Part shown: piece after piece, positions 1-57,113 of the stretch
Numbering within the stretch: position 1 is the stretch's first letter
Layout of the letters: each line of letters opens with the position of its first letter
Assembly: GCA_041485695.1 (NCBI GenBank)
Contig: JBGPJZ010000003.1
Location: 1 to 57,113 of the forward strand
DNA from: Minisyncoccia bacterium
Lineage (GTDB): Bacteria; Patescibacteriota; Minisyncoccia; Phycocordibacterales; Phycocordibacteraceae
Reading direction: 5' to 3'
DNA: 57,113 nucleotides
Program-made: the position numbers and the translations under genes
The notes under the pieces: generated by a model
What the model was told of the DNA's origin: nothing
Seen by the model: the letters and a program-made list of their open reading frames with translations, nothing else
Databases searched by the model: none

Positions 1-13
1 AGTTACATCCAGC
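1..13 (-). other. Probable 5' end of an intron or insertion at 23S position 1931 (truncated by window edge)
   Basis: The rRNA sense strand reads CCTAAGGT then GCTGGATGTAACT instead of the conserved AGCGAAATTCC. The break falls exactly after U1931, a known group I intron site. Only 13 nt are visible. Confidence 0.45.
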
Positions 14-2042
<2,029 letters not shown>

Positions 2043-2131
2043 TGCGGAGACCTGAATATCACTCTCATTATTCGCACTCTCACTCCCTCCCTTTCTTTCG
2101 AAAGGTCGGGATTACCTAATGCATATTCGTA

Positions 2132-2189
2132 TGTCAAAAAGCATTCAACGTGCCTAAAAACGAACGAACCGCCCCATTGGGGCGGTTCG
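2132..2189 (-). promoter_or_regulatory. rrn leader antitermination signals: boxB-like hairpin (2165-2189) followed by boxA-like TGCTTTTTGACA (2143-2132)
   Basis: 10-bp stem gaaccgcccc/ggggcggttc, then a 10/12 match to boxA TGCTCTTTAACA, in the expected order between promoter and 23S. Confidence 0.6.
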
Positions 2190-2265
2190 CGTTACAAACG
2201 CGCGGCCATTAAAGGCCTATCCCCAAGCGGTTAAGGTTTGTGGTGTTTGTAGACACGTAAAAGCG

Positions 2266-2294
2266 AGTATAGCTGGGGCTCAAACCCCTGTCAA
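2266..2294 (-). promoter_or_regulatory. Sigma70 promoter of the 23S gene, TTGACA-N17-TATACT
   Basis: Perfect -35 (2294-2289), 17-nt spacer and near-consensus -10 (2271-2266), pointing into the 23S gene. Confidence 0.85.
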
Positions 2295-2381
2295 CAGGCA
2301 AGGTCTTGAACCATTGCGGGGACTTGACATATCAAGTCATATGTGAGAAGATGCGAACGGCCAGTCAGAGGAGTAAACCAG

Positions 2382-2561
2382 ATGGCGCGAAATCTCGAAG
2401 AAATTTTAGCGATGGTCGCGGAGATGGACGAAGAAGACGAAGAGGAACGAATCATCGGAATGTCTCTTGAAGAGCTTCGGGCGGAGTTTGCCAAAGAAGG
2501 GCGAAATCTAACCGAAGAAGCTGCGGAATTTCGGCGTCGGCTTCAGGAAAAATCCAAGTAA
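2382..2561 (+). CDS. Small acidic hypothetical protein (59 aa)
   Basis: GAGGAG (2368-2373) upstream of ATG 2382. TTGACA at 2324. 18 of 59 residues are D/E, and the sequence looks helical. Confidence 0.6.
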   Translation: MARNLEEILAMVAEMDEEDEEERIIGMSLEELRAEFAKEGRNLTEEAAEFRRRLQEKSK

Positions 2562-2662
2562 TTGTCCCGTGCACGATGCCGGAAAAATAAGCCTCATGCG
2601 AATTCGCGCATGGGGCTTTGTTGTTTCTACGCCATGTCAAATACCTGCCGTTTGACAAACGC

Positions 2663-2694
2663 AAAACCCGCGCGGCAGAGTCGCGCGGGTTTTT
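2663..2694. terminator. Bidirectional intrinsic terminator
   Basis: aaaacccgcgcg / cgcgcgggtttt inverted repeat between converging ORFs. Confidence 0.8.
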
Positions 2695-2709
2695 CAAACC
2701 AGAGAAAAC

Positions 2710-3393
2710 TTAGTCTTTGATTGAGCCGCGGAGATGCTCAAGATAGCGAGCGGCTGCCGCTTGGCCGCCAAGGCCGAAGGAGAGGCCGACCGCAAGCGAG
2801 ATGGCAATCACCACGCCCGTGAAGAGGGTCTGCACGAAGGCCGTCGCAATCTGCAATTGCGCCATGGCGGCGAGTATCGCGAAGATCCAGATCGAGTAGC
2901 GAGCGACTGAGCCCATCAAGTTCGCCGCCTGGAGGCCAGCTGCGCGGGCTGAACCTGCGACAACGCGCTGTGATGCATCAGCTACGATAGCTGCTACAAG
3001 CAGGATCATGACCGCAACGATTACCTGCGGGAGGTACCCGAGCACTACCTCGCTCAAGAAGGCGTTGACCGCATCAAGGTGAAGCACGCCGAGCGCGGCT
3101 ACCAAGAAAACGACAATGACAAACCACTTGACCAGGATGCCGAGGAAAAGCCCCGATGAGAGGCTGTACCCGGCGCGCTCTACGACACGGTCAACACCAG
3201 CTGCCTTAAGCGCGCTGTCGATGCGGAGCGAGTCGACAATCTGTTTGACGACACGCTCGAGACCGAGGCCGATGAGCCAGCCGATGACGAAGATGACGAT
3301 CGCGATGACTAAATTGGGGATGAACACGATAAGCCCTGACAGGAGGTTCTGAAAGGACTGATTGAGTACATCCGCCCACGTGGTGAAAACCAT
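2710..3393 (-). CDS. Small-conductance mechanosensitive channel-like protein (CmpX/TM-helix repeat type)
   Basis: Multiple TM helices with the pattern FIPNLVIAIVIF...GYLPQVIVAVMILL, ending GLSFGLGG. Confidence 0.85.
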   Translation of the reverse strand: MVFTTWADVLNQSFQNLLSGLIVFIPNLVIAIVIFVIGWLIGLGLERVVKQIVDSLRIDSALKAAGVDRVVERAGYSLSSGLFLGILVKWFVIVVFLVAALGVLHLDAVNAFLSEVVLGYLPQVIVAVMILLVAAIVADASQRVVAGSARAAGLQAANLMGSVARYSIWIFAILAAMAQLQIATAFVQTLFTGVVIAISLAVGLSFGLGGQAAAARYLEHLRGSIKD

Positions 3394-3467
3394 AGATAAT
3401 TGCTAGCGTTTTTGACCTAATAATGCCCGCAAGAGGTGCGAGCTCCTATCTCAAAGTGTACCAATTC

Positions 3468-4037
3468 TTAGAGCCCAATGCGGTCGAGGAGGCTCTGGTG
3501 TGGATAGTCAAAAACGTCCCGGAGGAGGCGGTCGTAGATGCCGCGCCGATAGGCAAAGTCCTCGGTCCCAAAGGAGGCGTAGCGTATTTCCCGCCCCAGC
3601 TCTGCCTCGATGACTTGCGCGGCGCGCGCAAGGGCGCGCTCATCAAGCTTATCCCCGACAACGAGGAGATCGATGCTTGATTCAGAGACGCCCGTGAATA
3701 CGCCCGAGAGGACGACAAGACGAAGCGCTCCCGCCTTCTTCAAATTCCGCACAAGAGCCGCTGGGGCAACGACGGTGGTCGAGCGGATAAATGCACTCAA
3801 TGCATCGAGATACGGGTAGCGCTGATTTACACGGTAGGTGGATGCCTTTACCGTCCCGGAGCGCTTTAAAAGCCCGGCACGGACGAGGCGTAGGAGTTCG
3901 GCCCGCGCATCGTTCGACGAGAGTTTCGCGCGCATTATAACATCATCAAACGAATAGGCGTCGGTGTGGTTAAAAAGAAAGAGCCGCAGTAGCTTTACCC
4001 GCGCAAGAGAACCGAAAAGCAGTCCGAGTGATTCCAT
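3468..4037 (-). CDS. Winged-helix plus degenerate nucleotidyltransferase-fold protein
   Basis: N-terminal HTH-like segment (ARVKLLRLFL...ELLRLVRAGLL) and C-terminal SGVF..SIDLLVVGD MNT-like motif. Start reassigned to MESLG at 4037. Confidence 0.7.
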   Translation of the reverse strand: MESLGLLFGSLARVKLLRLFLFNHTDAYSFDDVIMRAKLSSNDARAELLRLVRAGLLKRSGTVKASTYRVNQRYPYLDALSAFIRSTTVVAPAALVRNLKKAGALRLVVLSGVFTGVSESSIDLLVVGDKLDERALARAAQVIEAELGREIRYASFGTEDFAYRRGIYDRLLRDVFDYPHQSLLDRIGL

Positions 4038-4063
4038 AATCCGGGCTAGTGTACCGCACAAAC

Positions 4064-4092
4064 GCAAAACCCGCCAAAATGACGGGTTTTGC
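4064..4092 (-). terminator. Terminator downstream of rplL
   Basis: gcaaaacccg / cgggttttgc inverted repeat. Confidence 0.75.
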
Positions 4093-4133
4093 TCTCATAC
4101 TTCGCAGAGGACTGCTCAGTATAACTTTGTAGA

Positions 4134-4496
4134 TTACTTCAAAGTCACTTTTGCACCAGCGTCAGTCAACTTCTTCGCAAGCTCTGCGCCCTCTTCCTTC
4201 TTCATACCCTGCTTCAGCATCGAGGGGGCGCCATCAACGAGGTCTTTCGCCTCCTTAAGGCCCAAACCGAGCGCCTCCTTCACCGCCTTGATGACAGCAA
4301 TCTTGGTGCCGCCCGCGTCAGTGAGCTCGACGTCTACCGTCGACTTGCCCTCCTCCGCCAGTGCACCGGCCGCGGGGCCTGCGGCTGCAACCGCAGTTGC
4401 AGAAACACCCCACTTTTCCTCAATGGCCTTAACCAAGGTATTGAGTTCGAGTACGGTCATCTTTTCTACTGATTCAATTATTTGTTCTTGTGTCAT
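4134..4496 (-). CDS. rplL: 50S ribosomal protein L7/L12
   Basis: KIAVIKAVK...[15 protein letters not shown]...GAKVTLK. Confidence 0.98.
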
Positions 4497-4987
4497 GCGT
4501 TTTTAGTTTTTGCCACCTCACTAAGAGCAATCGCAAAGCGCTGAAGTGGCGAGTTGATAACATTGGCGAACATTCCGCGGAGAATGGGCATAGACGGTAT
4601 TGTTGCGATGGCCGTCATTTTAGCCGCATCAGCAAATGCATTTTCAAAGATACCGCCCATGATAGTGAGCGCACCCTTGTACTTTTTCGCGTGCTCGTAG
4701 ATCCCGCGCGCTGCAGAGGTCGAGTCGCCCTCGCTCCACGCAAGCGCGATCTCACCCTCCATATCAGGCGCTTGCCCTGCGTAGCCCTGCTTCTCAAGAG
4801 CAAGGCGAAGTAGGGTCTTCTTTGCGACGTAATAGCCGACACCTTCGCGCTTAAGCGCACGACGCATCGCTGCCGTGTCGGCAACGGTGAGCTTGTGAAA
4901 GCGCACGAATACCGCCGACGTCGCCTTAGAGAGCGCGTCAGAGACTTTCGCGATTATCTCGCGCTTCTTATCTTTCGTAATTGCCAT
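4493..4987 (-). CDS. rplJ: 50S ribosomal protein L10
   Basis: [33 protein letters not shown] overlap with rplL. Confidence 0.96.
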
Positions 4988-5056
4988 ACATTTTCTGCAC
5001 GAACGAATTGAAAGGAGATTCGACCTGGTTTACCTCGAGTTTAATCGAGAGGTCTC

Positions 5057-5150
5057 CCTCGGCAGGACTTACGGGCATGCCACAAGGGCACTTCCAGATT
5101 CCTAAGTCGTTCTACTCCTAAGGAATCTTAGGTCGCCTGCTGTCTTCGGC
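5057..5150 (-). promoter_or_regulatory. L10 ribosomal protein leader (autoregulatory RNA)
   Basis: Minus strand GCCGAAGACAGCAGG ... CCTGCCGAGG, the characteristic ends of the L10 leader, upstream of rplJ. Confidence 0.8.
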
Positions 5151-5162
5151 TCGTACGCGAGT

Positions 5163-5191
5163 ATCCTAACAGCTCTCTCGTAAACCTGCAA
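5163..5191 (-). promoter_or_regulatory. Promoter for rplJL, TTGCAG-N17-TAGGAT
   Basis: -35 and -10 hexamers with a 17-nt spacer immediately 5' of the L10 leader. Confidence 0.6.
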
Positions 5192-5329
5192 TTAGTACTG
5201 CGCTACGCTCGCGGCATTCAGCGCTATGAGAGCGACGGCAATGAGGAGCGAGAAGCCAGCTGAAAATTTAACGAACTCGACGAAAAACGGGAGCGCGCGG
5301 CGTAGCTTGGTATCAGTTTGATTTTTCAT
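5192..5329 (-). CDS. Small membrane protein (45 aa, below ORF-track cutoff)
   Basis: MKNQTDTKLRRALPFFVEFVKFSAGFSLLIAVALIALNAASVAQY*. One hydrophobic helix, and the start overlaps the stop region of the upstream gene. Confidence 0.6.
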   Translation of the reverse strand: MKNQTDTKLRRALPFFVEFVKFSAGFSLLIAVALIALNAASVAQY

Positions 5330-7442
5330 GGGCGTTTATCGTATCCAGGTCAGACTGGGCCGCTTCATTGCCCGGCTCAAACGTGAGAATCTCCTCGAGA
5401 AAGAATTTCGCATTAGGGAGGTCGAGCGTCTTTTCATAATAAACGACGGCGCGTTTCGCGGTAAGGAGATTGGATACGTAGGAAGCCTTGCCGAGCGCCG
5501 CCTCTTTCGCTGCACTCGCAGCATCGCCAAGCGCCACGTAAAGCTCAGCGAGGACAAAGTGGGGCTCGGAAAGACTCGGGACAAGCGCAATATAATCACG
5601 CAGTGTCGTGACCGCCGTCTGATATAGTCCTGTCCTCTCGGCTCCCGGCGGGAGTGTTTTTGCTTGCCCGATAGCGATGTTCGCGAGGATATACCACGAC
5701 TGCGGGCGTTTTGGCGAGAGGTCAATCACCTGCTTCAGCACCTGCTGCTCGTACGATGAGTCGACTGCCGTACCCGTAGGCGCAGAGTCCATAACCTGCA
5801 GAAGATAAAGGCCCGTGCGCGCGTCATAGGGGTACTGTCCGTAGTTGCGTTTCAAGACGCTAACAGCGCTTTCATACGCTTTCGTAAGGTCTTCTCCTTT
5901 TAACAGCGGGAGTTGTTCATTGGTGTACTCAAAATAGGCGTTGTAACCGAACTCGAGGTCGCCATAGGTACCGAGCGCAAGACCTTTTTCAGTATCGGCT
6001 TTCGTGCGATTCACGTCAGAGACATGGTAGAGGTACGCGGTAAATGCGAGCCGGTTCGCTTCAAGAGGCCTCACGATAATGGGGATAAGGAGGAGGAGGA
6101 GGGCAGCCCCGATGCCCGCACCGACCCATCGTACGCCGTGTGGCAGCGGGAGTACGGAGGAGCTGCCGCCGGTCTCACGCGCAAGGACGAGCGCGGTAAG
6201 CACTACAAGGAGCCAGAGGGTCACCCCGGTATCGAACACGAAAAAGTTCTGTAGCGCGTAGGTGATGAAACCGAGAAAAAGAAAAAGCCCGTACCGCCGC
6301 CACATGCTCCCTGGCGCTCCTCGACGCCACAGGTCGAAGCTTGTCACGAGAGCCGCCGCGATGAGTGCCAGATAGAGCGCAAGGCCGATCGCGCCGAACT
6401 GTATGAGGTAGTCGAGATAGGCGTTGTGCGAACGGTCAAACCACTCTTCGATAATCTGCGTAGGGTCGTAGATGCGGTTGAAAAGGTAGTCGATGTGCTC
6501 GGCGCCCCATCCGAGGATTGGCTTCGACAATGTCTCGGGGAGCATCTGCTCCCACAAGAAGAGGCGGCTTGAAACGGTCGCGTCAGTAAGCGATATCGAG
6601 GCGATGCGTTTTATCGGCTCAAACGGTACTGATGCAAGCGGGCCGCGAAACACAAAAAAGAGTATGACCAGCGCGGCCGCGCCTGCAATGCCGCGCAAAG
6701 CCCAGGTGCGCTTAGCGCCAGCGCTTCGCATCCCTTCATACACCAGGACTCCGGCACCGATGAAAATAAGTGCGAGCAGCGTGCCGCGTGTTGCGGCAAG
6801 CGCTATCCCAAGGAGTTCGAGCCACGAACCAGCTACGAGAGCCCTATGCTGCCACCCGCTCGCATCTTTCAACACCGCGCGCGTCACGAAAAAAGCCATG
6901 CCAAGATACGCCGCAAGGAAAGCCGCGTTGCCCATGGTCCCCCCGACGCGGCCACTCGCCTGCGCGATAAATGAGAGATTGGCGCCTGAATAGATGTTGA
7001 GCCACTGGATGAGCACGTACAGCCCGGCAATCGAGCCCACCCACGCGATGAGACGCAAGAACCGGCTCGTAAACGCCTCATCGGCCGTCAGTATGATGAG
7101 GTAAAAATAGGCACTGCAGACGGTGAGGGTAAGGAGGCCATCGCCGCGTTCAAAGGTTGACCAGAAGCTTCGATAGAAATCGATGCCCGATAGAGAGGCC
7201 AGATAAGCAACGAGGAGAAGGGTAACGGGTATCCACGTTTGCCAACGCTTCAGGCGTTCCCAGAAAAATGATTGCCCTCCGAGTGCAAGATAGGTAAAGA
7301 GAGCGAGCGCGATGATACCGAACGCTCGCAAGGCGAGCGTCTTCGGCGTCATCATGGGGTACATGAGCCCGTCAATATAAAAAAGTGGCAGGAGCGCAGG
7401 GGCTAAGAGAACCCATGTGTACGCTTTCGAGAGAGACTTCAT
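5313..7442 (-). CDS. O-antigen ligase/oligosaccharyltransferase-like (Wzy_C) membrane protein with C-terminal TPR-like region
   Basis: About 12 TM helices. GTMGNAAFLAAYL, RGTLL, SRLFLW, PILGWGAE and DRSHNAYLD motifs. Confidence 0.88.
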   Translation of the reverse strand: MKSLSKAYTWVLLAPALLPLFYIDGLMYPMMTPKTLALRAFGIIALALFTYLALGGQSFFWERLKRWQTWIPVTLLLVAYLASLSGIDFYRSFWSTFERGDGLLTLTVCSAYFYLIILTADEAFTSRFLRLIAWVGSIAGLYVLIQWLNIYSGANLSFIAQASGRVGGTMGNAAFLAAYLGMAFFVTRAVLKDASGWQHRALVAGSWLELLGIALAATRGTLLALIFIGAGVLVYEGMRSAGAKRTWALRGIAGAAALVILFFVFRGPLASVPFEPIKRIASISLTDATVSSRLFLWEQMLPETLSKPILGWGAEHIDYLFNRIYDPTQIIEEWFDRSHNAYLDYLIQFGAIGLALYLALIAAALVTSFDLWRRGAPGSMWRRYGLFLFLGFITYALQNFFVFDTGVTLWLLVVLTALVLARETGGSSSVLPLPHGVRWVGAGIGAALLLLLIPIIVRPLEANRLAFTAYLYHVSDVNRTKADTEKGLALGTYGDLEFGYNAYFEYTNEQLPLLKGEDLTKAYESAVSVLKRNYGQYPYDARTGLYLLQVMDSAPTGTAVDSSYEQQVLKQVIDLSPKRPQSWYILANIAIGQAKTLPPGAERTGLYQTAVTTLRDYIALVPSLSEPHFVLAELYVALGDAASAAKEAALGKASYVSNLLTAKRAVVYYEKTLDLPNAKFFLEEILTFEPGNEAAQSDLDTINAHEKSN

Positions 7443-7443
7443 G

Positions 7444-7953
7444 TTAGCTACTTACCACTTGGGGGTGTGCTTTGAGAAAATCGGAAAGCGCGGATTGATA
7501 TTGAGGTATGGGTTGCGCCTCGGCGGCATGTTCAAAGGCGAAACGTGCAGTGTGATACGCGCCGAGGCGCTCGTACAAAACGCCAGCGTTGTACCAGGCA
7601 AGGCCAGTATGTTCTGCATCAATCGCAAGCGCCTTTTCGAGGTAGGCGAGCTCGTTCTTCCCGTCGCCGAGGAGGTCGTATTGATTTGCGATGCTTACAT
7701 AGAGTTCATAGGCAGTCGCCTCTTTCGTACCAAACAAGCCCTTGAGACGCGTGATTTCATCTGTCGCTCGCTTTGTAAGCTCCCCGCTCCCGGTATATGC
7801 GCCTTTAAAGTCCCATATCGTCACGGCATCCCCGGCCTGGAGCTGAAGCGCGTATGGCGGGAGCTCTGGGGCCTGATGTACATACCACCAACCACCCGCC
7901 GCGAGTATGCCGACAGCGAGAACGCCAAATACATACCACAGCCCGTTTTTCAT
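7444..7953 (-). CDS. Membrane-anchored TPR protein
   Basis: N-terminal TM followed by LAYLEKALAIDAEHTGLAWYNAGVLYERLG. Start set at MKNGLW, 7 nt after TATCCT. Confidence 0.8.
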   Translation of the reverse strand: MKNGLWYVFGVLAVGILAAGGWWYVHQAPELPPYALQLQAGDAVTIWDFKGAYTGSGELTKRATDEITRLKGLFGTKEATAYELYVSIANQYDLLGDGKNELAYLEKALAIDAEHTGLAWYNAGVLYERLGAYHTARFAFEHAAEAQPIPQYQSALSDFLKAHPQVVSS

Positions 7954-7992
7954 GTTGACCAGGATACCACATGGACATTCCCCTCGGGTATA

Positions 7993-8022
7993 CAAAAACC
8001 CCCTCTTGCGAGGGGGTTTTTG
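7993..8022. terminator. Strong terminator after the large surface-protein gene
   Basis: caaaaaccccctc / gagggggtttttg. Confidence 0.85.
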
Positions 8023-8105
8023 CTGGGCTAAACCTTTCGGTCACCCGGTGTCGGGCCAATTCCCGACTGGAAGGTTTCGAATCGCTTGCGCGACTCAAGT
8101 CCTCA

Positions 8106-11100
8106 CTAGTTCTGGAGAGAGCGCGAGCCGAGCGTGACCGGCAATGTCTTCACGAGGAAGTCATTGGTCCAGTCGGTCGCAGAGCCTGCGAGAGAACCAG
8201 CGTCAGCGGCGTGAGCCGTTGGGCTTGCCCAGTCAGACCACACGAAGGACGCGTTACCCGAGGTACCGTAGGTACCAGCGAGCGTCAGGAACGTGTTGTT
8301 CGCTGTAGCTGTCGTTGATGGGTTCCCGAGACTCACGTTCACGTTGTAGACACCTGAAGTGAGGGTACCGCCCACCGTGCCGCGAAGTTCGTAGGTACGA
8401 GTAGTACCCATCGGAACAGTCTGAGCCGTGTTAGGACGGAAGTGCAAGGAGCCACCAGTCGAAGAAGGCGTCGCGACACCGAAGGTGTCACAGACAGTGG
8501 CACATTGAGCCTGTGCCGCGCTCGTAGTGGTCGCGAAGGTGCCGAGCACGTTCGTTGCTCCACCCGTGATATCCCACAGTGCAACCGTTGAGGTTGCGCC
8601 GAGAGTAATCGCCGCGCTCTTCGTAATCGAGAAGATCACTTGACCCCAGTCGACATCGCCAGCGGCATCAGCCGTAACGGTGAAGCGGCCAAGGACTTGG
8701 TCGGTGCCAATACCCAAGGTTGAGCTTGGAGCAGGGCCGGCAGCGACAGAGGCAATCGACTTACGGACATAGAACACACCCTTACCCCCCGTATCGTTCG
8801 AGAAGAGGTTTGCGCTCGCTGTAAGCGACGTGTCGGCAGTGCCCGACGAGTCTGTCGCGTTGAATCCTTCGTTTGCCGAAAGACCCACTGTGATGCCTCG
8901 GCCTGACGTAGCGCCTGACGAGACCGTCGGGACGCTGACATCAACCTCGAGATCACGGCTGTTGTCTTGCGGAATGAAGAAGCTAAGACCCGTGAAGGTA
9001 GCCGTTGCAAACGTTTTCGTCGTCGGAAGCGCCAAGGACTGCGTCGCAGTCTTTTGGGCGCCGTTAACGTCGAGATACTTGATGGTTACGTTTGCCACTG
9101 ACGTCGCTTGGTTAGACGGGATGATGACCTCCAGCTTGTCGATCGTGTACTGAGAGTACTGCGTCGTAAAGCGGAAGACACCTGCCTTCACTGATTGCGA
9201 GCCTGCAATGACGTTCGTACTGTCAGGCGTCGAACCAGTGTTGTCGGTAACCGTAAGCGTCGCCGCGCCGACCGTCATGGTCTGCAGGGTTGGTACGCCA
9301 AGCGCAGCAACCGAGACAGAGGTGCCTGTGATGGCACCCGTGCCAGTCGTGTTCGTCGTTACCGTCGTGGCTGGGATAGCACCGATGTTGGCACCCGTCT
9401 TGACGTCTGCATAGACATCGAAGGTTACGGTGCCTGAAGCAGGGATATCAACACTGCCCGTGAACCCGTTCGAGGTGCCGACGGTCGACTTAGCCGTACC
9501 GTACATAGCGCCTGTGTCGTGGTTCTTGAGCGTGAGATTCGTCAACGTCGAGCCGACTGCCGAAGCAAAGCCGATTTCGATAGTGTTGACGTTTGCCCCT
9601 TCAGTTGAACCGGTCGAGAGCGTGAGAGCGCCAATCTTGGCCTGTATCGCACCGGCGATAATCGTCTGATTACCGTAGTACGAAGCCTTCGTCGCTGTCA
9701 AAGCGGCCGAAGAGACCGTGATTTGGTTGCCTGTGAGCTCACTTGCCGGGACGTTAATCGCGGCGACCGAGATCTGGCCTTGTGCGTTAGATGCACCAAC
9801 GCCGAGGTAGATCTTCACCGTCTCGTTGTTCGCGAGGTTGACCGATGTCCCAGTCTTGGCGTCGCCGTAGATGTCAACGACTGCCGTCTGACCGAGAGGC
9901 ACGATGAACGATGAGCCGAAGGTGAAGTTCGTCGTGGTACCGCCGTATTCAGCGAGATCCTTGGTGGAACCTACTTGGACACCGTTCAAGAAGACTTTGC
10001 CATTATCAAGACCGAGAGCGCTTGCCGAGGTGTCAGCTGAAACATTGAGGTTATCAATTTTCACTGGTTCGCCGTTAGCGATGATCTTGAAGCTGGCCCA
10101 TTTAACATTCGAGGCACCGACAGAGACGTTCGCGGTCGGGGAGTCAGCCGAGCGAGAGATCGACGGGGCTGATTGAGTGACCGAGTTGATGGTCGCTGCG
10201 GTTGCAGGAGCGGTATGAGCCGCAAACGCTGCAGTGATCGAAGAGCCATTGCCTCGTACCAAGATCGGCTGGTTCAAGTCTGTGTCGATGAAGATAGCAT
10301 CGCCAGCATAGCGCAAGGACAATTGGAAGGTCCTTGACGCGCCGCTCACGATGTCTGCGACGACCTTGATGACACGACCGCCCGTCTCAAGACGAAGCGG
10401 GGAGGCCGAGAGATCGAAGGTAATGATGTCGTTCGCGTCCTTTGCTGCTACTGCATTGCCAACCCTATTGCCATCTACGTAGAGGCGGTAGTTGGTAATG
10501 TCACCAGCCTGGGCAGAGCCAATCTGGCGAAGCGCAAGAGCCTTGAACATGACCGCGCGCGTACCAACCGTCACCGTATTCTGCCACACGGTGTAATCCG
10601 CCTGGGGATCAACCGCGGTAGCTGACGGTGAAGATGTGATAGCGAGGTCAACGTTAGCCAAGGTCGCCGCCGAGACAGCTTGGAGGCCGCCCATAATCGG
10701 GAGCGATACCGAGCTGTCAAGCGTGCCTGTTGCAGCTACCGAGACAAGCTGTACGCCAATCTGCTGGCCAGCCGCTGAGGCATCGATGTCTGAACGGACC
10801 GAGACGGTAATCCAACCACCCGCAGGGACAGAGAAGAGCCCGGTCGGGTTGTTGAAGCTGAACGCGCCGCTCGATACGCTAGCAGAGTCCGTCAAGCGGG
10901 CTGCGCCGTTGTAGAGGTAGACGTTCGTCATCGTCGCGTCGTTCGAAACGCCAAAGCGCTTGAACGAGATGTTCGTGACATTCACCGCAGAACCGGTCGG
11001 GTTCTGGAAGGTGAACTTCGCAAGCTCGGCCGAAGCCTGGCCTTGCACAAGCGCCGTGCCGTTCGGAGAGTCGGAGGCGAGCATGACCTTGAGGCCATTG

Positions 11101-11594
11101 CCCGTTATCGGACCGCCCGGGTTACCGTTGCCGCCGCCGAGGTTAAAGGCGCCACGTGAGATGGGGCCGAAATAACCGACTGCGGGAGCAATGTTCTTAG
11201 ACGACTGCCAAGAAGCAACCGCCGCGCGTGTCTGTGTACCGAAGTACCCAGTCGCACCCGCTGGAATCGAGAAGCCAGCTGCGATGAGCGCTTGCTGGAG
11301 GCAAGTCACGTCAGCACCTTGCGAGCCAATCGTAAGATCACGTGAGAACGCGCAGGCAGTCGAACCGGAGCCGGGGCCAGAAACTGGCGCACCGCCCGTA
11401 AGGGAAGCTTGCACATTCGAGATCGTAGCCGCATCAGCACCGAAGGACTGCAGGAGCGAGATAATCGCTGAAACTTGCGATGCCGTTAGAGCCGAAGCAT
11501 GCGCCATAGGCGCAGCCGCGAGCATCGAGACCGCCATCGTAAGGCCAGTTGCTACTGCAGCAACCTTTGTTGCTACATTCGTAGTTATAGTCAT
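8106..11594 (-). CDS. Large secreted surface (S-layer-like) protein with peptidoglycan-binding domain, 1162 aa
   Basis: Signal peptide (AHA-SA), then QVSAIISLLQSFGAD segment and PG-binding motif DLTIGSQGADVTCLQQAL...TGYFGTQTRAAV, followed by a long Thr/Ser/Ala/Gly-rich beta-type body. Confidence 0.85.
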   Translation of the reverse strand: MTITTNVATKVAAVATGLTMAVSMLAAAPMAHASALTASQVSAIISLLQSFGADAATISNVQASLTGGAPVSGPGSGSTACAFSRDLTIGSQGADVTCLQQALIAAGFSIPAGATGYFGTQTRAAVASWQSSKNIAPAVGYFGPISRGAFNLGGGNGNPGGPITGNGLKVMLASDSPNGTALVQGQASAELAKFTFQNPTGSAVNVTNISFKRFGVSNDATMTNVYLYNGAARLTDSASVSSGAFSFNNPTGLFSVPAGGWITVSVRSDIDASAAGQQIGVQLVSVAATGTLDSSVSLPIMGGLQAVSAATLANVDLAITSSPSATAVDPQADYTVWQNTVTVGTRAVMFKALALRQIGSAQAGDITNYRLYVDGNRVGNAVAAKDANDIITFDLSASPLRLETGGRVIKVVADIVSGASRTFQLSLRYAGDAIFIDTDLNQPILVRGNGSSITAAFAAHTAPATAATINSVTQSAPSISRSADSPTANVSVGASNVKWASFKIIANGEPVKIDNLNVSADTSASALGLDNGKVFLNGVQVGSTKDLAEYGGTTTNFTFGSSFIVPLGQTAVVDIYGDAKTGTSVNLANNETVKIYLGVGASNAQGQISVAAINVPASELTGNQITVSSAALTATKASYYGNQTIIAGAIQAKIGALTLSTGSTEGANVNTIEIGFASAVGSTLTNLTLKNHDTGAMYGTAKSTVGTSNGFTGSVDIPASGTVTFDVYADVKTGANIGAIPATTVTTNTTGTGAITGTSVSVAALGVPTLQTMTVGAATLTVTDNTGSTPDSTNVIAGSQSVKAGVFRFTTQYSQYTIDKLEVIIPSNQATSVANVTIKYLDVNGAQKTATQSLALPTTKTFATATFTGLSFFIPQDNSRDLEVDVSVPTVSSGATSGRGITVGLSANEGFNATDSSGTADTSLTASANLFSNDTGGKGVFYVRKSIASVAAGPAPSSTLGIGTDQVLGRFTVTADAAGDVDWGQVIFSITKSAAITLGATSTVALWDITGGATNVLGTFATTTSAAQAQCATVCDTFGVATPSSTGGSLHFRPNTAQTVPMGTTRTYELRGTVGGTLTSGVYNVNVSLGNPSTTATANNTFLTLAGTYGTSGNASFVWSDWASPTAHAADAGSLAGSATDWTNDFLVKTLPVTLGSRSLQN

Positions 11595-11696
11595 AACAAT
11601 AGTAATTTTTTGTAAGACCCGCCGCTCTGCCAGTTAGTAATAAGGGACAGAGCAGGCGAATCGTTAGAAACTTGGTAATTGTCCCTCGCGTTCGCC

Positions 11697-11712
11697 TCCG
11701 CCAGCTGGCGGA
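11697..11712. repeat. Palindromic element family A (TCCGCCAGCTGGCGGA), intergenic copy
   Basis: Perfect 16-bp palindrome at the apex of a longer hairpin (about 11683-11728). Near-identical copies at 20680 and 35297. Confidence 0.75.
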
Positions 11713-11998
11713 TGGCGAAACGCTCGGGATCGAGTTGTCATAGCACGTGTATTTGCATCTGTATCAGCACATTTCACACTACCTCACAGGGCGCGGTATC
11801 GACCTGCGTCCCATGAGTTAGTTGGTAAGGTTTAAGGCGTAAAACCGTGCATCCGTCGCAGGAAATTCTTCCGTAGCGGAAAAAATACTGTGGCTTCCAA
11901 GGGCCACTATTCAATTATCAAAGACCCGCCCCAGGGATGGTCATCCGCAAGGACTGCGAATGAGTATAGCGGAAATGAGGCATTCCCGGGGTTTCTAG

Positions 11999-12007
11999 TG
12001 TGGATAA
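11999..12007 (-). promoter_or_regulatory. Perfect DnaA box (TTATCCACA)
   Basis: tgtggataa on the plus strand. Confidence 0.6.
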
Positions 12008-12107
12008 CGACAAATAGACCGTTTCCGGTCTTTCAGCCAGCACTTAGGCCACAGTCGCTACCACAGACAGGTAGCCTAGCATAAGGCCCTAGGGGCGTCA
12101 AAACCCT

Positions 12108-12857
12108 TTATATAAGGGAGTAGGCCGTCCACCTTCGGCTACCTGTCTTTAGTACCACCCCCTCCCGCACCAGCCTCTGGAGCTCGCGCTGTATCGTTTT
12201 CTCGCTTATGTCGCGCACAATGGTGGAAATGTCCTTTATATACACGCTCCCCTTATGTTTTAAGACCGATAGTATAGCGTCACGCCGGAGACCCGTGTCC
12301 TTAATGTCCGATATGTGTCCTTTATCAAAACGGGAGCTCTTTGGCACTCGTACCGCCTTCTCGCGGGGAGGGCTCCCGTGCTTGCCAGCGCTTTTGGCGA
12401 GATCGGCTAGGGTAGGGGAGTCATCAAGGAAAAGCCGCGGCTCTTCATAAGCTGCAACTTCAGCGAGGAGCGCGTGAGCTTCGTCTGCAATCAAAGCCGC
12501 ATTCATATGCGAAAGCAAACCGCCTGACCGAGCAATCGCAAGCACGCTTGAAAGTGCAAGAAGCTCCCGAGAAAAGGCCTCTTTGGCGGAGGCAGGCGGC
12601 AGGATAGCGGCATCAATAAGTCCTACGGCAATACTGTCGAGCTTGTCCTTAAGGGACGTGCTGACGGCAAACGCCGGCGTGATGAGATGAATCGCTTTCG
12701 CAAGTCGTTCTGTCTTTTTATAAAGATAAACCCGCTGTATGTCCTTTTCAAAGATGTTAGAGAATATACTTTTTTCTAAGACAAAATCATTATTATGAGT
12801 AGTAGTGCCCTTTATCTGGGATATCCGAGTTTCTCCAATGTGTCCTTTATCAGGCAT
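12108..12857 (-). CDS. Hypothetical protein with C-terminal DeoR-like winged HTH
   Basis: RRDAILSVLKHKGSVYIKDIS...SEKTIQRELQRLVREGVV C-terminus. Helical N-terminal part. Confidence 0.8.
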   Translation of the reverse strand: MPDKGHIGETRISQIKGTTTHNNDFVLEKSIFSNIFEKDIQRVYLYKKTERLAKAIHLITPAFAVSTSLKDKLDSIAVGLIDAAILPPASAKEAFSRELLALSSVLAIARSGGLLSHMNAALIADEAHALLAEVAAYEEPRLFLDDSPTLADLAKSAGKHGSPPREKAVRVPKSSRFDKGHISDIKDTGLRRDAILSVLKHKGSVYIKDISTIVRDISEKTIQRELQRLVREGVVLKTGSRRWTAYSLI

Positions 12858-12873
12858 TGCTTTATAAAGGACA
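12230..12873. repeat. Cluster of TGTCCTTT(A)-type motifs in and just upstream of the HTH gene
   Basis: Exact TGTCCTTTA at 12230, 12316 and 12841, inverted at 12865-12873. Variants at 12296, 12644, 12740 and 12806. Confidence 0.7.
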
Positions 12874-12939
12874 TTATAAACCCGCGGCTATTCTATGCAA
12901 GGAGCGTGTTAGCCGAAGCTCCCCTGCCCCGCAAAATAG

Positions 12940-12948
12940 TTATCCACA
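12940..12948 (+). promoter_or_regulatory. Perfect DnaA box overlapping the ftsK promoter
   Basis: TTATCCACA directly 5' of the extended -10 TGcTACAAT (12950-12958). Confidence 0.65.
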
Positions 12949-12969
12949 GTGCTACAATACGCTCATTCT

Positions 12970-15156
12970 ATGAGGCGCCAAAACGGTAATCGACGTCGCG
13001 AAGAAGAGGTCGAGTCGTATGACGCGCTCATCCGCTGGTCATCTGCAATTGTACTCGTTGCCTGTGGCATCATCTTGGGTCTTGCGGCGTTTGGCGACGC
13101 TGGCCCCTTGGGCGACACCCTCTTCTCTCTTGCCTACTCTATCGTTGGCCTTGGTGCCTTCCTCTTGCCGATGGGGCTTATCGCGGTCGGTGCATATGCT
13201 GGGTTTGGGAGGCCTGCTATTGCCCCGCTTACGGGCTCGGGTATCTTAATTATTCTTGCCTCAGTGCTCGCCTTTGCAGGCCTCTTCCCTGTTGCAGATT
13301 TTGGAGGGCTCGCTGGGGAAAAAGTTGGAGCGCTCCTTGAAGGGTTCTTCGGCTTTTGGGGTGCCGCTGTTCTCCTCACCGCCCTCATCGCAATCGGCCT
13401 TGCTCTCGTAAGTGACATTGAAGCTGTTGGGGCGCTCCTGCTGCGCGCGTGGCAGGCTCTCTTCTCTCGAGCGAGCGAGCTCCGAGAGTCCTTCTCTCTC
13501 TCGGATTCCGACGTGAACGAGGAGGCCGATGCGGAGGGCACGGGAGCCCATGAGGACGCGCCTGAAGATGAGCTCTCCAGTGAGCACGAACCGATGGTGA
13601 CCGTTTTCAACCAACCTTCTTTTGGAGGCGCTAGAGCTGCTCCCGTCATCCGTAATTTTGACGGCGAATACGACCCTCCTCCGCTTTCGCTCTTAGGCGA
13701 AGACCGCGGCAAACCCGGCGTGGGCGACATCAAGGCGAATGCCAATATCATTAAAAGGACTTTTCAAAACTTCGGCATCAATGTCGAAATGGATGAGGTC
13801 TCGGTGGGCCCCACGGTTACCCGTTACGCGATTAAGCCAGCAGAGGGAGTCCGGCTCTCAAAGATTGTCTCTTTGCAAAACAACCTCGAGCTCGCGCTTG
13901 CAGCGCATCCGGTGCGCATCGAGGCGCCCATCCCCGGTAAATCGCTGGTTGGCATTGAGGTGCCTAACACGACAAAAGCGATGGTCGGGCTCGGCGGCAT
14001 CCTCTCTGCTCCCGAATGGAGCGCGAATAAAAAACCCTTGCTCGCCGCCCTCGGCCGAGACATCAGCGGGACGCCCCACTACGTTAACATCGCCAAGATG
14101 CCGCACGGCCTTGTCGCTGGCGCAACCGGCTCTGGCAAGTCGGTCGCGATACATTCCATTATCACCTCGCTCCTGTACCGCAATGGCCCCAACCAGCTGC
14201 GCTTCATCATGATTGACCCGAAGCGGGTCGAGTTGACGGCGTACAACGGCATCCCGCATCTCCTCACCCCAGTCATCACCGACCCGAAGAAGAGCATCTT
14301 CGCCTTGAAGTGGGCGGCAAAAGAAATGGAGCGGCGCTACAATATCCTTGAAGCTGAAGGCGTGCGCGACGTCGAAAGTTACCACGCTACAGTGGCAGAG
14401 CCCGCAAAAAAGCGCCGAGAAGATGAGCTGCCCGAGACACTGCCCTACATCGTCATCATCATCGACGAGCTCGCCGACATCATGTCGAGCTACCCGCGCG
14501 AGCTCGAGGCCGCAATCGTACGGCTTGCTCAAATGTCGCGTGCGGTCGGCATCCACCTCGTGCTCTCGACCCAACGCCCGTCGGTGAACATCATCACGGG
14601 ACTTATTAAGGCCAATGTGCCGACACGGCTTGCCTTACAGGTTGCTTCACAGATAGACTCTCGCACCATCCTCGACCAAGGCGGCGCCGAGACCCTGCTT
14701 GGCGCTGGCGATATGCTCTACCTTTCAAGCGATATGCAAAAGCCGGTGCGTATCCAAACCGCCTACATAAGCGAGCAGGAGGTGAAAAAGATCGTGCGGT
14801 ACATCAAAGAACATAACGCCGGCGACCTCACTTCAATCGACATGGGTGGCAATGCCGCGAGTACAGAGCCAAATGACGTCATCTCGCTTATGAGCGGCGA
14901 CTTCGACGACGATGAGATCGATGATGACCTCTACCAGGGGGCAAAGCAGGCCGTTGAGGAAGTCGGGCGCGCCTCGACCTCATATCTCCAACGCAAGCTC
15001 CGCATCGGCTACTCCCGCGCTGCCCGCCTCATGGATGTTCTCGAAGCAAAAGGAGTTATCGGCCCAGCAGACGGCGCGAAGCCCCGCGAGATACTTTCTG
15101 TCGGAGGCGCTCACGGCGCTGTAGGTACTGAAGAGAGCCCTCCAGACGAAGTGTAA
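12970..15156 (+). CDS. ftsK: FtsK/SpoIIIE DNA translocase
   Basis: 4 N-terminal TMs, Walker A GATGSGKS, IIIDELADIM, TQRPS, and gamma domain LQRKLRIGYSRAARLMD. Start set at MRRQN. Confidence 0.96.
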   Translation: MRRQNGNRRREEEVESYDALIRWSSAIVLVACGIILGLAAFGDAGPLGDTLFSLAYSIVGLGAFLLPMGLIAVGAYAGFGRPAIAPLTGSGILIILASVLAFAGLFPVADFGGLAGEKVGALLEGFFGFWGAAVLLTALIAIGLALVSDIEAVGALLLRAWQALFSRASELRESFSLSDSDVNEEADAEGTGAHEDAPEDELSSEHEPMVTVFNQPSFGGARAAPVIRNFDGEYDPPPLSLLGEDRGKPGVGDIKANANIIKRTFQNFGINVEMDEVSVGPTVTRYAIKPAEGVRLSKIVSLQNNLELALAAHPVRIEAPIPGKSLVGIEVPNTTKAMVGLGGILSAPEWSANKKPLLAALGRDISGTPHYVNIAKMPHGLVAGATGSGKSVAIHSIITSLLYRNGPNQLRFIMIDPKRVELTAYNGIPHLLTPVITDPKKSIFALKWAAKEMERRYNILEAEGVRDVESYHATVAEPAKKRREDELPETLPYIVIIIDELADIMSSYPRELEAAIVRLAQMSRAVGIHLVLSTQRPSVNIITGLIKANVPTRLALQVASQIDSRTILDQGGAETLLGAGDMLYLSSDMQKPVRIQTAYISEQEVKKIVRYIKEHNAGDLTSIDMGGNAASTEPNDVISLMSGDFDDDEIDDDLYQGAKQAVEEVGRASTSYLQRKLRIGYSRAARLMDVLEAKGVIGPADGAKPREILSVGGAHGAVGTEESPPDEV

Positions 15157-15485
15157 TGCTTGGCAAAATCACGGTTGGCGTCGTCCTCGCCGCACTCGCG
15201 GTCTACGGGCTTATAGAGGCGCTCCCGCTTATTCTCGGGCCATCTCTTGTCGTCGACTCACCCGTAAGCGGGCAAACGGTACCCCTGGGCATCCTCACCG
15301 TTACCGGAGAGGTTAAGCGCGTGACTGCCCTCACCCTTGATGGCGCGCCCCTCTTGCCAGACGAAAAAGGCGCCTTTTCGTCAACACTCGCCTTCCCTGC
15401 GGGAACCTCTATACTTACCTTCACGGCCTCTGACCGCTTTGGCCGCAAAATTACTACCACTCGTACTATTTACGTACCGAACTAA
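15156..15485 (+). CDS. Membrane-anchored Ig-like hypothetical protein
   Basis: N-terminal TM and beta-rich body. TAATG coupling to the ftsK stop. Confidence 0.75.
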   Translation: MLGKITVGVVLAALAVYGLIEALPLILGPSLVVDSPVSGQTVPLGILTVTGEVKRVTALTLDGAPLLPDEKGAFSSTLAFPAGTSILTFTASDRFGRKITTTRTIYVPN

Positions 15486-15500
15486 CCTTTTCGTATTCAT

Positions 15501-16544
15501 ATGGCCGTAAAGAAACCAGCAAAGCCACTTAAGGAGACGAGCGCGCCCGAGGCACTCAAGAGCGACAAGCAAAAGGCGATCGACATCGCGATTAAGAGCA
15601 TCAAGACCAAATTCGGCGACGAGTCGATTATGACCTATGGCTCGGGGCCGATTGCGAAAATTCCCGCCATACACACGGGCTCGATTGGCTTAGATGCCGC
15701 GCTTGGGATAGGCGGCCTCCCTCGCGGACGCATTGTAGAAATCTTCGGCCCTGAATCTTCCGGTAAAACGACGCTCGCTCTCCATTCTATAGCAGAGGCG
15801 CAGAAGACCGGCGGCATCTGCGCCTTTGTCGACGCCGAGCATGCGCTTGACCCAGAGTATGCGCGGAGGATTGGCGTAAAGCTCCCGGAGCTTCTCATTT
15901 CACAGCCGGATACGGGCGAACAAGCGCTTGAGATTGTCGAGAGCTTGGTGCGAAGCGGCAATATCGATATCATCGTCATCGACTCGGTCGCGGCACTGAC
16001 GCCTAAGGATGAAATCGAGGGCGATATGGGCCAGCAACAGATGGGCAAACAAGCGCGACTCATGTCACAAGCGCTTCGCAAATTAACCGCCATCACCTCT
16101 CGCTCAAAGACGCTCATCATCTTTATCAACCAAATCCGCATGCAAATTGGCGTGATGTTTGGTAATCCCGAGACGACCACGGGCGGCAAAGCGCTTAAGT
16201 TTTACACCTCGGTGCGCCTCGATATTCGGCGTATCGCGTCAATCAAAAAGGGTGAGGAGGTCGTAGGCGGCCGGGTACGCGTGAAAGTAGTGAAAAATAA
16301 AGTGGCGGCGCCCTTTAAAACAACCGAGTTCGACCTCCTGTACAACGAGGGCATTAGTCGCGAGGGCGAGCTTATCGCGCTTGGTGAGAAATACGAACTC
16401 GTTACGAAATCAGGCGCCTCCTACAAATTCGGCGACGTAAAAATCGGCGTGGGGTACGACGCGACGCGCACCTTCCTCCGCGATAATCCGAAAATCGCTT
16501 CCGATCTCTTAAAACAAGTCAAAGAAAAACTTGCTCAAGTGTAG
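15501..16544 (+). CDS. recA: Recombinase A
   Basis: [33 protein letters not shown]. Confidence 0.99.
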
Positions 16545-16547
16545 TGC

Positions 16548-17651
16548 CTACTCCAATACGTCGTCGGTGATAGGGTCGAATTTCTTAAGAGCCACCCTTG
16601 TCTTTTTACCGAGGATCCGAGGGAATTCTTGCGAGGGCAACCCTTTAGCGTACATCTTGGGGCGCATAGCGTAGACCATTCCTCGAGTAATCGCGGTACC
16701 CGCTGGGATATCGGTGCCTGCCATGAGCGATTTATTAAAATAGGGGCGAAACTCATTATTGGCACCCTCAAGCTCTTTTTCTTTACTCCCGTAGTAGGGA
16801 GTGTGATCAACTAATTTGTGTTCCCCACTGTGCACTTTGTCTACCATCGCTTTAAACTCGGTCGGTGTCATCGACACTTTATGATCTGCACCCCAGAGCT
16901 CTCGCCCAAATGAAAAGTGCTTTTCTATGACCTTTGCTCCAAGTTTCACTGCTGCAAGTGAGACTTCGTCACCAAGCGAGTGGTCAGAGAATCCAATTAC
17001 GACATCAGGATATTTTTCAATTAAATGCTCGATAGTCGCCAAATTAAAATACTCTTTGGGCGCCGGATACTTGCTGATGCAGTAAAGTACTACGAGCGGC
17101 GCTCCGTTTTCTCGTATGTGGTTAACTACTCCATCGAGCTCCCCGAGCGATACCATCCCGCTTGAGATGATGATCGGCTTCTTGGTGCCAAACATAAAGT
17201 CGAGTGTGACGTAATCTTGCACGTCGCCCGAACCTACCTTCCAGAGCGGTACGCCGATACCTTCAAGTTTTATGGCCGCCTTGCGGCTCATGGGGGTTGA
17301 GAAGAAAAGGATACCGACCTCGTCGCAATATTCCTTTAACGGCTTCCAAAACGTCTCTAGGGGCGTTGCCTCGGTATTACGGGTGACCCAGCTGTAGCGG
17401 TCTGCGCCCTTGAAGTGAGGCGAGGTGACGTCGACATTAAGCTGTTCATCTTCAACCTCGTGGGTCTGAAACTTAACGGCATCTGCCCCCGCTTCTTTAG
17501 CAGCCTTCACGAGCCGTTTGGCATTCTCCAGGTACTCTTCTACTGGCCGGTGCTCTTTGGTCTGCATGAAATTTTTCCCTATCTCTGCAATGAAAAAGAC
17601 GCCTTCACCGAAGGTCTTCGCAGTACCGGGGATAGGAACGCGGGCACTCAT
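16548..17651 (-). CDS. NeuB/SpsE-family nonulosonic acid synthase with SAF domain
   Basis: IAEIGKN, GADAVKFQT, LYCISKYP, GFSDHS, IEKHF. Confidence 0.88.
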   Translation of the reverse strand: MSARVPIPGTAKTFGEGVFFIAEIGKNFMQTKEHRPVEEYLENAKRLVKAAKEAGADAVKFQTHEVEDEQLNVDVTSPHFKGADRYSWVTRNTEATPLETFWKPLKEYCDEVGILFFSTPMSRKAAIKLEGIGVPLWKVGSGDVQDYVTLDFMFGTKKPIIISSGMVSLGELDGVVNHIRENGAPLVVLYCISKYPAPKEYFNLATIEHLIEKYPDVVIGFSDHSLGDEVSLAAVKLGAKVIEKHFSFGRELWGADHKVSMTPTEFKAMVDKVHSGEHKLVDHTPYYGSKEKELEGANNEFRPYFNKSLMAGTDIPAGTAITRGMVYAMRPKMYAKGLPSQEFPRILGKKTRVALKKFDPITDDVLE

Positions 17652-17681
17652 GTATATGAGCCTACCACGCGACAGTAAACG

Positions 17682-17999
17682 TTACGCGCGAGCTGGGATG
17701 AGGACGTTCGAGATGAGCTTTGCGGTCTCACGCGCGAGGTAGATGACTGAAGCGAGAGTTACAAGCGTAAAGGCCTGGACGATCAAGCGGGTGTTCTCGA
17801 ACGCCGCAAGATAAAAAGTCGGGAGCAAAGCAAAGCTATGCGGAGCATTTTCAAATACACGGGCGACCCATACCTCCCTCCCGATGCCGTAGAGCGCGAG
17901 CGCTGCCACGAGTACGGCAAGCGCGCCGCCCGAGACAAAGGGACGGAGTGCGTGAATGGTATGCACGCGACGCATGACGTTCTGTTCGATATTAGTCAT
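17682..17999 (-). CDS. Small membrane protein, possible anti-sigma factor
   Basis: Two hydrophobic segments, translationally coupled to the ECF sigma gene. Confidence 0.65.
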   Translation of the reverse strand: MTNIEQNVMRRVHTIHALRPFVSGGALAVLVAALALYGIGREVWVARVFENAPHSFALLPTFYLAAFENTRLIVQAFTLVTLASVIYLARETAKLISNVLIPARA

Positions 18000-18579
18000 A
18001 GGTGTTTTGCTCGTCGAAGGTTTGTTTGAAAAGTTTCTTAGCCCGGTGGACGCGCGTCTTCACGGCAGGGATAGAGAGGTGCTCGGACTCGGCGATTTCT
18101 TCCTGGGTCTTCCCCTCGATAAACTGCAACTTCAAAATCCTTGCTGCGGTTTCAGGAATTTTCGCCAAAGCGGCGAGGACTTCATTCCTGATCGAGAGAT
18201 CCTCCAAGAATTCCGCTCTGCTGTCTGCGAGCGACTCGTAGTGTTCGGGCTCGAGCTCAACCAAAGCGGCTCTATCCGCCTTCTTCCCTTGATACTTGGT
18301 GTACGCGACGCGGTTGAGGATGGTGTACGCCCACGAGGAGAAGGTTGCTCCTGCTTGTGGGCTGTATTTATCGGCATAGAGGTACATCTTCGTGAAGGCG
18401 TCCTGCACCACCTCCTCGGCGTCCTCGGGCGAACGGAGGATGGACTTGGCGCGGCGAAGAAGTGGCGCCTCGTAGCGCCGCACCAGGATGGCGAAGAGGT
18501 CGGGCTCCTTACGGCTCCGAGCCAAGACTTCAGCGTCCCCTAAGCCACCCAGATCCTCGACAGAACTTGATAAAGCCAT
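17992..18579 (-). CDS. ECF-type RNA polymerase sigma factor
   Basis: Region 2 (DAEEVVQDAFTKMY...FSSWAYTI) and region 4 (TQEEIAESEHLSIPAVKTRVHRAK). Start set at MALSS. Confidence 0.92.
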   Translation of the reverse strand: MALSSSVEDLGGLGDAEVLARSRKEPDLFAILVRRYEAPLLRRAKSILRSPEDAEEVVQDAFTKMYLYADKYSPQAGATFSSWAYTILNRVAYTKYQGKKADRAALVELEPEHYESLADSRAEFLEDLSIRNEVLAALAKIPETAARILKLQFIEGKTQEEIAESEHLSIPAVKTRVHRAKKLFKQTFDEQNTYD

Positions 18580-18669
18580 GATGTTTGCTAGCATACACGA
18601 GTTCTTGTTTTTTATAACCGCCCTCGGGCGTTTTTAGTTTCATCTTATTTATAGTGAGCTTATCGAACT

Positions 18670-19245
18670 ATGGCCGTCTTAAGTTACAACGAAATACTCC
18701 CCAAATCAGTCATCAACTATAACGACGAGCCCTATGAGGTCCTCTCGTCGCACATTTTTCGTATGCAGATGCGCAAGCCAGTCAATCAGACCAAGCTCCG
18801 CCACCTCATTTCCGGACGCACGATTGAAATCTCTTTCCACCAGAATGAGACAGTAAAAGAAGCTGAGGTAGATCAGCTCGATGCGCTCTATCTCTATACC
18901 AACAAGGGCGAGAGCTGGTTCGCAGAAGTGGGCAATCCGAAGAATCGTTTTTCATTCCCCGAGGACGCCGTACACGAGCAGGTGCAGTGGCTCGTCCAAA
19001 ACAATCCGGTAGAGGTCGTCACCTATGAAGAGAAACCGATCACGATCAAAGCGCCGATTAAAGCAGATTTGAAGGTGACTGAAGCTCCTCCGGGCATTAA
19101 GGGCGACACCGCGCAAGGCGGCAATAAGCAGGTAACGCTTGAGAGCGGTGCCTCCGTCAATGCTCCCCTCTTCATCAACGAGGGCGACATCATCCGCATC
19201 AACACCGACACGGGCGAATACGTCGAGCGGGTTTCTAAATCTTGA
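18670..19245 (+). CDS. efp: Elongation factor P
   Basis: QMRKPV, PPGIKGDTAQG, APLFINEGDIIRINTDTGEYVER. Confidence 0.95.
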   Translation: MAVLSYNEILPKSVINYNDEPYEVLSSHIFRMQMRKPVNQTKLRHLISGRTIEISFHQNETVKEAEVDQLDALYLYTNKGESWFAEVGNPKNRFSFPEDAVHEQVQWLVQNNPVEVVTYEEKPITIKAPIKADLKVTEAPPGIKGDTAQGGNKQVTLESGASVNAPLFINEGDIIRINTDTGEYVERVSKS

Positions 19246-19270
19246 GTTTATTTAAAAACGCTAGTATCTT
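19242..19270 (+). promoter_or_regulatory. Promoter TTGAGT-N17-TATCTT driving a non-coding transcript
   Basis: Correct spacing, and no ORF between it and the terminator at 19454. Confidence 0.55.
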
Positions 19271-19276
19271 TATCTA

Positions 19277-19450
19277 TAGATAGTGACACCCCTCATCGGG
19301 GATGAGAGCGGACGGTGATATCGCGTCTGCGCAGTCGGGAGTAATCTCACTGCATTAGGCTTGTCGTAGAAGCCCGGTAGGGGTTAGGGAGCGAGAACTT
19401 CTCCAAGCTACTGATCCGAGCGTGTGGGCCTCGTCCGCCTTACACGCTTC
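19277..19450 (+). ncRNA. Putative structured ncRNA, family unassigned
   Basis: At least six stems plus long-range gcggacg/cgtccgc pairing, flanked by a promoter and a terminator. Confidence 0.55.
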
Positions 19451-19453
19451 GTG

Positions 19454-19487
19454 AAAAGCCCGCCGGTGGTACTCCGGCGGGCTTTTT
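19454..19487. terminator. Bidirectional terminator
   Basis: aaaagcccgccgg / ccggcgggctttt. Confidence 0.85.
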
Positions 19488-19517
19488 CCTTTAATTTTCC
19501 CCGGACTTGTGCTCAGT

Positions 19518-19724
19518 CTATGCTTGCACGTAGGGGAGGAGGGCCATGTAGCGGGCGCGCTTGATGGCTTGGGAGATATCGCGCTGTTTGCCGGCGGGGA
19601 TACCAGTCTTCTTCTTTGAAAGCATTTTCGCGTGCGGATTGGTGAATTGCTTCAAGTATGCGACATCTTTGTAGTCGATGAATTTCTTGATTTCTATCTC
19701 CTCACGTTCAGCTTGATATGCCAT
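19518..19724 (-). CDS. rpsR: 30S ribosomal protein S18
   Basis: IDYKDVAYLKQF...QRDISQAIKRARYMALLPYV. Confidence 0.97.
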   Translation of the reverse strand: MAYQAEREEIEIKKFIDYKDVAYLKQFTNPHAKMLSKKKTGIPAGKQRDISQAIKRARYMALLPYVQA

Positions 19725-19735
19725 GTGAATATTCG

Positions 19736-20197
19736 TTAAAACGGAATGTCTTCAGGGTTAATCTCTTCGTCCGGGTACTTGATCTCCTCCCCGCTCCCTT
19801 TCGGAGCTACCTGCTCCTCTTCGCCGCTCGCAGCCTGTCGCCCGCTACCCCCCGAAGAACTACCTCGGGCGCTGTCGCCGAACTGAAAGTTCTCAACGAC
19901 AATCTCGGTGCGATACTTCTTCTCGCCGCTCGTCTTATCGTCCCATGAGCGCGTCTGGATGCGCCCCTCGACGAAAATCGCCTTTCCCTTTTTGCAGTAC
20001 TGGCCGATGACCTCGGCTTGGCGAGCAAAGGCGACGATGTTGTGGAACTCGGCGGTCTCCTTTTTCTCGCCGCTCTTGTCTTTGTACACGCGGTTCGTGG
20101 CAAGTCCGAAATTAGCCACTTGCCCGCCCGAGGGGAGAGCCCGGAGCTCCGGGTCGCGAGTCAAGTTACCGTAGAGAAATACTTTATTGAGGTACAT
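19736..20197 (-). CDS. ssb: Single-stranded DNA-binding protein
   Basis: NKVFLYGNLTRDPELR, VEGRIQTRSW, C-terminal EDIPF. Confidence 0.98.
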   Translation of the reverse strand: MYLNKVFLYGNLTRDPELRALPSGGQVANFGLATNRVYKDKSGEKKETAEFHNIVAFARQAEVIGQYCKKGKAIFVEGRIQTRSWDDKTSGEKKYRTEIVVENFQFGDSARGSSSGGSGRQAASGEEEQVAPKGSGEEIKYPDEEINPEDIPF

Positions 20198-20209
20198 GTC
20201 GTAATGCTA

Positions 20210-20716
20210 TCACGCAGCGGCTGCTTCAAGCGCAGCATCAAGTTCGCTATCCGAGACGCCTTCCGCCTTCACTTCGGGCTCAGCGACCTTCATCGCCATG
20301 AGGCGCATCTCCGCTGCATGGCGCGCCGCATCCTTGGTCGTAATCACATCGATAAAGCGGGCAATGCGCCCCTCCTCCTTCACGGCCTCAAGCACCTTCT
20401 CGTGGTTTTGGGTTGAAGTCTCATACGCAATCCACGCAAAAAAGGCTGAATCGAAATCGCGCCGACCCGCGGTCTCTTGACGAGAGATTGTGTAGGCGAG
20501 CGGAATCTTCTCGGGCTCCCCTTCCGCAACGAGGGCTCCCTGCTTCTCGATAACATCCTTCACCGCCTGGTAGGCCTTCTTGACCTCCTCTGAAGGGAGC
20601 TCTGGGTCAAGATGAAAACCGAGTTCGTAGACATGTGAACCACCACCCTCGTCGGCCTCCGCGAGTTCATCCTCTGCGCTCCGCCAGCCGGCGGATCTGT
20701 CATCCTTCTTAGCCAT
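20210..20716 (-). CDS. rpsF: 30S ribosomal protein S6 with N-terminal extension
   Basis: YELGFHL, KIPLAYTI, position in the rpsF-ssb-rpsR operon. Confidence 0.9.
   Translation of the reverse strand: MAKKDDRSAGWRSAEDELAEADEGGGSHVYELGFHLDPELPSEEVKKAYQAVKDVIEKQGALVAEGEPEKIPLAYTISRQETAGRRDFDSAFFAWIAYETSTQNHEKVLEAVKEEGRIARFIDVITTKDAARHAAEMRLMAMKVAEPEVKAEGVSDSELDAALEAAAA
20680..20695. repeat. Palindromic element family A inside rpsF (encodes SAGWR)
   Basis: tccgccagccggcgga, 15/16 identical to the 11697 copy. Confidence 0.65.
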
Positions 20717-20728
20717 AATGAGGGCACT

Positions 20729-21733
20729 CTAGCATCTGTTTTTTGCCTTCGCAAGCACCTGATCTTGGAGTTTTCTGGTATTGCCATGCGAAAGGAGACC
20801 GAGATAGGAAGCGACCGTCTCTCTCTTTCCTTCTGTTTCTTCAATACGCCGGAACATTCTCCGCTTGGTTTTTGTCCGTAATACTCTATGGTCAGGAAAA
20901 TGCACCCAGCCGAGGAAATCAATGCCCGAAGCAAGCGTAGTAACTGAGACTTTATCCGGATGCATTTCAAGTTTCAACCGCTTCCGCAAAAACACTTCCA
21001 TATAGGGAAGTGTTTTAACAAGCCATGCGCGGTCTTGAGAGAGAAGAACGAAGTCATCAGCATATCGAATATAATATTTTACTTTGAGTTTGTGCTTTAC
21101 GAACTGGTCAAACTCATTCATATAGATGTTCACGAGAAGTTGGGACGTGAGATTGCCGAGCGGTAATCCTTTGCCGAAAGCAGTAGAGTGGAAACTTTCA
21201 ATTACGTTCCGCAATAGCAGTAGAATTTGTTCGTCGGAGATATTCCAGCGCAAAATGGTAAGCAAGGCCGGCTGGTCAATAGATGCGAAGAACTTGCGGA
21301 TGTCGCACTTGAGCACCCAGAGCGTTTTCGTGTGATTCTTACTTGCCTGATAGGCACGCCGTCGAAACATGTTCATCGCTCGGTGCGTTCCTTTCCCTTC
21401 TCGGCAAGAATACGAGTCCGCGATAAAGGTGCGGTCGAAAAAGGGGTAGAGTTTGCGATAAAGCGCGTGGTGGAGAAGCCGATCGCGCACGCTCGCTTTG
21501 TGGATATCGCGCGGCTTCGGGTCATTGATTTTGAAGTGTTCATACCCTCCATGCTGGTAGGTGCCAGAGACAAGATCGGCGTGGAGTTTCGAAATATTCT
21601 CTATAAGATTGTACTCAAACGCTTGCACATCTTTCTTCTTTTGCTTGCCACGGGCAAATTCCTTCCATGCATCGAGCAAATTTTCGGTAGAAATGATATC
21701 GTCGTAGGAATGAGAAATGCTGATTCCGCCCAT
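20729..21733 (-). CDS. DGR reverse transcriptase
   Basis: GLPLGNLTSQ and YIRYADDFV motifs, PRDIHKASVRDRLLHHA, KCDIRKFF. Start at ATG 21733 (or GTG 21760). The longer 432-aa ORF is antisense avd. Confidence 0.95.
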   Translation of the reverse strand: MGGISISHSYDDIISTENLLDAWKEFARGKQKKKDVQAFEYNLIENISKLHADLVSGTYQHGGYEHFKINDPKPRDIHKASVRDRLLHHALYRKLYPFFDRTFIADSYSCREGKGTHRAMNMFRRRAYQASKNHTKTLWVLKCDIRKFFASIDQPALLTILRWNISDEQILLLLRNVIESFHSTAFGKGLPLGNLTSQLLVNIYMNEFDQFVKHKLKVKYYIRYADDFVLLSQDRAWLVKTLPYMEVFLRKRLKLEMHPDKVSVTTLASGIDFLGWVHFPDHRVLRTKTKRRMFRRIEETEGKRETVASYLGLLSHGNTRKLQDQVLAKAKNRC

Positions 21734-22142
21734 TCTCTTGAGAGTACCCCCCCCCCGCACGGTTTCGCAAGAAAAATTGGTGCCGGTGGTGTTGAAATTG
21801 AAAGAAGCGTATCTCGCGTGGCAAACGGCGCTCCCCCACGTCAGCAAAGCACGTCGGCAAACCATCGCCGCACGCATTGATGCGGCACTTCTCGACACGC
21901 TTGAATACGCATTTCGCGCCGAGTATCTTTCAGGAGAACGGAAAATGGGTGCGCTTGAGACGTCTATCGCAAGACTTGATGTTGCTAAATTCTTTCTGCT
22001 TGTTGGATGGGAGTGCAACGCTATCACGAGCGCTCAACACTTTCGAATAGCCGGAGTTCTAGTTGATGCAAGCAAGATGCTAGTCGGCTGGCGTTCATAT
22101 CTTGAAAAGAAAACTCCCGCAAGCGGAGGCGGGAGAAAGTAA
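21717..22142 (+). CDS. avd: Avd (accessory variability determinant) four-helix-bundle protein
   Basis: VPVVLKLKEAYLAW...RQTIAARIDAALLDTLE...IARLDVAKFFL...ASKMLVGWRSYL follows the Avd pattern. Start could also be TTG 21778. Confidence 0.85.
   Translation: MLIPPILLRVPPPRTVSQEKLVPVVLKLKEAYLAWQTALPHVSKARRQTIAARIDAALLDTLEYAFRAEYLSGERKMGALETSIARLDVAKFFLLVGWECNAITSAQHFRIAGVLVDASKMLVGWRSYLEKKTPASGGGRK
22105..22135 (-). terminator. Terminator-like hairpin immediately 3' of TR
   Basis: Stem ctcccgc/gcgggag (22114-22135), followed on the minus strand by TTTTCTTTTC. Confidence 0.6.
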
Positions 22143-22147
22143 GACTT

Positions 22148-22255
22148 GTTTCGGACGAGAATGCGATTGTCAGCATTCCAGACGTTGCTGTTGTCGAGCC
22201 GGTTGACGTTCGAGTTCCAATCGCGCTCATCGCGATTGACGTTGCCAACCGAGAC
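22148..22255 (-). repeat. DGR template repeat (TR)
   Basis: 108 nt with 28 adenines, rich in AAC/AAT codons. Identical to the VR at all 80 non-A positions. Confidence 0.97.
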
Positions 22256-22510
22256 GCTTCGTGCCGCGCGCCATCCATTACGCCAGCGAAGGCCACCATC
22301 CCTTGAATACACCACAAGGGTGCTTCATTTTTCTAACACAGAGTACCGTGAAGAAAAACTGGTCGCTCTCGGGACTGTATCTAATTTGGGGCATTGAACC
22401 CACAAGCACGCGGCACCAACTTGTATTTCTTTTTTCGGGCGTTTTGTACCCGGAACCTCGCCACCTCAAGCGCATGGCCAGAGATGCCAGCGTGTTCAGG
22501 CAAAAGAATA

Positions 22511-22540
22511 CACCCTCCCGCCATTGTAGACGAGAGGGTG
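22511..22540 (-). terminator. GC-rich hairpin downstream of the DGR target gene
   Basis: 10-bp stem caccctcccg/cgagagggtg with one wobble, T-rich tail on the minus strand. Confidence 0.6.
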
Positions 22541-22576
22541 CAGGATTTCGACGCCCAAATACAGGGACCGGAAGGG

Positions 22577-23287
22577 TCAGAGTTTCGAAGCGTCCAAGTT
22601 GCGGACGAGAATGCGACTGCCAGCATCCCAGACGCGGCTGTAGCCGAGCCGGCCGACGCCCGAGCGCCAATCGCGCCCACCGCGAAAGACGTAGCCAACC
22701 GAGACGGGGTTATTTTTATCTCCAGTTTTCACCGGGAAAAAATTACCCCAGCCGTCGGTACGCATACCAGTCTTCTCACCGCGCTCGGTCTTCTCGGCCA
22801 TTTCTTCGGCTTGCGCTAAAGTCATGGTGTGACCGCGCGCAATGAGGAGTTCTCCGATTTCTTTGACTGGCGTGTCAGCCGAGACACCGAGAATCGGCGC
22901 AAACCACTTGACGAATGTTGCGTCCTCGGTGGAAGCGAGCGTCGTGATTGCGCAAGCGTCGGTTTTCGGCTGATTGGCCGGGAGCCAGCGGTCAAAGTCG
23001 CTGTCACGGCCGCCCCGTGCCCAGACACTGCCGACGAAACACTGTATCGTCTTCTTGGCAGCAACTGCGCCGAGTTGAGTTGTCGCGACTGATTCGAGCA
23101 GTTTGCGCGTCTCGACTCTCGCCGATACCGACGCCACTTCCGGAGGACCGAAGCCGGAAAGTAATGTCTTGGTTGCAGCTGGATCATCCATCCATCCGTT
23201 CATGGTTGCATCGTCCATTTCCGGCATGTTCTGAATGACGAAGCCGAGGAACGCGGCGGTTTTGTGGTCAAAGGCCTTCGCACTCAT
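22577..23287 (-). CDS. DGR variable (target) protein with C-terminal VR, probably CLec-type display; no signal peptide
   Basis: AAGGAG before ATG 23287. The VR encodes VSVGYVFRGGRDWRSGVGRLGYSRVWDAGSRILVRN. Confidence 0.92.
   Translation of the reverse strand: MSAKAFDHKTAAFLGFVIQNMPEMDDATMNGWMDDPAATKTLLSGFGPPEVASVSARVETRKLLESVATTQLGAVAAKKTIQCFVGSVWARGGRDSDFDRWLPANQPKTDACAITTLASTEDATFVKWFAPILGVSADTPVKEIGELLIARGHTMTLAQAEEMAEKTERGEKTGMRTDGWGNFFPVKTGDKNNPVSVGYVFRGGRDWRSGVGRLGYSRVWDAGSRILVRNLDASKL
22598..22705 (-). repeat. DGR variable repeat (VR)
   Basis: 19 differences from TR, all at TR adenines (12 A>G, 4 A>T, 3 A>C). Confidence 0.97.
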
Positions 23288-23366
23288 GTGCGCTTCTCCT
23301 TGTCGGACAGCCCGCGATTCCCAATGAATCAAGGTGCTTCCTAGATACCACTATACACCCATAGGC

Positions 23367-24197
23367 CTATTCTGTCAAGGTGTTATTGAAAATAGGCCGT
23401 ATTTTAAAGAGATTTTTGGCGTTTTGGAGGAGAGCTAAGTGGACGGTCTCAAAATCCTCCCCGCGGATTTCGGCGACCTTGGCGACAACATCTTGGACGG
23501 CCAAAGGGTCATTGCGGCTTCCGCGGGCGCGGTTGGTGGGTGGGACATACGGAGAGTCAGTCTCGGACAAAATCATATTGAGAGGCGCCGAACGAATAAC
23601 CTGATCGTAATCGCGCGCAAAAGTGATGACCGCAGTGAATGAAATAGTAAATCCAAGATCAAAGAAGGCCTGCGCCTCTCCTATACCACCCACAAAGAAA
23701 TGAATGTCGCCACGCAGATTTGGATGCGCAGTTTTCGCTTCTTTCAGAATCGCAATCAGGTCCTGATACGCGTCCATCGTGCCTTTAGAAGGGCGCGAGT
23801 GGATGATGAGCGGCTTATCAAGCTCCGCCGCGAGCGCGATATGTAGTTTCAAAACTGTTTTCTGCGTATTCTTGATTTCGTCATTCACTTCTGCCGGCCG
23901 AAAATAATCCAAGCCGCACTCCCCTATCGCGACGACTTTCGGATTCTCCGCAAGCAGGCGATACGTTGCGACATCAAACCCTTCTGCCTGTGTTCGATTC
24001 GGGTGCAACCCCACGGAGGCATAGAGATTCTCGTGGCCCTCTACCAACTCAACGGCTTTCCTTGAAGATTCAAAATCGCACCCGACCACAATCCCCGCCA
24101 CTTCTTGCTCTTTCATCTTCTCAATAATCTCTGCTTGATCTGTATCAAACGCATCGAACTGCACGTGGCAGTGCGCATCAAAATACTTCGCGTTCAT
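23367..24197 (-). CDS. tatD: TatD family hydrolase
   Basis: DAHCHV, VGLHP, IGECGLDY, IIHSR, ETDSPY. Confidence 0.95.
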   Translation of the reverse strand: MNAKYFDAHCHVQFDAFDTDQAEIIEKMKEQEVAGIVVGCDFESSRKAVELVEGHENLYASVGLHPNRTQAEGFDVATYRLLAENPKVVAIGECGLDYFRPAEVNDEIKNTQKTVLKLHIALAAELDKPLIIHSRPSKGTMDAYQDLIAILKEAKTAHPNLRGDIHFFVGGIGEAQAFFDLGFTISFTAVITFARDYDQVIRSAPLNMILSETDSPYVPPTNRARGSRNDPLAVQDVVAKVAEIRGEDFETVHLALLQNAKNLFKIRPIFNNTLTE

Positions 24198-25609
24198 AAT
24201 CTCGGAAAAAGATTCTCGGGCTTTTTGTTTTGACGAACAGCTTTCAAGATTATTTCGGACGTTGCAGGCATCGCAGGTGCGAGGTGTGCTGCAACTTTTG
24301 TAATATGCTTCACCAGTTTTTCGAGTACCTTTTTTGCCTCTTCGGGCTCGGTTTTAATCTTCTTGTAGGGCTCCTCGGTCGTCATATACGCGTCGCCTTT
24401 CCCCACGTGTTCCCACACGAGATCCATCGCCTCGTTAAATTTGAATGTTTCCATTTTTTCTGTAAACGCTGGCTCAATATTCATGTCCTCGGGCGTAAGC
24501 GAGACCGGCGAAAGGTGCTGCTCTGCGAGTGTCATCACGCGCGCAACAAGATTACCGAGGCCGTTGACCAAATTCGCTGTGTAGTATTCGTGGATATTTT
24601 CGAGGGTGAGGTCGGTGTCTTCAAAGGGGTGCGCGTGCCGGAGGAGGACATACCGGAGGGCATCAACGCCATATTTCTCTGCAATCGCCATCGGGTCTAT
24701 CACATTGCCGGTCGTCTTCGACATCTTCTGCCCGCCCGAGATGATGGTCCCGTGGATGAATACTTGTCGCGAGAGCGGGAAGCCGGCCGAAAGAAGCATC
24801 GCTTGAAACATGGCGGATTGCTGGCGCAGATTATCTTTGCCCGCGAAGTGCGTCACCGGCCACCACTTCTTGAACGTCTCTTCATTCTCCGGCCAGCCGA
24901 TTGCAGAGAGGTAGCTCGTCAGTGCATCGAACCAGACATACATGATGTGGGAGTCGTCGCCCGGCACCCGGACGCCCCACGAGAGCTTCTCGGAGGGGCG
25001 CGAAATGCTGAAGTCTTTGAGGCCGCTTTTTACAAACGAAACAATTTCATTCAGGCGTTCTTTTGGCACGACAAAATCGGGATGCTGTTCGTAGTGCGCA
25101 AGAAGAGCATCTTGATATTTTGAAAATCGGAAGAAATAGTTCTCTTCTTTGCGGACTTCTATCGTGAGCGTCGGGTGCAAGGGGCACTTCCCGTCAACAA
25201 GTTCCGAGTCGGTCTTTTCGAGCTCGCACCCGACACAATATTTGATTTCGTAATCGGCCTTGTAGATGTCCCCCGTGGCCGCGCACCGCTTCCACATCTC
25301 TTGCGCGGCGCGCTCGTGCTTCGGGTCGGTCGTGCGGAGAAATGTGTCTTCGCTGATGTTGAGACGTTTTGCAAAAAGTTTGAACTGATTTGCGTAGAAA
25401 TCGACGAAATCCTTGGGTATCTTGCCAGATTCCTCGGCGCGCTTCGCCACCTTCGCGCCGTGCTCGTCGGTCCCGATATTAAAAAATACTTCTTCGCCGA
25501 GCGCGCGGAGCGCGCGGACGTAGCAATCCGCTTCCACAAATTCAAGCGCGTGACCAAGATGCGGGTCAGCGTTCACATACGGGAGGGTCGTCGTAACGTA
25601 CCGGCTCAT
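24194..25609 (-). CDS. metG: Methionine-tRNA ligase (short form without C-terminal OB domain)
   Basis: YVNADPHLGH, GTDEHG, YVWFDAL, KMSKTTGN. Confidence 0.97.
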   Translation of the reverse strand: MSRYVTTTLPYVNADPHLGHALEFVEADCYVRALRALGEEVFFNIGTDEHGAKVAKRAEESGKIPKDFVDFYANQFKLFAKRLNISEDTFLRTTDPKHERAAQEMWKRCAATGDIYKADYEIKYCVGCELEKTDSELVDGKCPLHPTLTIEVRKEENYFFRFSKYQDALLAHYEQHPDFVVPKERLNEIVSFVKSGLKDFSISRPSEKLSWGVRVPGDDSHIMYVWFDALTSYLSAIGWPENEETFKKWWPVTHFAGKDNLRQQSAMFQAMLLSAGFPLSRQVFIHGTIISGGQKMSKTTGNVIDPMAIAEKYGVDALRYVLLRHAHPFEDTDLTLENIHEYYTANLVNGLGNLVARVMTLAEQHLSPVSLTPEDMNIEPAFTEKMETFKFNEAMDLVWEHVGKGDAYMTTEEPYKKIKTEPEEAKKVLEKLVKHITKVAAHLAPAMPATSEIILKAVRQNKKPENLFPRL

Positions 25610-26656
25610 TTATACGGTGCCGTTCGCCGCGCGCATCCGGCGGCCGCGGTCGAGATCGTTCACGAGCTCTTGCAAGATAGCGGCGACTGGCACCGAGAGA
25701 AAGGCGCCCAAGAAGCCGGCGATATCGACGCCGGCGATAAGACCCACGATAACGAGGAGCGGGGGAACCCCGACAATCTTCTTTACGACCAGAGGGTAGA
25801 TGAGGTTAGATTCAAACTGGTTTACAACCACAAAGAGACCCGCAACGATGAAGGCTAGTGCCGCGCCCGAGCCCGACCACGCGATGGCTACGGCGATTGA
25901 GCCGGCAAACAAGGAGCCGAAAATAGGGATGACCTCACAGAGCGCGGTCAAGACGCCAAGGAGAAGCGCGAAGGGAGCACCGACGATTAGGAGGCCGAGA
26001 TACACCAAGACACCAGCGAGCAGGGAGAGCATGAGCTGCCCCTGCATCCAGAGCCCGATCTTGTGCTGCGCGCGATGCCAGAGCGAAATGATGTACTCTT
26101 CGTATGAAAGCGGAACGATGACTCGCAAGAAGTCCTCGATACCCTGCTCCTGCACGGCAAAATAAAATGACAGGACAACAACAAGGACAAATGAAAAGAT
26201 GCCGCCGAAGAAGGTGGCTACGAGACGAAAGGCCCCTTGAGACGTATTCGTAAATGCGTCTTGTATCGAGGAGAGCGAGGAGAGAGCTGAGTTGCTGCCC
26301 GAGAAAAAATCAGCGGTGCTCGTCGTCGTAAAAGGGAGATTAATCGTGTCGAGAACGCGCGGGAGCGTTTGGATGAAGTTGGTAGCTTCGGCGATAATCG
26401 GAGGAAAGAAAAAGTAGACAAGCCCGAAGACTGCCCCAAAGACAACGAGATACATCGCCAAGACCGCAAGCAGGCGCGGGAGCCCGGTGCGCATGAAAAG
26501 CAGGACGCCGGGGCGAATCGCGGAGGCGAGCACGATTGCTGTAAGTACGAGGAGGATCAGGTCGCGTAAAAACCACGCAAGGTAGGCGCCCGCAAGGATG
26601 ACGAGCGTGATGACGACCGTCCCGGGCGTAACGGAGATGCGCACCTCTTTATCCAT
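25610..26656 (-). CDS. AI-2E (PerM) family transporter
   Basis: Multi-TM protein with IPIFGS, NQFESNLIYPL, GAFLSVPVAA. Confidence 0.9.
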   Translation of the reverse strand: MDKEVRISVTPGTVVITLVILAGAYLAWFLRDLILLVLTAIVLASAIRPGVLLFMRTGLPRLLAVLAMYLVVFGAVFGLVYFFFPPIIAEATNFIQTLPRVLDTINLPFTTTSTADFFSGSNSALSSLSSIQDAFTNTSQGAFRLVATFFGGIFSFVLVVVLSFYFAVQEQGIEDFLRVIVPLSYEEYIISLWHRAQHKIGLWMQGQLMLSLLAGVLVYLGLLIVGAPFALLLGVLTALCEVIPIFGSLFAGSIAVAIAWSGSGAALAFIVAGLFVVVNQFESNLIYPLVVKKIVGVPPLLVIVGLIAGVDIAGFLGAFLSVPVAAILQELVNDLDRGRRMRAANGTV

Positions 26657-26677
26657 GTCGCTATCCTAGCACAATCG

Positions 26678-27916
26678 CTACGAAATGGCCGAGATGAGGC
26701 GTTGTTTGACTTCCTCTACCGTGAGGCGTTCCTGCTCCCCATTATCGCGGTGGCGGAGGGTGACGGTATCTTTTAATTCTGGTTTTTCGCCAAGAGTATC
26801 AAAATCAATCGTAATGCAGAAGGGCGTGCCGATTTCATCCTGCCTGCGGTAGCGCTTGCCGATATTCCCATTATCATCCCACGCAATCCATGGGTGCACT
26901 TTTTGGAGCTCCTTACGGATTTTCTGCGCTTTAGCAACCAATTCCGGCTTGTTTTTGAGCAGCGGCGACACCATTGCCTTTATTGGCGCAATTTTCGGCG
27001 AGAGAGCGAGATAAACCCGTGTCTCATCACCCATCGTATCCTCCCGATACGCGCTTACGAGAATCGCGAGAATCGTGCGGTCGACGCCGAGCGAGGGCTC
27101 AATGACGTGCGGCACAAACCGTTCGCCGGACTCTTCATCAAGATACGAAAGGTCGACGGTGGACGCCTTCGCGTGTGCAGAGAGATCGAAGTCGCCTCGA
27201 TACGCAAGACCCCACAATTCTTTTCTGCCAAACGGATAATCGAATTCGAAATCAATCGTACGCTTGCTGTAGTGTGCGCGCTCCTCGGGGGACACTTCGA
27301 GCTCATGTACGCTCTCCTTCGGCAAACCGATTTCTTCAGCGTAGCGATGCATCAGCGCGCGCCACTCCTCAAATGCCTCCTCCCATTCGTTCGGTCGTAT
27401 GAAATACTCGACTTCCATCTGCTTCAGCTCGCGCAAACGGAAAATGAAGTCGCGCGGCGCAATCTCATTGCGGAATGCTTTACCGATTTGGCCGATGCCG
27501 AAGGGCAATTTCGGGTGCATCGAGTCGACGACGTTCTTGAAGTTTACGAAGATTCCCCCGGCAGTTTCGGGTCGAAAATAGGTCGTATTCGCCTCCTCCC
27601 CTGCCCCCACGGATGTCTCGAGCATCGTGTTGAACATCTTCCCATCTGCCGTCGGGTCAGCGAATCCCGAGACGTGGCCGGAAGCTTCCCATGCTTTCGG
27701 ATTCATTAAAATTGCCGCATCCAGGGGATACATGTCGTCGCGTTCGTTGATGAACATCTGGAACCAGAGTTGTTTGACGTTTTCTTGAAGGAGAACACCA
27801 AGAGGTCCGTAGTCGTAGGTACCGGCGAGGCCGCCGTAGATCTCGGAGCCGGGGAAGACGAAGCCGCGACGCTTACAGAGCGAGACGATTTTTTCCATGA
27901 GGTTTGGGTCGGCCAT
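26678..27916 (-). CDS. glyQS: Glycine-tRNA ligase, homodimeric type
   Basis: SLCKRRGF, YDYGPLG, RPETA, FRNEIAPR, IEPSLG, IGKRYRRQDEIGTP. Confidence 0.96.
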   Translation of the reverse strand: MADPNLMEKIVSLCKRRGFVFPGSEIYGGLAGTYDYGPLGVLLQENVKQLWFQMFINERDDMYPLDAAILMNPKAWEASGHVSGFADPTADGKMFNTMLETSVGAGEEANTTYFRPETAGGIFVNFKNVVDSMHPKLPFGIGQIGKAFRNEIAPRDFIFRLRELKQMEVEYFIRPNEWEEAFEEWRALMHRYAEEIGLPKESVHELEVSPEERAHYSKRTIDFEFDYPFGRKELWGLAYRGDFDLSAHAKASTVDLSYLDEESGERFVPHVIEPSLGVDRTILAILVSAYREDTMGDETRVYLALSPKIAPIKAMVSPLLKNKPELVAKAQKIRKELQKVHPWIAWDDNGNIGKRYRRQDEIGTPFCITIDFDTLGEKPELKDTVTLRHRDNGEQERLTVEEVKQRLISAIS

Positions 27917-27925
27917 GTTGGGTGA

Positions 27926-29806
27926 TTATTGCACAGCCGCCTTCGTGGGGGTATAGCCGGGGTCGGTCGGGGTCTCGGTGGAGACAGAGCTCCCTGTCGT
28001 CGTTACTTGCACTTGGGCATAGCGATCAAAGGCTGAAAAAGCGGGGGCGCTCGTAAGCGTCGGAACCGAGCCGCGCTGACTCGTACTCGGGGTCAATACC
28101 ACCTGAAACGCCACCTGACGAGAGGCACCGCCACCAATGTCGCCCATCTGCCACGTAACGGCGTGCGAGGGCGCGTCATAGCTGATGGAGCCGTCAGAGG
28201 GCGATGTCACTCCAGGAAAGGCGATGTATGAGGGGAGCGTGGCTGAAACGACGGCGCCAGCAAGATCATTGCCTGCATTCGCCACGCTCCACTCTATAGT
28301 GTAGGTGGTCGGCTGATCTGCTTTCGGAGGCACGGGACCCGAATTTGCGAAGGGCCCCGATGCGTGGAGCGAGGCCGCAGTAAAGGTGACAGCGCTTACG
28401 AGCTTGATGACCTTCGAGGATGAAGCCGAGACCTGCTCTGGCACGCCTGACTGCCCGACGCGCTCACCAGCGATAGATACGGTGAGGGTGATGGCCGAGT
28501 TGCGCGGCGCGTTCGTAAGAGTCGAGAAGGTGAAGGTGCCAAGCCCCGAAGCGCCTGGCGCGAGTGAAGCCAAGGTCGCATCAGTGTCCCGACTAAAAAT
28601 GACGGTGCGGTCAGCCGAGCGATAAAAGCCGTTATGCGCCTGGACGCTTGCGGGATCGAGCGCCGCGCCGCTAATCGCAATATCAATCTCTGCATTAGTG
28701 AGCGGTACTGAAAGCGCGTTCGCCCACGCAACGCCAACGGTTACCGGGGCTCCGGGGGCGACGGCGGGAGCTGCGGCTGAACTCCCGTTCACTGTAAACG
28801 ACGTCGTGAGGAATGGCGCCGTGATGTTGATGCTCGCTTCTTGCGTCATGTAGCCTACCGCGAGCGAAGGGTCACTCGCTGCCTTCGCCGTTCCGATGGT
28901 GAAATGAAAAACGCGCACCTCATTGTTTTGGCCGTTCAATGTTCCCGTGAGCGTGACAGTTTTAGAAGCGCCCGGCTTCAAGGTCCCCAAGGGGAAATTG
29001 GTACCAACTGCGGGGAGCGAAGAGTCGGTGACGAGATAGCCGGCGGGGTATTGTGCCGCAAGCACGACCCCTTCGACAGGCTGCGTCGCGTTCGAGCGGG
29101 CTGTTACCCGTATCGTAAAAGGCTTCCCAGACACCGTTTCAGACACGGTATCGACTGTGACCGAAAGGGGCGCTGTCGAGATTACGACCGGATACGTCGA
29201 TTTTTTCACAAAAACAGCATTTGAGCGCGAGGTACCAAATGAGAGTGAAACCGAGATGGTCGGCTGCGCGCCCTGCGCTCCGAACAAGACCGCAGAGATC
29301 GAGCGCTCGACTGTCTCGCCCGGAGAAAGCGTCCCGAGATTTTCACTGAAACGTGGATATGCAGCGGTGACATCGGTCGCGCTCCTGGTACCTTCAGGGA
29401 AGGCCACTTCAAGAGTGGCATTTTCGACCGACGTGGAGTTCTTATTTGTGACGACGATCGAAAGGGGGACGGTATCGCCGCCGGCTACCGTAGTAGGACC
29501 TTGGATAGTGAGCTCGATATTATCTACTGATACCGTGTTACCCCCGGTATAAAACAAGAACGCCGAAACGCCAATGGAGATGACGAAAAAGGCGATGGCA
29601 ACAAAGAAGAAGCGTGATGCGAAATGCACGTGATGTGCGGCGCCGAAGGATGAGAGTTGCAAGCGTTCTTTCCACGCGTGCGGTATTGAAGAATCAGTGC
29701 TACGAGGAAACACCGGAGCCACGGGCGGAGAAGCCTCGCCTGGAGAGTAGAGGCGTTCACGCGCCTTACCAAGCGCGCTTAAACCAGGATCTTTCTCAGG
29801 AGGCAT
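27926..29806 (-). CDS. Single-pass membrane protein with tandem Ig-like/DUF11-like domains
   Basis: One TM followed by beta-rich repeats (YTIEWSVANAGN, VTWQMGDI). Start set at MPPEKD, 6 nt after TATAAT. Confidence 0.8.
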   Translation of the reverse strand: MPPEKDPGLSALGKARERLYSPGEASPPVAPVFPRSTDSSIPHAWKERLQLSSFGAAHHVHFASRFFFVAIAFFVISIGVSAFLFYTGGNTVSVDNIELTIQGPTTVAGGDTVPLSIVVTNKNSTSVENATLEVAFPEGTRSATDVTAAYPRFSENLGTLSPGETVERSISAVLFGAQGAQPTISVSLSFGTSRSNAVFVKKSTYPVVISTAPLSVTVDTVSETVSGKPFTIRVTARSNATQPVEGVVLAAQYPAGYLVTDSSLPAVGTNFPLGTLKPGASKTVTLTGTLNGQNNEVRVFHFTIGTAKAASDPSLAVGYMTQEASINITAPFLTTSFTVNGSSAAAPAVAPGAPVTVGVAWANALSVPLTNAEIDIAISGAALDPASVQAHNGFYRSADRTVIFSRDTDATLASLAPGASGLGTFTFSTLTNAPRNSAITLTVSIAGERVGQSGVPEQVSASSSKVIKLVSAVTFTAASLHASGPFANSGPVPPKADQPTTYTIEWSVANAGNDLAGAVVSATLPSYIAFPGVTSPSDGSISYDAPSHAVTWQMGDIGGGASRQVAFQVVLTPSTSQRGSVPTLTSAPAFSAFDRYAQVQVTTTGSSVSTETPTDPGYTPTKAAVQ

Positions 29807-29813
29807 CTCTCTA

Positions 29814-30353
29814 TTATAGACCGGAGAGCTCAATGCCGCGATTGATGCGCGTAACAAGCATAGTTCGGTCGCGACCTGCCTCGACGAGGTCAGGGATGCT
29901 GCCTGCGTCAAAGCCGAGGGATGAAAGGAGGCGGAGGACAGCGCGACATTCAATAGCTTCTGAAAGTGCCTCGGGTAGGGAGGTAAACGCAGCAAATGTC
30001 TCTGTAAGGAGAGCGAAGATTGCTGGGTCGGGAGTTTCGGCCGGAACAAGGCGTAACACAAGGCCTACGACGCGTGCCGCCCGTACCCGGGCGGCACGCG
30101 GAAACTCATTAAACCAATGCTTCGCAAGCGTAGCACCTGTTACTCTCCACCCCTCTGTCCCGCGGACGAGCGTGACGTCGCTCTCGGTAAAGGTCAAAAG
30201 CGCCGAAGCAAGCTTCGCCCCAGGCCGGCGCACCCCTTGCACTCGCGCGCGCACCAACCCAACATCGTGGGTAAGGAGCGTGACAAGCGCATTTGCCTCT
30301 CCAAGCGGAGTGCGTGCGATGACGAGCGCCCGAGTTCCATATTTATGCCGCAT
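29814..30353 (-). CDS. recO: DNA repair protein RecO (short)
   Basis: GEANALVTLLTHDVGLVRARVQGVRRPGAKLASAL OB-fold pattern. Start overlaps the ileS stop. Confidence 0.85.
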   Translation of the reverse strand: MRHKYGTRALVIARTPLGEANALVTLLTHDVGLVRARVQGVRRPGAKLASALLTFTESDVTLVRGTEGWRVTGATLAKHWFNEFPRAARVRAARVVGLVLRLVPAETPDPAIFALLTETFAAFTSLPEALSEAIECRAVLRLLSSLGFDAGSIPDLVEAGRDRTMLVTRINRGIELSGL

Positions 30354-33300
30354 CAACGATGAGATTAAAGGTGACCATACCTGTTGAAAGCTCGACCGAG
30401 TACTTCCCTCCCGGCACTCGCTCAGCATACGCTTTGTCTTTAGGCGAGAGGCCTTCGGCCTTTCTCGCCTCCGCAACCGCGCGCGCCATCTCACGCTCAT
30501 CGCCCTCTTTTATGAGCGCGGGTGTAAGGTGTGTATCAAGAGAATATGACGGCGCGTCCTGGCCCAAAGGGGCTAGCAGGACTTTTTTAACGTTTAACTC
30601 TTCTGCAAGGATCTGTGCTACATCATTCCACAGCGGAGGAGGCAGGAAAGAATGTTTAATTGTGAAAGATGCTAAAGGTTGTCGTACTTTTATTTCAGCT
30701 CGTTGCCGCGCTTGAAGTCCGAAAGAGGCGATTCCGCGCGCGAGTTGCATGGCCGCAAGAATATCTCGGTCTTTTTTGTTATCAAAAATGCTTAGCCACG
30801 AACGCTTCACAATTGGCCATGCTGCAAGATGCACGCTCTCCGGATCATCATGACTGCGGACTTTTCTGAAGACGTCCTCCGCGATAAATGGCGCAAAGGG
30901 AGCGATAAGGAGCGAGATCGTGCACAACGTTTCGCGGAGCGTTTCAGTCGCGGCCGCATCTCCCTCGCGCGCACGGTCGCGGATGCGCCGCACATACCAC
31001 TGCGAGAGGTCCTCGCAGAGCGCGGCAATCTCACGCGACGCGTCATACAAATGGTATTCATCAAACGCCTCGGTCACTCTCCGCGTCGCTTGTGCGACGC
31101 GCGTCTTCATCCATCTGTCGATTATTTGCTCCTTTCCTTCTTTCTTTTCTCCCGCGAACAATTCGTAAAACTTCGCGCTATTCTCGAGCCAAGAAATGAC
31201 ACGCGCAGACTCTTTGAGCGTTTTTTCATCATAGTTCTTAGAGTCTCCTGCCTGATTGACGTAGTACATCCAGAAGCGGAGCGTATCAGCGCCCCACTTC
31301 TCTATTTCCGCCCACGGCTCGACGACATTCCCCTTCGACTTGCTCATCTTCTTCCCTTCTGCATCGAGCAGGTGCCCGAGGCAAATCACGTTTTTATACG
31401 CACGACCGCGACCCATCAAAACCCCGACCGCGAGCAGGGTGTAGAACCATCCGCGCGTCTGATCAATCGCTTCTGAAATGAAGTCGGCGGGATACACGAC
31501 GTGTTTTGGCTCCTGCGCAAAGGGCATCGAGCCGGAATCGAACCATACGTCCATGACCTCGGGTACTCGCCGCATCTCCTTTCCCGAATCCGAAATCAAA
31601 ACAACGTCATCAATGTATGGCCGATGCAAATCGAGCTCGTAATCGTCATTGTGAGAAAGAGGTACGAAATCAAGCTCGCGCGACCGCCCCGTTGGCATAC
31701 TGAGTCCGGCGATGAGACGTTTCGATCCGTGCCTGTCTGCGCCTTGTGCTACGGCGCCCAATGTCTCGACACCGACGCCATGGGTAATGATGAGGATATG
31801 TTGACCCGCCTGGCGGCGTTCAATATCGTGCAAAAATGCTCCGAAGCGGTTCTTTGCGTCCTGATAGCTCTCGCCGCCTGGGACTTTATCGTCATACTGA
31901 TGCCCATCACGAAATGACTGGAAGTCGGCTATGGGCCGATGGTTAAAATCGCCGAACTCAAATTCGCGCAAGCGGTCATCGTAGGTGATGTTCTCTTTAG
32001 GAATAGCGAGTAGCTCCGCAACAATCTCGGCTGTCTCCCGTCCGCGAAGGAGCGGTGAAGCGTAGATGCGAGTTGTGCGAGAGAGCGCACGAGTTGCAGC
32101 TTTGACTTCAAGTTTCCCTTGCAGGGTCAATGGATTCCCGGCTCGATCATTGTTCGCCATACCCTTTACGTTGTGCTCGGCCTCGCCGTGGCGCATCACA
32201 AAATATTTGTTGTCTGATTTTTTGGTACGCTTTTTTAATTCAGCGACAGAACCTATAACCAGCCGCTCCTTTTTGTCGGCAGTCTCCCAGACCGGGAGCG
32301 GCGTCGCCCAATAGCGCTCGCGCGAGATCGCCCAATCCTTTACATTCGCGAGCCACTCCCCCATGCGTCCATCACGGATATGTTCCGGCTCCCAACGAAT
32401 CTTCTGATTTTCCGCAACAAGCTCGTCGCGCACCTCCGACATGCGGAAATACCACGAGTCGCGGGCATAGTAGATGAGTCGCGTCTTGCACCGCCAACAA
32501 AAGGGGTACGTGTGCGTGTATGACTCTTTTTTGAACAACAGGTCGCGTGCCTGCAAATCCTTCAATATTTCAACCGACGTCTCTTCTTCTACGACCGAAC
32601 GACCAGCAAGGAATCCGGTGCCTTCGATAAACTTCCCGTCCGGTGCAACTAAATGCACTTTCGGCAGTCCGATTTTCTGTCCAAGTTCAAAGTCGTCCTG
32701 CCCATACATCACGGCTGTATGAACGATACCCGTCCCCTCTTCGGTGGTTACGAAATCTGCAGCATACACCTGAAACGCCTTATCAAACTTTTGTTTCTCA
32801 GTTTCCGGCGCGAGATTTTTCGCAAAGTCGTAGAGTGGTTTGTACTTCTTGCCCACGAGATCAATGCCTTTGACGAGCCGTAGGGGTCGCGAAGAAATAG
32901 TCTGGCCGAGCGAAGCGAGGAGACCCGAGGACTTTTCTGCAGCGACTCCTGCGGCGAGGATGAAGCGCTCTCCGTTGACTTCGTGCACGCTATAGTCAAT
33001 ATCCTTCCCAACCGCGAGGGCAACGTTCCCCGGCAAGGTCCACGGCGTCGTCGTCCAAGCAAGGAGATACGTGCCGGGTTCGTCAACGAGTTCAAATTTC
33101 GCGGTGATCGTTAAATCTTTTACGTCCTCATATCCTTGCGCGAGTTCGTGCGAGGAGAGCGCAGTGCCGCACCGCGGGCACCAGGGCACCACTTTATAAT
33201 CCCTGTAGAGCCGGCCGTCGTCAGAGACTTTTTTGAAAATACCCCAGAGCGCCTCCATGTAGGAGGGGTCGGAGGTGAAGTAGGCCGAGGACTGGTCCAC

Positions 33301-33684
33301 CCAATAACCGATGCGCTTCGTGAATCGCCCCCATTCGTCGATGTAGCGGAGCACGCTCTCTCGGCATTTTTTATTAAATGCGGCGACGCCATACGCTTCA
33401 ATATCTTTCTTCCCTTTAAACCCAAGTTCCTTTTCTACTTCGAGCTCAACTGGCAAGCCATGCGTGTCCCAGCCGGCGCGGCGAGCTACGCGATACCCAC
33501 GCATCGTCTTGTAGCGCGGAATCGCGTCTTTGAATGCGCGCGCCTCAAGGTGATGAATACCTGGCTTGCCGTTCGCGGTCGGTGGGCCCTCGTAGAAAAC
33601 GAAATCGCCCTTCGGCGCCTTCTTTCGAAGCGACTTCTCAAAAATCTTCTCGCGCTTCCAAAAAGCTAGTATCTCATCCTCCAT
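30343..33684 (-). CDS. ileS: Isoleucine-tRNA ligase (type 2) with inserted histidine-phosphatase domain
   Basis: FYEGPPTANG..HH, GWDTHGLP, WTTTPWTLPGN, ISRERYW, WFDSGSMP, AIDQTRGWF, KMSKS. Start at 33684 or 33690. Confidence 0.97.
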   Translation of the reverse strand: MEDEILAFWKREKIFEKSLRKKAPKGDFVFYEGPPTANGKPGIHHLEARAFKDAIPRYKTMRGYRVARRAGWDTHGLPVELEVEKELGFKGKKDIEAYGVAAFNKKCRESVLRYIDEWGRFTKRIGYWVDQSSAYFTSDPSYMEALWGIFKKVSDDGRLYRDYKVVPWCPRCGTALSSHELAQGYEDVKDLTITAKFELVDEPGTYLLAWTTTPWTLPGNVALAVGKDIDYSVHEVNGERFILAAGVAAEKSSGLLASLGQTISSRPLRLVKGIDLVGKKYKPLYDFAKNLAPETEKQKFDKAFQVYAADFVTTEEGTGIVHTAVMYGQDDFELGQKIGLPKVHLVAPDGKFIEGTGFLAGRSVVEEETSVEILKDLQARDLLFKKESYTHTYPFCWRCKTRLIYYARDSWYFRMSEVRDELVAENQKIRWEPEHIRDGRMGEWLANVKDWAISRERYWATPLPVWETADKKERLVIGSVAELKKRTKKSDNKYFVMRHGEAEHNVKGMANNDRAGNPLTLQGKLEVKAATRALSRTTRIYASPLLRGRETAEIVAELLAIPKENITYDDRLREFEFGDFNHRPIADFQSFRDGHQYDDKVPGGESYQDAKNRFGAFLHDIERRQAGQHILIITHGVGVETLGAVAQGADRHGSKRLIAGLSMPTGRSRELDFVPLSHNDDYELDLHRPYIDDVVLISDSGKEMRRVPEVMDVWFDSGSMPFAQEPKHVVYPADFISEAIDQTRGWFYTLLAVGVLMGRGRAYKNVICLGHLLDAEGKKMSKSKGNVVEPWAEIEKWGADTLRFWMYYVNQAGDSKNYDEKTLKESARVISWLENSAKFYELFAGEKKEGKEQIIDRWMKTRVAQATRRVTEAFDEYHLYDASREIAALCEDLSQWYVRRIRDRAREGDAAATETLRETLCTISLLIAPFAPFIAEDVFRKVRSHDDPESVHLAAWPIVKRSWLSIFDNKKDRDILAAMQLARGIASFGLQARQRAEIKVRQPLASFTIKHSFLPPPLWNDVAQILAEELNVKKVLLAPLGQDAPSYSLDTHLTPALIKEGDEREMARAVAEARKAEGLSPKDKAYAERVPGGKYSVELSTGMVTFNLIVDAA
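32895..32942. repeat. Hairpin element family B, in-frame inside ileS
   Basis: 45/48 identical to the intergenic copy at 54061-54108. Confidence 0.85.
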
Positions 33685-33713
33685 AATCATTCAATCCTAG
33701 CGTTTTTAAGGGC

Positions 33714-33750
33714 AAAAAGAAAACGACCGCACACACCCCGTATGCGGTCG
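33714..33750 (-). terminator. Terminator upstream of the ileS promoter
   Basis: Stem cgaccgca/tgcggtcg followed by a U tract on the minus strand. Confidence 0.7.
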
Positions 33751-33990
33751 CCCCGTATGCTTATCTTCGTCGTTCGGCTCGTGAACGACATCCTCCATTG
33801 TCTCCCCTGCGAGGGAGGTTACGCCAAGGCGGTCTCGGACTCTTCCCCGTATGCCGGCGTTTCTTGCCCAACTTCGGAAACGTCTCCACTTCAGTAGAAA
33901 ACCCGATGTATTCGCTCGTGGTATTTCCGCTAAGTCCGTCTGACTGTTGATCCAAAAGAACCCCCTTGCGGTTAGAACCAGATTAGACTA

Positions 33991-35589
33991 TCACATCTTT
34001 TCGGGGGTGGGAATACCGAGTAGTTTGAGCCCGTTTTGCATGGTGTTCACGAATGCTCGCGCGAGCATGAGCTTGTGCGCCTCGTGCTCCCCGCCAATAA
34101 TCTTTTCTTTCGCATAAAAAGAATTCCATTCGGCCGCGAGTTCGGTGAGATAGGTGGTGAGGAGGTTCGGCGCGAGCTCGTGTGCGGCGCGCGCGACGAT
34201 TTCAGGGAAATGCAAGATGTCGCGCTCGATGAGATACGGTACTTCAGGAGGAGTCTCGATACGAGCCTGCTTGCTCGCCTTCTCAAGTACTGATTTCGCG
34301 CGCACCAAGGCGTACTGCAGATACGGCCCGGAATCGCCCTCAAGCGAGAGCGACTTCTCGGGGTCAAAGGTGATGTCGGAGCCCGACGCCTGCCGGAGAA
34401 TCATGTATTTGATTGCGCCGATTGCGACCTCTTCAGCGACGAGCGGGTCTTCGTTCTTCTCGCTCGCTTTCTTGATGACGTCGGTAATAAAATCACTCGC
34501 AGTGATGACATTCCCCTCGCGCGAAGACATCTTCCCGCTCGCAAGCCGCATAAATCCGTGCGCGACGTGCGCGGTCTTTTGAGCGAGCAGAGGCGCGACA
34601 TCGTGGAGCGCCGCAAGGACGGTCTTGAATCGCCCTGCCTGCTCATTACCGGTCACGATGATGACACGGTCGCTGGGCCAGCGCTCCTCGCGGAGGAATG
34701 CGAGCCCCAAATCCTTCGCCTCATAGGTCGGCGTGTCGTGCGAGGTGATGAACACCATCGTATGCACGCCCTTCGCTTCACCGTCATAGATGATGGCGCC
34801 GTCGCTCTTCTTGAAAATCCCCTTTGCGAGGCCGTCCTGCACGATGCGCATGCCGGCCTCGGTCGTATCGCTATCAAAAAGCTCGAAGTCATATTTTGTG
34901 CCGAGAAGGCTCCAGGTACGGCGGAATTCTTGCATCGAGACCTCACGACCGCGCTCCCATAAGCTCATGAGGGCGACATCTTTACCCGCGTATACCGCCT
35001 TGCTTAACGTATCAATCTCTCCTTTGGCGCTGGCGTCTTCTTCATATGCCTTTGCCCCTTTCGCGTATGCCTCGCCCAGCTCCTTGGCATCAAAATCAAT
35101 AACCGCGTCTTTCTGTAGAGCCCACAATGCTTTCGCGACATTGGGGCCCACGTCGCCACCGAATGTATCGCGTGCGACCGTCGCTCCTCTTGACTCGATG
35201 AGGCGCGAAAATGCCTCGCCAATGATAGTGCCCATCATGTGCCCGATATGCATCTCTTTAAACGCATTCGGGTTGCCGTACTCAATCATCACGCGGCCGC
35301 CAGTTGGCGGAGCCGCCATATCGTTCCCTCTCCCCCACTCCTCGCCTTTTGCATCTGCTTCGGCAACCGCAAAACTAACCGCCTCGCGCGAGAGCGTGAT
35401 GTTCACGAATCCTGGACCCGCAACTTCAACGTGCTCGGCGTCCGCGCCGAGCACGTCTTTGAGCGTCTTGGCGACTGCTTCGGCCTCCTTCCCCACAAAC
35501 ACAGCATAATCCCCGTGCGCCGGGTCAGGCGGCCGCCTAATCGCGCCCGCACTCTCCGAGCCTAGAGCTTTTCGTATCCTCTCTTCCAT
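33991..35589 (-). CDS. argS: Arginine-tRNA ligase
   Basis: GPGFVNI, EYGNPNAFKEMHIGH, KMSSREG, GDSGPYLQYALVR, C-terminal PEKM. Confidence 0.97.
   Translation of the reverse strand: MEERIRKALGSESAGAIRRPPDPAHGDYAVFVGKEAEAVAKTLKDVLGADAEHVEVAGPGFVNITLSREAVSFAVAEADAKGEEWGRGNDMAAPPTGGRVMIEYGNPNAFKEMHIGHMMGTIIGEAFSRLIESRGATVARDTFGGDVGPNVAKALWALQKDAVIDFDAKELGEAYAKGAKAYEEDASAKGEIDTLSKAVYAGKDVALMSLWERGREVSMQEFRRTWSLLGTKYDFELFDSDTTEAGMRIVQDGLAKGIFKKSDGAIIYDGEAKGVHTMVFITSHDTPTYEAKDLGLAFLREERWPSDRVIIVTGNEQAGRFKTVLAALHDVAPLLAQKTAHVAHGFMRLASGKMSSREGNVITASDFITDVIKKASEKNEDPLVAEEVAIGAIKYMILRQASGSDITFDPEKSLSLEGDSGPYLQYALVRAKSVLEKASKQARIETPPEVPYLIERDILHFPEIVARAAHELAPNLLTTYLTELAAEWNSFYAKEKIIGGEHEAHKLMLARAFVNTMQNGLKLLGIPTPEKM
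35297..35311. repeat. Palindromic element family A inside argS (encodes PPTGG)
   Basis: ccgccagttggcgga, 14/15 identical to the family core. Confidence 0.6.
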
Positions 35590-35606
35590 TAGAACGAGTG
35601 TAACAG

Positions 35607-35640
35607 AAAAGCCGCCCCGGATGCATCGGAGCGGCTTTTT
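35607..35640 (-). terminator. Terminator after the YjjX-like gene
   Basis: aaaagccgc / gcggctttt. Confidence 0.75.
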
Positions 35641-35657
35641 GTAGATTCACATCGATG

Positions 35658-36227
35658 CTAGTCGTTCGGATTGAACACACGATACTCATCAGGACTAATA
35701 AGTACAGTGAAAGCCGAAAGGACGGCCTGTGTGATGATCGACTCGCGATCGAGTATCCCTTTTGAAAGGTATTTGTGAGGATCTTTCTCTCCGCCGCCAG
35801 CGCATCTTTGGATGATGGTGCCGATTTCAGTCTTCTGTTCCTGAACTTCAGTCACCATCCACGTCGGAATCGGTAGACCAGCGCCGACCGAACGACCTTG
35901 AATCTGCCAACGCGGATACACAATGGCGACTGCCGGTGGATCAAACCAGCGACCATCGATTTGGACAAGACCGTTTTCGATACCGATGCCAATCTCCGCA
36001 TTATGGGCCTCGCGCGCTAATCGCGCGCGATTAAGCGCGCCTGTGAACATTTCATCGAAACCGAAAGGTTGCGCGGGTATACCAGATTCAGTTTCCTCGC
36101 TCCTAAGTTCATAGGGAGAAAGAGGCAAGTCACCCATCTTCGTTATGTCGTGCTCAATGAGCTTCTGAATCGCCTTCTCTACCGCACGAATCTTAAGGGC
36201 ACTTTTCGTGCCGACTACAATAATCAT
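35658..36227 (-). CDS. yjjX: Inosine/xanthosine triphosphatase (YjjX/DUF84 family)
   Basis: VVGTKSALKIRAV, SGIPAQP, GALNRA, GIGIENG. Confidence 0.85.
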   Translation of the reverse strand: MIIVVGTKSALKIRAVEKAIQKLIEHDITKMGDLPLSPYELRSEETESGIPAQPFGFDEMFTGALNRARLAREAHNAEIGIGIENGLVQIDGRWFDPPAVAIVYPRWQIQGRSVGAGLPIPTWMVTEVQEQKTEIGTIIQRCAGGGEKDPHKYLSKGILDRESIITQAVLSAFTVLISPDEYRVFNPND

Positions 36228-36376
36228 TGCAATCCCCGTAAAGAACTACCGGGGGTACTCTACGCTACGCGAAAGAAGACGCAAGTCACTACTTGAACGA
36301 CTCGGGGATGGGGTGCGCGAGGATCGTCATGGACGATATGTTTGATCTTTCGTTTCAAAACAATAGTTTGTCTCAC

Positions 36377-36396
36377 TGGTATGATATATCATACCA
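36377..36396. promoter_or_regulatory. 20-bp perfect palindrome TGGTATGATATATCATACCA (copy 2)
   Basis: Identical to the core of the palindrome at 36835. Starts 9 nt past the stop of the TrpR-like gene. Confidence 0.8.
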
Positions 36397-36405
36397 ACTA
36401 GCGAA

Positions 36406-36831
36406 CTATCCGGAGAGAGATGCGCTCAAGAACTTCCACCGGCCGCGGCCTGCGCGCGGCGGCATACCAAAGTGAATCACGCGGACCAGCTCATCCATGA
36501 ACGTTTCGCGTTTGAAGTGTTGCGTATGCTCGCGTGCGTAGCGCGTAATGTGGTCGTACTTCCCCGCCTTCACGTCCTTCCATACACGGATGACGGTTTG
36601 ACGAGTAACGCCAAGCGCATCCTGGATTTGAGTAAAGGAGTACTTACGCACCAAAAGGACGACTGTAGCGAGTCGTTTCGCGAGCATTACTCGCTCGGTT
36701 TGCGAGAGGAGTTCATTTGCAAGTATGCGCGCTTCTTTCTTACTCTGTGCGAGAGATAGAAATGTCAAAAACTGATCCGCGAGCTCCGTTGTCACCTCTT
36801 TCTTTATCCGTTTTTTCGAAACATGCGGCAT
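36406..36831 (-). CDS. TrpR-like (YerC/YecD) transcriptional regulator
   Basis: ELLSQTERVMLAKRL...YSFTQIQDALGVTRQTV. Confidence 0.85.
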   Translation of the reverse strand: MPHVSKKRIKKEVTTELADQFLTFLSLAQSKKEARILANELLSQTERVMLAKRLATVVLLVRKYSFTQIQDALGVTRQTVIRVWKDVKAGKYDHITRYAREHTQHFKRETFMDELVRVIHFGMPPRAGRGRWKFLSASLSG

Positions 36832-36834
36832 AGG

Positions 36835-36862
36835 TAAATGGTATGATATATCATACCATTTA
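36835..36862. promoter_or_regulatory. 28-bp perfect palindrome overlapping the extended -10 (TGgTATGAT) of the TrpR-like gene
   Basis: taaatggtatgatatatcataccattta, 3 nt from the start codon. Confidence 0.85.
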
Positions 36863-36888
36863 GTACCTGCTCAATTCTAACCTGCTTT

Positions 36889-38148
36889 TTACTCGAACGA
36901 TTCGGGGATGGGATGGACGAGAGCCATTGAGCGGATTTGTTTTCGGGCATTTGCGACGGTCTTTTTATCGCGCTTGGTGAGTACCTCGAGCATTATCTCG
37001 GCGACGCGGGCACAATCTTTCGCCTTGAAGCCGCGGGTTGTGAGTGCTGGGGTACCGAAGCGGATACCGGAGGGGTCCATCGGCTTACGCGTATCATCTG
37101 CGATTGCGTTCTTGTTGAGCGTGATGCCCGCTTCGTCTAAAAGCTTCTCCGCTTCACCACCCGAAATATTGAGCGAGGAAAATACATCGGCCAAGATAAG
37201 GTGATTATCCGTGCCGCCCGTCATGAGCCGCACCCCGCCCTTTTTAAAGACCTCCGCCATCGCCTTAGCATTTAGTACGACTTGTTTTGCATATTTTTTG
37301 AATGAAGGATCCAGTGCCTCACCAAACGCCACTGCCTTTGCCGCAATTTGGTGCATATGTGGCCCACCCTGGAAGCCCGGGAACACTGCCTTATCTACCT
37401 TTTTCGCGAGCTCTTCACTCTCTCGCACTAAGATGAGCCCGCCGCGCGGGCCACGCAAAGTCTTATGCGTCGTGGTCGTCATGAGGTCGAAACCGTAATC
37501 AAAAGGATTTTTTGCTGCGCCTCCGGCGATGAGCCCCGCGATATGCGCGACATCCGCCATCGAGTACGCCCCGACTTCTTTTGCGATACTCGCAATCTTC
37601 TTCCAATCTAATTCGCGTGGGTAGGCCGAGAAGCCGCCTAGGATGACCTTCGGCTTTTCTTTGAGCGCCGTCGCGCGAAGCGCGTCGTAGTCAATCTCGC
37701 CTGTCTCAACATTTTTCATCTTGTACCGGATGAAACGGAAGATTTTCGAGATGTAGGTCACCGGGTGGCCATGGGTCAGGTGCCCGCCGTGCGAGAGGTC
37801 CATGCCGAGGATGGTGTCGCCTGGCTCGCACATGGCGAAATAGGCCGCGATGTTGGCGTTTGCGCCGCCCAAAGGCTGCACGTTCGCAAACTTCGCGCCA
37901 AAAAGCTTTTTGGCGCGTTCAATCGCAAGCAGCTCTACCTTGTCGGTAAACTCTTGGCCGCCGTAGTAGCGTTTCCCCGGATACCCTTCAGAATATTTGT
38001 TCGTAAGCGAGGAGGCCATCGCCTCCTTCACCGCGCGCGAGACGTAATTCTCTGAAGGGATGAGCTCGAGCCCTTCTTTTTGCCGTTTCTCTTCGCCCAT
38101 CAAAAGGTCGTAGAGTTTCTTGTCTTCTTTTTTGATGTGCTCGTACAT
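36889..38148 (-). CDS. glyA: Serine hydroxymethyltransferase
   Basis: LIPSEN, EGYPGKRYYGG, TTTTHKTLRGPRGG, GIRFGTPALTTRG. Confidence 0.99.
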   Translation of the reverse strand: MYEHIKKEDKKLYDLLMGEEKRQKEGLELIPSENYVSRAVKEAMASSLTNKYSEGYPGKRYYGGQEFTDKVELLAIERAKKLFGAKFANVQPLGGANANIAAYFAMCEPGDTILGMDLSHGGHLTHGHPVTYISKIFRFIRYKMKNVETGEIDYDALRATALKEKPKVILGGFSAYPRELDWKKIASIAKEVGAYSMADVAHIAGLIAGGAAKNPFDYGFDLMTTTTHKTLRGPRGGLILVRESEELAKKVDKAVFPGFQGGPHMHQIAAKAVAFGEALDPSFKKYAKQVVLNAKAMAEVFKKGGVRLMTGGTDNHLILADVFSSLNISGGEAEKLLDEAGITLNKNAIADDTRKPMDPSGIRFGTPALTTRGFKAKDCARVAEIMLEVLTKRDKKTVANARKQIRSMALVHPIPESFE

Positions 38149-38154
38149 GCAAAT

Positions 38155-39162
38155 CTATTTTAAGCGCTTCTTCTTAGGTGCGTGGAGCTTCGGATTGTAG
38201 CCGCCCACGATCGCAAGCTCCGCCTTTATAGGCGGATGCGGGTTGTAGTTCACGAGCTCGACATGCTCGGGTCTGAACGTATCGGGCGATTTGAAATGGC
38301 GGGTGAATTTCACAGTCGGGAAAGGGCGCGGCCTGCGTGCAAGCTGTTCTCTCGCCTGCACCCGGTGGCTCTCATACACGTGAAGGTCACCGAAGGTGTG
38401 GATAAACTCCCCGGGCTTCCGCCCCAAAATCTTGGCGATGATGCAGGTCAAAAGCGCGTACGAGGCGATGTTGAAGGGTACGCCGAGAAAGATGTCGGCA
38501 GAACGTTGATAGAGTTGGAGGCACACCTTCCCGCGCTTTATATTGATCTGATACATATTGTGGCAAATGGGGAAACGCGCTCCCTTACCCGGTTTGGCCA
38601 TCGAATAGAGGAACTCCGGATTCCACGATGAGACGAGTGTGTTGTGTGCGTGGGGGTCTTTGCGAAGCTCCTCAATCACCCACGAAAGCTGGTCGATATT
38701 GCGCCCGTCGGAGGCAGGCCACGCCCGCCACATCTCGCCGTAGATGTGCGGCAGGTGTCCCCATCGTTTTGCGAACGCATCGTCTGTCTCAAGCCGCTGT
38801 ACGAACTCTTCCTTAAGGAGCTCCTTCCTGCCCTTCTTCTTCATCTGTTCGTTGTAGATGCGAAAGGGGTAATCATCCCAGATATGAACCCCTTCTCGCG
38901 CGAGGTAGCTGACATTCGTCTGCCCAGAAAGAAACCAGTAGAGCTCGTGCAAGACGCCCTTCCAAAATACTTTCTTGGTCGTGAGGACGGGGATGCCCTC
39001 GGACAGGTCGAAACGGATCTGCCGACCGAACACACTATAGGTGACTGCGCCCGTGCCGTGGTCAACCTGCTTCTCGCCCTTTTCGAGCGTCTCCTTCAAG
39101 AGGTCGAGATACTGGTATTCAGGATGGCGGCCTGCCCGCCTAGGAGGGTTATTTTTTGCCAC
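38155..39162 (-). CDS. thyA: Thymidylate synthase
   Basis: LTTKK, ELYWFLSG, FPICH, YQRSADIFLGVPFNIASY. Start set at GTG 39162. Confidence 0.96.
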   Translation of the reverse strand: MAKNNPPRRAGRHPEYQYLDLLKETLEKGEKQVDHGTGAVTYSVFGRQIRFDLSEGIPVLTTKKVFWKGVLHELYWFLSGQTNVSYLAREGVHIWDDYPFRIYNEQMKKKGRKELLKEEFVQRLETDDAFAKRWGHLPHIYGEMWRAWPASDGRNIDQLSWVIEELRKDPHAHNTLVSSWNPEFLYSMAKPGKGARFPICHNMYQINIKRGKVCLQLYQRSADIFLGVPFNIASYALLTCIIAKILGRKPGEFIHTFGDLHVYESHRVQAREQLARRPRPFPTVKFTRHFKSPDTFRPEHVELVNYNPHPPIKAELAIVGGYNPKLHAPKKKRLK

Positions 39163-39706
39163 GGCGTTTTTTCTCGGCGACAAAATGCTTCCAATTATTC
39201 CTGGCGAAACGGCCAGTGTCTTCATAGGTCTTTGAGGGCGGCGACGTGAGCATCGAAAAAGTGATTTGGGCAATCTTCATGCTGGGCCGGAGCACAATAG
39301 GGACATTGCTCTGGTTCGTTATCTCGAACGTGACGTTCAAGAAGTGTCCCGGGTTGATGATGCCCGCCGTGTTGTGCACCATGAGCCCGATACGCGCCAA
39401 GGACGACTTGCCATTCAACTGTATCAAGAAATAATTCGAGCCAAAGAACTCCTTCGAGGTCCCGAGGACGGAGATCCCCGGGTGGAGGATGTAGGGTTCT
39501 CCGTCTTTGATTGAGAACTGACGCGTCTTAGCGAAGATCTTTTTGACGGGGTCGATAAGATGCGTAGCCCCCTCGTCGTTCACGATGAATTTGTTGCCAA
39601 GGCAGATGTCGTAGCTCGCCTGCTGGAGCTGGTCCTCGTGAAAAGGCCGGAGGAGGATGCGCTTCGACTCAATCTCCCTCTTGATGTCGCGGTCAGAAAG
39701 AAACAT
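39149..39706 (-). CDS. dcd: dCTP deaminase
   Basis: LSDRDI, QQASYD, GKSSLARIGL, TFEITN. Confidence 0.88.
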   Translation of the reverse strand: MFLSDRDIKREIESKRILLRPFHEDQLQQASYDICLGNKFIVNDEGATHLIDPVKKIFAKTRQFSIKDGEPYILHPGISVLGTSKEFFGSNYFLIQLNGKSSLARIGLMVHNTAGIINPGHFLNVTFEITNQSNVPIVLRPSMKIAQITFSMLTSPPSKTYEDTGRFARNNWKHFVAEKKRRGKK

Positions 39707-39715
39707 GGACGTTGA

Positions 39716-40279
39716 TTATACCTGGCGCTCCTCGCCGTGCGAGACTCGGCCGCCCTGGTGCTGGCCGCGATATGCGATCGTCTCGCCCTCGATCGTATGA
39801 AAGACGATGTTGCAGATGCGCGCACCAAGCTGGAGCTTGACGAGAAATGGCCCAAGATTGGTGAGCCCTAGCGTGAGCTGCCCTTTGTAGCCCGGGTCAG
39901 TTTTGGTAACAAGGAGGAGGAGCCCGGCGCGAAAAAGCGAGCTCCGTGGATAGAGCATCGGCATGAGGTCGAGCGGCGTATTAATCGTTTCGGCTGTTTG
40001 CACGAGATAATACTCGCCCGGCGCGACCACAAGCTCGTCTTGCACATCACCTTCTTTCAGTTTGAAAATCTCTTCGGTCTTCACGCCGTGCCGCCGGCCG
40101 AGGCCGGCGGCACCGTCGGCCTCAATGTACGCGCCACCCTCCACAATCTTATGAACAGCACCGAGCCGCAAATCAATACCGGTGCCTTCAGGAGCTGACA
40201 AATCGCGGCCACCAAGACCGGTGATAAGATCTTCTTCTTTGATTCTTCGTACGACCTCGTGGATGCCGATAACGGACAT
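39716..40279 (-). CDS. Trimeric dUTPase/dCTP-deaminase superfamily protein, probably dUTPase
   Basis: GIDLRL, PRSSLFRAG, TDPGYKGQL. Confidence 0.8.
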   Translation of the reverse strand: MSVIGIHEVVRRIKEEDLITGLGGRDLSAPEGTGIDLRLGAVHKIVEGGAYIEADGAAGLGRRHGVKTEEIFKLKEGDVQDELVVAPGEYYLVQTAETINTPLDLMPMLYPRSSLFRAGLLLLVTKTDPGYKGQLTLGLTNLGPFLVKLQLGARICNIVFHTIEGETIAYRGQHQGGRVSHGEERQV

Positions 40280-40297
40280 CCTGCTAGTATACCCAAG

Positions 40298-40840
40298 ATG
40301 AATAGAAAGGAGGATATTGACAGAGAGCCGAAAAATCCCCGAATAAGCAGCGTGGTTGCCTTAGGGAGAGATGGCCAGCATAACCGCGTTATTGGCAAGA
40401 ATAACGAGCTTTTATGGCATATTCCGGACGATCTCAAACGCTTCAAGGTCTTGACCCTCGGGCACCCGGTTATCATGGGCCGCAAGACCTTCGAATCGAT
40501 TATTTCCGTGCTCGGCAAAGCTCTCCCTGGTCGCACCAATATCGTCGTTACGCGAGACGCGGAGTGGTCGTATCCTGATGTGCTCGTTGCGTACTCGCTT
40601 GAAGAAGCGTTGGCAAAAGCCAGAGAACTTGATCGTGAAGAAATTTTTATCGGTGGCGGCACACAGATTTATGAGCAAGCACTGCCCTTTGTAGACCGCC
40701 TTTATCTCACTCTTATAGATGACGAAAAAGAAGGCGATTCATTCTTTCCTCCGTACGAAACCGAATTTACGAAAATAATCTCCGACGAATCGCGCGAATG
40801 GACTGGCCTCAACTACCGCTGGCTTACCCTAGAACGTTAG
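40298..40840 (+). CDS. folA: Dihydrofolate reductase
   Basis: VIGKNNELLWHIPDDLKRFK, IMGRKTFES, LPGRTNIVVT, IGGGTQIY. Confidence 0.96.
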   Translation: MNRKEDIDREPKNPRISSVVALGRDGQHNRVIGKNNELLWHIPDDLKRFKVLTLGHPVIMGRKTFESIISVLGKALPGRTNIVVTRDAEWSYPDVLVAYSLEEALAKARELDREEIFIGGGTQIYEQALPFVDRLYLTLIDDEKEGDSFFPPYETEFTKIISDESREWTGLNYRWLTLER

Positions 40841-41568
40841 CGGCGTCGCCACTTACGTCCAGCGAAAAGAAGCGGAGCGAAAAGGTCGTCTTCAGGCGGA
40901 ACGACAAGCTGGTCTTTCGCGTGCGAACGGTTCTTAAAGACGATATTTTTGGTACCGCGCAAAACAACGATCGGGGTCTTTTCAGTTCCTTCGCCCATTT
41001 CGAGTACTGCAGTAGCTGCAAGAGCATCCGCAAGATTTGCCATTTCTATCTCGAACGAGCGACCGAAAAGATCCGGAGTCCCGCGATAATCTCGAAGCGG
41101 GTCGAATCCATCCCACGCGAGTGCGAATCCGACTGCCCCGCGACGGAGCGGCAAGCTCGTCGAGTCGGTGATGACGAGGCCGAGTCTTTTGACCCCATAT
41201 GCTTTCATAAAATGACGACGTAGACTTTTCGCACTGTGGAAAGGATCTTTGGGATAAAGGACGTAGTGACCGTTCCCATTGCTTTCATCGATGCCAGCTG
41301 AGCCGACCAACATACCTCGCGCAAGAGTAAAAAGTCGCCGATATCGAGAGCGTAATGGCTTAAAATACATATCCGCCTCGGCACGAATGAGATTCTGCTT
41401 GTTTGCGTCTTTTACAGGAATGCAGCGACCCTCATCGATACTTACGACCTTTGAGGCAATCACCAAAATGTCGCCGTCTTTAAGGGAGAGCCGGGACGCG
41501 CGGATTGCTTGGAAGAGATCGTCCTTAGGCGGGATAAGAGGCCGGAGTTTGTAGGAGAGCACCTGCAT
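40837..41568 (-). CDS. CofE-family gamma-glutamyl ligase (F420-0:glutamate ligase/FolC2-like)
   Basis: IASKVVS, AGIDESN, ITDS, PDLFGR, ADALAA...MGEG.EKTPI. Confidence 0.85.
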   Translation of the reverse strand: MQVLSYKLRPLIPPKDDLFQAIRASRLSLKDGDILVIASKVVSIDEGRCIPVKDANKQNLIRAEADMYFKPLRSRYRRLFTLARGMLVGSAGIDESNGNGHYVLYPKDPFHSAKSLRRHFMKAYGVKRLGLVITDSTSLPLRRGAVGFALAWDGFDPLRDYRGTPDLFGRSFEIEMANLADALAATAVLEMGEGTEKTPIVVLRGTKNIVFKNRSHAKDQLVVPPEDDLFAPLLFAGRKWRRR

Positions 41569-41583
41569 AGCGGCCGGTCATAC

Positions 41584-42003
41584 TTACTTGACGTCGATGC
41601 CCATGGAGCGGGCGGTGCCGGCAATGAGACGCTCGGCAGCTTCGAGGGAGCCCGCATTGAGGTCCGGCATCTTTTCCTCGGCAATTTGCTTCACTTGCGC
41701 TTTCGTGATTGAACCGGCTTTTTCAACGGGCGTTTTGCCCGAACCCTTTTCAAGGCCTGCCGCTTTCAAGATGAGGCGCGAGGCAGGCGAGGTCTTGAGG
41801 ACGAAGCTGAATGAGCGGTCGTCGAAGACCGAGAGGTCGACGGGGATAATCGAACCGATTTTATCTTTGGTCGCCTCATTAAACTGGGTCACGAATTGGC
41901 CGATATTGATGCCGGCCGGACCAAGCACAGTGCCGACCGGGGGCGCAGGGGTAGCCTTCCCTGCCGGGAGCTGGAGTTTAATCTTTTTAACGACTTGAGC
42001 CAT
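41584..42003 (-). CDS. rplK: 50S ribosomal protein L11
   Basis: [19 protein letters not shown]. Confidence 0.99.
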
Positions 42004-42019
42004 AGGGGTTGAGACTACC

Positions 42020-42664
42020 TTAGAGCTTGCGAACTTGCAAAAAGTCGAGCTCGACAGGCGTCTCGCGGCCGAACATCGAGACCATCACCTTGACCTTGCC
42101 GCGATCCTCATCAATATCGCCGACCTTGCCCTCAAGGTCCTTAAAGGGCCCGTCAGCGATAACGACCGGGTCGTCTTTAACGAGGTCAATTTTGTGCTTC
42201 GGCGCTTCGGCCTTCATCCGTTTCATAAGCGTCGCCACCTCGGCTTCGTCCATCGGCACCGGAGTCGTGCCGCTCCCGACAAAGCCCGTCACTCTTGGGG
42301 TGTTGCGAACGACAAACCATGAGTCGTCGTCGACAATCATGCGCACTAAGATGTAGCCAGGATAGATCTTCTCCTCCTCGACAATGCGCTTCCCTGCTTT
42401 GACGCGGATCTTTTTCTCGGTAGGGACGATAACGCTGAAGATCTTGTCTTCCATGCCGAGAGAATCGATGCGCTGTTTCAAGTTGCGTTCGACCGCGTTC
42501 TCATACCCTGCGTAGGTGTGGATGGCGTACCACCGTGCATCTTCAGGGTTCGGCTTCGTTTCATCCTTAACTACTTTGACAACGCCTGGCGCTATGTCGG
42601 CCATCCCGATTTCTTCAAGGAGCTCCTCTGTCGATTCGCCACTGTGAATTGGGTGTTCGTCCAT
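42020..42664 (-). CDS. nusG: Transcription factor NusG with acidic N-terminal extension
   Basis: [46 protein letters not shown]. Confidence 0.97.
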
Positions 42665-42668
42665 ACGC

Positions 42669-42845
42669 TTAAGCGCCAATGACGCGGCTTACCACGAGGC
42701 CAAAGCCGTAGTCGAGAATGCCAACCAGCGCAGCGATGGCAAGCGCGATGCCGATGACGACAAGCGTGTGGGCGACCGCTGTATACGTCGAAGGCCACGC
42801 GACGTGGACGAGCTCCGAGCGAACGTGTTTTAAGTAATCCAACAT
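42669..42845 (-). CDS. secE: Preprotein translocase SecE (58 aa, not in ORF track)
   Basis: MLDYLKHVRSELVHVAWPS...GILDYGF, directly upstream of nusG. Confidence 0.92.
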   Translation of the reverse strand: MLDYLKHVRSELVHVAWPSTYTAVAHTLVVIGIALAIAALVGILDYGFGLVVSRVIGA

Positions 42846-42889
42846 AAATGTGAGGTATTAAAAAACCCCTGCGGGGTTCGATACCCAGC

Positions 42890-42918
42890 ATCATAGTATG
42901 TGGCGTGCGCGGCGTCAA
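42890..42918 (-). promoter_or_regulatory. Promoter of secE-nusG-rplK, TTGACG-N17-TATGAT
   Basis: Near-consensus hexamers with a 17-nt spacer. Confidence 0.75.
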
Positions 42919-42935
42919 GCCTACCGGCAGGCAGG

Positions 42936-43739
42936 CTACCGGATCTCGTAGGTAATTGAGACGTTCGAGCTGTATTCGTTCTCACCCACCGGGATTTGCG
43001 GAGCAGGCGCGCTGTCGGCTGACACTCCTCCGCCCTTGCCATACATTGCGTAGATTGGATAATTGCCGCCCTCAGAGAAGTTCACGATGCGTACGAGGCG
43101 TACGCCAAGTTCTTTTGCGAGCTCATTGGCTTGTGCTTTCGCATCAGTAATCGCCTTAGTACGCGCTTGATTCTGCACCGAGGTCGGGTCATCAAGAGCA
43201 AAGTCAGGTCCATTTACATTCTGTACGTTTTGCTTGCCGAGCCCGGCAAGGAGGGTGCTCACTTTGATGAGATTGCGCACCGTAATCTGCATCGTCTCCG
43301 CTACTTGGTACCCCGTGATTTTCGGAGAATTGTCGTAGTACTGGGGGCAGAGCGACCCTGCGGGGCACGGGTTCGGGTACGCGTATTGCGGTGAAATGCT
43401 GTAGGAGAGCGTCTTCACGTCTTTTTCGGCAACCCCCTGCCCTTTCACGTACTCGATCGCGGCGTTGGCTTGTTTGGTGGTCGCATCCTGCGCGTCTGAA
43501 ACGGTTGCGGCCGTATGCTGTACGGTAAAGGTGACATGGGCGATGTCGGGCGGCGCCATCACCGAACCGGTACCAGAAACGGTGACGGTGTTCATCGCCG
43601 GTGTCTGCGGCCGCCCGACTTCGCCCAAGCCAGTAAGCGTCTCAACGAGCAAGAATAGGCCGAGCATTGAGAGGGCGGCGACTGCGGCCCATTCGATATG
43701 CTTTGGCGGTGAAATATGCAGAGTTTTTTCTTCGTTCAT
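42936..43739 (-). CDS. SIMPL (DUF541) domain protein
   Basis: TVTVSGTGSVMAPPD, AITDAKAQANELAKELGVRL, VSITYEIR. Confidence 0.92.
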   Translation of the reverse strand: MNEEKTLHISPPKHIEWAAVAALSMLGLFLLVETLTGLGEVGRPQTPAMNTVTVSGTGSVMAPPDIAHVTFTVQHTAATVSDAQDATTKQANAAIEYVKGQGVAEKDVKTLSYSISPQYAYPNPCPAGSLCPQYYDNSPKITGYQVAETMQITVRNLIKVSTLLAGLGKQNVQNVNGPDFALDDPTSVQNQARTKAITDAKAQANELAKELGVRLVRIVNFSEGGNYPIYAMYGKGGGVSADSAPAPQIPVGENEYSSNVSITYEIR

Positions 43740-43755
43740 ATAAAGATAGTTATGG

Positions 43756-44415
43756 TTAATTCCCTTGCAGGGTTGCCAGGAGCGCCCGCAAATCTTGATT
43801 GGCCGGTAGCTTACTTACATCCAGCGCTGGATCTGTCCAATTCGTGACGTTGCGGCTTTGAGCGTCAAAGCGCAGCACGTCATTCTCTCTCGAGAGATAA
43901 TACGTGGTCATGACCACTCCTTCAAATCGCCCCAGGTTCACAAGCGAAAAGCGGTGTTGATGTTGTACGTCGCCAATCGTAACCGAAGTGAATGCAGTCG
44001 GGGGAGCGGGCATTCCTGATGCATCCATAATTGCGTTCTGATGAATGAAGTCGGCTGCCGTAGTCGAAGCAGTGAGTGCGAACTTGCGGATGTAAATGTA
44101 ACTTTCAAGACCGGAGGGATCCGTTTTCATATAGGCAGCGACGGTTGCGTCGTCCGGTGGCGTAGTCGGGGTGTAGCCCGCTGGTAGCGCGAAGGCGATT
44201 TGAGCGTCAGGGAATTCGACGTTGGGAGGTGGACATGCCGGGAAGGCACAAGAAGGACCGGTACGCCCCAAACCGGTGCCGTCAGGGCACAACTTAGCAT
44301 CCGCAGTACACGCAACGGGCCCTGTCGGCTGTTCTGTAATGCTCCGGTAAAAAAATCCGGCGATACCGAGTAACATGACGAGTATGATGCCAGCAGCGAG
44401 ACCTTTCCCATTCAT
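43756..44415 (-). CDS. Secreted hypothetical protein with Cys-rich CTADAKLCPDG...CAFPACP motif
   Basis: N-terminal TM and a four-Cys motif. Start set at MNGKG. Confidence 0.8.
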   Translation of the reverse strand: MNGKGLAAGIILVMLLGIAGFFYRSITEQPTGPVACTADAKLCPDGTGLGRTGPSCAFPACPPPNVEFPDAQIAFALPAGYTPTTPPDDATVAAYMKTDPSGLESYIYIRKFALTASTTAADFIHQNAIMDASGMPAPPTAFTSVTIGDVQHQHRFSLVNLGRFEGVVMTTYYLSRENDVLRFDAQSRNVTNWTDPALDVSKLPANQDLRALLATLQGN

Positions 44416-44499
44416 TAATGTAGAGTATACCAAAATCTTTCCAAAGGCGTACCAATGCGGGCATGCTGCAAAAATACAGTCACCCCGTTCCTTATTTTT

Positions 44500-44573
44500 G
44501 GGCGGCTACCGGGAATCGAACCCGAATCGAGAGCTCCACAAGCTCCAGTGTTAACCGTTACACCATAGCCGCC
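44500..44573 (-). tRNA. tRNA-His(GTG)
   Basis: Cloverleaf with G-1:C73, loop TT-GTG-GA, GGTTCGATTCC. Confidence 0.92.
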
Positions 44574-44659
44574 ATGTTCTGAATCGCGACGTGTCTACAC
44601 CCGCCACCATACGCATTCGCGAGAGACGCGAAGTACGGCTTAGTTATAACACAGAACGT

Positions 44660-45193
44660 TTATTTGTAACTCGGATTCTCTTCGGGAACGCCTGACGTGT
44701 GATTCGCAAGGCGCGCAAGGGCGAAGAGCAAGGAGGAGAGGCGATTTAGATACGCACGGGTATGCTCGTTCACCGCGCGGAGTCTCGCGTCGTAGACGCC
44801 CACAACGCGCCGCTCCGCGCGCCTCGCCAAGGTGCGAGCGACATCAAGCAGAGCCGAGAGCTCAGTCCCGCCTGCGATCGAGAACGACCGGAGCGGAGGG
44901 AGCTCTTCTTCGATTGCATTCGTCATATCTTCAAGCTCTTTGACTTTGAGCTCATCCACTTTCTTCGGAGCGCCGCCCATTTCAGCTTGCACGATGAAAA
45001 GTGTCTCTTGCACGCCGCGCAGCGTTGTGGCGATATCAGGCGGCGCTTTCACCTTGCACAACCCGACGAATGAATTGAGTTCGTCCAGCGTGCCCAAGGC
45101 TTCGGGGAGTTCAGACGACTTCGAGATGCGCTGCTGGTCGCAGCCGAAGGCCGTTGTTGTCCCGCTATCGCCCTTGCCGGTAAACAAGGCCAT
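44660..45193 (-). CDS. PduO-type cob(I)alamin adenosyltransferase
   Basis: FTGKGDSGTT, GTLDELNS, RTLARRAERR, YLNRLSS. Confidence 0.92.
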   Translation of the reverse strand: MALFTGKGDSGTTTAFGCDQQRISKSSELPEALGTLDELNSFVGLCKVKAPPDIATTLRGVQETLFIVQAEMGGAPKKVDELKVKELEDMTNAIEEELPPLRSFSIAGGTELSALLDVARTLARRAERRVVGVYDARLRAVNEHTRAYLNRLSSLLFALARLANHTSGVPEENPSYK

Positions 45194-45205
45194 AGACGCT
45201 ATCGG

Positions 45206-45610
45206 TTACCACGGCCACCACGCGAGCACAAGCGCCGCCAAGAGGATAGCAATGAGGTAATGCGAGACATTAATGAGGTAGAGCTGGAGCGAGCGGCCCT
45301 CGTACCAGACCGAGTTGAGCATCACGGTTGCAATAAAGCCGAGCCAAATCCAAAACGCAATCGTGAGCGCAAGCGACACCGTCGTGACACCCATCATTTG
45401 AAAGATGTTCGCAAGGACAAAGGTGAGCACGAGTGTGGCAATGAAGCCGCCACTCATCGACTTTACAAAGGTCGTGCCAGGTACGCCCATTGACCCCTCG
45501 GGGACACCCATGAGCTGCCGCCACTGCTTGCCAAACAATGGGCCGTACCACAAGGCACCAACGGCAAAAGCTAAGATTGCCGAGACCAAGATCGCGAGAT
45601 AATTAATCAT
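45206..45610 (-). CDS. DUF1761-like membrane protein
   Basis: FAVGALWYGPLFGKQW, LYLINVSH. Four TMs. Confidence 0.85.
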   Translation of the reverse strand: MINYLAILVSAILAFAVGALWYGPLFGKQWRQLMGVPEGSMGVPGTTFVKSMSGGFIATLVLTFVLANIFQMMGVTTVSLALTIAFWIWLGFIATVMLNSVWYEGRSLQLYLINVSHYLIAILLAALVLAWWPW

Positions 45611-45648
45611 GATGAAAGGTTAGAAGATAACCCTTTCAGTATACCAAG

Positions 45649-45732
45649 TGCGCAGGAGAGGACTCGAACCTCCAATCCCTTGCGGGAGCTACCACCTCAA
45701 GGTAGTGCGTCTACCAATTTCGCCACCTGCGC
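45649..45732 (-). tRNA. tRNA-Leu(GAG)
   Basis: Long variable arm, ctacc-TT-GAG-GT-ggtag. Confidence 0.95.
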
Positions 45733-45757
45733 GTAAGCGCACTATAACAAACTTCGA

Positions 45758-46252
45758 TTAAGCCGCTACTTCTTCTTTAGTAACTTCAGGCTCTGCTACG
45801 GGTGTTTCGGGAGTTGCTTCAACAGGCGCCTCGGGTTGGGCGATGGTTTCATCGCTTTCAAGATTCATTTGGCGCGCATTACGAAGCTGGCGCTTCACCT
45901 CTTTCGCGGCCTTTTCGCGTATGAAATAGAGCTTGGCGCGGCGAACCTTCGAGCGGCGAACGATCTCGATTGAGTCAATCGCCGGCGAATAGAGCGGAAA
46001 GGTCTTCTCTACCCCGACGCCCGAGAGCGTGGTACGCACCGTAAACATGGCTCCCGCTTCGGTGCCGTGCTTCACCGAAAGCACGAGCCCCTCGAAAGCT
46101 TGTGTGCGGGCGGTCTTCGTGACCTTCTCCTTTTTGTCGGTGCCGCGACCTTTCTTAAGCTCAATAATTTTTTGGATGACGCGCACGGTGTCGCCTGGGC
46201 GTATCCCAAGCGTTCGACGGCCCTCGATATTCACTGGCGACACGACTTTCAT
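45758..46252 (-). CDS. rplS: 50S ribosomal protein L19
   Basis: [36 protein letters not shown]. Start approximate (46252 or 46264). Confidence 0.97.
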
Positions 46253-46263
46253 GTTGCGAGACA

Positions 46264-46941
46264 TTACCACGACGCTTGCGCCCCCGCAAATTTCGCAAAG
46301 ATCGGCTTCAAGTCAGCAGGGACGGGTGCGGTGATTTCTTTCCGGCCACCCCCAGGTAGCGGGAGGTCGATCCGGTATGCGTGAAGGCCGAGACGGTTTA
46401 GGTTGAGAGAATCAGGATTATTAGGCGCGTACAGCGGGTCGCCGACGATGGGGTGATGTATCGCTTTAAGGTGCACGCGAATCTGGTGCGTACGGCCGGT
46501 CTCGGGCATGACTTTAAGGAGCGAGTGGGCGCCATCGTCGCCCAACACTTCGTACCGTGTCACCGCCGCGCGCAAGCGCCCGCGCGCCTTCGGCTGCGCG
46601 GAGCGCAAGCGAAAATCCCTGCGTGAGCGGCCGATATCAAAATCAATAATGCCCTTTTTCTCTTTCAACACTCCGTACACCAGCGCGAGGTACGTCTTCT
46701 TCACCTCGTGCTTTTGAAACGCATCTTTCAGAAAGGTCAGTGCGGCTTGATTCTTTGCAAAAACCAGGACGCCAGAAGTGTCGCGATCGAGCCGATGGGC
46801 ATACCCGCCTTCGTGATGTCTCTTTGAAAACCAATCTGCGGCCGTCTCTTCTTTTGTGCGGCCATCGGGGTGCGTCATGAGCCCCGCGGGCTTATCGGCC
46901 GCGAGGATATCAGCGTCTTCATAGAGTATGGGCAGCTCCAT
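46264..46941 (-). CDS. RluA-family pseudouridine synthase
   Basis: [29 protein letters not shown]. Confidence 0.95.
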
Positions 46942-46966
46942 CCTCTTACCCTAACATCTCTCTCGA

Positions 46967-48016
46967 TTAGCGCGATCCTGTGACAAAGTCCGGGACGAGT
47001 GCGCGGGCGATCTGCTCAAGTGTCGCTTTAGTGGCTACGGGGAGTTCCGCGCGTTTGAGTGCTTGTATGGCCTCCTCTTTATAGTACGCTGCGCGTTTTT
47101 CGAGCTCGCTTTGTGCATCGGTTTTGGCGAAAAGCGCGAGCACCTCGGTAACAGCATTCTCGCGGAGACTAACCCCATCGTAGAGGCTTTCGAGGCGCTT
47201 TTGATCCATAGGAGCGAGATGCTCGCGCGCAAATATCACGGGGAGTGTCTTTTTCCTCTCATAGATATCGCCCGCCGGTCTCTTGCCGGTCTTCTCGGAT
47301 GTACCCCAGATAGATTGCCAGTCATCGTAGAGTTGGTAGGCCATCCCAAGATTCTCGCCGAAATCCCCAAGCGCCGCAATCTCCTCTTCACGTTCCCCCG
47401 CAAGAATAGGAGCTGTTTCAGTTGCGGCGCGGATAAGTTTAGCGGTTTTGTGAGAGATCATCGTGAGATACGTTTCTTCATCCACTAAAGAGGCGTTAAG
47501 CTTCGCCGATGCAAGCGTAAAGTCGAGATACTGACCTTCAATCACTTCGAGATAGCGCTCGAGAAGCCGTTTCCGGACTGTATCTTGACGTTCTGAAGAT
47601 GCACCTGTCGGCCCGTCGAGCGCAGAGAGCGCAAGCAGGAGCTGGGCATCGCCGGTGTTAATGGCATGGTCAGTTCCCCATAATTTCCACACGGTCGGAC
47701 GGCCGCGCCGCAACTCATCGCGGTCGACGACGTCGTCATGGATAAGTGTAAAATTATGGAAAAGCTCGATAGAAAGCGCTGCCGGCAGAGCCTCATCAAG
47801 GATCCCGTAGCTTTCGGCGATAAGGAGGAGGAGGCCGGGTCGCACCCGCTTCCCTACGGGGTGAGCGACAGCAGTAAAGCGCTCATCAGCGTACCCCATG
47901 AAGTAGCGCATCATGCCGTACAGGGCGTAGTCGTTGCGTTGCAAAAATGCCTCGGCGCGCGCATCGATGCGCGCGCCGAATGTGCCGACAACTTCGAGAG
48001 GATCGCTTTCGGTCAT
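46967..48016 (-). CDS. Polyprenyl diphosphate synthase (FPP/GGPP type)
   Basis: GKRVRP, LIHDDVVD..LRRGRPT, GDAQL, GQYLD, QLYDD. ATGA-coupled to uppS. Confidence 0.93.
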   Translation of the reverse strand: MTESDPLEVVGTFGARIDARAEAFLQRNDYALYGMMRYFMGYADERFTAVAHPVGKRVRPGLLLLIAESYGILDEALPAALSIELFHNFTLIHDDVVDRDELRRGRPTVWKLWGTDHAINTGDAQLLLALSALDGPTGASSERQDTVRKRLLERYLEVIEGQYLDFTLASAKLNASLVDEETYLTMISHKTAKLIRAATETAPILAGEREEEIAALGDFGENLGMAYQLYDDWQSIWGTSEKTGKRPAGDIYERKKTLPVIFAREHLAPMDQKRLESLYDGVSLRENAVTEVLALFAKTDAQSELEKRAAYYKEEAIQALKRAELPVATKATLEQIARALVPDFVTGSR

Positions 48017-48717
48017 ACGCCGAAGTTGCGTTTGCGGTCTCGAAACTCGGCCAGATGCTGCTCGAACTCTTCCTTGGTAAAGGAAGGCCAGAGGGTATCG
48101 GTAAACACGAGCTCGCTGTAGATTGACTGCCACGTAAGAAATCCGGAGAGCCGCTGCTCGCCGCTTGTCCGAATGATGAGGTCAGGGTCGGGGAGCCCTT
48201 TGCTCCAGAGGGCATGTTGAATATCCTCTTCAGTCACGACCTCTCGGCCCTCTTCGATGAGCTGGTTTACGGCATGCACAATCTCAGCGCGACCGCCATA
48301 CGAAAATGCGATGACGAGCGTGCCGCGTTTGTTCCCAGACGTTTTTTCTTCGAGATTCTTCGCGAGCACTTGGACCTTCTCCGGCAGACGCGCGAGATCG
48401 CCGATAAAGCGTACGCAGATGTCCTCCTTCGCGAATTCCTCAAGCTCATCAGTAATCGCCTTTTCAAATAACGTGAGGAGGTACGAGACCTCTTCGGGAG
48501 CACGCTTCCAATTCTCGGTTGAGAATGCGTAGTAGTAGAGCGTGGTGACGCCAGCATCGAAAGCGGCTCGGGCGATCTCTTTCGCCTTTTCAAGGCCGGC
48601 GCGGTGCCCCTCAAGCGCAAGGAGGCCGTTCGCTTTCGCCCAGCGGCGATTGCCGTCCATAACGATGCCGACTGAAGCGGGGGCGCCTGTCGTGAGTGAT
48701 GTCGAATGATTACTCAT
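48013..48717 (-). CDS. uppS: Undecaprenyl diphosphate synthase
   Basis: IVMDGNRRWA, FSTENWKR, YGGRAEI, IRTSGEQRLSGFL. Confidence 0.96.
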   Translation of the reverse strand: MSNHSTSLTTGAPASVGIVMDGNRRWAKANGLLALEGHRAGLEKAKEIARAAFDAGVTTLYYYAFSTENWKRAPEEVSYLLTLFEKAITDELEEFAKEDICVRFIGDLARLPEKVQVLAKNLEEKTSGNKRGTLVIAFSYGGRAEIVHAVNQLIEEGREVVTEEDIQHALWSKGLPDPDLIIRTSGEQRLSGFLTWQSIYSELVFTDTLWPSFTKEEFEQHLAEFRDRKRNFGV

Positions 48718-48988
48718 AGGTGATGCTGAAGCTTTGATACTCTCCTGTCGCGGACCTGTATGCAAGAGCGACGCTGTCGACACGCGAAAAGAAGGAGCCG
48801 GCCTTTAAGCGCGCTGCAAAAGCGTCGAGTTTTTTACGAGGGCCTTCAGCAATGACACGGACGTCGCCCCCAGCAAGATTTTTCACTTCACCCACGAGTT
48901 CGAGGTCGCGTGCGCTGCGCACGGCGAAATCCCGATACATCACCAACTGTACGCGGCCACGCACGACCGCCTCCAGGCGCTCATTCAT
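48710..48988 (-). CDS. acyP: Acylphosphatase
   Basis: VRGRVQ.V.YR, GEVKNL..GDVRVIAEG. Confidence 0.88.
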   Translation of the reverse strand: MNERLEAVVRGRVQLVMYRDFAVRSARDLELVGEVKNLAGGDVRVIAEGPRKKLDAFAARLKAGSFFSRVDSVALAYRSATGEYQSFSITYE

Positions 48989-49027
48989 ATGTAAAGAAAA
49001 CTGCTCCGGTATGGCTTTGGTTTCAAG

Positions 49028-49100
49028 TGCACCCTGAGGGGCTCGAACCCCCGACCTTCGCAGTGTAAATGCGCTGCTCTACCAACTGAGCTAAGGGTGC
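49028..49100 (-). tRNA. tRNA-Val(TAC)
   Basis: TAGCTCAGTTGGTAGAGC, loop TT-TAC-AC. Confidence 0.95.
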
Positions 49101-49113
49101 TTGCGCTTGCTTG

Positions 49114-49195
49114 TGGGCACGGAGGGAGTCGAACCCTCAACCCTTGCGGGATACGCTTCTGAGACGTACGCGTATGCCAGTTCCGCCACGTGCCC
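49114..49195 (-). tRNA. tRNA-Leu(CAG)
   Basis: Long variable arm, loop CT-CAG-AA. Confidence 0.93.
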
Positions 49196-49196
49196 C

Positions 49197-49271
49197 TGGT
49201 GCCCCCACCAGGAATCGAACCTAGATCAAGAGCTTAGAAGTCTCCTGCACTATCCATTGTGCTATGGGGGC
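49197..49271 (-). tRNA. tRNA-Arg(TCT)
   Basis: Loop CT-TCT-AA, CCA encoded. Confidence 0.9.
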
Positions 49272-49378
49272 GATAGCACCTTCACCCTAGCGCACTACTA
49301 CCAAGTGAGAAAGTGGGGATTGAACCTCTGGGCTCACTCCCCCGAACGAGCATAGGGAGCAAGCTTTGGGTACAGAGC

Positions 49379-49669
49379 TTATTTTGATGGGTCAATGAAG
49401 CGGTAGGAGCCGTCCTCATACTTCGTGAACTCGCTCGAGCGATCAGTAAATATCTTCGAGAGCTTGTCGAGCTCCGACTGGTCAATTCCCGTTGTGGGCG
49501 GCGCCGGATGCGAGCCAAGCACTGCCCCGCCCGCGACCTGCCCGAAGAGCCAGAGATTCCACCCGACGCTCGCGACGAGGCACAGGAGCCCGATGACAAG
49601 GATGACGGCCCAGTCGCGGGCGGGTCTGAAGCGTTTCCCATAGGAGAGTTTGAAGTGTGGAATGTTCAT
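49379..49669 (-). CDS. Small membrane protein, last gene of the pilMNO-type operon
   Basis: One TM, coupled to the upstream gene. Confidence 0.7.
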   Translation of the reverse strand: MNIPHFKLSYGKRFRPARDWAVILVIGLLCLVASVGWNLWLFGQVAGGAVLGSHPAPPTTGIDQSELDKLSKIFTDRSSEFTKYEDGSYRFIDPSK

Positions 49670-50250
49670 AACGGTTGGACGCCGCTTGGCTTCGAGGCAC
49701 CTCCTTGTTTGTCAGCAGGAAGAATGCTCCCTGGCACGCTTACCGATGAAGACATCGAGCCTGCTGTAATCACGAGCGCCGCACTCCAGCCGGTTGCGGC
49801 TTGGGTCATCGTAATCGACGAAACGGTTATGGCGTAGGGCGCATTCTCTATGGCACCTATCGCGCGCATGACGGCATCGAATCCGCCGTCGATAGTAAGC
49901 GAGACTCCGAGCACTTGGTCGCCCTTTGCGCCCGGCGCCCCGATCGACACCACATTCACCTTCGCGCCGACAGCGGACCCGATTGTTTTAAACTCTTCCA
50001 GAAATGAGACGATATTATTCTCAGATATGAAGTAGCCCTGGACTTCGCCCTGTGAGCTTTGGAGCTTAGCGAGAGCGGCCTCGATGGAGCTCGCGCGGTT
50101 CGCCGTCTCGGTCTTCGTGTCAATCTCTTGCAAGAGACTCGCTGCGGTGGCGCTCTCGAGAGTTATCTTGTGGTACCACCAACCGTACCCTCCGAGAGCG
50201 AGCAGGAGCGTGAAGACCATAAGCACTACGTTGGTAAAGGACGAATTCAT
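49666..50250 (-). CDS. PilO-like type IV pilus alignment protein
   Basis: TM, coiled coil, then GGFDAVMRAIGAIENAPY. Operon position. Confidence 0.75.
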   Translation of the reverse strand: MNSSFTNVVLMVFTLLLALGGYGWWYHKITLESATAASLLQEIDTKTETANRASSIEAALAKLQSSQGEVQGYFISENNIVSFLEEFKTIGSAVGAKVNVVSIGAPGAKGDQVLGVSLTIDGGFDAVMRAIGAIENAPYAITVSSITMTQAATGWSAALVITAGSMSSSVSVPGSILPADKQGGASKPSGVQPL

Positions 50251-50807
50251 GGCAGTGTAAGCGTCAAGGTAATCGTGAATGGTATCTTCGTTTCTTTCGC
50301 ATAGGTTGAGACGGGCAAATCAGCCGCAGAAACAAAGGAGGCAGACTTGAGTGCGAGCTGGTACGCCTGTAAGTCGTCACGTGTTGCCGCAACGCCAGTG
50401 AGTATCGCCGAGGATGCCTTCTTAGTGCCGCTCGGGGCTGCGTACGAAAAGCCTGAAAGAGAGACGCGTGCATGCGGAACTTGTAAAATCTCGGTGAGCA
50501 CCTTGACGGTAGGTTGAATCGACCCAAGAGCTTCGATACGCGTCGCGCTCTTTGCGAGGTCAGCAAGCCGCGCCTCGAAGACCGCCTCGTCTGCCGACAC
50601 CCCAGAGGCTTTGAGGACGTCAAGCTGGCCTTGCCGCGCGCTTATTTGCGCTGAAAGCAACAGGTGAGTCGGCAAGAGCAAGATTGCGTGTACGAGAGCA
50701 AGAAAGGTAAGGAGTGCCGCCGCAAGCGCCAGCACGCGAAAGAAGTATCCTCGGCGAAAGGCGCGAATCCGATCCTCGGGCAAGAGATTGATTGATTCAG
50801 GGAGCAT
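50247..50807 (-). CDS. PilN-like protein
   Basis: INLLP start motif, TM, coiled coil, LTGVAATRDDL, PFTITL. Confidence 0.8.
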   Translation of the reverse strand: MLPESINLLPEDRIRAFRRGYFFRVLALAAALLTFLALVHAILLLPTHLLLSAQISARQGQLDVLKASGVSADEAVFEARLADLAKSATRIEALGSIQPTVKVLTEILQVPHARVSLSGFSYAAPSGTKKASSAILTGVAATRDDLQAYQLALKSASFVSAADLPVSTYAKETKIPFTITLTLTLP

Positions 50808-51882
50808 ATTCTCTAAGTGCGAGTCCGATTGCCGTCGAATACACCAGGGACTGTGTGTAGTCCAAGGGCGGCAGCCATTCGTCAGTCGGCGCGAAATTTG
50901 CAAAGACATTGCCGGTAGTGACCGGTATCCGGAGCGACCCCTCGAAATACTCGGCAAGACCGCGCACTGATGCATTCCCGCCGACGATTACCGCGCGGGT
51001 AACCGGCTCACGCCCGCCCGAAAGCGCTGCGTGCGCCTGCCAATACTCAAGGCGCCGCGCGATCTCATCGCGTATCGCTGAAGCGGTCGAGAGCATCGCA
51101 GCGAGATAATCTTCATTCCCCTCCCCCGGAACAATGCCGTGAGCAAGCTTCACGCGGCGAGCCTCCGTCTCGGTGACGCCAAAATGTTTCTGCACCGCGA
51201 GCGTGAGAGAGTGCCCACCGATCCCGATCGTAGTCGCGAATCGCGGGACACTAGAGGCCACTATGACGAGCTTCGTCGTCGTTTTGCCGATGTCGATGAT
51301 GAGGGTCGTCGTGGTATCCCCAAAAGGCAGTAGCGCGCGCGGAGCGGCAAACGTTTCGCTTTCAAGAGCCCGTACCATGAGCCCTGCCTCTTCACAGATG
51401 CTAGCCACGCCCTCAACAATCCGGCGCGCATAACCCACGCCGACGACGAACATGCCCTCGGCATCCTGTGACACAGGTACGATGTCGAAGGCCGTATCGG
51501 CGGGTGGCAGCGGCACGAATTCGTCGATATGCTGCTCGATAGCGGTCTTGAGCCCTTCCTTCGTAGTGCCCACAGCGTGCGTTTCAAAGAGATACGATTT
51601 CGACTCGGGCAGGCCGACATTCGCGATACGGATGCCCAGCTTTTTTCGCACTTCGCGGAGTGCAGCAATGATTGCTCCCCGGTCGGTGATGTCACCATCG
51701 GTAAACGCGGACCCAGAAAAACGGACATCGGTAAATGCCACAAGCTCAAGCCCGTGAGCGCGCGGCATGACCAAGGCGCCCTTCACTCCGCTCGTCGAGA
51801 GGTCGATGCCGATTGCCGGCATCGTGAGATAGTGCGGAGGTGCGAAGGCTGTGTGTGCAAAACGCAAAAGAGCCGAGGCCAT
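50797..51882 (-). CDS. pilM: Type IV pilus assembly protein PilM (actin-like)
   Basis: IGIDLS, LIIDIGKTTT, IGIGGHSLT, VGGNAS, AIGLALR. Confidence 0.92.
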   Translation of the reverse strand: MASALLRFAHTAFAPPHYLTMPAIGIDLSTSGVKGALVMPRAHGLELVAFTDVRFSGSAFTDGDITDRGAIIAALREVRKKLGIRIANVGLPESKSYLFETHAVGTTKEGLKTAIEQHIDEFVPLPPADTAFDIVPVSQDAEGMFVVGVGYARRIVEGVASICEEAGLMVRALESETFAAPRALLPFGDTTTTLIIDIGKTTTKLVIVASSVPRFATTIGIGGHSLTLAVQKHFGVTETEARRVKLAHGIVPGEGNEDYLAAMLSTASAIRDEIARRLEYWQAHAALSGGREPVTRAVIVGGNASVRGLAEYFEGSLRIPVTTGNVFANFAPTDEWLPPLDYTQSLVYSTAIGLALREYAP

Positions 51883-51901
51883 TACTCCAAGTATAAACGA
51901 T

Positions 51902-52228
51902 TTAGTGTGCGCTGGTGCCGGGAGGGACAGGGTTGCTGGGTGTAAGAAAAGCGAACGATTCGTCCTCGCCTACCGCAAAGAGCATGCCGTTCGATTCGAA
52001 TCCGCGTATCGTGCGCGGTTCGAGATTGGTAACAAAAGCGAGCTGGCGGCCGACAAGGATTCCTGGCTTCGGTATGTACACGGCGATACCGGAAATAATC
52101 TGGCGCGGCGCCTCCTCGCCGAAATCAACCGTGAGCCGCAGCAATTTATCGGTGTCGGGGATATGTTCGGCTGTTTTGACGGTGCCGACCTTCACTTCAA
52201 TCTTTTTAAAATCATCAAGTGCGATCAT
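51902..52228 (-). CDS. Stand-alone tRNA-binding OB domain (Trbp111/MetRS C-terminal/CsaA-like)
   Basis: DDFKKIEVKVGTV, DKLLRLTVDFG, RQIISGI, NLEPRTIRGFESNGML. Confidence 0.92.
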   Translation of the reverse strand: MIALDDFKKIEVKVGTVKTAEHIPDTDKLLRLTVDFGEEAPRQIISGIAVYIPKPGILVGRQLAFVTNLEPRTIRGFESNGMLFAVGEDESFAFLTPSNPVPPGTSAH

Positions 52229-52628
52229 GTTTTGAAAGGTAGCTCGTAAGAATGAGGGCCGCGGCAGAGGCATCGACATCTGCGCGCCGCGAGGGCGCGC
52301 GCGTTTTCTCAGAGGGGTTATGCTGACGCCGCGCCTCCGCGCTCGTGAGCGTCTCTGATTCATAGAAAACAGGCACGCCTGCACGCTCGTTGATGCTCTT
52401 GCCGAGCGAGCGCGCTTCGTGTGCGATGGGATTGTCATCTCCAGAAAAATCTTTGGACTCCCCCACCACCACGGCTTCTACTTTCTCTTTTACAATGAGA
52501 GCGCACATCTCTCCTGCGAGTTTAGGCGTATTCGGCACGATGCCGTATGGGAAGCCCATCCGCCCAGCCTCATCCGAAAGGGCGAGGCCGATTTTCCGGC
52601 TCCCGTAATCAATACCTAGATATCTCAT
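52215..52628 (-). CDS. yqgF: YqgF/RuvX family nuclease
   Basis: LGIDYGSRKIGLALSD, VVVG, ETLTSAEA, DASAAALIL. Confidence 0.92.
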   Translation of the reverse strand: MRYLGIDYGSRKIGLALSDEAGRMGFPYGIVPNTPKLAGEMCALIVKEKVEAVVVGESKDFSGDDNPIAHEARSLGKSINERAGVPVFYESETLTSAEARRQHNPSEKTRAPSRRADVDASAAALILTSYLSKHDRT

Positions 52629-52651
52629 ACTCCTATGGTATGCTAACCGGC

Positions 52652-52951
52652 ATGTATATGCACGACTGGAGTCCGTTTTATAGCCCGTATGCCGCAGGGC
52701 TGTGGGGCGTATTCGTCCCACTTTTAATCGTGGCGGCGCTGTGGACTGTCGTTCTTAAAGGGTACTCTTTATGGTATGCCGCACGCGACGGGCAAAAGTG
52801 GTGGTTCATCGCGCTCCTCGTCGTCAACACTCTGGGCATTTTGGAAATTATCTATCTTCTCTTCTTCCGCCCTTCGGCTCCTTACAAGCACGTCGTCGAA
52901 GATGTTAAAAAGAATGCTCCGCCAGTAGGGTCTTCATCACCTACGGCGTAA
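52652..52951 (+). CDS. DUF5652-like membrane protein
   Basis: WTVVLKGYSLWYAARDGQKWWF...NTLGILEIIY. Confidence 0.85.
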   Translation: MYMHDWSPFYSPYAAGLWGVFVPLLIVAALWTVVLKGYSLWYAARDGQKWWFIALLVVNTLGILEIIYLLFFRPSAPYKHVVEDVKKNAPPVGSSSPTA

Positions 52952-52957
52952 GAGCAG

Positions 52958-53042
52958 GGAGGGGTGGCAGAGCGGTCTATCGCGCTGGTCTTGAAAACCA
53001 GAGTGCCGCAAGGCACCGTGAGTTCGAATCTCACCCCCTCCG
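52958..53042 (+). tRNA. tRNA-Ser(TGA)
   Basis: Long variable arm, ctggt-CT-TGA-AA-accag. Confidence 0.95.
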
Positions 53043-53070
53043 CCCTTAGAGCCTGGTATACTTTATGCGT

Positions 53071-53541
53071 ATGCCTCAAGCGATTTTCGAGTGGCACGGG
53101 CAGGAGTACGAACATAACCTTAAAAGCGCCGATTGGTACTGGGCGGTCGGCATCATTGCGACCGCGCTTGTCATTGCTGCCGTGCTCTTCGGTTACTACC
53201 TGCTCGCAGCGCTCGTTGTTATCGCGACGGTAGCGCTCGCGCTCCATGCGGCTAGGCACCCGCCTCTGCACCGCTTCGCCATCGTTGACCAAGGCCTCAT
53301 GATTGATAACGACCTCCACCCCTACGAGCACATGCACTCTTTTGCCGTCTTCGAATATATCGAGGGTAACCGCCCTCCTGTACTTTCGATCAAAACTGCA
53401 AGCTGGTTTTCACCACACCTCGTCATCCCGCTTAATGAGGTTGACGCCGATGCTCTCTATGAACATCTCCTCGCACATGTCGATGAAGGAGAGCACCAGC
53501 ACTCGCTTACCGACTTGGTAGCGGCTTGGCTCGGGTTCTGA
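53071..53541 (+). CDS. Two-TM conserved hypothetical protein
   Basis: FEWHGQEYEH..KSADWYW, two TMs, C-terminal beta domain. Confidence 0.8.
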   Translation: MPQAIFEWHGQEYEHNLKSADWYWAVGIIATALVIAAVLFGYYLLAALVVIATVALALHAARHPPLHRFAIVDQGLMIDNDLHPYEHMHSFAVFEYIEGNRPPVLSIKTASWFSPHLVIPLNEVDADALYEHLLAHVDEGEHQHSLTDLVAAWLGF

Positions 53542-53557
53542 TAGATTGATTTTTACT

Positions 53558-53629
53558 GCTCCCGTCGTTCAATGGATAGGACATCAGCTTGCGGAGCTGA
53601 TAATGTCAGTTCGATTCTGGCCGGGAGCA
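53558..53629 (+). tRNA. tRNA-Arg(GCG)
   Basis: tcagc-TT-GCG-GA-gctga. Confidence 0.92.
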
Positions 53630-53646
53630 CTTGTAGAATACGTAGA

Positions 53647-53718
53647 CCTCTCGTCGTTCAATGGATAGGACGGCTCCCTCCGAAGGAGCTGATGCCAGTT
53701 CGATTCTGGCCGAGAGGA
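53647..53718 (+). tRNA. tRNA-Arg(CCG)
   Basis: gctcc-CT-CCG-AA-ggagc. Confidence 0.9.
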
Positions 53719-53722
53719 CTAG

Positions 53723-53989
53723 TTAAGCGTTTACGCGAGCAATCGCTTTTGCAAGGCGGGACTTTTTGCGCACAGCGGTGTTTTTGGAGATGACGTGAGT
53801 CTTTGCCGCCTTATCGATTGCTTTAAAAGCTGCCGGGAGGAGTTTTTGAGCATCACTCGCTTTCCCTGCCGCAACAGCATTGCGCACCTCTTTCACCGCA
53901 TCGTGGAGAGTGTTCTTACGACGCACGTTAAAGACGCGCCGACGGAGCGACTGGCGGTGCGCTTTCTTGGCCGATTTCGTGATTGCCAT
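53723..53989 (-). CDS. rpsT: 30S ribosomal protein S20
   Basis: MAITKSAKKAHRQS, IDKAAKTHVISKNTAVRKKSRL. Confidence 0.97.
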   Translation of the reverse strand: MAITKSAKKAHRQSLRRRVFNVRRKNTLHDAVKEVRNAVAAGKASDAQKLLPAAFKAIDKAAKTHVISKNTAVRKKSRLAKAIARVNA

Positions 53990-54043
53990 GTCGCCCCACC
54001 TTACGACAACAAACAATTTCCCGCAAGCGAGCACGTAAGCGAA

Positions 54044-54119
54044 GAAGAAAGGTGCCGAGAAAATAGTCTGGCCGAGCGAAGCGAGGAGGCCCGAGGACTT
54101 TTTCGCAGGCGCTTTCTTC
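54044..54119. repeat. Hairpin element family B, intergenic copy (core 54061-54108)
   Basis: Long imperfect hairpin (gaagaaag/ctttcttc, gtgcc/ggcgc, agtc/gact) with GAGCGAAGCGAG apex. Core 45/48 identical to the ileS copy. Confidence 0.85.
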
Positions 54120-54147
54120 GAAGCAGTGCGAGCGTTATGATGGGGGC

Positions 54148-54690
54148 ATGATTCGGCAGGTACGCGGCCAGATCCTCTCCGTCGAACCCTTGGGGGTCGT
54201 TATCGACATCGCAGGCTTTGGCATCTTCGTTCGGCTCGCGAACCCTGCGGCGCTCACCGTCGGCAAGGAGGCTACTGTCCTTACTCACATGGCAGTGAAG
54301 CAAGACGGCATTGAGCTTTACGGCTTTCTCGACCCAGCCGATCTCAGCTTCTTCGAGCTCACGCTCGCGGTGCCTGGAGTAGGCCCCAAAACTGCTCTCT
54401 CCTTGCTCCGCCGTTCCTCACGTGAGCAGCTTGAAGGCGCTATCGGCAAGCGCGACATCGCCTACCTCACCCGCGTCGTCGGGCTCGGCAAGAAGAGCGC
54501 GGAGAAAATCGTCGTCGAGATGGCTGACAAAGTCGGTGCGAATGCGCACGATGGTGAAGACGCGGAGGTGTTTGATACCTTGATTGCGCTCGGGTACACC
54601 GAGCGCGAGGCGCGCAGATCGCTTGCCGCGATTGATAAAGCGATTGTGGGCAAAGAGGCGCGTCTCCGAGCCGCACTTTCAAACAAATAA
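54148..54690 (+). CDS. ruvA: Holliday junction helicase subunit RuvA
   Basis: LYGF, VPGVGPKTAL, GLGKKSAEKI, LIALGY. Confidence 0.96.
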   Translation: MIRQVRGQILSVEPLGVVIDIAGFGIFVRLANPAALTVGKEATVLTHMAVKQDGIELYGFLDPADLSFFELTLAVPGVGPKTALSLLRRSSREQLEGAIGKRDIAYLTRVVGLGKKSAEKIVVEMADKVGANAHDGEDAEVFDTLIALGYTEREARRSLAAIDKAIVGKEARLRAALSNK

Positions 54691-54691
54691 T

Positions 54692-55918
54692 ATGCATTTT
54701 CGGCGCACGTTCCTTCTCCCCTATCACTACCTCTGGGCACTTGGCTCTGCGCTCTGGTACGGCTTCCCTGCGCGTTCGCTTATCGTCATCGGCGTGACCG
54801 GCACCAAGGGCAAGTCGTCAGTTGCCGAAATGCTCCACGCGATATTGACCCTCGCCGGGCACAAGACGGCGCTCGCCGGAACGATTCGTTTTGCGATCGG
54901 GGGGGATTCGCGGCCGAATCTCTTTAAGATGACCTTGCCCGGCCGCGGCTTCATCCAAGCCCTCCTTGCTGAAGCAGTAAAGGAGCATTGCACGCATGCG
55001 GTCATCGAAATCACCTCCGAAGCAGCACTGCAATACCGCCACCTTTTTCTTGATTTAGACGCGCTTATATTTACTAATCTGCAAAAGGAGCACATCGAGT
55101 CGCATGGCTCGTTTGAAAAATACTTCGATGCGAAGTTCAAAATTGGTGAAGAGCTCGTACGGTCGCCGAAACGCCCCCGGGCAGTTGTCGCGAACATTGA
55201 CGACACGCGGGGTAAAAACTTCCTTGCTCTTCCCGTTGAAAAGCAGATTCCCTTCTCCTTTGACGAACTCCAGAACCCGCAGATAAGCGAATCGGGCTCG
55301 ACTTTTAGCTACCAGGGCACGCGTTTTGAGCTCCCGCAGCCTGGACGTTTTAGCGTCATGAATGCTCTCGCGGCGGTGAAAGCAAGCGAGTTCCTCGGTG
55401 TCCCACTTGAAACGGCCGCTCGTGGGCTCAACAAACTCACGCGTATCCCTGGCCGGGCCGAACGCATCGAAGCTGGCCAGGATTTCCTTGTCATCGTCGA
55501 TTATGCGCACACCCCGGACTCTCTTACGGCCCTCTACGAGGCCTTCCCCAATCGCCGCAAGATTTGCGTCCTTGGCAACACGGGGGGCGGCCGCGACACG
55601 TGGAAGCGCCCCTTGATGGGAAAAATCGCCAGCGAGGCGTGCGACGAGGTAATCCTTACCAATGAAGACCCGTATGACGAAGACCCGAGAAAAATTGTAC
55701 ACGAAATGGCTTCAAAGATGGAGCGTGCGCCCACCATAATCATGGATCGACGCGAGGCGATACGCGCAGGACTCGGGCTTGCCCACACGGGCGACGCGGT
55801 ACTTATCACTGGCAAGGGCACCGACCCATTCGTCATGGGGGCAAGGGGCACGAAGGAGGCGTGGAGCGACGCACGCGTCGCTCGCGAAGAACTCGATAAG
55901 CTCTTGAAAAAAGACTGA
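54692..55918 (+). CDS. murE: MurE-family amino acid ligase
   Basis: GVTGTKGKSS, FTNLQKEHIESHG, VDYAHTPDSL, LITGKG. Confidence 0.88.
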   Translation: MHFRRTFLLPYHYLWALGSALWYGFPARSLIVIGVTGTKGKSSVAEMLHAILTLAGHKTALAGTIRFAIGGDSRPNLFKMTLPGRGFIQALLAEAVKEHCTHAVIEITSEAALQYRHLFLDLDALIFTNLQKEHIESHGSFEKYFDAKFKIGEELVRSPKRPRAVVANIDDTRGKNFLALPVEKQIPFSFDELQNPQISESGSTFSYQGTRFELPQPGRFSVMNALAAVKASEFLGVPLETAARGLNKLTRIPGRAERIEAGQDFLVIVDYAHTPDSLTALYEAFPNRRKICVLGNTGGGRDTWKRPLMGKIASEACDEVILTNEDPYDEDPRKIVHEMASKMERAPTIIMDRREAIRAGLGLAHTGDAVLITGKGTDPFVMGARGTKEAWSDARVAREELDKLLKKD

Positions 55919-55930
55919 TATCATACGCAC

Positions 55931-56893
55931 ATGTTCCAGCACGACTCTATCTTTTTCATCGGCGTTTTCATCTTCATTTTCTTTCTCTGGCTTGTGCTCG
56001 GCGGACCTGCGCGGCCCCTCTCCTTTGGCGGCCCGCTGCTTTCAGGGCCTGGCGCAATTGGCGGCGGGACGTATCTCTCGCTGCCAAAGGCTCCGAGTCT
56101 CGGTACAAGCGAGGTGGGGCAAAGTCAGGCATCAGGCGCTGGCTCCTCGCAGGGTCTCTCGTACCAAGACCAACAATCGGTAAACAATGCTCTCAAAGCA
56201 GCTTCTTTTGGATCGCCCTCCACATACCGCGGCGTGGTTACCCTTAATCACTATGTCTCGACCGCTGGAGCCTCAGATCCTCAGAATGAATACATCCAGC
56301 TGGAGGTTTCCCCAAGCGCCGACGGTCCGGTAAATCTCACTGGGTGGTCCTTAACGAGCGACGTGACTGGCAAGGGCGCGACTATCCCGCAAGGCACCGA
56401 GATACCCCGCTCGGGCGTCATTAATCCCATCGAGCCGATCGTATTGTATCCCGGTGACCGAGCCTTGATTTCATCGGGCCGGTCGCCTATTGGCGCCTCA
56501 TTCCGCGAGAACATTTGTATCGCCTACTTCGAGCAGTTTCAAAAGTTCTCCCCCTCGCTCCCCAATTCATGCCCGACGCCGAACAGCGAACTGGAACTCC
56601 ACTACGGTCCCGACCTCGTTCGCGACCCGCCATGTATCAATTATGTCGACCGCCTCTCGCGCTGCTCACTCGTCCTCTCGCCTCCAGTGACACTGACGGG
56701 CACGTGCCAGAGCTTTCTCACGAATTATCTGAATTATAACGGATGCCTTTCGGCCCACCAAAATGACTACAATTTCAAAGGCACGACCTGGCGCATCTAC
56801 CTCGGTCGCGATATCTCGATGTGGCGCTCGAGTCGCGAGGCAGTAAAGCTCCTTGATGCCTCTGGCAAAACAGTCGACATGTTCACCTACTAA
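55931..56893 (+). CDS. Membrane-anchored hypothetical protein with lamin-tail-like segment and Cys pairs
   Basis: N-terminal TM, NEYIQL...VNLTGWSL, and VKLLDASGKTVD. Confidence 0.8.
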   Translation: MFQHDSIFFIGVFIFIFFLWLVLGGPARPLSFGGPLLSGPGAIGGGTYLSLPKAPSLGTSEVGQSQASGAGSSQGLSYQDQQSVNNALKAASFGSPSTYRGVVTLNHYVSTAGASDPQNEYIQLEVSPSADGPVNLTGWSLTSDVTGKGATIPQGTEIPRSGVINPIEPIVLYPGDRALISSGRSPIGASFRENICIAYFEQFQKFSPSLPNSCPTPNSELELHYGPDLVRDPPCINYVDRLSRCSLVLSPPVTLTGTCQSFLTNYLNYNGCLSAHQNDYNFKGTTWRIYLGRDISMWRSSREAVKLLDASGKTVDMFTY

Positions 56894-57113
56894 GTGGTCA
56901 CGAATCGTTTTCTGTTGAAAACGTCCGCGACCCCGTCTCGGGTCGTCGCCCTCCGACTCGCACTTGCTTCGTAAGTGCACCGCGTCGTGGCACTGTTCGA
57001 ACCCGAGCGCGGCAATTGCTCGATATTATCATGAGCGTTGACGCAGGGGGAATTTCACCCGTCGTTGCCAAACATGCTGATCATTATTCGGTTCATCTGA
57101 AGTGACGGGCGGC

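Follow-up and report, generated by a model that had tools for sequence, protein, structure and literature searches.

The locus lies in a window of 57,113 nt (the whole stretch of DNA that was analysed). It is centred on a gene for a regulator of 249 amino acids, which stands divergently to ftsK on one side and is followed on the other by a long non-coding leader or RNA region and a gene for a large surface protein (Table 1). Upstream, ftsK was found in divergent orientation in 96 of 98 loci, in support of the divergence described in an earlier note on this DNA and of its persistence among orthologues. Downstream, 95 of the 98 have a homologue of the surface-protein gene on the strand of the regulator. 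Translation of ftsK probably starts at the ATG at 12970 and not at the GTG at 12949. Within the leader region, the block at 11766-11833 has ~80% identity in nearly all orthologues (blastn), while Rfam gave no match at E ≤ 1 for positions 11500-13050 of the window. The gene order of this conserved trio, consisting of ftsK, the regulator and the leader with its giant peptidoglycan-binding surface protein, points to a function in the control of division or of the cell envelope.

DnaA-box-like words flank the regulator gene, as had been suggested, and are better conserved on one side than on the other. Exact copies of TTATCCACA, a DnaA-box-like word, are present on both sides, at 12940 (+) and 11999 (-), but the copy on the ftsK side is lineage-specific, with the equivalent position exact in only 3/64 orthologues and near-exact in ~5. 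The downstream copy is exact in 62/64 orthologues, at 54-318 nt past the stop codon. It always has the orientation of the gene and lies 29-32 nt ahead of TATACT. This spacing is that of an activator site, and by its position the downstream TTATCCACA belongs to the predicted promoter of the next transcription unit. The contig that carries dnaA has no exact TTATCCACA.

Table 1. Features of the regulator locus, in window coordinates
Feature	Position	Strand	Description and basis
ftsK	12970..15156	+	Divergent neighbour; Pfam FtsK_SpoIIIE, alpha, gamma and 4TM domains
DnaA-box-like TTATCCACA	12940..12948	+	Exact; 4 nt upstream of the ftsK -10 (TACAAT, 12953-12958, read from sequence)
Predicted -35 hexamer (TTGCAT), regulator promoter	12895..12900	-	Read from sequence
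Predicted -10 hexamer (TATAAT), regulator promoter	12873..12878	-	Read from sequence
Site S0	12865..12873	.	Exact copy; reads TGTCCTTTA in gene orientation
CDS, 249-aa regulator	12108..12857	-	ORF; >1400 homologues; AlphaFold2 model; marginal Pfam HTH_DeoR
Site S1	12841..12849	.	Exact copy, sense TAAAGGACA; codons 3-6, DKGH; inverted partner of S0
One-mismatch copy	12806..12814	.	TAAAGGGCA; IKG; within disordered tail
Inverted site S2 position	12777..12785	.	Codons 25-28, FVLE; orthologue consensus TTTTGTCCTAGAA
Site S3	12740..12748	.	One-mismatch copy, AAAAGGACA; codons 37-40, EKDI
One-mismatch copy	12644..12652	.	TTAAGGACA; LKD; within bundle domain
Site array S4	12296..12324	.	Linker; TAAAGGACA at 12316 (DKGH) and TTAAGGACA at 12296 (IKD)
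Site S5	12230..12238	.	Exact copy, TAAAGGACA; codons 207-209, YIKDIS; start of HTH
Conserved predicted promoter, next transcription unit	11963..12007	-	TTATCCACA (12007-11999), 30 nt, TATACT (11968-11963)
Long non-coding leader/RNA region	11595..11962	-	Between regulator and surface-protein gene; conserved block 11766-11833
Surface-protein gene, 1162 aa	8106..11594	-	PG_binding_1 domain (Pfam); conserved downstream neighbour

The regulator and its family

The regulator is laid out as a disordered tail (residues 1-28), a four-helix bundle (29-136), a disordered linker of ~45 residues (141-185) and a winged HTH domain (wHTH, 188-248). The AlphaFold2 model gave pLDDT values >90 in the bundle and of 84-90 in the wHTH. 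The latter is built of helices 188-202, 207-213 and 219-232 and strands 235-238 and 245-248. This is the H-H-H-beta-hairpin arrangement of the winged-helix (ArsR/MarR/BlaI-like) fold, and Foldseek agreed with this assignment. The earlier description of the protein as a winged HTH is further backed by a Pfam match to HTH_DeoR (PF08220) at residues 191-238, marginal at 21.2 bits against a cut-off of 21. Foldseek matched the wHTH to generic repressors, including MecI, BlaI, AntR, HlyU and AspA, with TM 0.44-0.9 over ~60 residues. The bundle resembles a 23S-IVS-type four-helix bundle (2rld, TM 0.61, E 0.02). Foldseek found no full-length structural analogue, and a sequence search of the PDB with the regulator returned only noise, mainly calmodulin at E>0.06. 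Neither a DeoR_C effector/oligomerisation domain nor a Rep domain was matched in Pfam or NCBIfam, and Pfam gave no match to a ParB N-terminal (PF02195) or MatP-like domain.

The family is present in 185 of the 201 genomes of its order, which belongs to the ultra-small CPR bacteria, as a single-copy chromosomal gene. SEKTIQRE is invariant in the family alignment, and recurs inside CSEKTIQRELxxL in orthologues of ~30% identity that keep the same word. An internal start before the wHTH was considered and rejected, since the alignment has no conserved Met there. Targeted literature searches found nothing on the family or the word, and there was nothing relevant among the top results of a broader search.

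The repeated word and its conservation

The word TGTCCTTTA occurs exactly at only four positions in the whole window, at 12230, 12316 and 12841 on the plus strand and at 12865 on the minus strand, compared to an expected number of 0.21; none of 100 shuffles reached four. Copies with one mismatch start at 12296, 12644, 12740 and 12806, all on the plus strand, and the eight copies together span 12230-12873. These are the four exact and four near copies that the earlier note had reported. Its other observations on their layout were likewise reproduced: the copies at 12841 and 12865 form an inverted pair bracketing the ATG (12855-12857), and coding copies are translated in two frames, as DKGH in frame 0 and as IKG, EKD, LKD or IKD in frame +2. 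Among 64 orthologues, the word is a non-palindromic 9-11-mer with the consensus tATAAAGGACA.

In the genome as a whole (619,902 bp) there are 11 exact copies, four at the regulator gene and five in a second cluster; the word forms only these two clusters. With up to one mismatch, the regulator gene is the densest 800-bp window genome-wide, with 8 copies against 4 in the runner-up. Lone exact copies at C1:121552 and C6:10568 and pairs of near copies at C7:6225, C6:34011 and C5:36736 were considered and rejected: they arise by chance where peptides like HIKDK and DDKGQ are encoded.

Across the 64 orthologues, the word recurs at fixed places and in both orientations: over the -10 and start of the predicted promoter, and at five to six points within the coding sequence. 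At S1, GATAAAGGACA is present in 47/64 orthologues, and Gly5 is encoded by GGA in 50/51. S2 is degenerate in this genome (TGTCTTA), whereas TGTCC occurs there in 29/64 orthologues, with Val26 as GTC in 62/64 and Leu27 as CTA or TTA in 58/64. Similar choices were found for Ile31 (ATA, 63/63), for S3 (Glu37 GAA, 48/48; Asp39 GAC, 64/64; Ile40 ATA, 52/63) and for S5 (Ile207 ATA, 51/64; Lys208 AAG, 53/64). The positions of S4 are conserved as well (Lys179 AAA, 48/55; Gly180 GGA, 50/53; Asp184 GAC, 51/54), and in this linker region some orthologues have up to 4-5 tandem copies. The copy at 12644 is not conserved in sense orientation among the 64 orthologues; an inverted core lies nearby (refres 67) in 7/64. 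In contrast to the constrained sites, control codons at invariant residues are used near parity (Tyr46 32/32, Glu50 34/29, Lys155 25/24).

Over the 64 orthologues, the density of the GGACA core is 6.65 per kb within the gene, ~5 per kb across the upstream 150 bp and 0.43 per kb in the flanks. Orthologous genes contain 6.9 cores each, where 3.1 would be expected from their own protein sequence and codon usage. In the gene of the window, synonymous-codon shuffling left a mean of 2.6 copies compared to 7 observed, and 4 of 2000 shuffles reached 7. The earlier note had named amino-acid content as an explanation that would undo its proposal. This accounts for about half of the motif density; the other half comes from codon choice. 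Adjacent cores are most often spaced by 11 bp (32 cases) or 12 bp (20 cases), and the occurrence of the copies in two reading frames follows from this tandem spacing.

The sites under constraint include inverted ones (S2, S6), and synonymous constraint is as strong for the inverted copies S2, S6 and S0 as for sense copies. Because synonymous sites are frozen, in both orientations and in two frames, with tandem copies 11-12 bp apart, the pattern argues for DNA rather than protein as the object of selection. As read from the synonymous sites of the orthologues, DNA-level selection has kept the word across an order of Paceibacteria. For the gene in the window, selection on DNA had been surmised in the earlier note from the two frames.

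Predicted promoters at the two clusters

The promoters and transcription starts discussed here are sequence predictions. The -10 hexamer of the regulator ends 15 nt before the ATG, so that the predicted promoter would give a very short mRNA leader, and there is no Shine-Dalgarno sequence. In 24 orthologues the end of the hexamer is 12-13 nt from the ATG. Orthologue promoters repeat TTGCAx, a 16-17-nt spacer and TATA(A/C)T, followed in close orthologues by GTCCTATA. S0 touches or overlaps the final base of the predicted -10 as well as the expected transcription start. The hexamer is directly followed by GTCC/T in 37/64 orthologues, and an exact core lies within -45 to -1 in 55/64. Orthologues of ~30% identity have TATAAT-GGACA and TATATA(A/G)GACA at this position. 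Hence, a conserved site overlaps the predicted core promoter of the regulator's own gene even in distant orthologues.

The second target, conserved at the level of the genus, has the word inside cca and over the -35 and spacer of a predicted promoter for an unclassified RNA of ~250-300 nt. The block TAAAGGACA-N2-TT(A/G)TCCACA-N3-TGTCCTTTACA-nTGTCCTTTA-N7-TAgTAT was found in 23 of 29 relatives, so arranged that the word brackets a conserved DnaA-box-like TTATCCACA. In the cca copies, GGA encodes Gly in 28/30 cases, compared to 25% over the whole gene, and GAC encodes Asp in 30/30. Rfam had no match for the cca-xth spacer in this genome or in 14 relatives. The RNA has conserved CUCCUUUU and UCUUUC tracts; its pairing with the word was considered and rejected, as it contains no conserved UGUCCUUUA (UGUCC tract). 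In a first sample, sites downstream of cca occurred in 9/9 genomes with the protein and 0/2 without it, but a wider sample gave 3/11 and 4/12. The second target is therefore conserved in nearer families only.

A candidate operator array within its own regulator gene

The explanation that we consider somewhat better than an even chance is that the word (t)ATAAAGGACA serves as an operator in double-stranded DNA, and that the gene is a self-embedded operator array encoding a multivalent autorepressor, with its own product as the presumed binder. The four-helix bundle would oligomerise, and the long flexible linkers would let several wHTH heads each read one monomer site of ~10 bp. Flexibly linked heads would also account for the tolerance of varied spacing and orientation, and for the placement of tandem copies at intervals of one helical turn. 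Occupancy of S0 and S1 would hide the -10 and the start site and cause autorepression. The intragenic copies could add avidity, looping or roadblocks, which would make the feedback tight and dose-sensitive. The KGH and IKD peptides in the disordered tail and linker would then largely be by-products of the DNA word.

The reverse relation, in which the word has no function in the nucleic acid and its density merely follows from peptide repeats (DKGHIKD, IKD) and codon usage, is hardly credible. It is true that KGH/KGQ and IKD peptides are conserved in the family, that ~45% of the observed cores remain after synonymous-codon shuffling, and that chance copies occur in unrelated genes encoding DKGQ or HIKDK. 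Yet, the freezing of synonymous positions coincides exactly with the copies and is absent elsewhere. Conservation also extends to non-coding copies, both upstream of the gene and at the second, intergenic locus, and the copies use two frames and both orientations at one-turn spacing. We also regard it as very unlikely that the copies act in the mRNA, with UAAAGGACA as a repeated RNA motif or Shine-Dalgarno-like element that is bound by a protein or sRNA or forms a hairpin at the start codon. Sense copies do outnumber antisense copies three to one within the gene, AAAGGA is similar to a Shine-Dalgarno sequence, S0 and S1, if both were part of the transcript, could pair over 10 bp around the AUG, and the neighbouring unclassified RNA has the conserved tracts noted above. 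However, that RNA lacks a conserved UGUCCUUUA, and the inverted sites are constrained just as strongly. Moreover, S0 extends into the predicted -10, and transcription is expected to begin at or after it. At the second locus, the copies precede the predicted start site and occupy the -35 and spacer. Finally, a periodicity of 11-12 nt is meaningful on a DNA helix, not on RNA.

Two further alternatives accept that the copies act as DNA. The word could be the site of a different trans-acting factor, such as a DnaA-linked regulator or another of the few transcription factors that these small genomes encode, and the wHTH gene merely the most heavily targeted gene of that factor. This is unlikely, although it would fit the bracketing of TTATCCACA at the second locus, the conservation of TTATCCACA 30 nt upstream of TATACT just past the regulator gene, and the failure of the wider cca sample to tie the word to the protein. 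What speaks for the gene's own product is that copies are invariably most numerous and best conserved on the promoter and body of the wHTH gene itself, a classical signature of autoregulation, and that the recognition helix stays invariant across the same orthologues as the word; in addition, the TTATCCACA box and the word are distinct sequences. The earlier note favoured a centromere-, iteron- or matS-like system that would act in chromosome organisation, segregation or the cell cycle. Our results turned against this view, and we now find it improbable, also when it is widened to a datA-like role in titration and a functional coupling to FtsK. Many phased copies in and around the gene of the binding protein recall parS in spo0J or plasmid parC, the ftsK linkage is deeply conserved, the locus is origin-proximal, and the wHTH matches include the centromere-binding AspA, at the level of a generic fold. 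Against these points, copies coincide with predicted core promoter elements at two loci, this genome has just two clusters, a canonical ParB is encoded elsewhere (C7:5299-5595, and also in all six relatives tested), and no ParA/ParM/TubZ-type or Rep-type partner is adjacent. Neither did the placement along the chromosome bear out an ori or ter element: dnaA lies at a distance of 60-90 kb in five relatives (0.7-1.0 Mb), which places the locus neither at ori nor at ter. The copies are most likely landing sites for the protein's control of its own gene, and nothing we found indicates a role in chromosome segregation.

Proposed multi-operator repression by the regulator would be similar to that of E. 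coli DeoR and LacI/GalR, oligomeric repressors that bind separated operators, some of them distant or intragenic (lac O2), where cooperativity or looping tightens repression. The HTH also scores as marginally DeoR-type. However, it is C-terminal, not N-terminal as in DeoR, and there is no DeoR_C or sugar-binding domain. In addition, the sites are direct or inverted monomer words of ~10 bp instead of 16-bp palindromes, and eight or more of them lie mostly in the regulator's own codons. Residues 188-248 share the fold of ArsR, MarR and BlaI-MecI, but these are compact dimers that read palindromes, whereas here the wHTH hangs on a disordered linker of ~45 residues to a four-helix bundle. Roadblock operators in open reading frames (PurR in purB, CcpA cre sites, CodY) constrain synonymous codons as well, but as single sites in target genes and not as an order-wide array through the regulator's own gene.

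MraZ is a conserved autoregulator linked to cell-division genes, which binds its own promoter as a large oligomer, on short direct repeats that follow each other at roughly one helical turn. Our candidate autoregulator resembles it in its linkage to ftsK, in the presence of sites at its predicted promoter and in the one-turn spacing of its tandem copies. Yet, the fold (AbrB/SpoVT-like in MraZ) and the word are unrelated, and MraZ sites lie upstream, not in coding sequence. For ParB/parS (with parS in spo0J), ParR/parC, omega and AspA, sites in or beside the binder's gene are known, and autoregulation is a further property of the centromere-binding proteins. The wHTH of AspA can be superposed on the C-terminal domain of the regulator, as can those of many other proteins. 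The present system differs from ParB/parS in that the regulator has no ParB N-terminal domain, parS is a 16-bp palindrome accompanied by ParA whereas the word is non-palindromic, the neighbours are ftsK and the surface-protein gene in place of a partition NTPase, and sites overlap predicted promoters at two unrelated loci. Unlike in MatP/matS, the sites are not confined to the terminus, and no domain like the RHH plus coiled-coil of MatP was matched in the protein. Nor was there a match to a Rep initiator of the WH1-WH2 type that binds iterons; the gene is chromosomal and not adjacent to dnaA, and sites overlap predicted promoters.

As far as we know, five or more conserved intragenic sites exceed what an ordinary autorepressor requires, and the array may therefore have a role beyond repression. 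A far-reaching possibility, to which we give little credence at present, is that it serves as a high-capacity nucleation or titration centre, similar to datA or parS. The multivalent protein, with its bundle and tethered wHTH heads, would assemble into a higher-order complex over ~800 bp of this origin-proximal locus and couple the level of free regulator to gene dosage and replication. The invariably linked ftsK and surface-protein genes would in this way be coordinated with the cell cycle, in bacteria where most known division regulators are missing.

Most members of the CPR/Patescibacteria cannot be grown alone, and to our knowledge almost nothing is known of their gene regulation. Here, sequence alone defines a near-universal regulator of one order, a probable DNA word and two probable targets, namely the regulator's own gene and the unclassified structured RNA beside cca. 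The gene also offers a clear example of a coding sequence that has been shaped by a signal in the DNA: the peptides of the tail and linker look like translated operator copies, and spacing by one helical turn pushes the word into two reading frames. This calls for caution in annotation and in evolutionary analyses that take synonymous sites as neutral. The candidate system is testable with synthetic DNA and protein in E. coli.

A conserved DNA word in the regulator gene

The short word TGTCCTTTA, with the core GGACA, occurs four times exactly in the 57-kb window, at 12230, 12316 and 12841 (+) and at 12865 (-), against an expectation of 0.21 copies; no shuffle reached four. The + strand also carries four copies that differ at one base, at 12296, 12644, 12740 and 12806. 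This recovers the four exact and four near copies of the earlier note, as well as its inverted pair around the start codon, because the copies at 12841 and 12865 bracket the ATG of the regulator gene (12108-12857, -; 249 codons). As also described there, the coding copies use two frames, reading DKGH in one and IKG, EKD, LKD or IKD in the next. The whole assembly (12 contigs, 619,902 bp, with the window as contig C3) contains 11 exact copies. Its densest 800-bp window, allowing at most one mismatch, is the regulator gene with 8 copies, while the runner-up has 4. Outside this gene and a second target beside cca, the remaining near-copy pairs and single copies of the genome are chance coding matches.

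We collected 98 distinct orthologous loci and codon-aligned the 64 close ones (about 50-73% identity). The sense core reaches 6.65 per kb in the gene vs 0.43 per kb in the flanks; within the 150 bp ahead of the gene, each strand carries about 5 per kb. The copies keep fixed alignment positions, and synonymous sites are frozen exactly where they sit (see table). At control invariant residues, synonymous sites are saturated (Tyr46 32/32, Glu50 34/29, Lys155 25/24, Asn119 38/26). When synonymous codons were shuffled within each gene, 3.1 cores per gene were expected and 6.9 observed; for the window gene the values were 2.6 and 7, with 4 of 2000 shuffles reaching 7. Hence, amino-acid content, the explanation that the earlier note set against its own claim, accounts for about half of the density, and codon choice for the other half. 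The frozen codons of the 64 orthologues and the conserved non-coding copies bear out its suggestion that selection acts on DNA rather than protein.

Adjacent direct cores are most often 11 bp (32 cases) or 12 bp apart (20 cases), a distance of one helical turn and no multiple of three. Neighbouring copies therefore fall in two frames, as in AAA GGA CAx ATA AAG GAC A, which reads KGH-IKD. The logo consensus of 522 sites is tATAAAGGACA. The richest arrays sit in the disordered tail and linker of the protein, and inverted copies are used at spots that need hydrophobic residues (FVLE, ILSV). The protein thus seems to accommodate the DNA word, not the reverse. Judged from these comparisons, the word is a conserved DNA signal and no mere by-product of peptides.

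Coordinates and conservation of the features (codon counts from the 64 aligned orthologues; L031 numbers a stretch of G000 contig C2)
Feature	Position	Orientation	Sequence	Count or basis
S0 (word copy)	12865-12873	-		
S1 (word copy)	12841-12849; codons 3-6		GATAAAGGACA	47/64
S2	codons 25-27	inverted	TTTTGTCCTAGAA	29/64
S3	codons 37-40		GAAAAGGACATA	
Linker tandem array	codons 176-190			up to four or five copies
S6	codons 196-198	inverted	ATATTGTCCGTTATA	26/64
S5	codons 207-209			
Frozen codon	Gly5		GGA	50/51
Frozen codon	Val26		GTC	62/64
Frozen codon	Ile31		ATA	63/63
Frozen codon	Glu37		GAA	48/48
Frozen codon	Asp39		GAC	64/64
Frozen codon	Lys179		AAA	48/55
Frozen codon	Gly180		GGA	50/53
Frozen codon	Asp184		GAC	51/54
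Predicted regulator promoter		gene's strand	TTGCAT-N16-TATAAT-GTCCTTTATAAAGCA-ATG	read from sequence
cca-side block		opposite cca	TAAAGGACA-N2-TT(A/G)TCCACA-N3-TGTCCTTTACA-nTGTCCTTTA-N7-TAgTAT	
Non-coding RNA unit, cca to xth	L031 7207-7500 = G000 C2:142206-142500	minus		roughly 250-300 nt
Promoter-class copies	window 11963-12007; G000 C1:135785, C2:43345, C8:23274, C2:142534			
Disordered tail	residues 1-28			AlphaFold2
Four-helix bundle	residues 29-136			AlphaFold2, confident, pLDDT above 90
Disordered linker	residues 141-185			AlphaFold2
wHTH	residues 188-248			AlphaFold2

Overlap of the word with two predicted promoters

All promoters, transcription starts and terminators considered here are sequence predictions. 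S0 starts on the last base of the regulator's predicted -10, and this hexamer lies 15 nt ahead of the ATG. In orthologues, TTGCAx, a 16-17-nt spacer and TATA(A/C)T recur, with GTCC(T)ATA directly after the -10 in 37/64 and an exact core at -45..-1 in 55/64. The predicted -10 usually ends only 12-13 nt before the ATG, so that the mRNA would be nearly leaderless. In ~30%-identity orthologues of other families (GC 35-45%), AAGGACA, AAAGACA or TAAAGGA are again the most repeated 7-mers of the gene and the sequence before it, and tandem promoters read TATAAT-GGACA and TTGAC-N17-TATATA(A/G)GACA.

Of the seven exact copies elsewhere in the genome, five lie at C2:140307-142522. The CCA-adding-enzyme gene holds two exact copies and one with a mismatch (SKGHIID...QKDIKDK), whose codons are frozen in 30 relatives (GGA 28/30, compared to 25% gene-wide; GAC 30/30); CAA AAG GAC ATA AAG GAC is kept as well. 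About 330 bp downstream, on the opposite strand, 23/29 relatives share a block in which the word supplies the -35 (TTTACA) and takes up the spacer of a predicted sigma-70-type promoter. This promoter faces the non-coding stretch between cca and xth, which is closed by a predicted terminator. The putative RNA has compensatory hairpins (e.g., GCGG-CGAU-CCGC vs CAGGAUGAUUCCUG), conserved CACCAUC and GCCCCUGCUCCUUUU tracts, and repeated UCUUUC tracts close to its 5' end; no Rfam match was found in 15 genomes. Within the genus, these comparisons show the word on this one further promoter. Sites on the cca side occurred in 9/9 genomes with the protein vs 0/2 without it in a first sample, and in 3/11 vs 4/12 in a wider one. 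This co-occurrence does not tie the word to the protein and shows only that the cca-side target is confined to nearer families.

In many relatives (L122-L149), one to three TTCCACGTGGAA-type palindromes, absent from the window, stand right behind the RNA terminator. At C2:140307 (L031 5300-5320), a site flanked by a YraN-like gene and two tRNA genes, TGTCCTTTA is present in exact form and joined directly to a box-like word (TGTCCTTTATCCCCA); six relatives have near-copies at this position.

Neighbouring genes and DnaA-box-like words

The divergence from ftsK described in the earlier note, which asked whether orthologues stay linked, is kept in 96/98 loci. A PG_binding_1 surface protein comes next on the same strand in 95/98, after about 500 non-coding bases, and both linkages extend to ~30%-identity orthologues. 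The flanking DnaA boxes claimed in the note are present as exact TTATCCACA at 12940 and 11999, but they differ in conservation. The downstream word is exact in 62/64 orthologues, 54-318 nt past the stop codon, always in the gene's orientation and 29-32 nt upstream of TATACT; because of this fixed distance it belongs to the predicted promoter of the next unit. The ftsK-side word, 4 nt ahead of the ftsK TACAAT, is exact in only 3/64. TATACT is followed by a conserved hairpin-forming RNA start (AGUCCUUGCGGGGAC...GUUCCCCGAAGGGCGUACUUUGAUAACUGAAUAGU) and a conserved 65-nt block (11766-11833) that is about 80% identical in almost every orthologue. Across the orthologues, cores are enriched only some 2.5-fold downstream of the regulator gene.

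Several further observations concern these surroundings. A promoter class, (T/A)TATCC(A/C)CA-N29-32-TATACT/TACAAT, has no good -35 and carries the box consensus where an activator site is expected; it may represent a regulon of these reduced genomes that depends on DnaA or on another activator. A non-coding leader or RNA region of roughly 370 nt (11595-11962), without an Rfam match, precedes the giant surface-protein gene, with a conserved hairpin right after TATACT and then a terminator-like one (about 11875-11905). The inverted repeat GGGACA-N35-TGTCCC (11641-11690), 45-95 bp before the surface-protein ATG, resembles the word core. The ftsK start is probably ATG 12970, not GTG 12949 of the ORF list, and TACAAT (12953-12958) lies 11 nt ahead of it. 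With both -10s so near their ATGs, the two divergent genes apparently have very short leaders without Shine-Dalgarno sequences. The contig end cuts into a 23S rRNA gene at 1-2043. Among relatives, several large contigs likewise start 3-15 kb from the regulator gene, which may reflect assembly breaks at a nearby rRNA operon, not origin proximity.

The regulator and its possible mode of action

The regulator's C-terminus is a marginal match to a DeoR-type HTH, and the AlphaFold2 model and fold matches agree with the winged HTH of the earlier note. With Foldseek, the wHTH superposes on MecI, BlaI, ArsR-type and AspA domains and the bundle weakly on a 23S-IVS-type four-helix protein, while no full-length analogue was found; a sequence search of solved structures gave no relative. 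Around the recognition helix, CSEKTIQRELxxL stays practically unchanged down to ~30%-identity orthologues. The >1400 homologues, mostly unnamed or labelled 'ArsR/DeoR family', all come from Parcubacteria/Paceibacteria-type assemblies. A profile search detected the family in 185/201 genomes and 139/150 genera of its order, beyond which matches cover the wHTH only. The searchable literature yielded no account of either the family or the word.

The comparative evidence shows the word to be a selected double-stranded-DNA element concentrated on the regulator's promoter and body, and we infer that the regulator's own product binds it. That this product is a multivalent autorepressor, reading an operator array inside its own gene, seems to us the probable explanation. 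An oligomerising bundle with wHTH heads on 45-residue flexible tethers would allow multivalent reading of monomer sites, and the mix of direct copies (11-12 bp) and inverted ones (20-62 bp) fits such a tethered architecture. Protein bound at S0 and S1 would occlude the -10 and start site, and the intragenic copies could add avidity, looping or roadblocks.

Binding of the word by some other factor is unlikely. Still more doubtful is the centromere-, titration- or organisation-type role favoured by the earlier note: the locus is origin-proximal, at neither ori nor ter, with dnaA 60-90 kb away in five relatives and ParB encoded elsewhere in the genome, and the copies sit on core promoters, which speaks against a chromosome organisation, segregation or terminus module. 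We consider an RNA-level motif very improbable, since inverted copies are under constraint, copies lie upstream of predicted transcription starts and the spacing shows DNA helical phasing. A pure peptide by-product is scarcely credible, as the codon data and the non-coding copies contradict it.

In its way of working, the proposed autorepressor resembles the multi-operator autorepressors DeoR and LacI with O2, as well as MraZ, with its phased repeats next to division genes, and centromere-binding autorepressors. It would not belong to DeoR, however, because its HTH is at the wrong end and a DeoR_C domain is lacking. Membership of the ParB, MatP and Rep groups was tried and rejected. What appears to be new is that a probable autoregulatory operator array runs through the coding sequence of the regulator itself and is kept throughout one order of CPR bacteria.

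Follow-up and report, generated by a model that had tools for sequence, protein, structure and literature searches.

Long structured 3′ UTRs, as well as bacterial small RNAs that are intergenic or derived from 3′ UTRs, have no defining feature other than a promoter, or read-through, combined with an intrinsic terminator. The spacer between efp and rpsR described here resembles such elements in that non-coding sequence is located between a stop codon and a terminator, with short hairpins and a possible internal -10 box, and in that it is confined to a single lineage. It differs from bacterial small RNAs in having no identified Hfq/ProQ-type partner, seed region or target. The locus also resembles the bidirectional terminators that are found between convergent genes, as the hairpin at positions 19453-19487 lies between an A-tract and a T-tract; however, whereas the terminator fills the whole spacer in relatives, here ~190 additional nt separate it from efp. 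Dispersed palindromic or hairpin repeats (ERIC, RPE) represent a third comparison. The present element takes up an efp-rpsR junction that in relatives contains a plain terminator, but it deviates from these repeats in being single copy, in not constituting a long palindrome and in not having been found in other genomes. Finally, 6S RNA (RF00013) is of similar length (about 170-215 nt) and its Rfam model is blank elsewhere in this genome, but the element possesses neither a 5′-3′ closing stem nor a central bubble.

The explanation that we cautiously prefer is an ordinary one, in which the efp-rpsR spacer consists of the usual shared bidirectional terminator, preceded by a lineage-specific, single-copy insert of ~190 nt. 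This contrasts with the original prediction of a self-contained unit comprising a promoter, a multi-stem RNA with a possible pseudoknot, and a terminator.

The convergent efp-rpsR junction

The window, i.e. the entire stretch of 57,113 nt that was analysed, corresponds to contig C3 of a 620 kb genome with a completeness of 97%. The closest public relatives of the organism, an ultra-small bacterium of the Kaiserbacteria type, are labelled Candidatus Kaiserbacteria or Paceibacterota, and are CPR bacteria. Insertions in 23S rRNA are expected for CPR, and the 23S rRNA gene of the window (1-2043, minus strand) was observed to carry insertions when compared with the bacterial model, among them one of 53 nt near model position 230 and an extra 19 nt near model position 310.

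The efp gene, encoding elongation factor P (18670-19245, plus strand; 191 aa), was identified as an ORF ending in the stop codon TGA at 19243-45; full-length homologues with EFP Pfam domains were retrieved, and an exact-protein look-up returned no identical protein on record. In the opposite orientation, the ORF rpsR (19518-19724, minus strand), encoding ribosomal protein S18, represents the last gene of rpsF-ssb-rpsR, with the Pfam domain Ribosomal_S18 being detected on the syntenic gene of a close relative (L179). These convergent genes delimit a spacer of 272 nt (19246-19517), which is non-coding as predicted: no ORF of at least 40 aa is wholly contained within it, and the short ORFs present overlap the flanking genes or the terminator. 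According to a rough gene map of the genome, in which gaps have a median length of 46 nt and a 95th percentile of 227 nt, the spacer ranks ~15th among 538 gaps and 5th among 80 convergent gaps.

A terminator scan located a bidirectional intrinsic terminator at 19453-19487, common to efp (plus strand) and the rpsF-ssb-rpsR operon (minus strand). Its stem encompasses 14 pairs, nine of which are G-C, with a loop of 7 nt followed by TTTTT. The terminator of the original prediction was thereby recovered, and was found to be bidirectional too: on the minus strand the stem reads GCCCGCCGG...CCGGCGGGC and is likewise followed by TTTT, so that it would be able to serve both efp and rpsR. It is positioned 30 nt from the rpsR stop codon, and can be aligned both with the single terminator present in relatives and with the one on the rpsR side in locus L099. 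Since no terminator was found between the efp stop codon and position 19453, the insert most likely represents a long efp 3′ UTR. Transcripts of efp would run through the insert and stop at the shared terminator, generating a 3′ UTR of ~240 nt, in which the hairpins may, as a side effect, delay 3′ exonucleases. If the insert has a role at all, it would be a generic one, for instance protecting efp mRNA at its 3′ end; it may also have none yet.

The predicted promoter consists of the boxes TTGAGT (19242-47, which overlaps the stop codon of efp) and TAGTAT (19262-67) on the plus strand (19242-19267). These are separated by a spacer of 14 nt with an A/T-rich run, and a sigma-70 promoter scan did not call the pair, leaving the -10-like box as the only plausible promoter part. 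RNA genes of this genome typically lack a clear -35 box and are preceded, at a distance of 7-12 nt, by a TAnnnT box, and for this reason TAGTAT, which is situated 20 nt before the first hairpin, was retained from its sequence as a possible -10 box; such boxes are common by chance, TAnnnT being expected about once per 64 nt. If active, this weak internal box may add a separate short transcript of ~215 nt.

Folding of the insert

The orphan core of the insert (19284-19452, plus strand; 169 nt) was predicted to fold into a row of six separate, short hairpins, designated H1 to H6. H1 is formed by CUCAUC and GAUGAG (19292-97/19301-06), H2 by GCGGACG and CGUCUGC (19308-14/19324-30; part of the minimum-energy fold as well as of the centroid fold), H3 by GCAGU and ACUGC (19331-35/19349-53), with an inner GGGA/UCUC helix and a GUAA loop at 19341-44, and H4 by GGCUU and AAGCC (19358-62/19370-74). 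For H5, the minimum-energy fold prefers 19381-87/19411-17 to the complementary segments CGGUAG (19375-80) and CUACUG (19408-13), with the inner helix GGAG/CUCC. H6 (19418-25/19442-49) contains AGCGUGU (19419-25) and ACACGCU (19442-48). All stems that had been listed from the sequence are present at the coordinates given for them.

The sequence CGUCCGC (19432-38), located in the loop of H6, had been proposed as a partner of GCGGACG (19308-14) in a pseudoknot or switch. The two are indeed exact complements and the loop position is correct, yet the pseudoknot or switch itself is not borne out: a match of this kind is at chance level, and GCGGACG also pairs with a local competitor that had been overlooked, CGUCUGC (19324-30). 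Perfect 7-bp Watson-Crick helices occur twice in the core, compared with a mean of 0.88 in 1000 dinucleotide shuffles (P 0.23), and for 6-bp helices six were observed against 3.6 expected from shuffles (P 0.18).

Excluding the terminator, the plus strand of the core exhibited a fold z of -1.69, with 14 of the 200 dinucleotide shuffles being equally good, and the minus strand a fold z of -0.43; the better folding of the plus strand constitutes the sole, mild folding signal. The whole unit including the terminator reached a fold z of -3.65, to which the terminator contributed most. Given the z-score of the core and the near-shuffle counts of 7-bp and 6-bp helices, the multi-stem picture and the pseudoknot are indistinguishable from what composition gives, and a defined multi-stem fold could not be confirmed. 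The hairpins are what a sequence of this length and 59% G+C gives.

Immediately upstream of the core, a perfect 12-bp palindrome, TATCTATAGATA (19271-19282), would form a 5′ hairpin if transcribed. It is unique in the genome, yet perfect 12-bp palindromes as such are common (232 genome-wide), and it was therefore dropped as a special feature.

Nearest relatives and the variable slot

To a large extent, the interpretation of the spacer depends on its relatives. The closest efp proteins in a large protein collection are 93% (L178; logan:SRR22808006_114838) and 86% (L179) identical. In the former a terminator hairpin is present a few bases after efp, the contig ending 42 nt after the gene, and in the latter the spacer measures 51 nt and contains only a bidirectional terminator. 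In a multiple alignment, the left border of the window's spacer (TTTAAAAACGC) corresponds to the sequence flanking, on the 5′ side, the single terminator found in relatives, and the 3′ arm of that terminator corresponds to the right arm of the terminator in the window (CCGGCGGGCTTTTT). Between these two matches ~190 nt are inserted, with A-tracts at both borders of the insert (AAAAACGC and AAAAGCCCGC). The simplest history would be a recent insertion, or a de novo expansion, ahead of the ancestral shared terminator.

Homologues of the insert were sought by several routes, for which efp loci were fetched from genomes (80 loci) and metagenomes (80 loci). No homologue was identified among the ~160 syntenic efp-rpsR loci. 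BLAST of the 229-nt unit returned nothing in 60 relatives, 36 of which are congeners, and local alignment against all spacers did not exceed shuffles. Two covariance models were run with and without filters, one built from the window sequence alone (R1) and one from the window together with locus L016 (R2); apart from a single 9-bit match (E 0.46), no sequence was retrieved with them from 80 loci, 40 congeners or 26 further metagenome loci. Motif pattern scans of genome contigs retrieved nothing for one pattern and two chance matches for another, in GC-rich Gemmatimonadales and Pyxidicoccus, and phage and viral collections gave no match to the element. Conservation of the predicted RNA was thus not observed by BLAST, covariance models, local alignment or pattern scans. 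By these sequence comparisons, the element could not be assigned to a conserved structured-RNA family, as no homologue offering covarying pairs was found.

The convergent synteny of efp and rpsR is kept across Paceibacteria, while the spacers range from 3 to 1579 nt and belong to unrelated sequence families. In some relatives a terminator alone occupies the slot, and in others the slot contains unrelated non-coding stretches, small families of repeats or whole genes. The insert resembles a case of evolutionary turnover at this junction, which in relatives measures anything between 3 nt and 1.5 kb. In five loci (L016, L130, L102, L129 and L106), a -10-like box directly after efp is followed by a hairpin-rich stretch of 130-230 nt and then by a terminator; fold z values that include the terminator hairpins were -4.1 for L016 and -5.3 for L130. 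This slot may thus accommodate small transcription units time and again, although their sequences are unrelated and confer no family membership on the element in the window.

Several of these spacers exhibit features of their own. Locus L130 (2077-2310) carries a different unit of ~230 nt after efp, with an extended -10 box (TGATACTAT) within a hairpin loop and its own terminator, and its fold z of -5.3 is much stronger than that of the window element. By eye, the first 50 nt of this spacer (efp 82% identical) resemble those of the window (ATCTTTATC...GATAG..CCCCU..GGGG), but L130 was rejected as a homologue, as neither the model nor the local-alignment tests gave support. The conserved C-terminal efp codons GTT GAG AAA (variants TTGAAA and TTGCAA) form a -35-like box, and in L102, L129 and L106 a TATACT box lies 16-17 nt after it, resulting in well-spaced, promoter-like pairs directed into the spacer. 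The spacers of three other Paceibacteria (L019:1257-1505, L029:2456-2640 and L133:2077-2379) have in common an element of ~110 nt (GGCATGTTTTGC...GCAAAACGGCCGAGGCGGGGTCGC...), which is tandemly doubled in L019 and L133. A further conserved non-coding element (..GGCGCGGGCA..GACGTAT.GAG.ATACGGCGAAG..GGGCGCCCGTAAC..) was observed in L007 (3270-3375), L008 (3130-3248) and L009 (3135-3256); it follows the efp terminator and precedes the end of rpsR, would consequently be placed in the rpsR 3′ region, and had no Rfam match.

Several observations count against an ordinary insert, i.e. a spacer that is long for a compact genome, a plus strand that folds better, the presence of a -10-like box and the occurrence of comparable units, from -10 box to terminator, in the slot of several relatives. 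Streamlined genomes rarely keep useless DNA. The same observations favour a species-specific small RNA gene, a reading that is possible, though we regard it as less likely than the ordinary insert: transcription would start ~7 nt after TAGTAT (near 19274) and end at the terminator, producing an RNA of ~215 nt. This RNA would either work in trans, through base pairing or binding to a protein, or be liberated from the efp 3′ UTR. A -10-like box, a structured stretch and a strong terminator, arranged in this order, are consistent with such a gene. Conversely, the sequence is not conserved even where efp is 86-93% identical, the core fold is not significant, the -10-like box is of a kind that occurs frequently by chance and has a wrongly spaced -35 box, and no target or partner can be put forward. 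The turnover of small RNAs is rapid, and absence at 86-93% efp identity is for that reason compatible with a young functional RNA.

It is improbable that the window and L016 (CAYQCB010000002; efp 75% identical) represent a fast-evolving structured RNA family, in which the fold, including the GUAA hairpin, would be functional and compensatory changes would have preserved the same eight helices. The best R1 match in 95 kb is the syntenic L016 spacer, on the same strand and at full length; however, at 9 bits (E 0.46) it is close to many chance matches of 6-8 bits. An alignment of the two sequences fitted to the model shows pairing in 96% of cells, with 17 pairs changed on both sides, but fitting to the structure makes such pair counts lean towards structure, and the local alignment of the two spacers did not exceed shuffles. 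Common to both are CCCCU..GGGG, a hairpin with a loop starting in CGGUGA and a hairpin with a GUAA loop. Nevertheless, R2, which was built from both sequences, found nothing else, including in the 40 congeners and the closest metagenome loci, and repeated loss would be needed to account for the many closer relatives without the element.

Little credence is likewise given to the idea that a mobile or dispersed palindromic element, or a small gene, became inserted at the terminator and decayed to a remnant. The insert coincides precisely in position with the 5′ flank of the ancestral terminator and has an A-tract at either border, which would suit such an event, as would the repeat families (L019/L029/L133 and L007/L008/L009) or whole genes that occupy the slot in other relatives. 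Against this, and unlike ERIC- or RPE-like repeats, the element was found in one copy in its own genome and in none of the 40 congeners, it is without terminal inverted repeats, and tblastx against the spacers of the 80 genome loci, including the genes that fill the slot elsewhere, revealed no coding remnant.

More doubtful still is a bolder proposal, according to which the efp-rpsR junction of Paceibacteria would act as a cradle of young, fast-evolving RNA genes, and the ~215-nt RNA of the window would be a two-state switch, with GCGGACG (19308-14) toggling between CGUCUGC (19324-30) and CGUCCGC (19432-38).

Known RNA families and implications

Searches of the region 19100-19600 against Rfam 15 at gathering score revealed no family match. 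At E<=10, nothing but sub-threshold matches due to the terminator hairpin was obtained, the best being Rhizobiales-2 (31.1 versus 40 bits) and ar14 (29.5 versus 58.8 bits). The original prediction had matched the unit to none of tmRNA, RNase P, SRP RNA or a riboswitch, which agrees with the absence of matches to these models and to 6S, at gathering score as well as at E<=10; a confident Rfam match was not obtained.

The housekeeping RNAs were accounted for elsewhere in the genome. A tmRNA was identified at the edge of contig C6 (1-407; RF00023, 69 bits) and RNase P RNA on the same contig (13255-13611; RF00010, 140 bits), both above the cut-off; ARAGORN reported no tmRNA gene in the genome, although RF00023 detects the copy on C6. 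RF00013 (6S) gave no match in the region at E<=10 and none in the genome at E<=1. In a congener, it produced a full-length match between RNase J and ndk that, at 35 bits, is below the cut-off of 46.4. A sequence 75% identical to the latter is located between the same genes in the present genome (C2:83789-83937), where RF00013 misses it altogether. This 6S-like RNA (about positions 90-238 of C2:83700-84050, locus L177) is rod-like; it is closed by a long stem (GUGGAGCCACU / AGUGGCUCCAC), GCAACUU / AAGUUGC form an inner stem, and it probably fills the 6S role in this organism. The spacer was consequently dropped as a 6S candidate, having no RF00013 match and a row of hairpins rather than a rod.

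The spacer had also been attractive as an SRP RNA, since RF00169 is blank in the genome. However, this model matched none of the 41 genomes (the present one and 40 relatives) at E<=1. PF00448 (Ffh/FtsY GTPase) had no match in the present genome and, in relatives, only P-loop-level matches (profile positions 3-53, at most 23 bits), which were obtained in 7 of the 41 genomes, and no SRP GTPase motifs were recognized in a six-frame translation. Controls for these searches were detected in 13-14 of 14 genomes. As no SRP54-type GTPase was found in the genome or in the 40 relatives, no SRP RNA is expected, and the candidate was dropped. The SRP system appears to be absent from the whole order; our literature search retrieved no paper on SRP loss.

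A divergent housekeeping RNA (6S, SRP RNA, RNase P RNA or tmRNA) missed by the Rfam models is therefore practically excluded: blank results for RF00169 and RF00013 left two slots open in principle, but tmRNA and RNase P RNA are encoded elsewhere, a rod-shaped homologue of the congener's 6S match is present on C2, no SRP RNA is expected, and a housekeeping RNA would be kept in congeners, in which the efp-rpsR element is lacking. The element is accordingly left unassigned as an orphan, not as a divergent form of a known RNA.

Literature searches brought up no regulatory RNAs of CPR bacteria, and a discrete, abundant RNA at this locus, if it exists, would be of modest importance, in view of the comparable units in the slot of several relatives. 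Possibly more interesting are two by-products of this work, i.e. the apparent order-wide absence of SRP and a 6S-like RNA that is missed by the Rfam model. Should the preferred reading, a shared terminator with a lineage-specific insert, be true, its consequences would be small: it would caution that rows of 5-7-bp hairpins in DNA of 59% G+C are insufficient on their own to point to an RNA gene, and the efp-rpsR junction would provide an example of spacer turnover between convergent genes in a streamlined CPR genome.

Follow-up and report, generated by a model that had tools for sequence, protein, structure and literature searches.

A complete chromosomal diversity-generating retroelement in a Patescibacteria genome, with a conserved structured RNA domain upstream of its template repeat

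Diversity-generating retroelements (DGRs) are abundant in CPR bacteria, where they were reportedly first described by Paul et al. in 2017; to our knowledge, no CPR DGR has been studied mechanistically, and we know of no function assigned to their targets. The norm among them is the B3 layout, defined as TR-(avd)-RT with avd on the reverse strand (Wu et al. 2018, PMC5758913), and their targets typically lack transmembrane (TM) segments and conserved domains (PMC8144416). In the DGR of Bordetella phage BPP-1, which has the order mtd-avd-TR-brt, the essential RNA comprises 20 nt upstream of the template repeat (TR) and a 140-nt spacer downstream of it (Handa et al., bioRxiv 10.1101/2023.10.23.563531).

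The window analyzed here, a 57,113-nt stretch of a 0.62-Mb Patescibacteria genome, contains a 2.6-kb cassette that is a complete, chromosomal and self-contained DGR of the CPR type. The parts follow one another from the target gene through the TR and an inverted avd to the reverse transcriptase (RT); as in architecture B3, the avd-like gene on the plus strand (21717–22142) is located between the TR (22148–22255) and the RT (20729–21733), both on the minus strand. The same target-TR-(avd)-RT order is repeated in nine more species-level related genomes. One genome of the same genus carries the label Candidatus Kaiserbacteria. Host group, inverted-avd order, a cellular rather than phage-linked setting, an AAC/AAT-rich TR, and a small target with no recognizable domain, TM segment or signal peptide are all shared with the described CPR DGRs (Wu et al. 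2018, PMC5758913; clade 2 of Roux et al. 2021, PMC8144416), from which the window DGR does not differ in its basic parts list. An earlier note on this DNA had already remarked that DGRs are known in CPR. The DGR identity proposed in that note is upheld by the RT, by the pair formed by the TR and the variable repeat (VR), and by the target ORF. Its description of the element as complete also stands, but its parts list was an understatement: the DGR is more complete than had been stated, as it also has avd in inverted orientation and a structured RNA dedicated to it. The features are as follows.

23350 to 23378, minus strand: promoter-like site of the target gene (TTGACA-17-TATAGT, 11 of 12 matches), overlapping the 3′ end of tatD.
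23287 to 22577, minus strand: target (variable protein) gene, an ORF of 236 amino acids plus stop, with an AAGGAG box 8 nt before the ATG at 23287.
22705 to 22598, minus strand: VR, 108 nt, target codons 195–230, with a second allele in assembly L005.
22509 to 22542, minus strand: terminator-like hairpin after the target stop, 14 pairs and then TTCTTTTG, with an equivalent in all related loci.
22505 to 22510, minus strand: −10-like box TATTCT, 7 nt ahead of the RNA domain, which begins with the conserved GAACACGCTGGCAT.
22256 to 22497, minus strand: conserved structured RNA domain, ~240 nt, directly 5′ of the TR.
22255 to 22148, minus strand: TR, 108 nt, the same in all four assemblies of the population.
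22105 to 22135, minus strand: hairpin after the TR, a 7-bp GC-rich stem (CTCCCGC/GCGGGAG) 12 nt past the TR, then TTTTCTTTT.
21717 to 22142, plus strand: avd-like gene on the opposite strand, starting at ATG 21717 or at TTG/GTG 21777/21780.
21747 to 21756, no strand assigned: G10/C10 homopolymer, between or overlapping the 5′ ends of avd and RT.
21741 to 21770, minus strand: promoter-like site for the RT (TTGCGA, 18-nt spacer with a G-run, TACTCT, 7 nt to the ATG).
21733 (ATG) to 20729 (stop), minus strand: DGR reverse transcriptase gene, 334 amino acids plus stop, with RVT_1, LGNLTSQ and YADD.

The RT, whose stop codon lies 12 nt ahead of the rpsF start codon, matched RVT_1 (E = 6.5e-24), and the ORF contains both motifs reported earlier, the motif 4 form LGNLTSQ and the catalytic YADD, which correspond to [LIV]GxxxSQ and YxDD in the DGR clade. 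Its closest solved relative is the BPP-1 RT: the best PDB match was to the 8ub7–8ube series (E = 4.6e-44), a series that we understand to show the Bordetella phage bRT described by Handa et al., whereas a group II intron RT matched at 6e-19, a gap of 25 orders of magnitude. The RT also matched phrog_1423 (E = 6.6e-111), and all of its matches to the RT models of NCBIfam, a collection without a DGR-RT model, fell far below their cut-offs. The plus-strand gene at 21717–22142 encodes an Avd homologue. Its product matched NF033474 (DivGenRetAVD) over the full profile at E = 1.1e-6, scoring 28.9 bits against a curated cut-off of 80, and matched phrog_3206, annotated as the Avd protein of DGRs, at E = 1.9e-8; all ten Avd members of the lineage matched NF033474 (best E = 3.3e-13), and a lineage profile searched against PDB sequences returned no Avd match. 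Translation from ATG 21717 would read through the C-run, and the homologues in loci L014 and L020 begin at the position of V22. Like the BPP-1 DGR, the element has an Avd homologue, mutates adenines specifically, carries its VR at the C-terminus of the target, and shows a fixed difference between TR and VR at the 3′ end as well as a stem-loop immediately 3′ of the TR; unlike that DGR, it encodes avd on the opposite strand, is not phage-borne, and has a target that is not detectably Mtd-like.

Alignment of the TR with the VR reproduced the coordinates and counts given in the earlier note, with no difference at any of the 80 non-adenine positions (31 C, 28 G, 21 T) and changes at 19 of 28 adenines of the TR (12 to G, 4 to T and 3 to C). 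Under random placement, the probability that all 19 mismatches would hit the 28 adenine positions is ~(28/108)^19, or ~7e-12. The two repeats are the sole long direct repeat within 20600–23500, and TR/VR mismatches are confined to adenines in 10 loci of the lineage. Located at the 3′ end of the 236-codon target ORF, the VR has 11 AAC or AAT codons, and stop codons are unreachable by A-to-N change. Sixteen codons are changeable when Asn230, which lies beyond the 3′ limit, is left out; counting it, there are 17, encoding ~1e16 possible proteins. At the 3′ end, where in DGRs a fixed difference between an IMH in the VR and an IMH* in the TR marks the recipient, the TR reads CGAAAC and the VR CGCAAC. 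This difference is fixed in nine of 10 loci of the lineage as well as in the C5 paralogue, and there is no long GC-rich IMH of the BPP-1 kind. A 4–5-bp hairpin ~22 nt downstream of the VR in six loci was visible by eye, with weak support from DNA folding (z-scores from +0.4 to −3.9) and none from RNAalifold, which found no consensus pairs; a GC-rich inverted repeat downstream of the VR has been found in just 34% of DGRs (Wu et al., PMC5758913). A scan for remote VRs, suggested by the earlier note and carried out by BLAST and by adenine-blind search across all 12 contigs of the genome, found none for the window TR and uncovered two further complete DGRs with unrelated targets.

We compared four near-identical assemblies, those of the window, L005, L060 and L061, of which L005 is an independent metagenome contig; the samples behind the last three are JGI 3300053058 and 3300052992 and SRR29604911. 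Identity look-up with the RT and with the 140-aa Avd retrieved three independent contigs, TatD and the 141-aa Avd as queries returned none, and an exact-pattern scan of JGI metagenome contigs for the 60 nt upstream of the VR gave 0 matches. Over 3416 nt, 23 positions separate the window from L005, 18 of them within the 108-nt VR, where 17 of the 18 substitutions fall at TR adenines; outside the VR they differ by two SNPs and one 3-nt homopolymer change. L060 and L061 have the window sequence, VR allele included, and the four assemblies together contain two VR alleles. The presence of two VR alleles among otherwise identical assemblies indicates that at least one full-length mutagenic homing event occurred very recently, and with only 2 SNPs in 3.3 kb separating the backgrounds of the alleles, this event is younger than almost all neutral divergence. 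That a single allele is common to three of the four assemblies suggests that diversification is episodic or strongly selected, rather than continuous. The earlier description of the element as recently active therefore has support beyond the TR/VR mismatches, and we hold with high confidence that the window contains a recently active DGR.

The site at 21741–21770 on the minus strand may be an RT promoter of leaderless-type geometry, and its pattern is repeated in L006, L011, L012 and L013. The homopolymer at 21747–21756 is 10 nt long in the window and 7 in the three other assemblies of the population, and tracts of G9–G11 occupy the equivalent place in nine related loci and in the two paralogous DGRs of the genome. 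These lengths bear on an improbable reading of the locus, that the DGR is intact yet currently switched off or decaying, with the two VR alleles as relics of past events. G7 in three of the four assemblies departs from the lineage-typical G9–G11 and would shorten the predicted promoter spacer from 18 to 15 nt, and the window, L060 and L061, three of the four assemblies, have a single VR allele in common, without SNPs. Against this, every part is intact and the TR unchanged, the two-SNP distance between the allele backgrounds places the homing event very recently, and G7 is present on the allele-2 contig itself.

Between the target gene and the TR lies the RNA domain, closed by a 12-bp long-range helix that ends 5 nt ahead of the TR. 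RNAalifold predicted 34 pairs, 16 of them compensatory; 98.1% of cells were paired, compared with 39–48% on sliding, and 0 of 500 shuffles reached the observed values. A covariance model built without the window matched it only at 22422..22252 (76.6 bits), and the held-out model gave one match per DGR, always just 5′ of the TR, including those of the two paralogous DGRs with unrelated targets. Among 41 genomes, matches were found in 13 of 18 that were RT-positive and in 0 of 23 that were RT-negative (Fisher p ~5e-7), and the domain had no match in Rfam. This arrangement differs from that of the BPP-1 DGR RNA in placing a large covarying domain upstream of the TR, with only a hairpin and a U-run downstream. 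A BPP-1-like duplex between the TR flanks was also considered and is unsupported, as RNAduplex energies were no better than those of shuffles.

A TAnnnT box was found by eye at the same distance from the RNA domain in 11 of 11 loci inspected, and we propose that the box at 22505–22510 is the promoter of the template RNA. At the other end, the hairpin at 22105–22135 could be either a template-RNA terminator or an Avd-binding stem-loop, roles that are not mutually exclusive; it is kept with compensatory changes in 10 loci and is also found behind the orphan TR of L019, where avd is missing. We lean towards a template RNA that is a stand-alone transcript. A rather unlikely alternative is that the hairpin corresponds to the Avd-binding stem-loop of BPP-1 rather than to a terminator, and that the functional RNA is a long TR-RT co-transcript in which the antisense of avd serves as the spacer. 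Stem-loops of putative Avd binding occur just past the TR in 207 of 278 Avd-containing DGRs (Handa et al., bioRxiv 10.1101/2023.10.23.563531), and the T-run after the window hairpin overlaps E-K-K codons conserved in the opposite-strand avd, which partly explain it. However, the L019 cassette, consisting of target and TR with no avd or RT behind them, retains the 5′ domain and, after the TR, a strong hairpin followed by a T-run, its VR still has 18 A-site changes, and a conserved promoter-like site of leaderless geometry belongs to the RT itself.

The target consists of an N-terminal helical module (approximately residues 1–58), a conserved core and the C-terminal VR, and its relatives comprise 48 homologous clusters and 1059 representatives. 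It matched no domain in Pfam (even at E ≤ 10, FGE-sulfatase and DUF1566 included), NCBIfam or PHROG, and the family HMM returned only noise from PDB sequences. Prediction of the fold, which had been recommended in the earlier note, gave a confident AF2 model of the core (pLDDT 93.3, pTM 0.89); the changeable codons alternate along a predicted beta-hairpin and the loop that follows. Foldseek searches with the full-length and core models against PDB, and with the core against BFVD, found no match at E < 0.1. As in the CLec-fold variable proteins Mtd, TvpA, archaeal AvpA and Thermus TaqVP, the variable residues are in the last ~35 of a compact alpha/beta domain, but no significant structural or sequence match links the target to those proteins. 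Its sole lectin-like signals were a non-significant best match of the core to Bd2740, an adhesin tip with a variant of the CLec fold (E = 0.19, TM 0.36/0.51), and a weaker one to the lectin domain of BDCA2. With neither a domain match nor a significant structural neighbor, the function of the target is, as was noted before, not evident.

C83 and C112 are near-invariant in the target family. These cysteines could hint at an oxidizing compartment. At least five types of N-terminal module replace one another within the family, and we consider it most likely that the target is a soluble binding module, coupled to a partner through its interchangeable N-terminal helical domain. On balance, its location is probably the cytoplasm. 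The absence of a signal peptide, claimed earlier for the window protein, holds across the family, in which a crude hydropathy test found an N-terminal hydrophobic segment in 0 of 42 members; the window protein also has no TM-like stretch, and secretion genes are unlinked to the cassette both here and in related loci. These observations speak against a less probable but substantial alternative, in which the target undergoes export or surface display, for example to attach to a host cell, by a non-classical route or by docking through its N-terminal module. Other episymbiotic CPR bacteria attach to a host cell. In favor of export, most cellular DGR targets are surface proteins (PMC8144416), the two cysteines are invariant or nearly so, module swapping fits a docking adaptor, and the adhesin tip that ranks as the best, although non-significant, structural neighbor has a C-type lectin fold.

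The cassette is flanked by genes for a TatD_DNase (E = 3.9e-66) and ribosomal protein S6, with SSB, S18, EF-P, a sigma factor, RecA, MetRS, an AI-2E transporter and a class II aaRS also encoded nearby; this annotation agrees with the earlier placement between the core genes tatD and rpsF, away from phage genes. The genes metG-tatD-rpsF-ssb are contiguous in most congeneric genomes, with a tatD-rpsF gap of ~100 nt in ~17 of 24 congeners, indicating that the cassette is an insertion. Insertion relative to congeners, together with the differing sites that the cassette occupies in different genomes, is what would be expected if it were part of a prophage or other mobile element diversifying a receptor-binding protein. 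We regard this as very unlikely, since no phage, integrase or transposase genes were found within 10 kb, no convincing flanking direct repeats or target-site duplication were seen (one 9-nt exact match in a 22-nt, 73% repeat), the target has no PHROG match and no relatives among the 2.9 million viral contigs of IMG/VR, and CPR DGRs form a cellular clade (PMC8144416). A phage origin as such was rejected on the neighboring genes and the PHROG and IMG/VR searches.

Taken together, these features suggest a mechanism in which a stand-alone RNA of ~400 nt (22498 to ~22105, minus strand) would be transcribed from a −10 box of its own, immediately past the terminator of the target gene, and bound by RT and Avd. 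The RT would be expressed from its own leaderless-type promoter, with a slippage-prone G-run in the spacer, and Avd from the other strand. The RT would then copy the TR into cDNA, misincorporating opposite adenines, and the cDNA would replace the VR up to a 3′ limit marked by the fixed difference between CGAAAC in the TR and CGCAAC in the VR. In its most extended form, which we offer tentatively, the proposal is that CPR-type (B3) DGRs have a separately transcribed RNA gene of ~400 nt, in which a covarying domain of 100–245 nt upstream of the TR, and not a 140-nt downstream spacer, recruits RT and Avd; that the poly-G tract in the RT promoter spacer gates the supply of RT and makes diversification phase-variable; and that the target family is a new, non-lectin scaffold of massive variation that acts inside the cell.

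The points new here are the 5′ covarying RNA domain, the hairpin with a U-run after the TR, and the poly-G tract of variable length. In the CPR DGR papers compared (PMC5758913 and PMC8144416), we found no mention of the 5′ RNA domain, the poly-G tract, the insertion site or VR allele turnover. The window locus is a clean, compact and demonstrably active CPR DGR with its parts mapped to the base, making reconstitution in E. coli conceivable. Its RNA domain, which shows strong covariation, is strictly linked to DGRs and is not in Rfam, offers a handle on RNP assembly in inverted-avd DGRs, a question left unanswered by the BPP-1 structures. The target family, which numbers over 1000 representative clusters and has a confident model but neither a Pfam domain nor a structural neighbor, is a good candidate for structure and ligand studies. 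With three DGRs taking up an estimated ~1.3% of a 0.62-Mb genome, the locus also indicates the size of the investment that a minimal cell makes in targeted hypermutation.

The diversity-generating retroelement (DGR) claimed for 20729-23287 in the earlier note is real and was rightly interpreted. [quoted passage not shown] Against solved structures, the RT was closest to the 8ub7-8ube series (E = 4.6 × 10−44), which presumably represents the bRT complexes from Bordetella phage (Handa et al.); the group II intron RT match was at 6 × 10−19. All element parts save the accessory gene avd lie on the minus strand:

23287..22577, minus strand, target ORF (236 aa), with an AAGGAG box upstream
Upstream of the target ORF, minus strand, promoter-like site TTGACA-17-TATAGT
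22705..22598, minus strand, VR (108 nt), target codons 195-230
22255..22148, minus strand, TR (108 nt)
21717-22142, plus strand, avd-like ORF between TR and RT, encoding an Avd homologue
21747-21756, G10/C10 run in the spacer of the RT promoter-like site
21733..20729, minus strand, RT ORF (334 aa)

The element is complete, as had been claimed, and also holds an avd between TR and RT that the claim had left out. The Avd ORF matched NF033474 over the whole profile at E = 1.1 × 10−6, under the curated cut-off; 10/10 members of the Avd lineage matched the same model (best 3.3 × 10−13), and PHROGs labels the product ‘Avd protein of DGR’. The layout with an inverted avd is already known, and the element fits the established class of CPR DGRs as a typical member. 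Nine further species-level genomes share the target-TR-(avd)-RT order, at identities of 60–74% for RT and 27–80% for Avd, and TR/VR mismatches are confined to adenines in 10 loci.

Three accompanying features, a 5′ RNA domain, a TR hairpin and a poly-G tract, are well supported and were not found described in the literature examined. The VR-TR spacer is conserved among related loci and holds, in order, the target’s terminator, a TAnnnT box, 7 nt and the conserved GAACACGCTGGCAT. For the domain before the TR, RNAalifold predicted 34 pairs, of which 16 show compensatory changes; among the pairs is a 12-bp helix closing the domain 5 nt ahead of the TR; 98.1% of cells were paired, compared with 39–48% when partners were slid, and 0/500 shuffles attained any observed measure. 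Rfam gave no match to the domain. A covariance model of its 3′ 100–170 nt only, built from eight other species with the window held out, found a single match in the window (22422..22252, 76.6 bits), both paralogous DGRs and nearly every relative’s DGR. In the cases checked (both paralogues and genomes G017 and G024), matches lay just 5′ of the TR or ~500–530 nt upstream of the RT. Of 41 genomes, 13 matched, every one of them RT-positive, and the 23 RT-negative genomes gave no match. One further match, at 5155-5271 of locus L008, lies downstream of a target homologue without a TR/VR partner in the scan; this locus probably holds a DGR that the TR/VR scan missed.

A GC hairpin of 7 bp, succeeded by TTTTCTTTT, lies 12 nt past the TR, and 10 loci have counterparts that show compensatory changes. 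In the Bordetella phage BPP-1 DGR, the essential RNA comprises 20 nt upstream of the TR and a 140-nt spacer downstream of it that starts with an Avd-binding stem-loop (bioRxiv 10.1101/2023.10.23.563531). The window hairpin may be such a stem-loop, a terminator, or both. The two systems differ in that the essential RNA of BPP-1 is mainly downstream of the TR, whereas the covarying domain of the window is upstream; no flank-to-flank duplex around the TR exceeded shuffles. The Zambryskibacteria contig MHWB01000011.1 carries two target and TR cassettes (L019, 5001-5970; L021, 5001-7277) with near-identical TRs ~60 kb apart, and avd and RT at only one of them. Behind the TR of the orphan cassette, L019, there is no avd, but the 5′ RNA domain and a terminator hairpin are retained and the VR shows 18 A-site changes, suggesting trans-acting RT and Avd.

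In every lineage locus and both paralogues, a G9–G11 run precedes the RT start by 10–13 nt or more, and nine related species conserve it at the same place. In the window, G10 falls within the 18-nt spacer of a promoter-like site of leaderless-type geometry (TTGCGA, spacer, TACTCT, 7 nt, ATG), compared with G7 (C7) in three other, otherwise near-identical assemblies. From this sequence pattern we offer, as a hypothesis only, that slippage at the tract might gate RT expression.

The host genome (619,902 bases, 12 contigs, 97% complete) holds two more complete DGRs, each with an inverted avd:

Contig C5, ~28566-31070, DGR L062
Contig C6, ~30263-32873, DGR L063

Their RTs are 75% identical to the window RT, and each has its own TR/VR pair with adenine-only mismatches, a poly-G tract and a 5′ RNA domain; by tblastn, their targets do not resemble the window target. 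In C5, the VR terminates in ...FFSRN and shares the CGAAAC (TR)/CGCAAC (VR) difference found in the window. A remote-VR scan across the genome, as had been suggested, yielded no remote VR for the window TR. Neighbour annotation confirmed the site between tatD and rpsF with no phage genes nearby: one flank carries recA, neuB, a sigma factor, efp, rpsR, ssb and rpsF, the other tatD, metG, an AI-2E transporter and an aaRS. Because metG-tatD-rpsF-ssb is contiguous in ~17/24 congeneric genomes, with a tatD-rpsF gap of ~100 nt, the cassette is an insertion here. Related cassettes occupy other sites in other genomes, and neither flanking repeats nor mobility genes were found around the cassette. Four congeners (L038, L042, L045 and L048) have tatD-rpsF gaps of 700–1280 nt, against the usual ~100 nt, that lack homology to RT, avd or target; insertions may recur at this junction. 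Within 20717-20740, 12 nt separate the RT stop codon from the rpsF start codon, the stop falling in a TAGAGT box 9 nt before the rpsF ATG, and the sequence suggests that the insertion provides the rpsF promoter or overlaps with it.

The target family comprises 48 clusters at 90% identity and 1059 representatives (E ≤ 1 × 10−3, 50% library); homologues derive from Minisyncoccia/Paceibacterota metagenome-assembled genomes, and none were found in viral contigs. Pfam, NCBIfam and PHROG models did not match the family. The suggested fold prediction gave a confident AF2 model of the core (residues 59–236; pLDDT 93.3, pTM 0.89), but Foldseek found no significant structural neighbour in PDB or BFVD. 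The best match, at a non-significant E = 0.19, was Bd2740, described as a C-type-lectin-fold variant (PMC10769870), and a divergent lectin-like fold is possible for the modelled target. The VR spans 17 adenine-containing codons, 16 of which vary in one or both alleles; the invariant one, Asn230, lies beyond the inferred 3′ limit. All 17 could encode ~1 × 10^16 proteins, with stop codons unreachable. Variable codons alternate on predicted strands 193–203 and 206–213 and the loop after them, which suggests, as judged from predicted secondary structure only, that the variable residues form one exposed face. By a crude hydropathy test, the reported lack of a signal peptide extends to the whole family, with an N-terminal hydrophobic segment in 0/42 members. 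This, and the occurrence of five or more types of N-terminal module, is in line with Roux et al., in whose account CPR targets typically carry neither TM nor conserved domains and have a location that ‘remains to be established’ (PMC8144416). In P0144, a 926-aa representative, the target-domain profile matched five separate stretches, so tandem copies of the domain can exist within one large protein.

Recent activity, also proposed in the earlier note, was judged from independent assemblies of the same population (L005, JGI 3300053058; L060, JGI 3300052992; L061, Logan SRR29604911), and the evidence for it is good. L005 differs from the window at 23 sites across 3416 nt. Eighteen are in the VR, 17 at TR adenines and one at a T adjoining an A; the others are one spacer SNP, one rpsF SNP and a 3-nt homopolymer difference. 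The TR is identical in 4/4 assemblies. Two independent short contigs (one JGI, one Logan) both end exactly at window position 22774, within the target gene and 69 nt upstream of the VR, which may reflect either a junction that varies among strains or a break in the assembly. The concentration of L005 differences in the VR indicates that one or more full-length homing events postdate almost all of the population’s neutral divergence. L060 and L061 equal the window, VR included, save for the same homopolymer difference as L005; since one VR allele is thus common to three assemblies, VR turnover in this population looks episodic or selected.

Follow-up and report, generated by a model that had tools for sequence, protein, structure and literature searches.

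The question raised by this locus is whether an avd gene that is inverted relative to the TR and RT genes on either side of it amounts to a new DGR organization with a built-in regulatory device, or belongs to a layout that is already known. The original prediction, made for a 57,113-nucleotide stretch of DNA (hereinafter, the window), was that avd lies on the opposite strand between TR and RT and overlaps the 5' end of the RT gene, that the promoter of each gene is located inside the other gene and that the transcripts are mutually antisense; the novelty of this arrangement was implied.

A complete chromosomal DGR is located within the window at 20729-23378, with the target gene and its VR, the TR and the RT gene all encoded on the minus strand. 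The portion of the cassette that comprises the target and the two repeats consists of the following features.

23350..23378, minus strand: candidate promoter, TTGACA-17-TATAGT, 5' of the target gene (consensus scan, 11 of 12 positions; a consensus match alone)
22577..23332, minus strand: DGR target gene, 251 aa, with the VR at its 3' end (ORF list)
22598..22706, minus strand: VR, a 109-nt direct repeat of the TR with 83% identity
22509..22542, minus strand: GC-rich hairpin of 14 bp, about 35 nt past the target stop codon (scan for terminator-like structures)
22148..22256 (approximate limits), minus strand: TR, a direct repeat of the VR, with mismatches from A

The VR core is contained in the ORF 23332..22577 and ends 18 nt ahead of the target stop codon. 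All 19 TR/VR mismatches in the BLAST core fall at TR adenines, and a wider alignment frame (22262..22146) contains 24 A-to-N differences along with only 3 non-A differences, which are located at the edges, outside the repeat core. This pattern of divergence implies past mutagenic activity of the DGR. The target protein showed no match to any Pfam or NCBIfam family, and an Rfam scan of 20400-23600, with E values up to 1, detected no known RNA family. The hairpin past the target gene could be either an inverted repeat downstream of the VR or a terminator. The two protein-coding genes on the other side of the TR are the following.

20729..21733, minus strand: DGR RT, 334 aa plus stop, likely start ATG 21733 (Pfam RVT_1, E value 1.2e-23)
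21780..22142, plus strand: avd, 120-aa form (alternative start TTG 21777; longest ORF from ATG 21717)

The RT, for which GTG 21760 is an alternative start, contains the YADD motif at residue 224 and LGNLTSQ at residues 192-198; an SQ motif is typical of DGR RTs. The RT with its catalytic motif, the adenine-specific TR/VR pair and the position of the VR at the 3' end of the target ORF together identify the element as a DGR.

The plus-strand ORF 21717-22142 (141 aa), which sits between the TR and the RT gene on the opposite strand, was predicted to encode Avd, and this assignment held. The NCBIfam profile NF033474 (Avd) matches the ORF with an E value of 1.1e-6 and a score of 28.9 bits, against a curated cut-off of 80; the match covers positions 2-103 of the 104-position profile and residues 23-126 of the ORF. 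The Pfam scan of the window's own protein produced no direct match, and the Pfam family PF22296 (bAvd-like) was found in 13 of 15 close homologues, with the best E value of 6.9e-7. The 120-aa form was modeled with AlphaFold2 from an alignment of 15 homologues (pLDDT 87.9, pTM 0.80), and the model consists of four helices at residues 2-20, 23-47, 52-78 and 84-111. In a Foldseek search with this model, BPP-1 Avd was matched (4dwl_D, TM 0.80/0.89, rmsd 1.7), the top 19 PDB matches, and 24 of the top 25, were Avd or 23S-IVS-type four-helix bundles, and the top matches included the Avd chains of the DGR ribonucleoprotein (8ube, 8ub7) as well as 2rld. A profile search of the sequences of solved structures with the Avd alignment returned no matches. 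The protein is basic (pI 9.8) and has 64 homologues, with E values as low as 1e-70, one of which carries the NCBI name 'four helix bundle protein [Candidatus Kaiserbacteria]'; the 120-aa protein itself had no exact counterpart among the records of the contig collection. The product of the ORF is a genuine Avd with a basic pI and a four-helix-bundle fold.

Given that the ORF is a real avd gene, its inverted position, convergent with the TR, is confirmed. The coordinates and strands of the ORFs agree on this point: the avd stop codon (22140-22142) and the TR core 3' end lie 5 nt apart, and the orientation of avd is, as predicted, opposite to that in the three characterized DGRs (BPP-1, Legionella and Treponema). 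This layout is nevertheless not new. In the survey of Wu et al. (2018, Nucleic Acids Res 46:11; PMC5758913), Architecture B3 is denoted TR-(avd)-RT, where the parentheses stand for the reverse strand, and it was found in 90% of 126 CPR DGRs; DGR architectures are stably inherited, and components located on different strands need at least two transcription units (PMC5758913). Because avd is inverted, the window cassette likewise requires more than one transcription unit. With TR and RT on one strand and a reversed avd between them, the window has Architecture B3, and in the order of the components, their orientation and the host group it is the same as the published elements, with no difference in layout.

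The same arrangement was seen throughout a comparison set made up of the 80 RT loci nearest to that of the window among species-representative genomes (RT identity 63-72%). Almost all of these loci come from Patescibacteria MAGs, the nearest relatives being Kaiserbacteria and Paceibacterota MAGs. In every one of the 73 loci for which sufficient upstream sequence was available, an Avd homologue is encoded directly upstream of the RT gene, on the opposite strand. Next to the avd stop codon, 65 of 69 related loci have a TR that shares the strand of the RT gene and shows A-only mismatches; for 58 of these 65, the TR 3' end is located between -9 and +28 nt from the avd stop, most commonly 7 nt before it. 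Furthermore, the 620-kb genome to which the window belongs encodes two additional DGRs (RT 75% identical), which are arranged in the same way. The inverted avd is thus the published standard layout of CPR DGRs, the documented norm for this RT clade, and the orientation as such adds nothing new; the implied novelty has to be given up.

The regulatory part of the original prediction depends on where avd and RT start, and involves the following two features of the region between them.

21734..21779, no strand assigned: divergent avd-RT spacer (distances computed between likely starts)
21747..21756, no strand assigned: C10 (plus) / G10 (minus) homopolymer, 13 nt upstream of the RT ATG (sequence)

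A head-to-head overlap of 17-44 bp had been proposed, which requires that avd starts at ATG 21717 (17 bp with RT ATG 21733, 44 bp with RT GTG 21760). This range comes from the choice of the longest ORF. The Avd profile begins at residue 23 of that ORF, and the database gene call for the window Avd is a protein of 120 aa from GTG 21780; many homologues are 118-120 aa long. In the AlphaFold2 model, the whole bundle is already contained in the 120-aa form, with helix 1 beginning at residue 2. Two homologues, P0053 (MQQQFVPVV) and P0049 (MQQEKLVPVV), have an ATG just past the position of the C tract, and in many related loci a TTG is found 8-10 nt past the tract, at a conserved LLP motif. In at least 25 of 73 loci, as counted from the translations, an avd-frame stop codon occurs within 0-3 codons upstream of the tract, with no start codon in between. 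With avd starting at TTG 21777 or GTG 21780 and RT at ATG 21733, the two genes are divergent and separated by 43-46 bp, and the 5' overlap in the window is probably an artefact of the longest-ORF choice. The notion that the promoters have to be located inside the opposite genes is likewise not supported, given that these likely starts leave a spacer of 43-46 bp.

The evidence on avd starts is not uniform across the family. In the window, no stop codon interrupts the avd reading frame between ATG 21717 and the end of the C tract, and about a quarter of the called Avd homologues are long forms of 132-147 aa. Three related loci (L040, L063 and L080), in which the tract position is occupied by tetra- or heptanucleotide repeats, have no nearby avd start past the repeat and contain an in-frame ATG upstream of it, inside the RT 5' end; in these loci, a true overlap of about 21-41 bp seems likely. 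Whether the tract generally lies within translated sequence was approached through a frame test, in which in-frame starts upstream of the tract were counted at the observed tract length and with the tract one base shorter or longer. For avd, such starts were found in 25 loci at the observed length compared to 42 (shorter) and 30 (longer), and for RT, in 29 loci compared to 37 and 38, respectively, with no enrichment for either gene. Because upstream in-frame starts are not enriched at the observed tract length, a general translational switch operated by the tract was rejected as the default and was kept for the three aforementioned loci.

The simple repeat in the avd-RT junction is conserved. 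The C10/G10 tract is the sole G/C run of at least 8 in the 57-kb window, and the flanking DNA is depleted of such runs (6 G/C runs of at least 7 in 455 kb). At the tract position, a run of G5 to G14, mostly of 8-11, is present in 69 of 74 sequences (the window and 73 loci) and another simple repeat in four, namely (CTGG)10, (TGATTGC)11, (ATTG)7 and (GT)9, so that a simple repeat is found in 73 of the 74 sequences and a single one contains no repeat. The RT start, ATG or GTG, is located exactly 14 nt past the tract in 23 of 74 sequences, and there is no in-frame ATG or GTG start for RT past the tract in 20 of 74, a count that speaks against the reading favored below; a TAnnnT hexamer directly follows the tract in 28 of 74. 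Read along the RT strand, the window spacer contains TTGCGA, 8 nt, G10, TACTCT, 7 nt and ATG, a succession that would fit, at the level of a guess, a promoter that holds the tract inside its own spacer and yields a leaderless RT mRNA. In the reading favored below, RT and avd would be expressed divergently from the 43-46 bp spacer, and not from promoters deep in each other's coding regions, and the slippage-prone G/C tract may modulate one or both of these genes. A regulatory junction is still plausible because the conserved simple repeat sits in it.

Comparison of near-identical contigs gives a weak indication of change in tract length, with variation in one of four groups. In that group (99.4-99.6% identity), the tract lengths are C9, C13 and, ahead of an assembly gap, at least C11; the other three groups are constant, with C10 in 7 of 9 contigs, C9 in 2 of 2 and C9 in 2 of 2. 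In the literature searched, no report of a repeat between the avd and RT genes of a DGR was found, and the words promoter and divergent do not occur in the text of Wu et al. (2018; PMC5758913).

The opposite end of avd contains the second conserved element.

22104..22135, minus strand: terminator-like hairpin followed by TTTTCTTTTC, 13 nt past the TR (scan)

The hairpin proper, 22135..22114, has a 7-bp stem with 6 GC pairs, is followed by TTTTCTTTTC, and is antisense to the last codons of avd (EKKTPASGGGRK), which encode a tail of low confidence in the AlphaFold2 model. Under a strict rule, 49 of 68 related loci have an equivalent GC hairpin with a T tract in this position, and most of the remaining loci, as judged by eye, have a hairpin with a shorter T run. 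The 49 hairpins all differ in sequence, and the pairing is kept in each of them. Given this conserved hairpin and U tract 13 nt past the TR, the template RNA is probably a short separate transcript that ends there and does not run through avd into RT. In that case, the overlap between the TR RNA and the avd mRNA would be confined to approximately the last 35-40 nt of avd, and RT would not be co-transcribed with the TR. Extensive mutual antisense, as originally envisaged, would accordingly shrink to this short convergent segment. Another possibility is that this hairpin takes the functional role of the BPP-1 spacer. No description of a TR-proximal hairpin in the avd tail was found in the DGR papers searched.

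The reading that we favor, with a probability of roughly 85%, is that the window contains an ordinary CPR/Patescibacteria DGR of Architecture B3, with a predicted separate short TR RNA and a predicted divergent expression of avd and RT. Beyond this, we tentatively propose, at somewhat less than even odds, that the inverted avd is central to a compact control arrangement common to this clade of Patescibacteria DGRs, in which the avd tail is dual-coded with the hairpin and U tract that end or prime the TR RNA, and a hypermutable junction repeat randomly switches or tunes Avd and/or RT.

Three other explanations have to be weighed. The overlap could be real after all, in which case ATG 21717, within the 5' end of RT, would be the avd start codon and C10 would be read as Pro-Pro-Pro; one-base slips would then shift the frame of avd (and of RT, if it starts at GTG 21760), producing a phase switch with mutually antisense 5' ends. 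The open frame from 21717 is compatible with this possibility, the long-form homologues retain a similar stretch past the prolines (PPPRTVSQEKLVP) which, in our own reading, varies mostly at third codon positions across the subclade loci, and the three loci with long non-triplet repeats have in-frame ATGs upstream of the repeat and no nearby start downstream. However, both the Avd profile and the fold begin only at residue 23, at least 25 of 73 loci have an avd-frame stop 0-3 codons upstream of the tract, upstream in-frame starts become more numerous when the tract is shortened or lengthened by one base, and alternative starts past the tract are available in many loci (TTG at the LLP motif) or evident (ATG in P0053 and P0049). 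On balance, a real overlap in the window appears rather unlikely.

Slightly less likely still is the view that the inversion is a frozen historical event without regulatory meaning, and that the tract and the hairpin are by-products, for example, of a mutational hotspot and an ordinary terminator, respectively. This view accommodates the fact that the layout follows the RT phylogeny and so is explained by descent (PMC5758913), as well as the constancy of tract length in three of the four groups of near-identical contigs. It is harder to reconcile with the persistence of a simple repeat at one spot in 73 of 74 sequences, despite RT identities of 63-72% and only 6 runs in 455 kb of flanking DNA, with the presence of other repeat types in place of the homopolymer in 4 loci, with the fixed distance between the tract and the RT start, and with the maintenance of hairpin pairing through 49 different sequences. 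Finally, the ORF might not be a functional Avd, in line with the NCBIfam score under the curated cut-off and the lack of a direct Pfam match for the window's protein, or the layout might be a local misassembly. The fold, which matches that of BPP-1 Avd, the 64 homologues (E values as low as 1e-70) and the adjacency of avd and RT in 73 of 73 independent assemblies make this combined explanation exceedingly improbable; misassembly, in particular, is ruled out by the identical layout in these 73 assemblies and in the two paralogous DGRs of the same genome.

The favored reading, a B3 element with two conserved elements flanking avd, can be placed among known systems as follows. Neither the junction repeat nor the TR-proximal hairpin in the avd tail is described by Wu et al. 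(2018; PMC5758913). With the prototype DGR of BPP-1 (mtd-avd-TR-brt), the window element shares the YADD RT, the four-helix bundle of Avd, the adenine-specific TR/VR pair and a hairpin after the VR. In BPP-1, avd is located upstream of the TR on the same strand, and the RNA 3' of the TR (the spacer) runs toward brt and carries the priming site. In the window, by contrast, TR and RT flank an avd gene of opposite orientation, and a terminator-like hairpin occurs within 13 nt of the TR.

Simple-repeat phase variation provides the other comparison. In Haemophilus influenzae, TA repeats are located between the divergent hifA and hifB promoters, and in Neisseria meningitidis, porA has a poly-G tract in its promoter spacer. 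The window resembles these cases in that a slippage-prone tract is found in a short region separating two divergent genes and, on the RT strand, between -35-like and -10-like hexamers that are consensus guesses, and, as in a contingency locus, a slippage-prone repeat is conserved (73 of 74 sequences) where expression could be affected. It differs from hifA/hifB and porA in that in three related loci, the same ones in which an overlap seems likely, the repeat looks coding in avd and not promoter-located.

The potentially new biology at this locus is thus limited to the two conserved elements that flank avd, the TR-side hairpin and the junction repeat. To our knowledge, all mechanistic work on DGRs rests on the TR-spacer RNA of BPP-1. 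If the TR RNA ends in the avd-tail hairpin, the template would be a stand-alone short RNA, and the template RNA of CPR DGRs would be quite unlike that of BPP-1. If Avd or RT is under the control of the junction repeat, the most abundant group of cellular DGRs would switch hypermutation on and off at random, and targeted hypermutation would itself be phase-variable.

A simple repeat in the spacer between avd and RT is conserved among the sequences compared (the window and 73 related loci). The features of the window in the order of their coordinates, followed by the two additional DGR loci of the same genome, are:

20989-21016, within the RT coding sequence: 28-nt near-perfect palindrome, AAAACACTTCCCTATATGGAAGTGTTTT
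21747-21756, avd-RT spacer: G/C homopolymer, at the same position in the related loci L001-L080
22104-22135, minus strand: terminator-like hairpin with a U tract, 13 nt after TR
22509-22542, minus strand: 14-bp GC-rich hairpin, about 35 nt past the stop codon of the target gene
23350-23378, minus strand: near-consensus promoter TTGACA-17-TATAGT, upstream of the target gene
Contig 6, 31899-32876, plus strand: additional DGR locus (L094)
Contig 5, 28563-29519, minus strand: additional DGR locus (L095)

A homopolymer of G5 to G14 occupies the spacer in 69 of the 74 sequences, and four related loci carry a different repeat at the same spot, namely (CTGG)10 in L040, (TGATTGC)11 in L063, (ATTG)7 in L080 and (GT)9 in L062; only L057 has no junction repeat. 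Comparable runs are found just 6 times in 455 kb of flanking DNA. The genome to which the window belongs (620 kb, 97% complete) encodes three DGRs that share the VR-TR-(avd)-RT order, and in all three, the RTs of which are 75% identical, the tract is present as G9 to G11. In two public scaffolds, L091 (about 1470-1500) and L086, runs of N lie exactly at or beside the tract, which appears to be the point where these assemblies break.

No in-frame ATG or GTG for the RT was found 3' of the tract in 20 of the 74 sequences (L001, L004, L009, L013, L025, L047, L068 and others), and in several of these the region 5' of the tract offers no in-frame start either. Such sequences may represent off-state alleles or genes that begin at an unusual codon, or the tract may have been misassembled.

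The hairpin that follows TR is encoded on the antisense strand of the C-terminal tail of avd (EKKTP...GGRK) and is kept in most of the related loci, where the stem sequences differ and the pairing is retained; this terminator-like structure may determine where the template RNA ends on its 3' side. The hairpin beyond the target gene may be either the inverted repeat that follows VR in DGRs or a terminator.

The palindrome within the RT gene covers approximately residues 240-248 (KTLPYMEVF), and each of the genome's three RT paralogues has a 26-28-nt version, the contig 5 copy being set apart by a compensatory pair of substitutions, C to T and G to A. Among the 80 related loci, about 12 also have such a palindrome by our own count; when scored by pairing, 15 of the 80 reach at least 9 paired bases. 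In some loci its sequence is quite different, as in L012, where a 32-nt palindrome encodes EILPRVAGFL. The palindrome has the appearance of a structure under selection, at the level of either DNA or RNA.

Follow-up and report, generated by a model that had tools for sequence, protein, structure and literature searches.

The window, i.e. the whole stretch of 57,113 nucleotides that was analysed, carries on its reverse strand an ileS gene in which a putative histidine phosphatase is nested (Table 1). The encoded protein lies above the equivalog threshold of TIGR00392 (ileS; 801.1 bits, cut-off 621.4), and the gene was also found by a genome-wide profile search (803 bits). This search covered a 620-kb genome of 97% completeness, and the window protein was the sole IleRS over the cut-off. 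Since it is the only IleRS of such a nearly complete genome, which encodes both tRNA-Ile(GAU) and tRNA-Ile(UAU), we infer that it aminoacylates tRNA(Ile). The neighbouring argS gene was counted as context because insert-less relatives possess a free-standing phosphatase between argS and ileS.

Table 1. Coordinates of ileS, its nested domain, the predicted catalytic residues and the adjacent argS in the window.
Feature	Position	Strand	Description
ileS	30343..33690	(-)	1115-aa type-2 IleRS with nested phosphatase; uninterrupted ORF
IleRS residues 1-491	32218..33690	(-)	First Rossmann half, CP1 editing domain, segment to the insertion point
G44-I-H-H47	33550..33561	(-)	GXHH variant of HIGH; aligns with GVHH of 8C8W
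Nested branch-1 histidine phosphatase	31663..32217	(-)	Residues ~492-676; PF00300
R500-H501 (RHG motif)	32188..32193	(-)	Invariant; aligned with RHGE of PhoE 1EBB
N507 (RHGxxxxN)	32170..32172	(-)	Putative phosphate-pocket asparagine; aligned with N of PhoE
R549 (SPLLR motif)	32044..32046	(-)	Putative second phosphate-binding arginine; invariant
E576 (RLREFEFG)	31963..31965	(-)	Predicted general acid/base; invariant in orthologues, E in all nested copies
H637 (ITHG)	31780..31782	(-)	Putative second catalytic histidine; invariant; aligned with THG of PhoE
IleRS residues 677-1115	30346..31662	(-)	PLSHNDDYELDLHRPYID, DVWFDSG, KMSKS, anticodon-binding domain, type-2 C-terminal domains
KMSKS	31336-31350	(-)	Residues 781-785; K781, S783 and K784 invariant in orthologues
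argS	33991..35589	(-)	tRNA-synt_1d, DALR_1, Arg_tRNA_synt_N; directly upstream of ileS, same strand

The host enzyme belongs to the type-2 IleRS by its signature motifs, its CP1 and anticodon-binding domains and its type-2 C-terminus. Its N-terminal half, which includes WAISRERYW, PLPVW and ELKKRTKK and is covered by a Pfam tRNA-synt_1 match (residues 7-495), was aligned to residues 13-482 of 1ILE and 14-477 of 8C8W, and its C-terminal half to residues 479-907 of 8C8W. The CP1 editing residues T213-T215, W217, H324 and D333, which include the WTTTPWT block, are invariant in orthologues. Downstream, Pfam places Anticodon_1 at residues 858-1006, and a match to DUF5915 is weak. The best sequence and fold matches of the window protein are IleRS2 structures and not IleRS1. 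The IleRS of Thermus thermophilus (1ILE/1JZQ) and the IleRS2 of Priestia megaterium (8C8U/8C8V/8C8W) are members of the same family (E ~1e-209 to 1e-212 over both halves), with shared CP1, KMSKS, anticodon-binding and C-terminal domains and a similar fold (whole-protein model, TMt 0.78 for 8C8V and 0.84 for 1ILE). The GXHH variant of the window protein is also found in the 8C8W mutant, and G/AXHH signatures in IleRS2 are functional and give mupirocin hyper-resistance (PMC10485003). The window protein is the one housekeeping IleRS of the cell, complete and of type 2.

Within this enzyme, the TIGR00392 profile is broken at position 507/508 by an insert. In the alignment to 8C8W, residues 488 to 679 of the query are opposite residues 477 to 479, and in the alignment to 1ILE, residues 491 to 686 are opposite residues 482 to 488. 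These gaps therefore correspond to an extra segment of ~185-190 aa, in line with the ~185 aa announced in the earlier note. The insert lies between ELKKRTKK and PLSHN..DLHRPYID, where the solved IleRS2 structures present a loop of only 1-5 residues. The same note had considered the domain foreign to canonical IleRS, and it is indeed absent from the aligned insert-less solved structures. In the Thermus enzyme, the equivalent loop separates the CxxC and CxC halves of a Cys4 zinc knuckle. The window protein has lost these cysteines, and only 4 of the 110 insert-bearing orthologues retain all four of them, whereas insert-less IleRS retain them.

The insert matches PF00300 (His_Phos_1) at residues 497-658, i.e. 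positions 31717-32202 of the window, with an E-value of 4.7e-27 and 95.4 bits for a threshold of 21.7. On this profile score, the match is far beyond chance; a genome search for His_Phos_1 returned the same place in ileS. Pfam, NCBIfam and confident structure models all agree with the initial claim of a histidine-phosphatase domain with its full catalytic set inside IleRS. All the motifs on which this claim was based are present in the protein: LVIGSVAELKKR (ending at residue 488), RHGE (500-503), SPLLRGRETA (545-554), RLREFEFG (573-580), GGES (605-608), ITHG (635-638) and DLHRPYID (687-694). Their positions also hold, with the histidine of ITHG near 31780 and RHGE at 32185-32193, a range that fits R500, H501 and G502, E503 being just outside (32182-32184). 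Conservation of the catalytic residues, on which the earlier note had made its reading depend, is complete: R500, H501, R549, E576 and H637 are invariant in the 113 orthologues (113/113). The same five residues also occur in every nested copy from 27 further genomes (28-41% identity), including the two copies in tandem versions and a copy nested in a ValRS. N507 is conserved in at least 90% of the orthologues and is an asparagine in most of the copies sampled across the phylum. The domain thus retains the full histidine-phosphatase catalytic set and is apparently active. In orthologues, the mean pairwise identity reaches 48% in the insert, compared with 52% in the anticodon/C-terminal region and 63-64% in the catalytic body; judged by these values, the evolutionary constraint on the insert is comparable to that on the anticodon-binding part of IleRS.

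The AlphaFold model of the whole protein (pLDDT 92.5, pTM 0.84) predicts the insert and its linkers with pLDDT values of 92-98, and the phosphatase domain modelled alone reached a pLDDT of 94.3 and a pTM of 0.91. With Foldseek, the structures closest to the domain were 4IJ6, 3DCY, 6E4B, 9MMH and 1H2E (TMq 0.74-0.83; probability 1.00 for 4IJ6, 1H2E and 9MMH). These nearest folds are small metabolite phosphatases (PhoE, phosphoserine phosphatase, CobC, TIGAR), the larger mutases ranking lower. The profile score, the catalytic core and the alpha/beta fold all place the domain in branch 1 of the histidine phosphatase superfamily. Among PDB sequences, PhoE is the nearest (E = 9e-10), and the four motifs all align with it. 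In this broad-specificity phosphatase from Geobacillus stearothermophilus (PhoE/YhfR; 1EBB, 1H2E), the catalytic RHG, R, E and HG match those of the insert residue for residue. PhoE, PspA (4IJ5/4IJ6), CobC (6E4B, 6NRU) and TIGAR (3DCY) have the same fold and size class as the domain. However, these enzymes are free-standing and act on metabolites, whereas the window domain is nested and only 18-28% identical to them. Their substrate specificity is therefore not transferable to the domain, given this low identity and the fact that no NCBIfam equivalog cut-off was reached.

Several more precise identities were rejected. The score against the alpha-ribazole phosphatase CobC (TIGR03162) was 64.8 bits for a cut-off of 162.9, and the fold likeness to 6E4B and 6NRU is a resemblance only. 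The phosphohistidine phosphatase SixA (TIGR00249) reached 27.2 bits (cut-off 74.5), over residues 496-564 only. Removal of the pyrophosphate produced by aminoacylation would not require this domain, as the genome has its own family-I pyrophosphatase. Nor is it the only histidine phosphatase of the cell: a second, free-standing His_Phos_1 gene, 24% identical, is located on contig 2. The genome also encodes one ordinary 561-aa RelA/SpoT homologue, and an alarmone/toxSAS context is thus uninformative.

The nested phosphatase is common to relatives across the phylum (Patescibacteria), in orthologues labelled Paceibacteria, Parcubacteria or Patescibacteria by their sources. Among 23 genomes of the same class, 19 possess the nested form, and 3 have an insert-less IleRS with a separate phosphatase gene 0.9-2.7 kb upstream of ileS. 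The order in L043 and L041 is argS, phosphatase, one gene, ileS. Two further genomes, from one family, carry a free-standing copy upstream of an ileS that also has a nested copy. The junction is identical in all 26 IleRS-nested relatives, the insert is class-wide and it has repeatedly been duplicated in tandem, with up to four copies. In the tree, the ValRS-nested copy, inserted at a different site, and the upstream free-standing copies branch inside the IleRS-nested clade (99/80 support). Most of the free-standing relatives (15 out of 20) have no ileS in their flanking DNA (~6 kb per side, less at contig ends), and the five ileS-linked cases derive from only two lineages. Some free-standing relatives, all from one family, are found near Nudix and isochorismatase genes. 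These neighbours hint at an ordinary nucleotide or NAD metabolism, but a pattern seen in one family is too weak for a pathway assignment. IleRS of other lineages also host GNAT, AAA_18 kinase-like, HD and IS200-type transposase domains, and GNAT and phosphatase are found together in some orthologues. Where orthologues have an HD domain at the C-terminus, it is recognised only by the generic HDIG model, which gives no functional clue.

Two catalogued fusions are close to this architecture. NF040702 ('ileS_w_GNAT', IleRS with an N-acetyltransferase) is a precedent for an accessory enzyme carried by IleRS, and NF005567 (bifunctional RNase H/acid phosphatase, Rv2228c type) is a branch-1 phosphatase fused to a nucleic-acid enzyme. 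Unlike them, the window protein has neither GNAT nor RNase H, and its matches to both models are sub-threshold. We know of no established functional logic for either fusion. The closest published case is the IleRS of SR1 (Absconditabacteria), reported in one descriptive sentence as interrupted by phosphoglycerate-mutase-family domains (Kantor et al. 2013, PMC3812714), without analysis of conservation, insertion site or function. As in the window protein, a domain of this family interrupts the IleRS frame of a candidate-phyla bacterium; the SR1 enzyme has a nudix domain and a second PGM copy, whereas Pfam detects one phosphatase and no nudix in the window protein. This sentence was the only mention found in our literature search, and the architecture is absent from a 2026 paper on IleRS evolution and from a 2026 survey of domain insertions.

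Different explanations can be proposed for this architecture. An artefact is refuted, whether as a chimeric assembly, an intein or a mobile element removed by splicing. We found no point in its support, the reading frame is unbroken, the base composition is uniform across the insert and Pfam detects no intein or transposase family in the window protein. Moreover, the architecture and its junction recur in over 100 orthologues from independent assemblies, so the fusion is not an assembly artefact. The domain could also be the cell's cofactor-dependent phosphoglycerate mutase, the glycolytic form of the metabolic moonlighting suggested in the earlier note. It does belong to the phosphoglycerate-mutase superfamily, and no cofactor-independent enzyme (iPGM) was found in the genome. 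However, no enolase was detected in this 97%-complete genome, while the control search was positive in 14 out of 14 reference genomes, and a glycolytic role is unlikely, since nothing downstream would use the 2-phosphoglycerate made by a mutase. Scores against the equivalog models of dPGM and GpmB also stay far below their cut-offs (NF038349, 59.9 vs. 225; NF002901, 50.7 vs. 261; NF002339, 31.9 vs. 316), and the low rank of the larger mutases among fold matches points in the same direction. These scores and the missing enolase speak against an identity with dPGM, GpmA or GpmB, and the glycolytic explanation, largely refuted, has hardly any probability left. Slightly more credible, although still very improbable, is a purely structural replacement, in which a catalytically silent scaffold would stand in for the lost zinc knuckle. 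The near-complete loss of the knuckle cysteines in insert-bearing orthologues, their retention in insert-less IleRS and the rigid placement of the insert in the model are consistent with this explanation. Nevertheless, the five catalytic residues are invariant among sequences otherwise 28-67% identical, duplicates included, which counts against it because a scaffold needs no such residues.

The most serious alternative is that the domain is a passenger, an active housekeeping phosphatase of metabolites or nucleotides that is mechanistically unconnected to aminoacylation and is lodged in a surface loop that tolerates insertions, within an essential gene under constitutive expression. A streamlined genome would keep it there because the fusion supplies expression and stability for free. 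We consider this quite possible, with a probability of somewhat more than one third. The range of enzymes inserted in IleRS elsewhere suggests that the host tolerates many inserts, which keeps this alternative viable, and nested domains are reported to be frequent in synthetases at large (PMC13114784). All of the closest folds belong to phosphatases of small metabolites, the majority of the free-standing relatives are unlinked to ileS, with Nudix and isochorismatase neighbours for some, and the second, unrelated His_Phos_1 gene of the genome implies that such phosphatases clearly have ordinary roles here. On the other hand, this subfamily is tied to class Ia synthetases in no fewer than three independent ways: as an insert in IleRS, as an insert at a different site in ValRS, and as a separate gene located between argS and ileS. 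Its class-wide retention with repeated tandem duplication also argues against a simple passenger, as does the model, which predicts confident positions for the domain and its linkers and not a floppy appendage.

The best overall explanation, to which we give about an even chance, is that this nested PhoE/CobC-like phosphatase is a working functional partner of IleRS. The domain would be a working phosphomonoesterase. H501 would attack the phosphate of the substrate and form a phospho-histidine intermediate, R500, R549, N507 and H637 would grip the phosphate, and E576 would protonate the leaving group and then activate a water molecule. The phosphatase may have worked together with class Ia synthetases (IleRS, occasionally ValRS) over a long evolutionary time, and nesting would fix it at a 1:1 stoichiometry beside the synthetic site, where it would act on a phosphorylated ligand met by the synthetase. 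The likeliest candidate substrates are phosphomonoesters of the nucleotide type and the acceptor end of a tRNA in phosphorylated form. Repair of tRNA ends and nucleotide clean-up, the other two roles suggested in the earlier note, are thus candidate functions. The domain may also stand in structurally for the zinc knuckle that was lost, and it is probably not a glycolytic phosphoglycerate mutase. As the same IleRS host unrelated enzymes, a permissive landing pad fits as well as a functional partnership.

A more specific form of this partnership can take the CP1 domain as a model. This hydrolytic domain is embedded in the Rossmann fold of IleRS, ValRS and LeuRS, where it acts in cis on the enzyme's own product. 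By analogy, the nested phosphatase might constitute a third cis-acting site. It could free the CCA end of tRNA(Ile) from a 2'/3'-phosphate that blocks it, or from the final phosphate that remains once a Nudix or HD partner has cleaved a pyrophosphate. It could also dephosphorylate a phosphorylated nucleotide-type poison or by-product at the synthetic site. The two domains nevertheless differ, since CP1 is universal, has another fold, hydrolyses an ester and has a demonstrated substrate, whereas the nested phosphatase is lineage-restricted and has candidate substrates only. To our knowledge, no histidine phosphatase acts on nucleic-acid ends. We regard this third site as rather unlikely. If it exists, charging could proceed after phosphate removal, the domain would be the first histidine phosphatase to target nucleic acids or the ligands of a synthetase, and the gathering of Nudix, HD, GNAT and kinase-like domains in the same enzyme would be explained.

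Few enzymes are as well studied as aminoacyl-tRNA synthetases, and the accepted picture of class Ia is that of a synthesis site and an editing site. Here, an apparently active third enzyme is retained class-wide in the catalytic body of the sole IleRS, and its recruitment is repeated, as tandem copies, in ValRS and as a linked free-standing gene. If it cooperates with the synthetase, tRNA charging or the protection of charging would include an unrecognised step of phosphate removal. As a passenger, it would be a clear case of ultra-small genomes fitting unrelated enzymes into those loops of essential genes that tolerate them, with a bearing on the annotation and the protein engineering of synthetases. 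In databases, such nested proteins are labelled only 'class I tRNA ligase family protein'.

The ileS gene of the window is the only IleRS gene in its genome (620 kb, 12 contigs, estimated 97% complete). The tRNA-synt_1 match of its product (Pfam, E = 1.4e-112) is split by a His_Phos_1 match, and the anticodon-binding domain then follows. With the NCBIfam ileS equivalog the protein reaches 801 bits (cut-off 621), the profile being interrupted at position 507/508. The enzyme has an intact KMSKS motif, intact editing-domain motifs and an intact anticodon-binding domain, all conserved in the orthologue alignment, and the AlphaFold model of the full-length protein (mean pLDDT 92.5, pTM 0.84) superposes on IleRS2 structures with a TMt of 0.78 (8C8V) and 0.84 (1ILE). 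Sequence and model together point to a functional housekeeping IleRS. This host is a member of the type-2 IleRS, and its class I signature is non-canonical (table); such a G/AXHH motif leads to the mupirocin hyper-resistance of IleRS2 (PMC10485003). The third position of the motif is His in 88 and Gly in 24 of the 113 aligned orthologues.

Coordinates of the features discussed (window: contig JBGPJZ010000003.1; G000, its genome; C, contigs of that genome; L, fetched loci)
Feature	Location	Strand	Basis
ileS ORF, uninterrupted, 1115 aa	window 30343-33690	-	translation
Class I signature motif, G-I-H-H in place of HxGH	window 33550-33561, residues 44-47	-	
Nested phosphatase	window 31663-32217, residues about 492-676	-	alignment to solved IleRS structures
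RHG motif	window 32185-32193	-	
H637	window 31780-31782	-	
711-aa ORF with DUF11 and NEW3 repeats	window 27926-30061	-	
recO-like ORF	window 29814-30500	-	
Second free-standing His_Phos_1, 194 aa	G000:C2:59955-60443 = L010:1486-2070	+	
tRNA-Ile(UAU) and tRNA-Ile(GAU) genes, outside window	G000:C6:3974-4050	+	
	G000:C5:40635-40710	-	
argS, free-standing phosphatase, alternative-oxidase-like gene, insert-less ileS with intact Cys4 knuckle	L043:3616-10362	+	
argS, free-standing phosphatase, gene without Pfam match, insert-less ileS with intact Cys4 knuckle	L041:806-8628	-	
ValRS with Val_tRNA-synt_C arm and nested His_Phos_1 (E = 2.9e-33)	L018:1-3186 (genome G158, same phylum)	+	
Nudix / isochorismatase-family genes adjoining free-standing relatives (family f52)	L044:5585-5947	-	
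	L048:8764-9273	+	
	L048:4784-5281	+	
	L052:4091-4594	+	

The phosphatase domain that the earlier note had placed inside this IleRS was confirmed by the open reading frame, by the Pfam and NCBIfam matches and by structure alignment, and all the peptide strings quoted there were recovered at the positions given in it, with RHG and H637 at the coordinates in the table. Residues 488->679 align to 477->479 of Priestia megaterium IleRS2 (8C8W) and residues 491->686 to 482->488 of Thermus thermophilus IleRS (1ILE); about 185-190 residues therefore stand in place of a loop of 1-5 residues. The insert is bordered by ...ELKKRTKK upstream and PLSHNDDYELDLHRPYID downstream. The possibilities of an artefact, of an intein and of a mobile element were rejected in view of the uninterrupted frame, a base composition that is even across the insert, the Pfam results and orthologues with the same architecture and junction. 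In Thermus IleRS, a CxxC upstream and a CxC downstream of the loop make up a Cys4 knuckle, whereas these four positions are occupied by T, K, S and S in the window enzyme. All four cysteines are kept in only 4 of 110 insert-bearing orthologues, and insert-less relatives retain them. Structurally, the nested domain seems to stand in for the zinc knuckle.

Pfam assigns residues 497-658 to His_Phos_1 with E = 4.7e-27 and a score of 95 bits (cut-off 21.7). Among proteins of solved structure, the one closest in sequence is PhoE, a broad-specificity phosphatase (1EBB/1H2E, E = 9e-10); the two align residue for residue at RHGE, at the second Arg, at the Glu of RLRE-x-x-G and at the THG histidine. The earlier note would have been refuted by catalytic residues that vary among orthologues; R500, H501, R549, E576 and H637 proved invariant in 113/113 full-length orthologues, whose inserts share 48-67% identity with that of the window. 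None of the nested copies recovered from 27 other genomes of the phylum (28-41% identity) has lost any of these five residues, and this includes both members of the tandem pairs and a copy nested in ValRS. Mean pairwise identity is 48% for the insert, 52% for the anticodon/C-terminal region and 63-64% for the catalytic body. Modelled alone (pLDDT 94.3, pTM 0.91), the domain has as nearest folds small phosphomonoesterases of about 200 aa (TMq 0.74-0.83), namely the novel-type phosphoserine phosphatase 4IJ6, TIGAR 3DCY, CobC 6E4B, the riboflavin-pathway phosphatase 9MMH and PhoE 1H2E, with the larger mutases ranking below them. These results show that the domain fixed in the sole IleRS belongs to the histidine phosphatase superfamily, is folded and conserved, and has its full catalytic set. 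It looks like an active phosphatase, judging from sequence and model. By established superfamily chemistry, H501 would form the phospho-histidine intermediate, R500, R549, N507 and H637 would bind the phosphate, and E576 would serve as acid/base.

The insert belongs to branch 1 of PF00300 and not demonstrably to any characterised subfamily. It reaches none of the NCBIfam equivalog cut-offs for CobC, dPGM, GpmB, PspA and SixA, so substrate specificity is not transferable from these subfamilies. A glycolytic mutase role was rejected because neither enolase (control search positive in 14/14 genomes) nor cofactor-independent phosphoglycerate mutase was detected in the 97% complete genome, whose lower glycolysis therefore appears incomplete. 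Pyrophosphate removal was discarded as a need for the insert, since the genome already has a family-I pyrophosphatase. Nor is the insert the sole histidine phosphatase of the cell: a second gene, whose product shares only 24% identity with the nested domain, lies on contig 2.

When only long proteins were searched with the insert, 2520 matches came up at E <= 1e-3; the best 120 are all IleRS with PF00300, labelled Paceibacteria, Parcubacteria, Minisyncoccia or Patescibacteria by their sources. At E <= 1e-10, exhaustive searching with HMMER yielded 547 clusters (50% identity); the top matches are mostly long proteins (domain near residue 480-530 when full-length) or fragments thereof. Among 400 other genomes evenly sampled from the phylum, 181 have a domain match (E <= 1e-5). 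Within the window's class, the domain lies in a 1150-1250-aa open frame in 19/23 genomes (one cut by a contig end), is free-standing in three and absent in one; in other classes, about 39 genomes have it inside 900-1550-aa frames. The insertion junction is identical to that of the window in all 26 IleRS-nested loci fetched. At least three of the fetched nested loci have two tandem phosphatase copies, and one metagenomic fragment has four. Further nested or appended enzymes were seen in IleRS orthologues (P0170, P0189, P0190, P0239, P0269, P0085, P0106, P0113), including four phosphatase copies, GNAT acetyltransferase domains, a C-terminal HDIG domain, a kinase-like domain (AAA_18) that follows the phosphatase and, in one orthologue, a Y1 transposase domain of IS200-like type within the editing region. 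The three-enzyme architecture is real and conserved, and was found in the literature only as a passing remark, in one sentence of Kantor et al. 2013 (PMC3812714) on an SR1 IleRS. Full-text searches for the IleRS-phosphatase pairing returned nothing else, and it is not mentioned in a 2026 paper on IleRS domain evolution or in a 2026 nested-domain survey (PMC13114784).

Three genomes of the same class with an insert-less IleRS carry the phosphatase as a gene of its own on the ileS strand, 0.9-2.7 kb upstream of ileS and separated from it by one unrelated gene, with argS preceding the phosphatase. The order in L043 and L041 mirrors that of the window, where ileS directly follows argS. Moreover, two further genomes of another family have a free-standing copy upstream of an ileS that also bears a nested copy. 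The copy nested in ValRS is 37% identical, sits at a different site, after DTWFSSG, and keeps its catalytic residues. A maximum-likelihood domain tree places it and the free-standing upstream copies inside an otherwise IleRS-nested clade, with support of 99/80 for their subclade and 84/91 for the larger clade. Against such a link to class Ia synthetases, no ileS was found around 15 of 20 free-standing relatives (about 6 kb fetched each side, less at contig ends), and the copies linked to ileS come from two lineages only.

These repeated independent associations with IleRS and ValRS, together with class-wide retention, are why we favour a functional partnership between phosphatase and synthetase, to which we give an even chance; the candidate substrate would be a nucleotide-type phosphomonoester or a phosphorylated tRNA end. 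They argue against the main rival, a passenger metabolite phosphatase sitting in a permissive loop, which we hold possible rather than probable. Such a passenger would fit the varied enzymes in the same IleRS elsewhere (GNAT, AAA_18 kinase-like, HD and IS200-type transposase domains), the general proneness of synthetases to host inserts (PMC13114784) and fold neighbours that are metabolite phosphatases. It would also fit the Nudix and isochorismatase genes beside some free-standing relatives, which hint faintly at nucleotide or NAD-type metabolism; the Nudix match is weak in L044 and reaches E = 2.8e-11 in L048, and these neighbours recall the nudix domain of SR1 IleRS. As for the partnership, tRNA 3'-end repair by the nested phosphatase seems an unlikely form of it.

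The genome has only two CAU tRNAs, which, with the tRNA-Ile(UAU) gene, suggests that AUA is decoded by an unmodified-type UAU anticodon and not by a lysidine tRNA, an unusual reading in bacteria. Both tRNA-Ile genes encode the CCA end, which is at or near the 3' end in only 13 of 40 tRNA genes. Finally, the 711-aa ORF of the window, probably a cell-surface protein, overlaps the recO-like ORF in the latter's 3' part as listed; translation of the 711-aa ORF probably starts further downstream.
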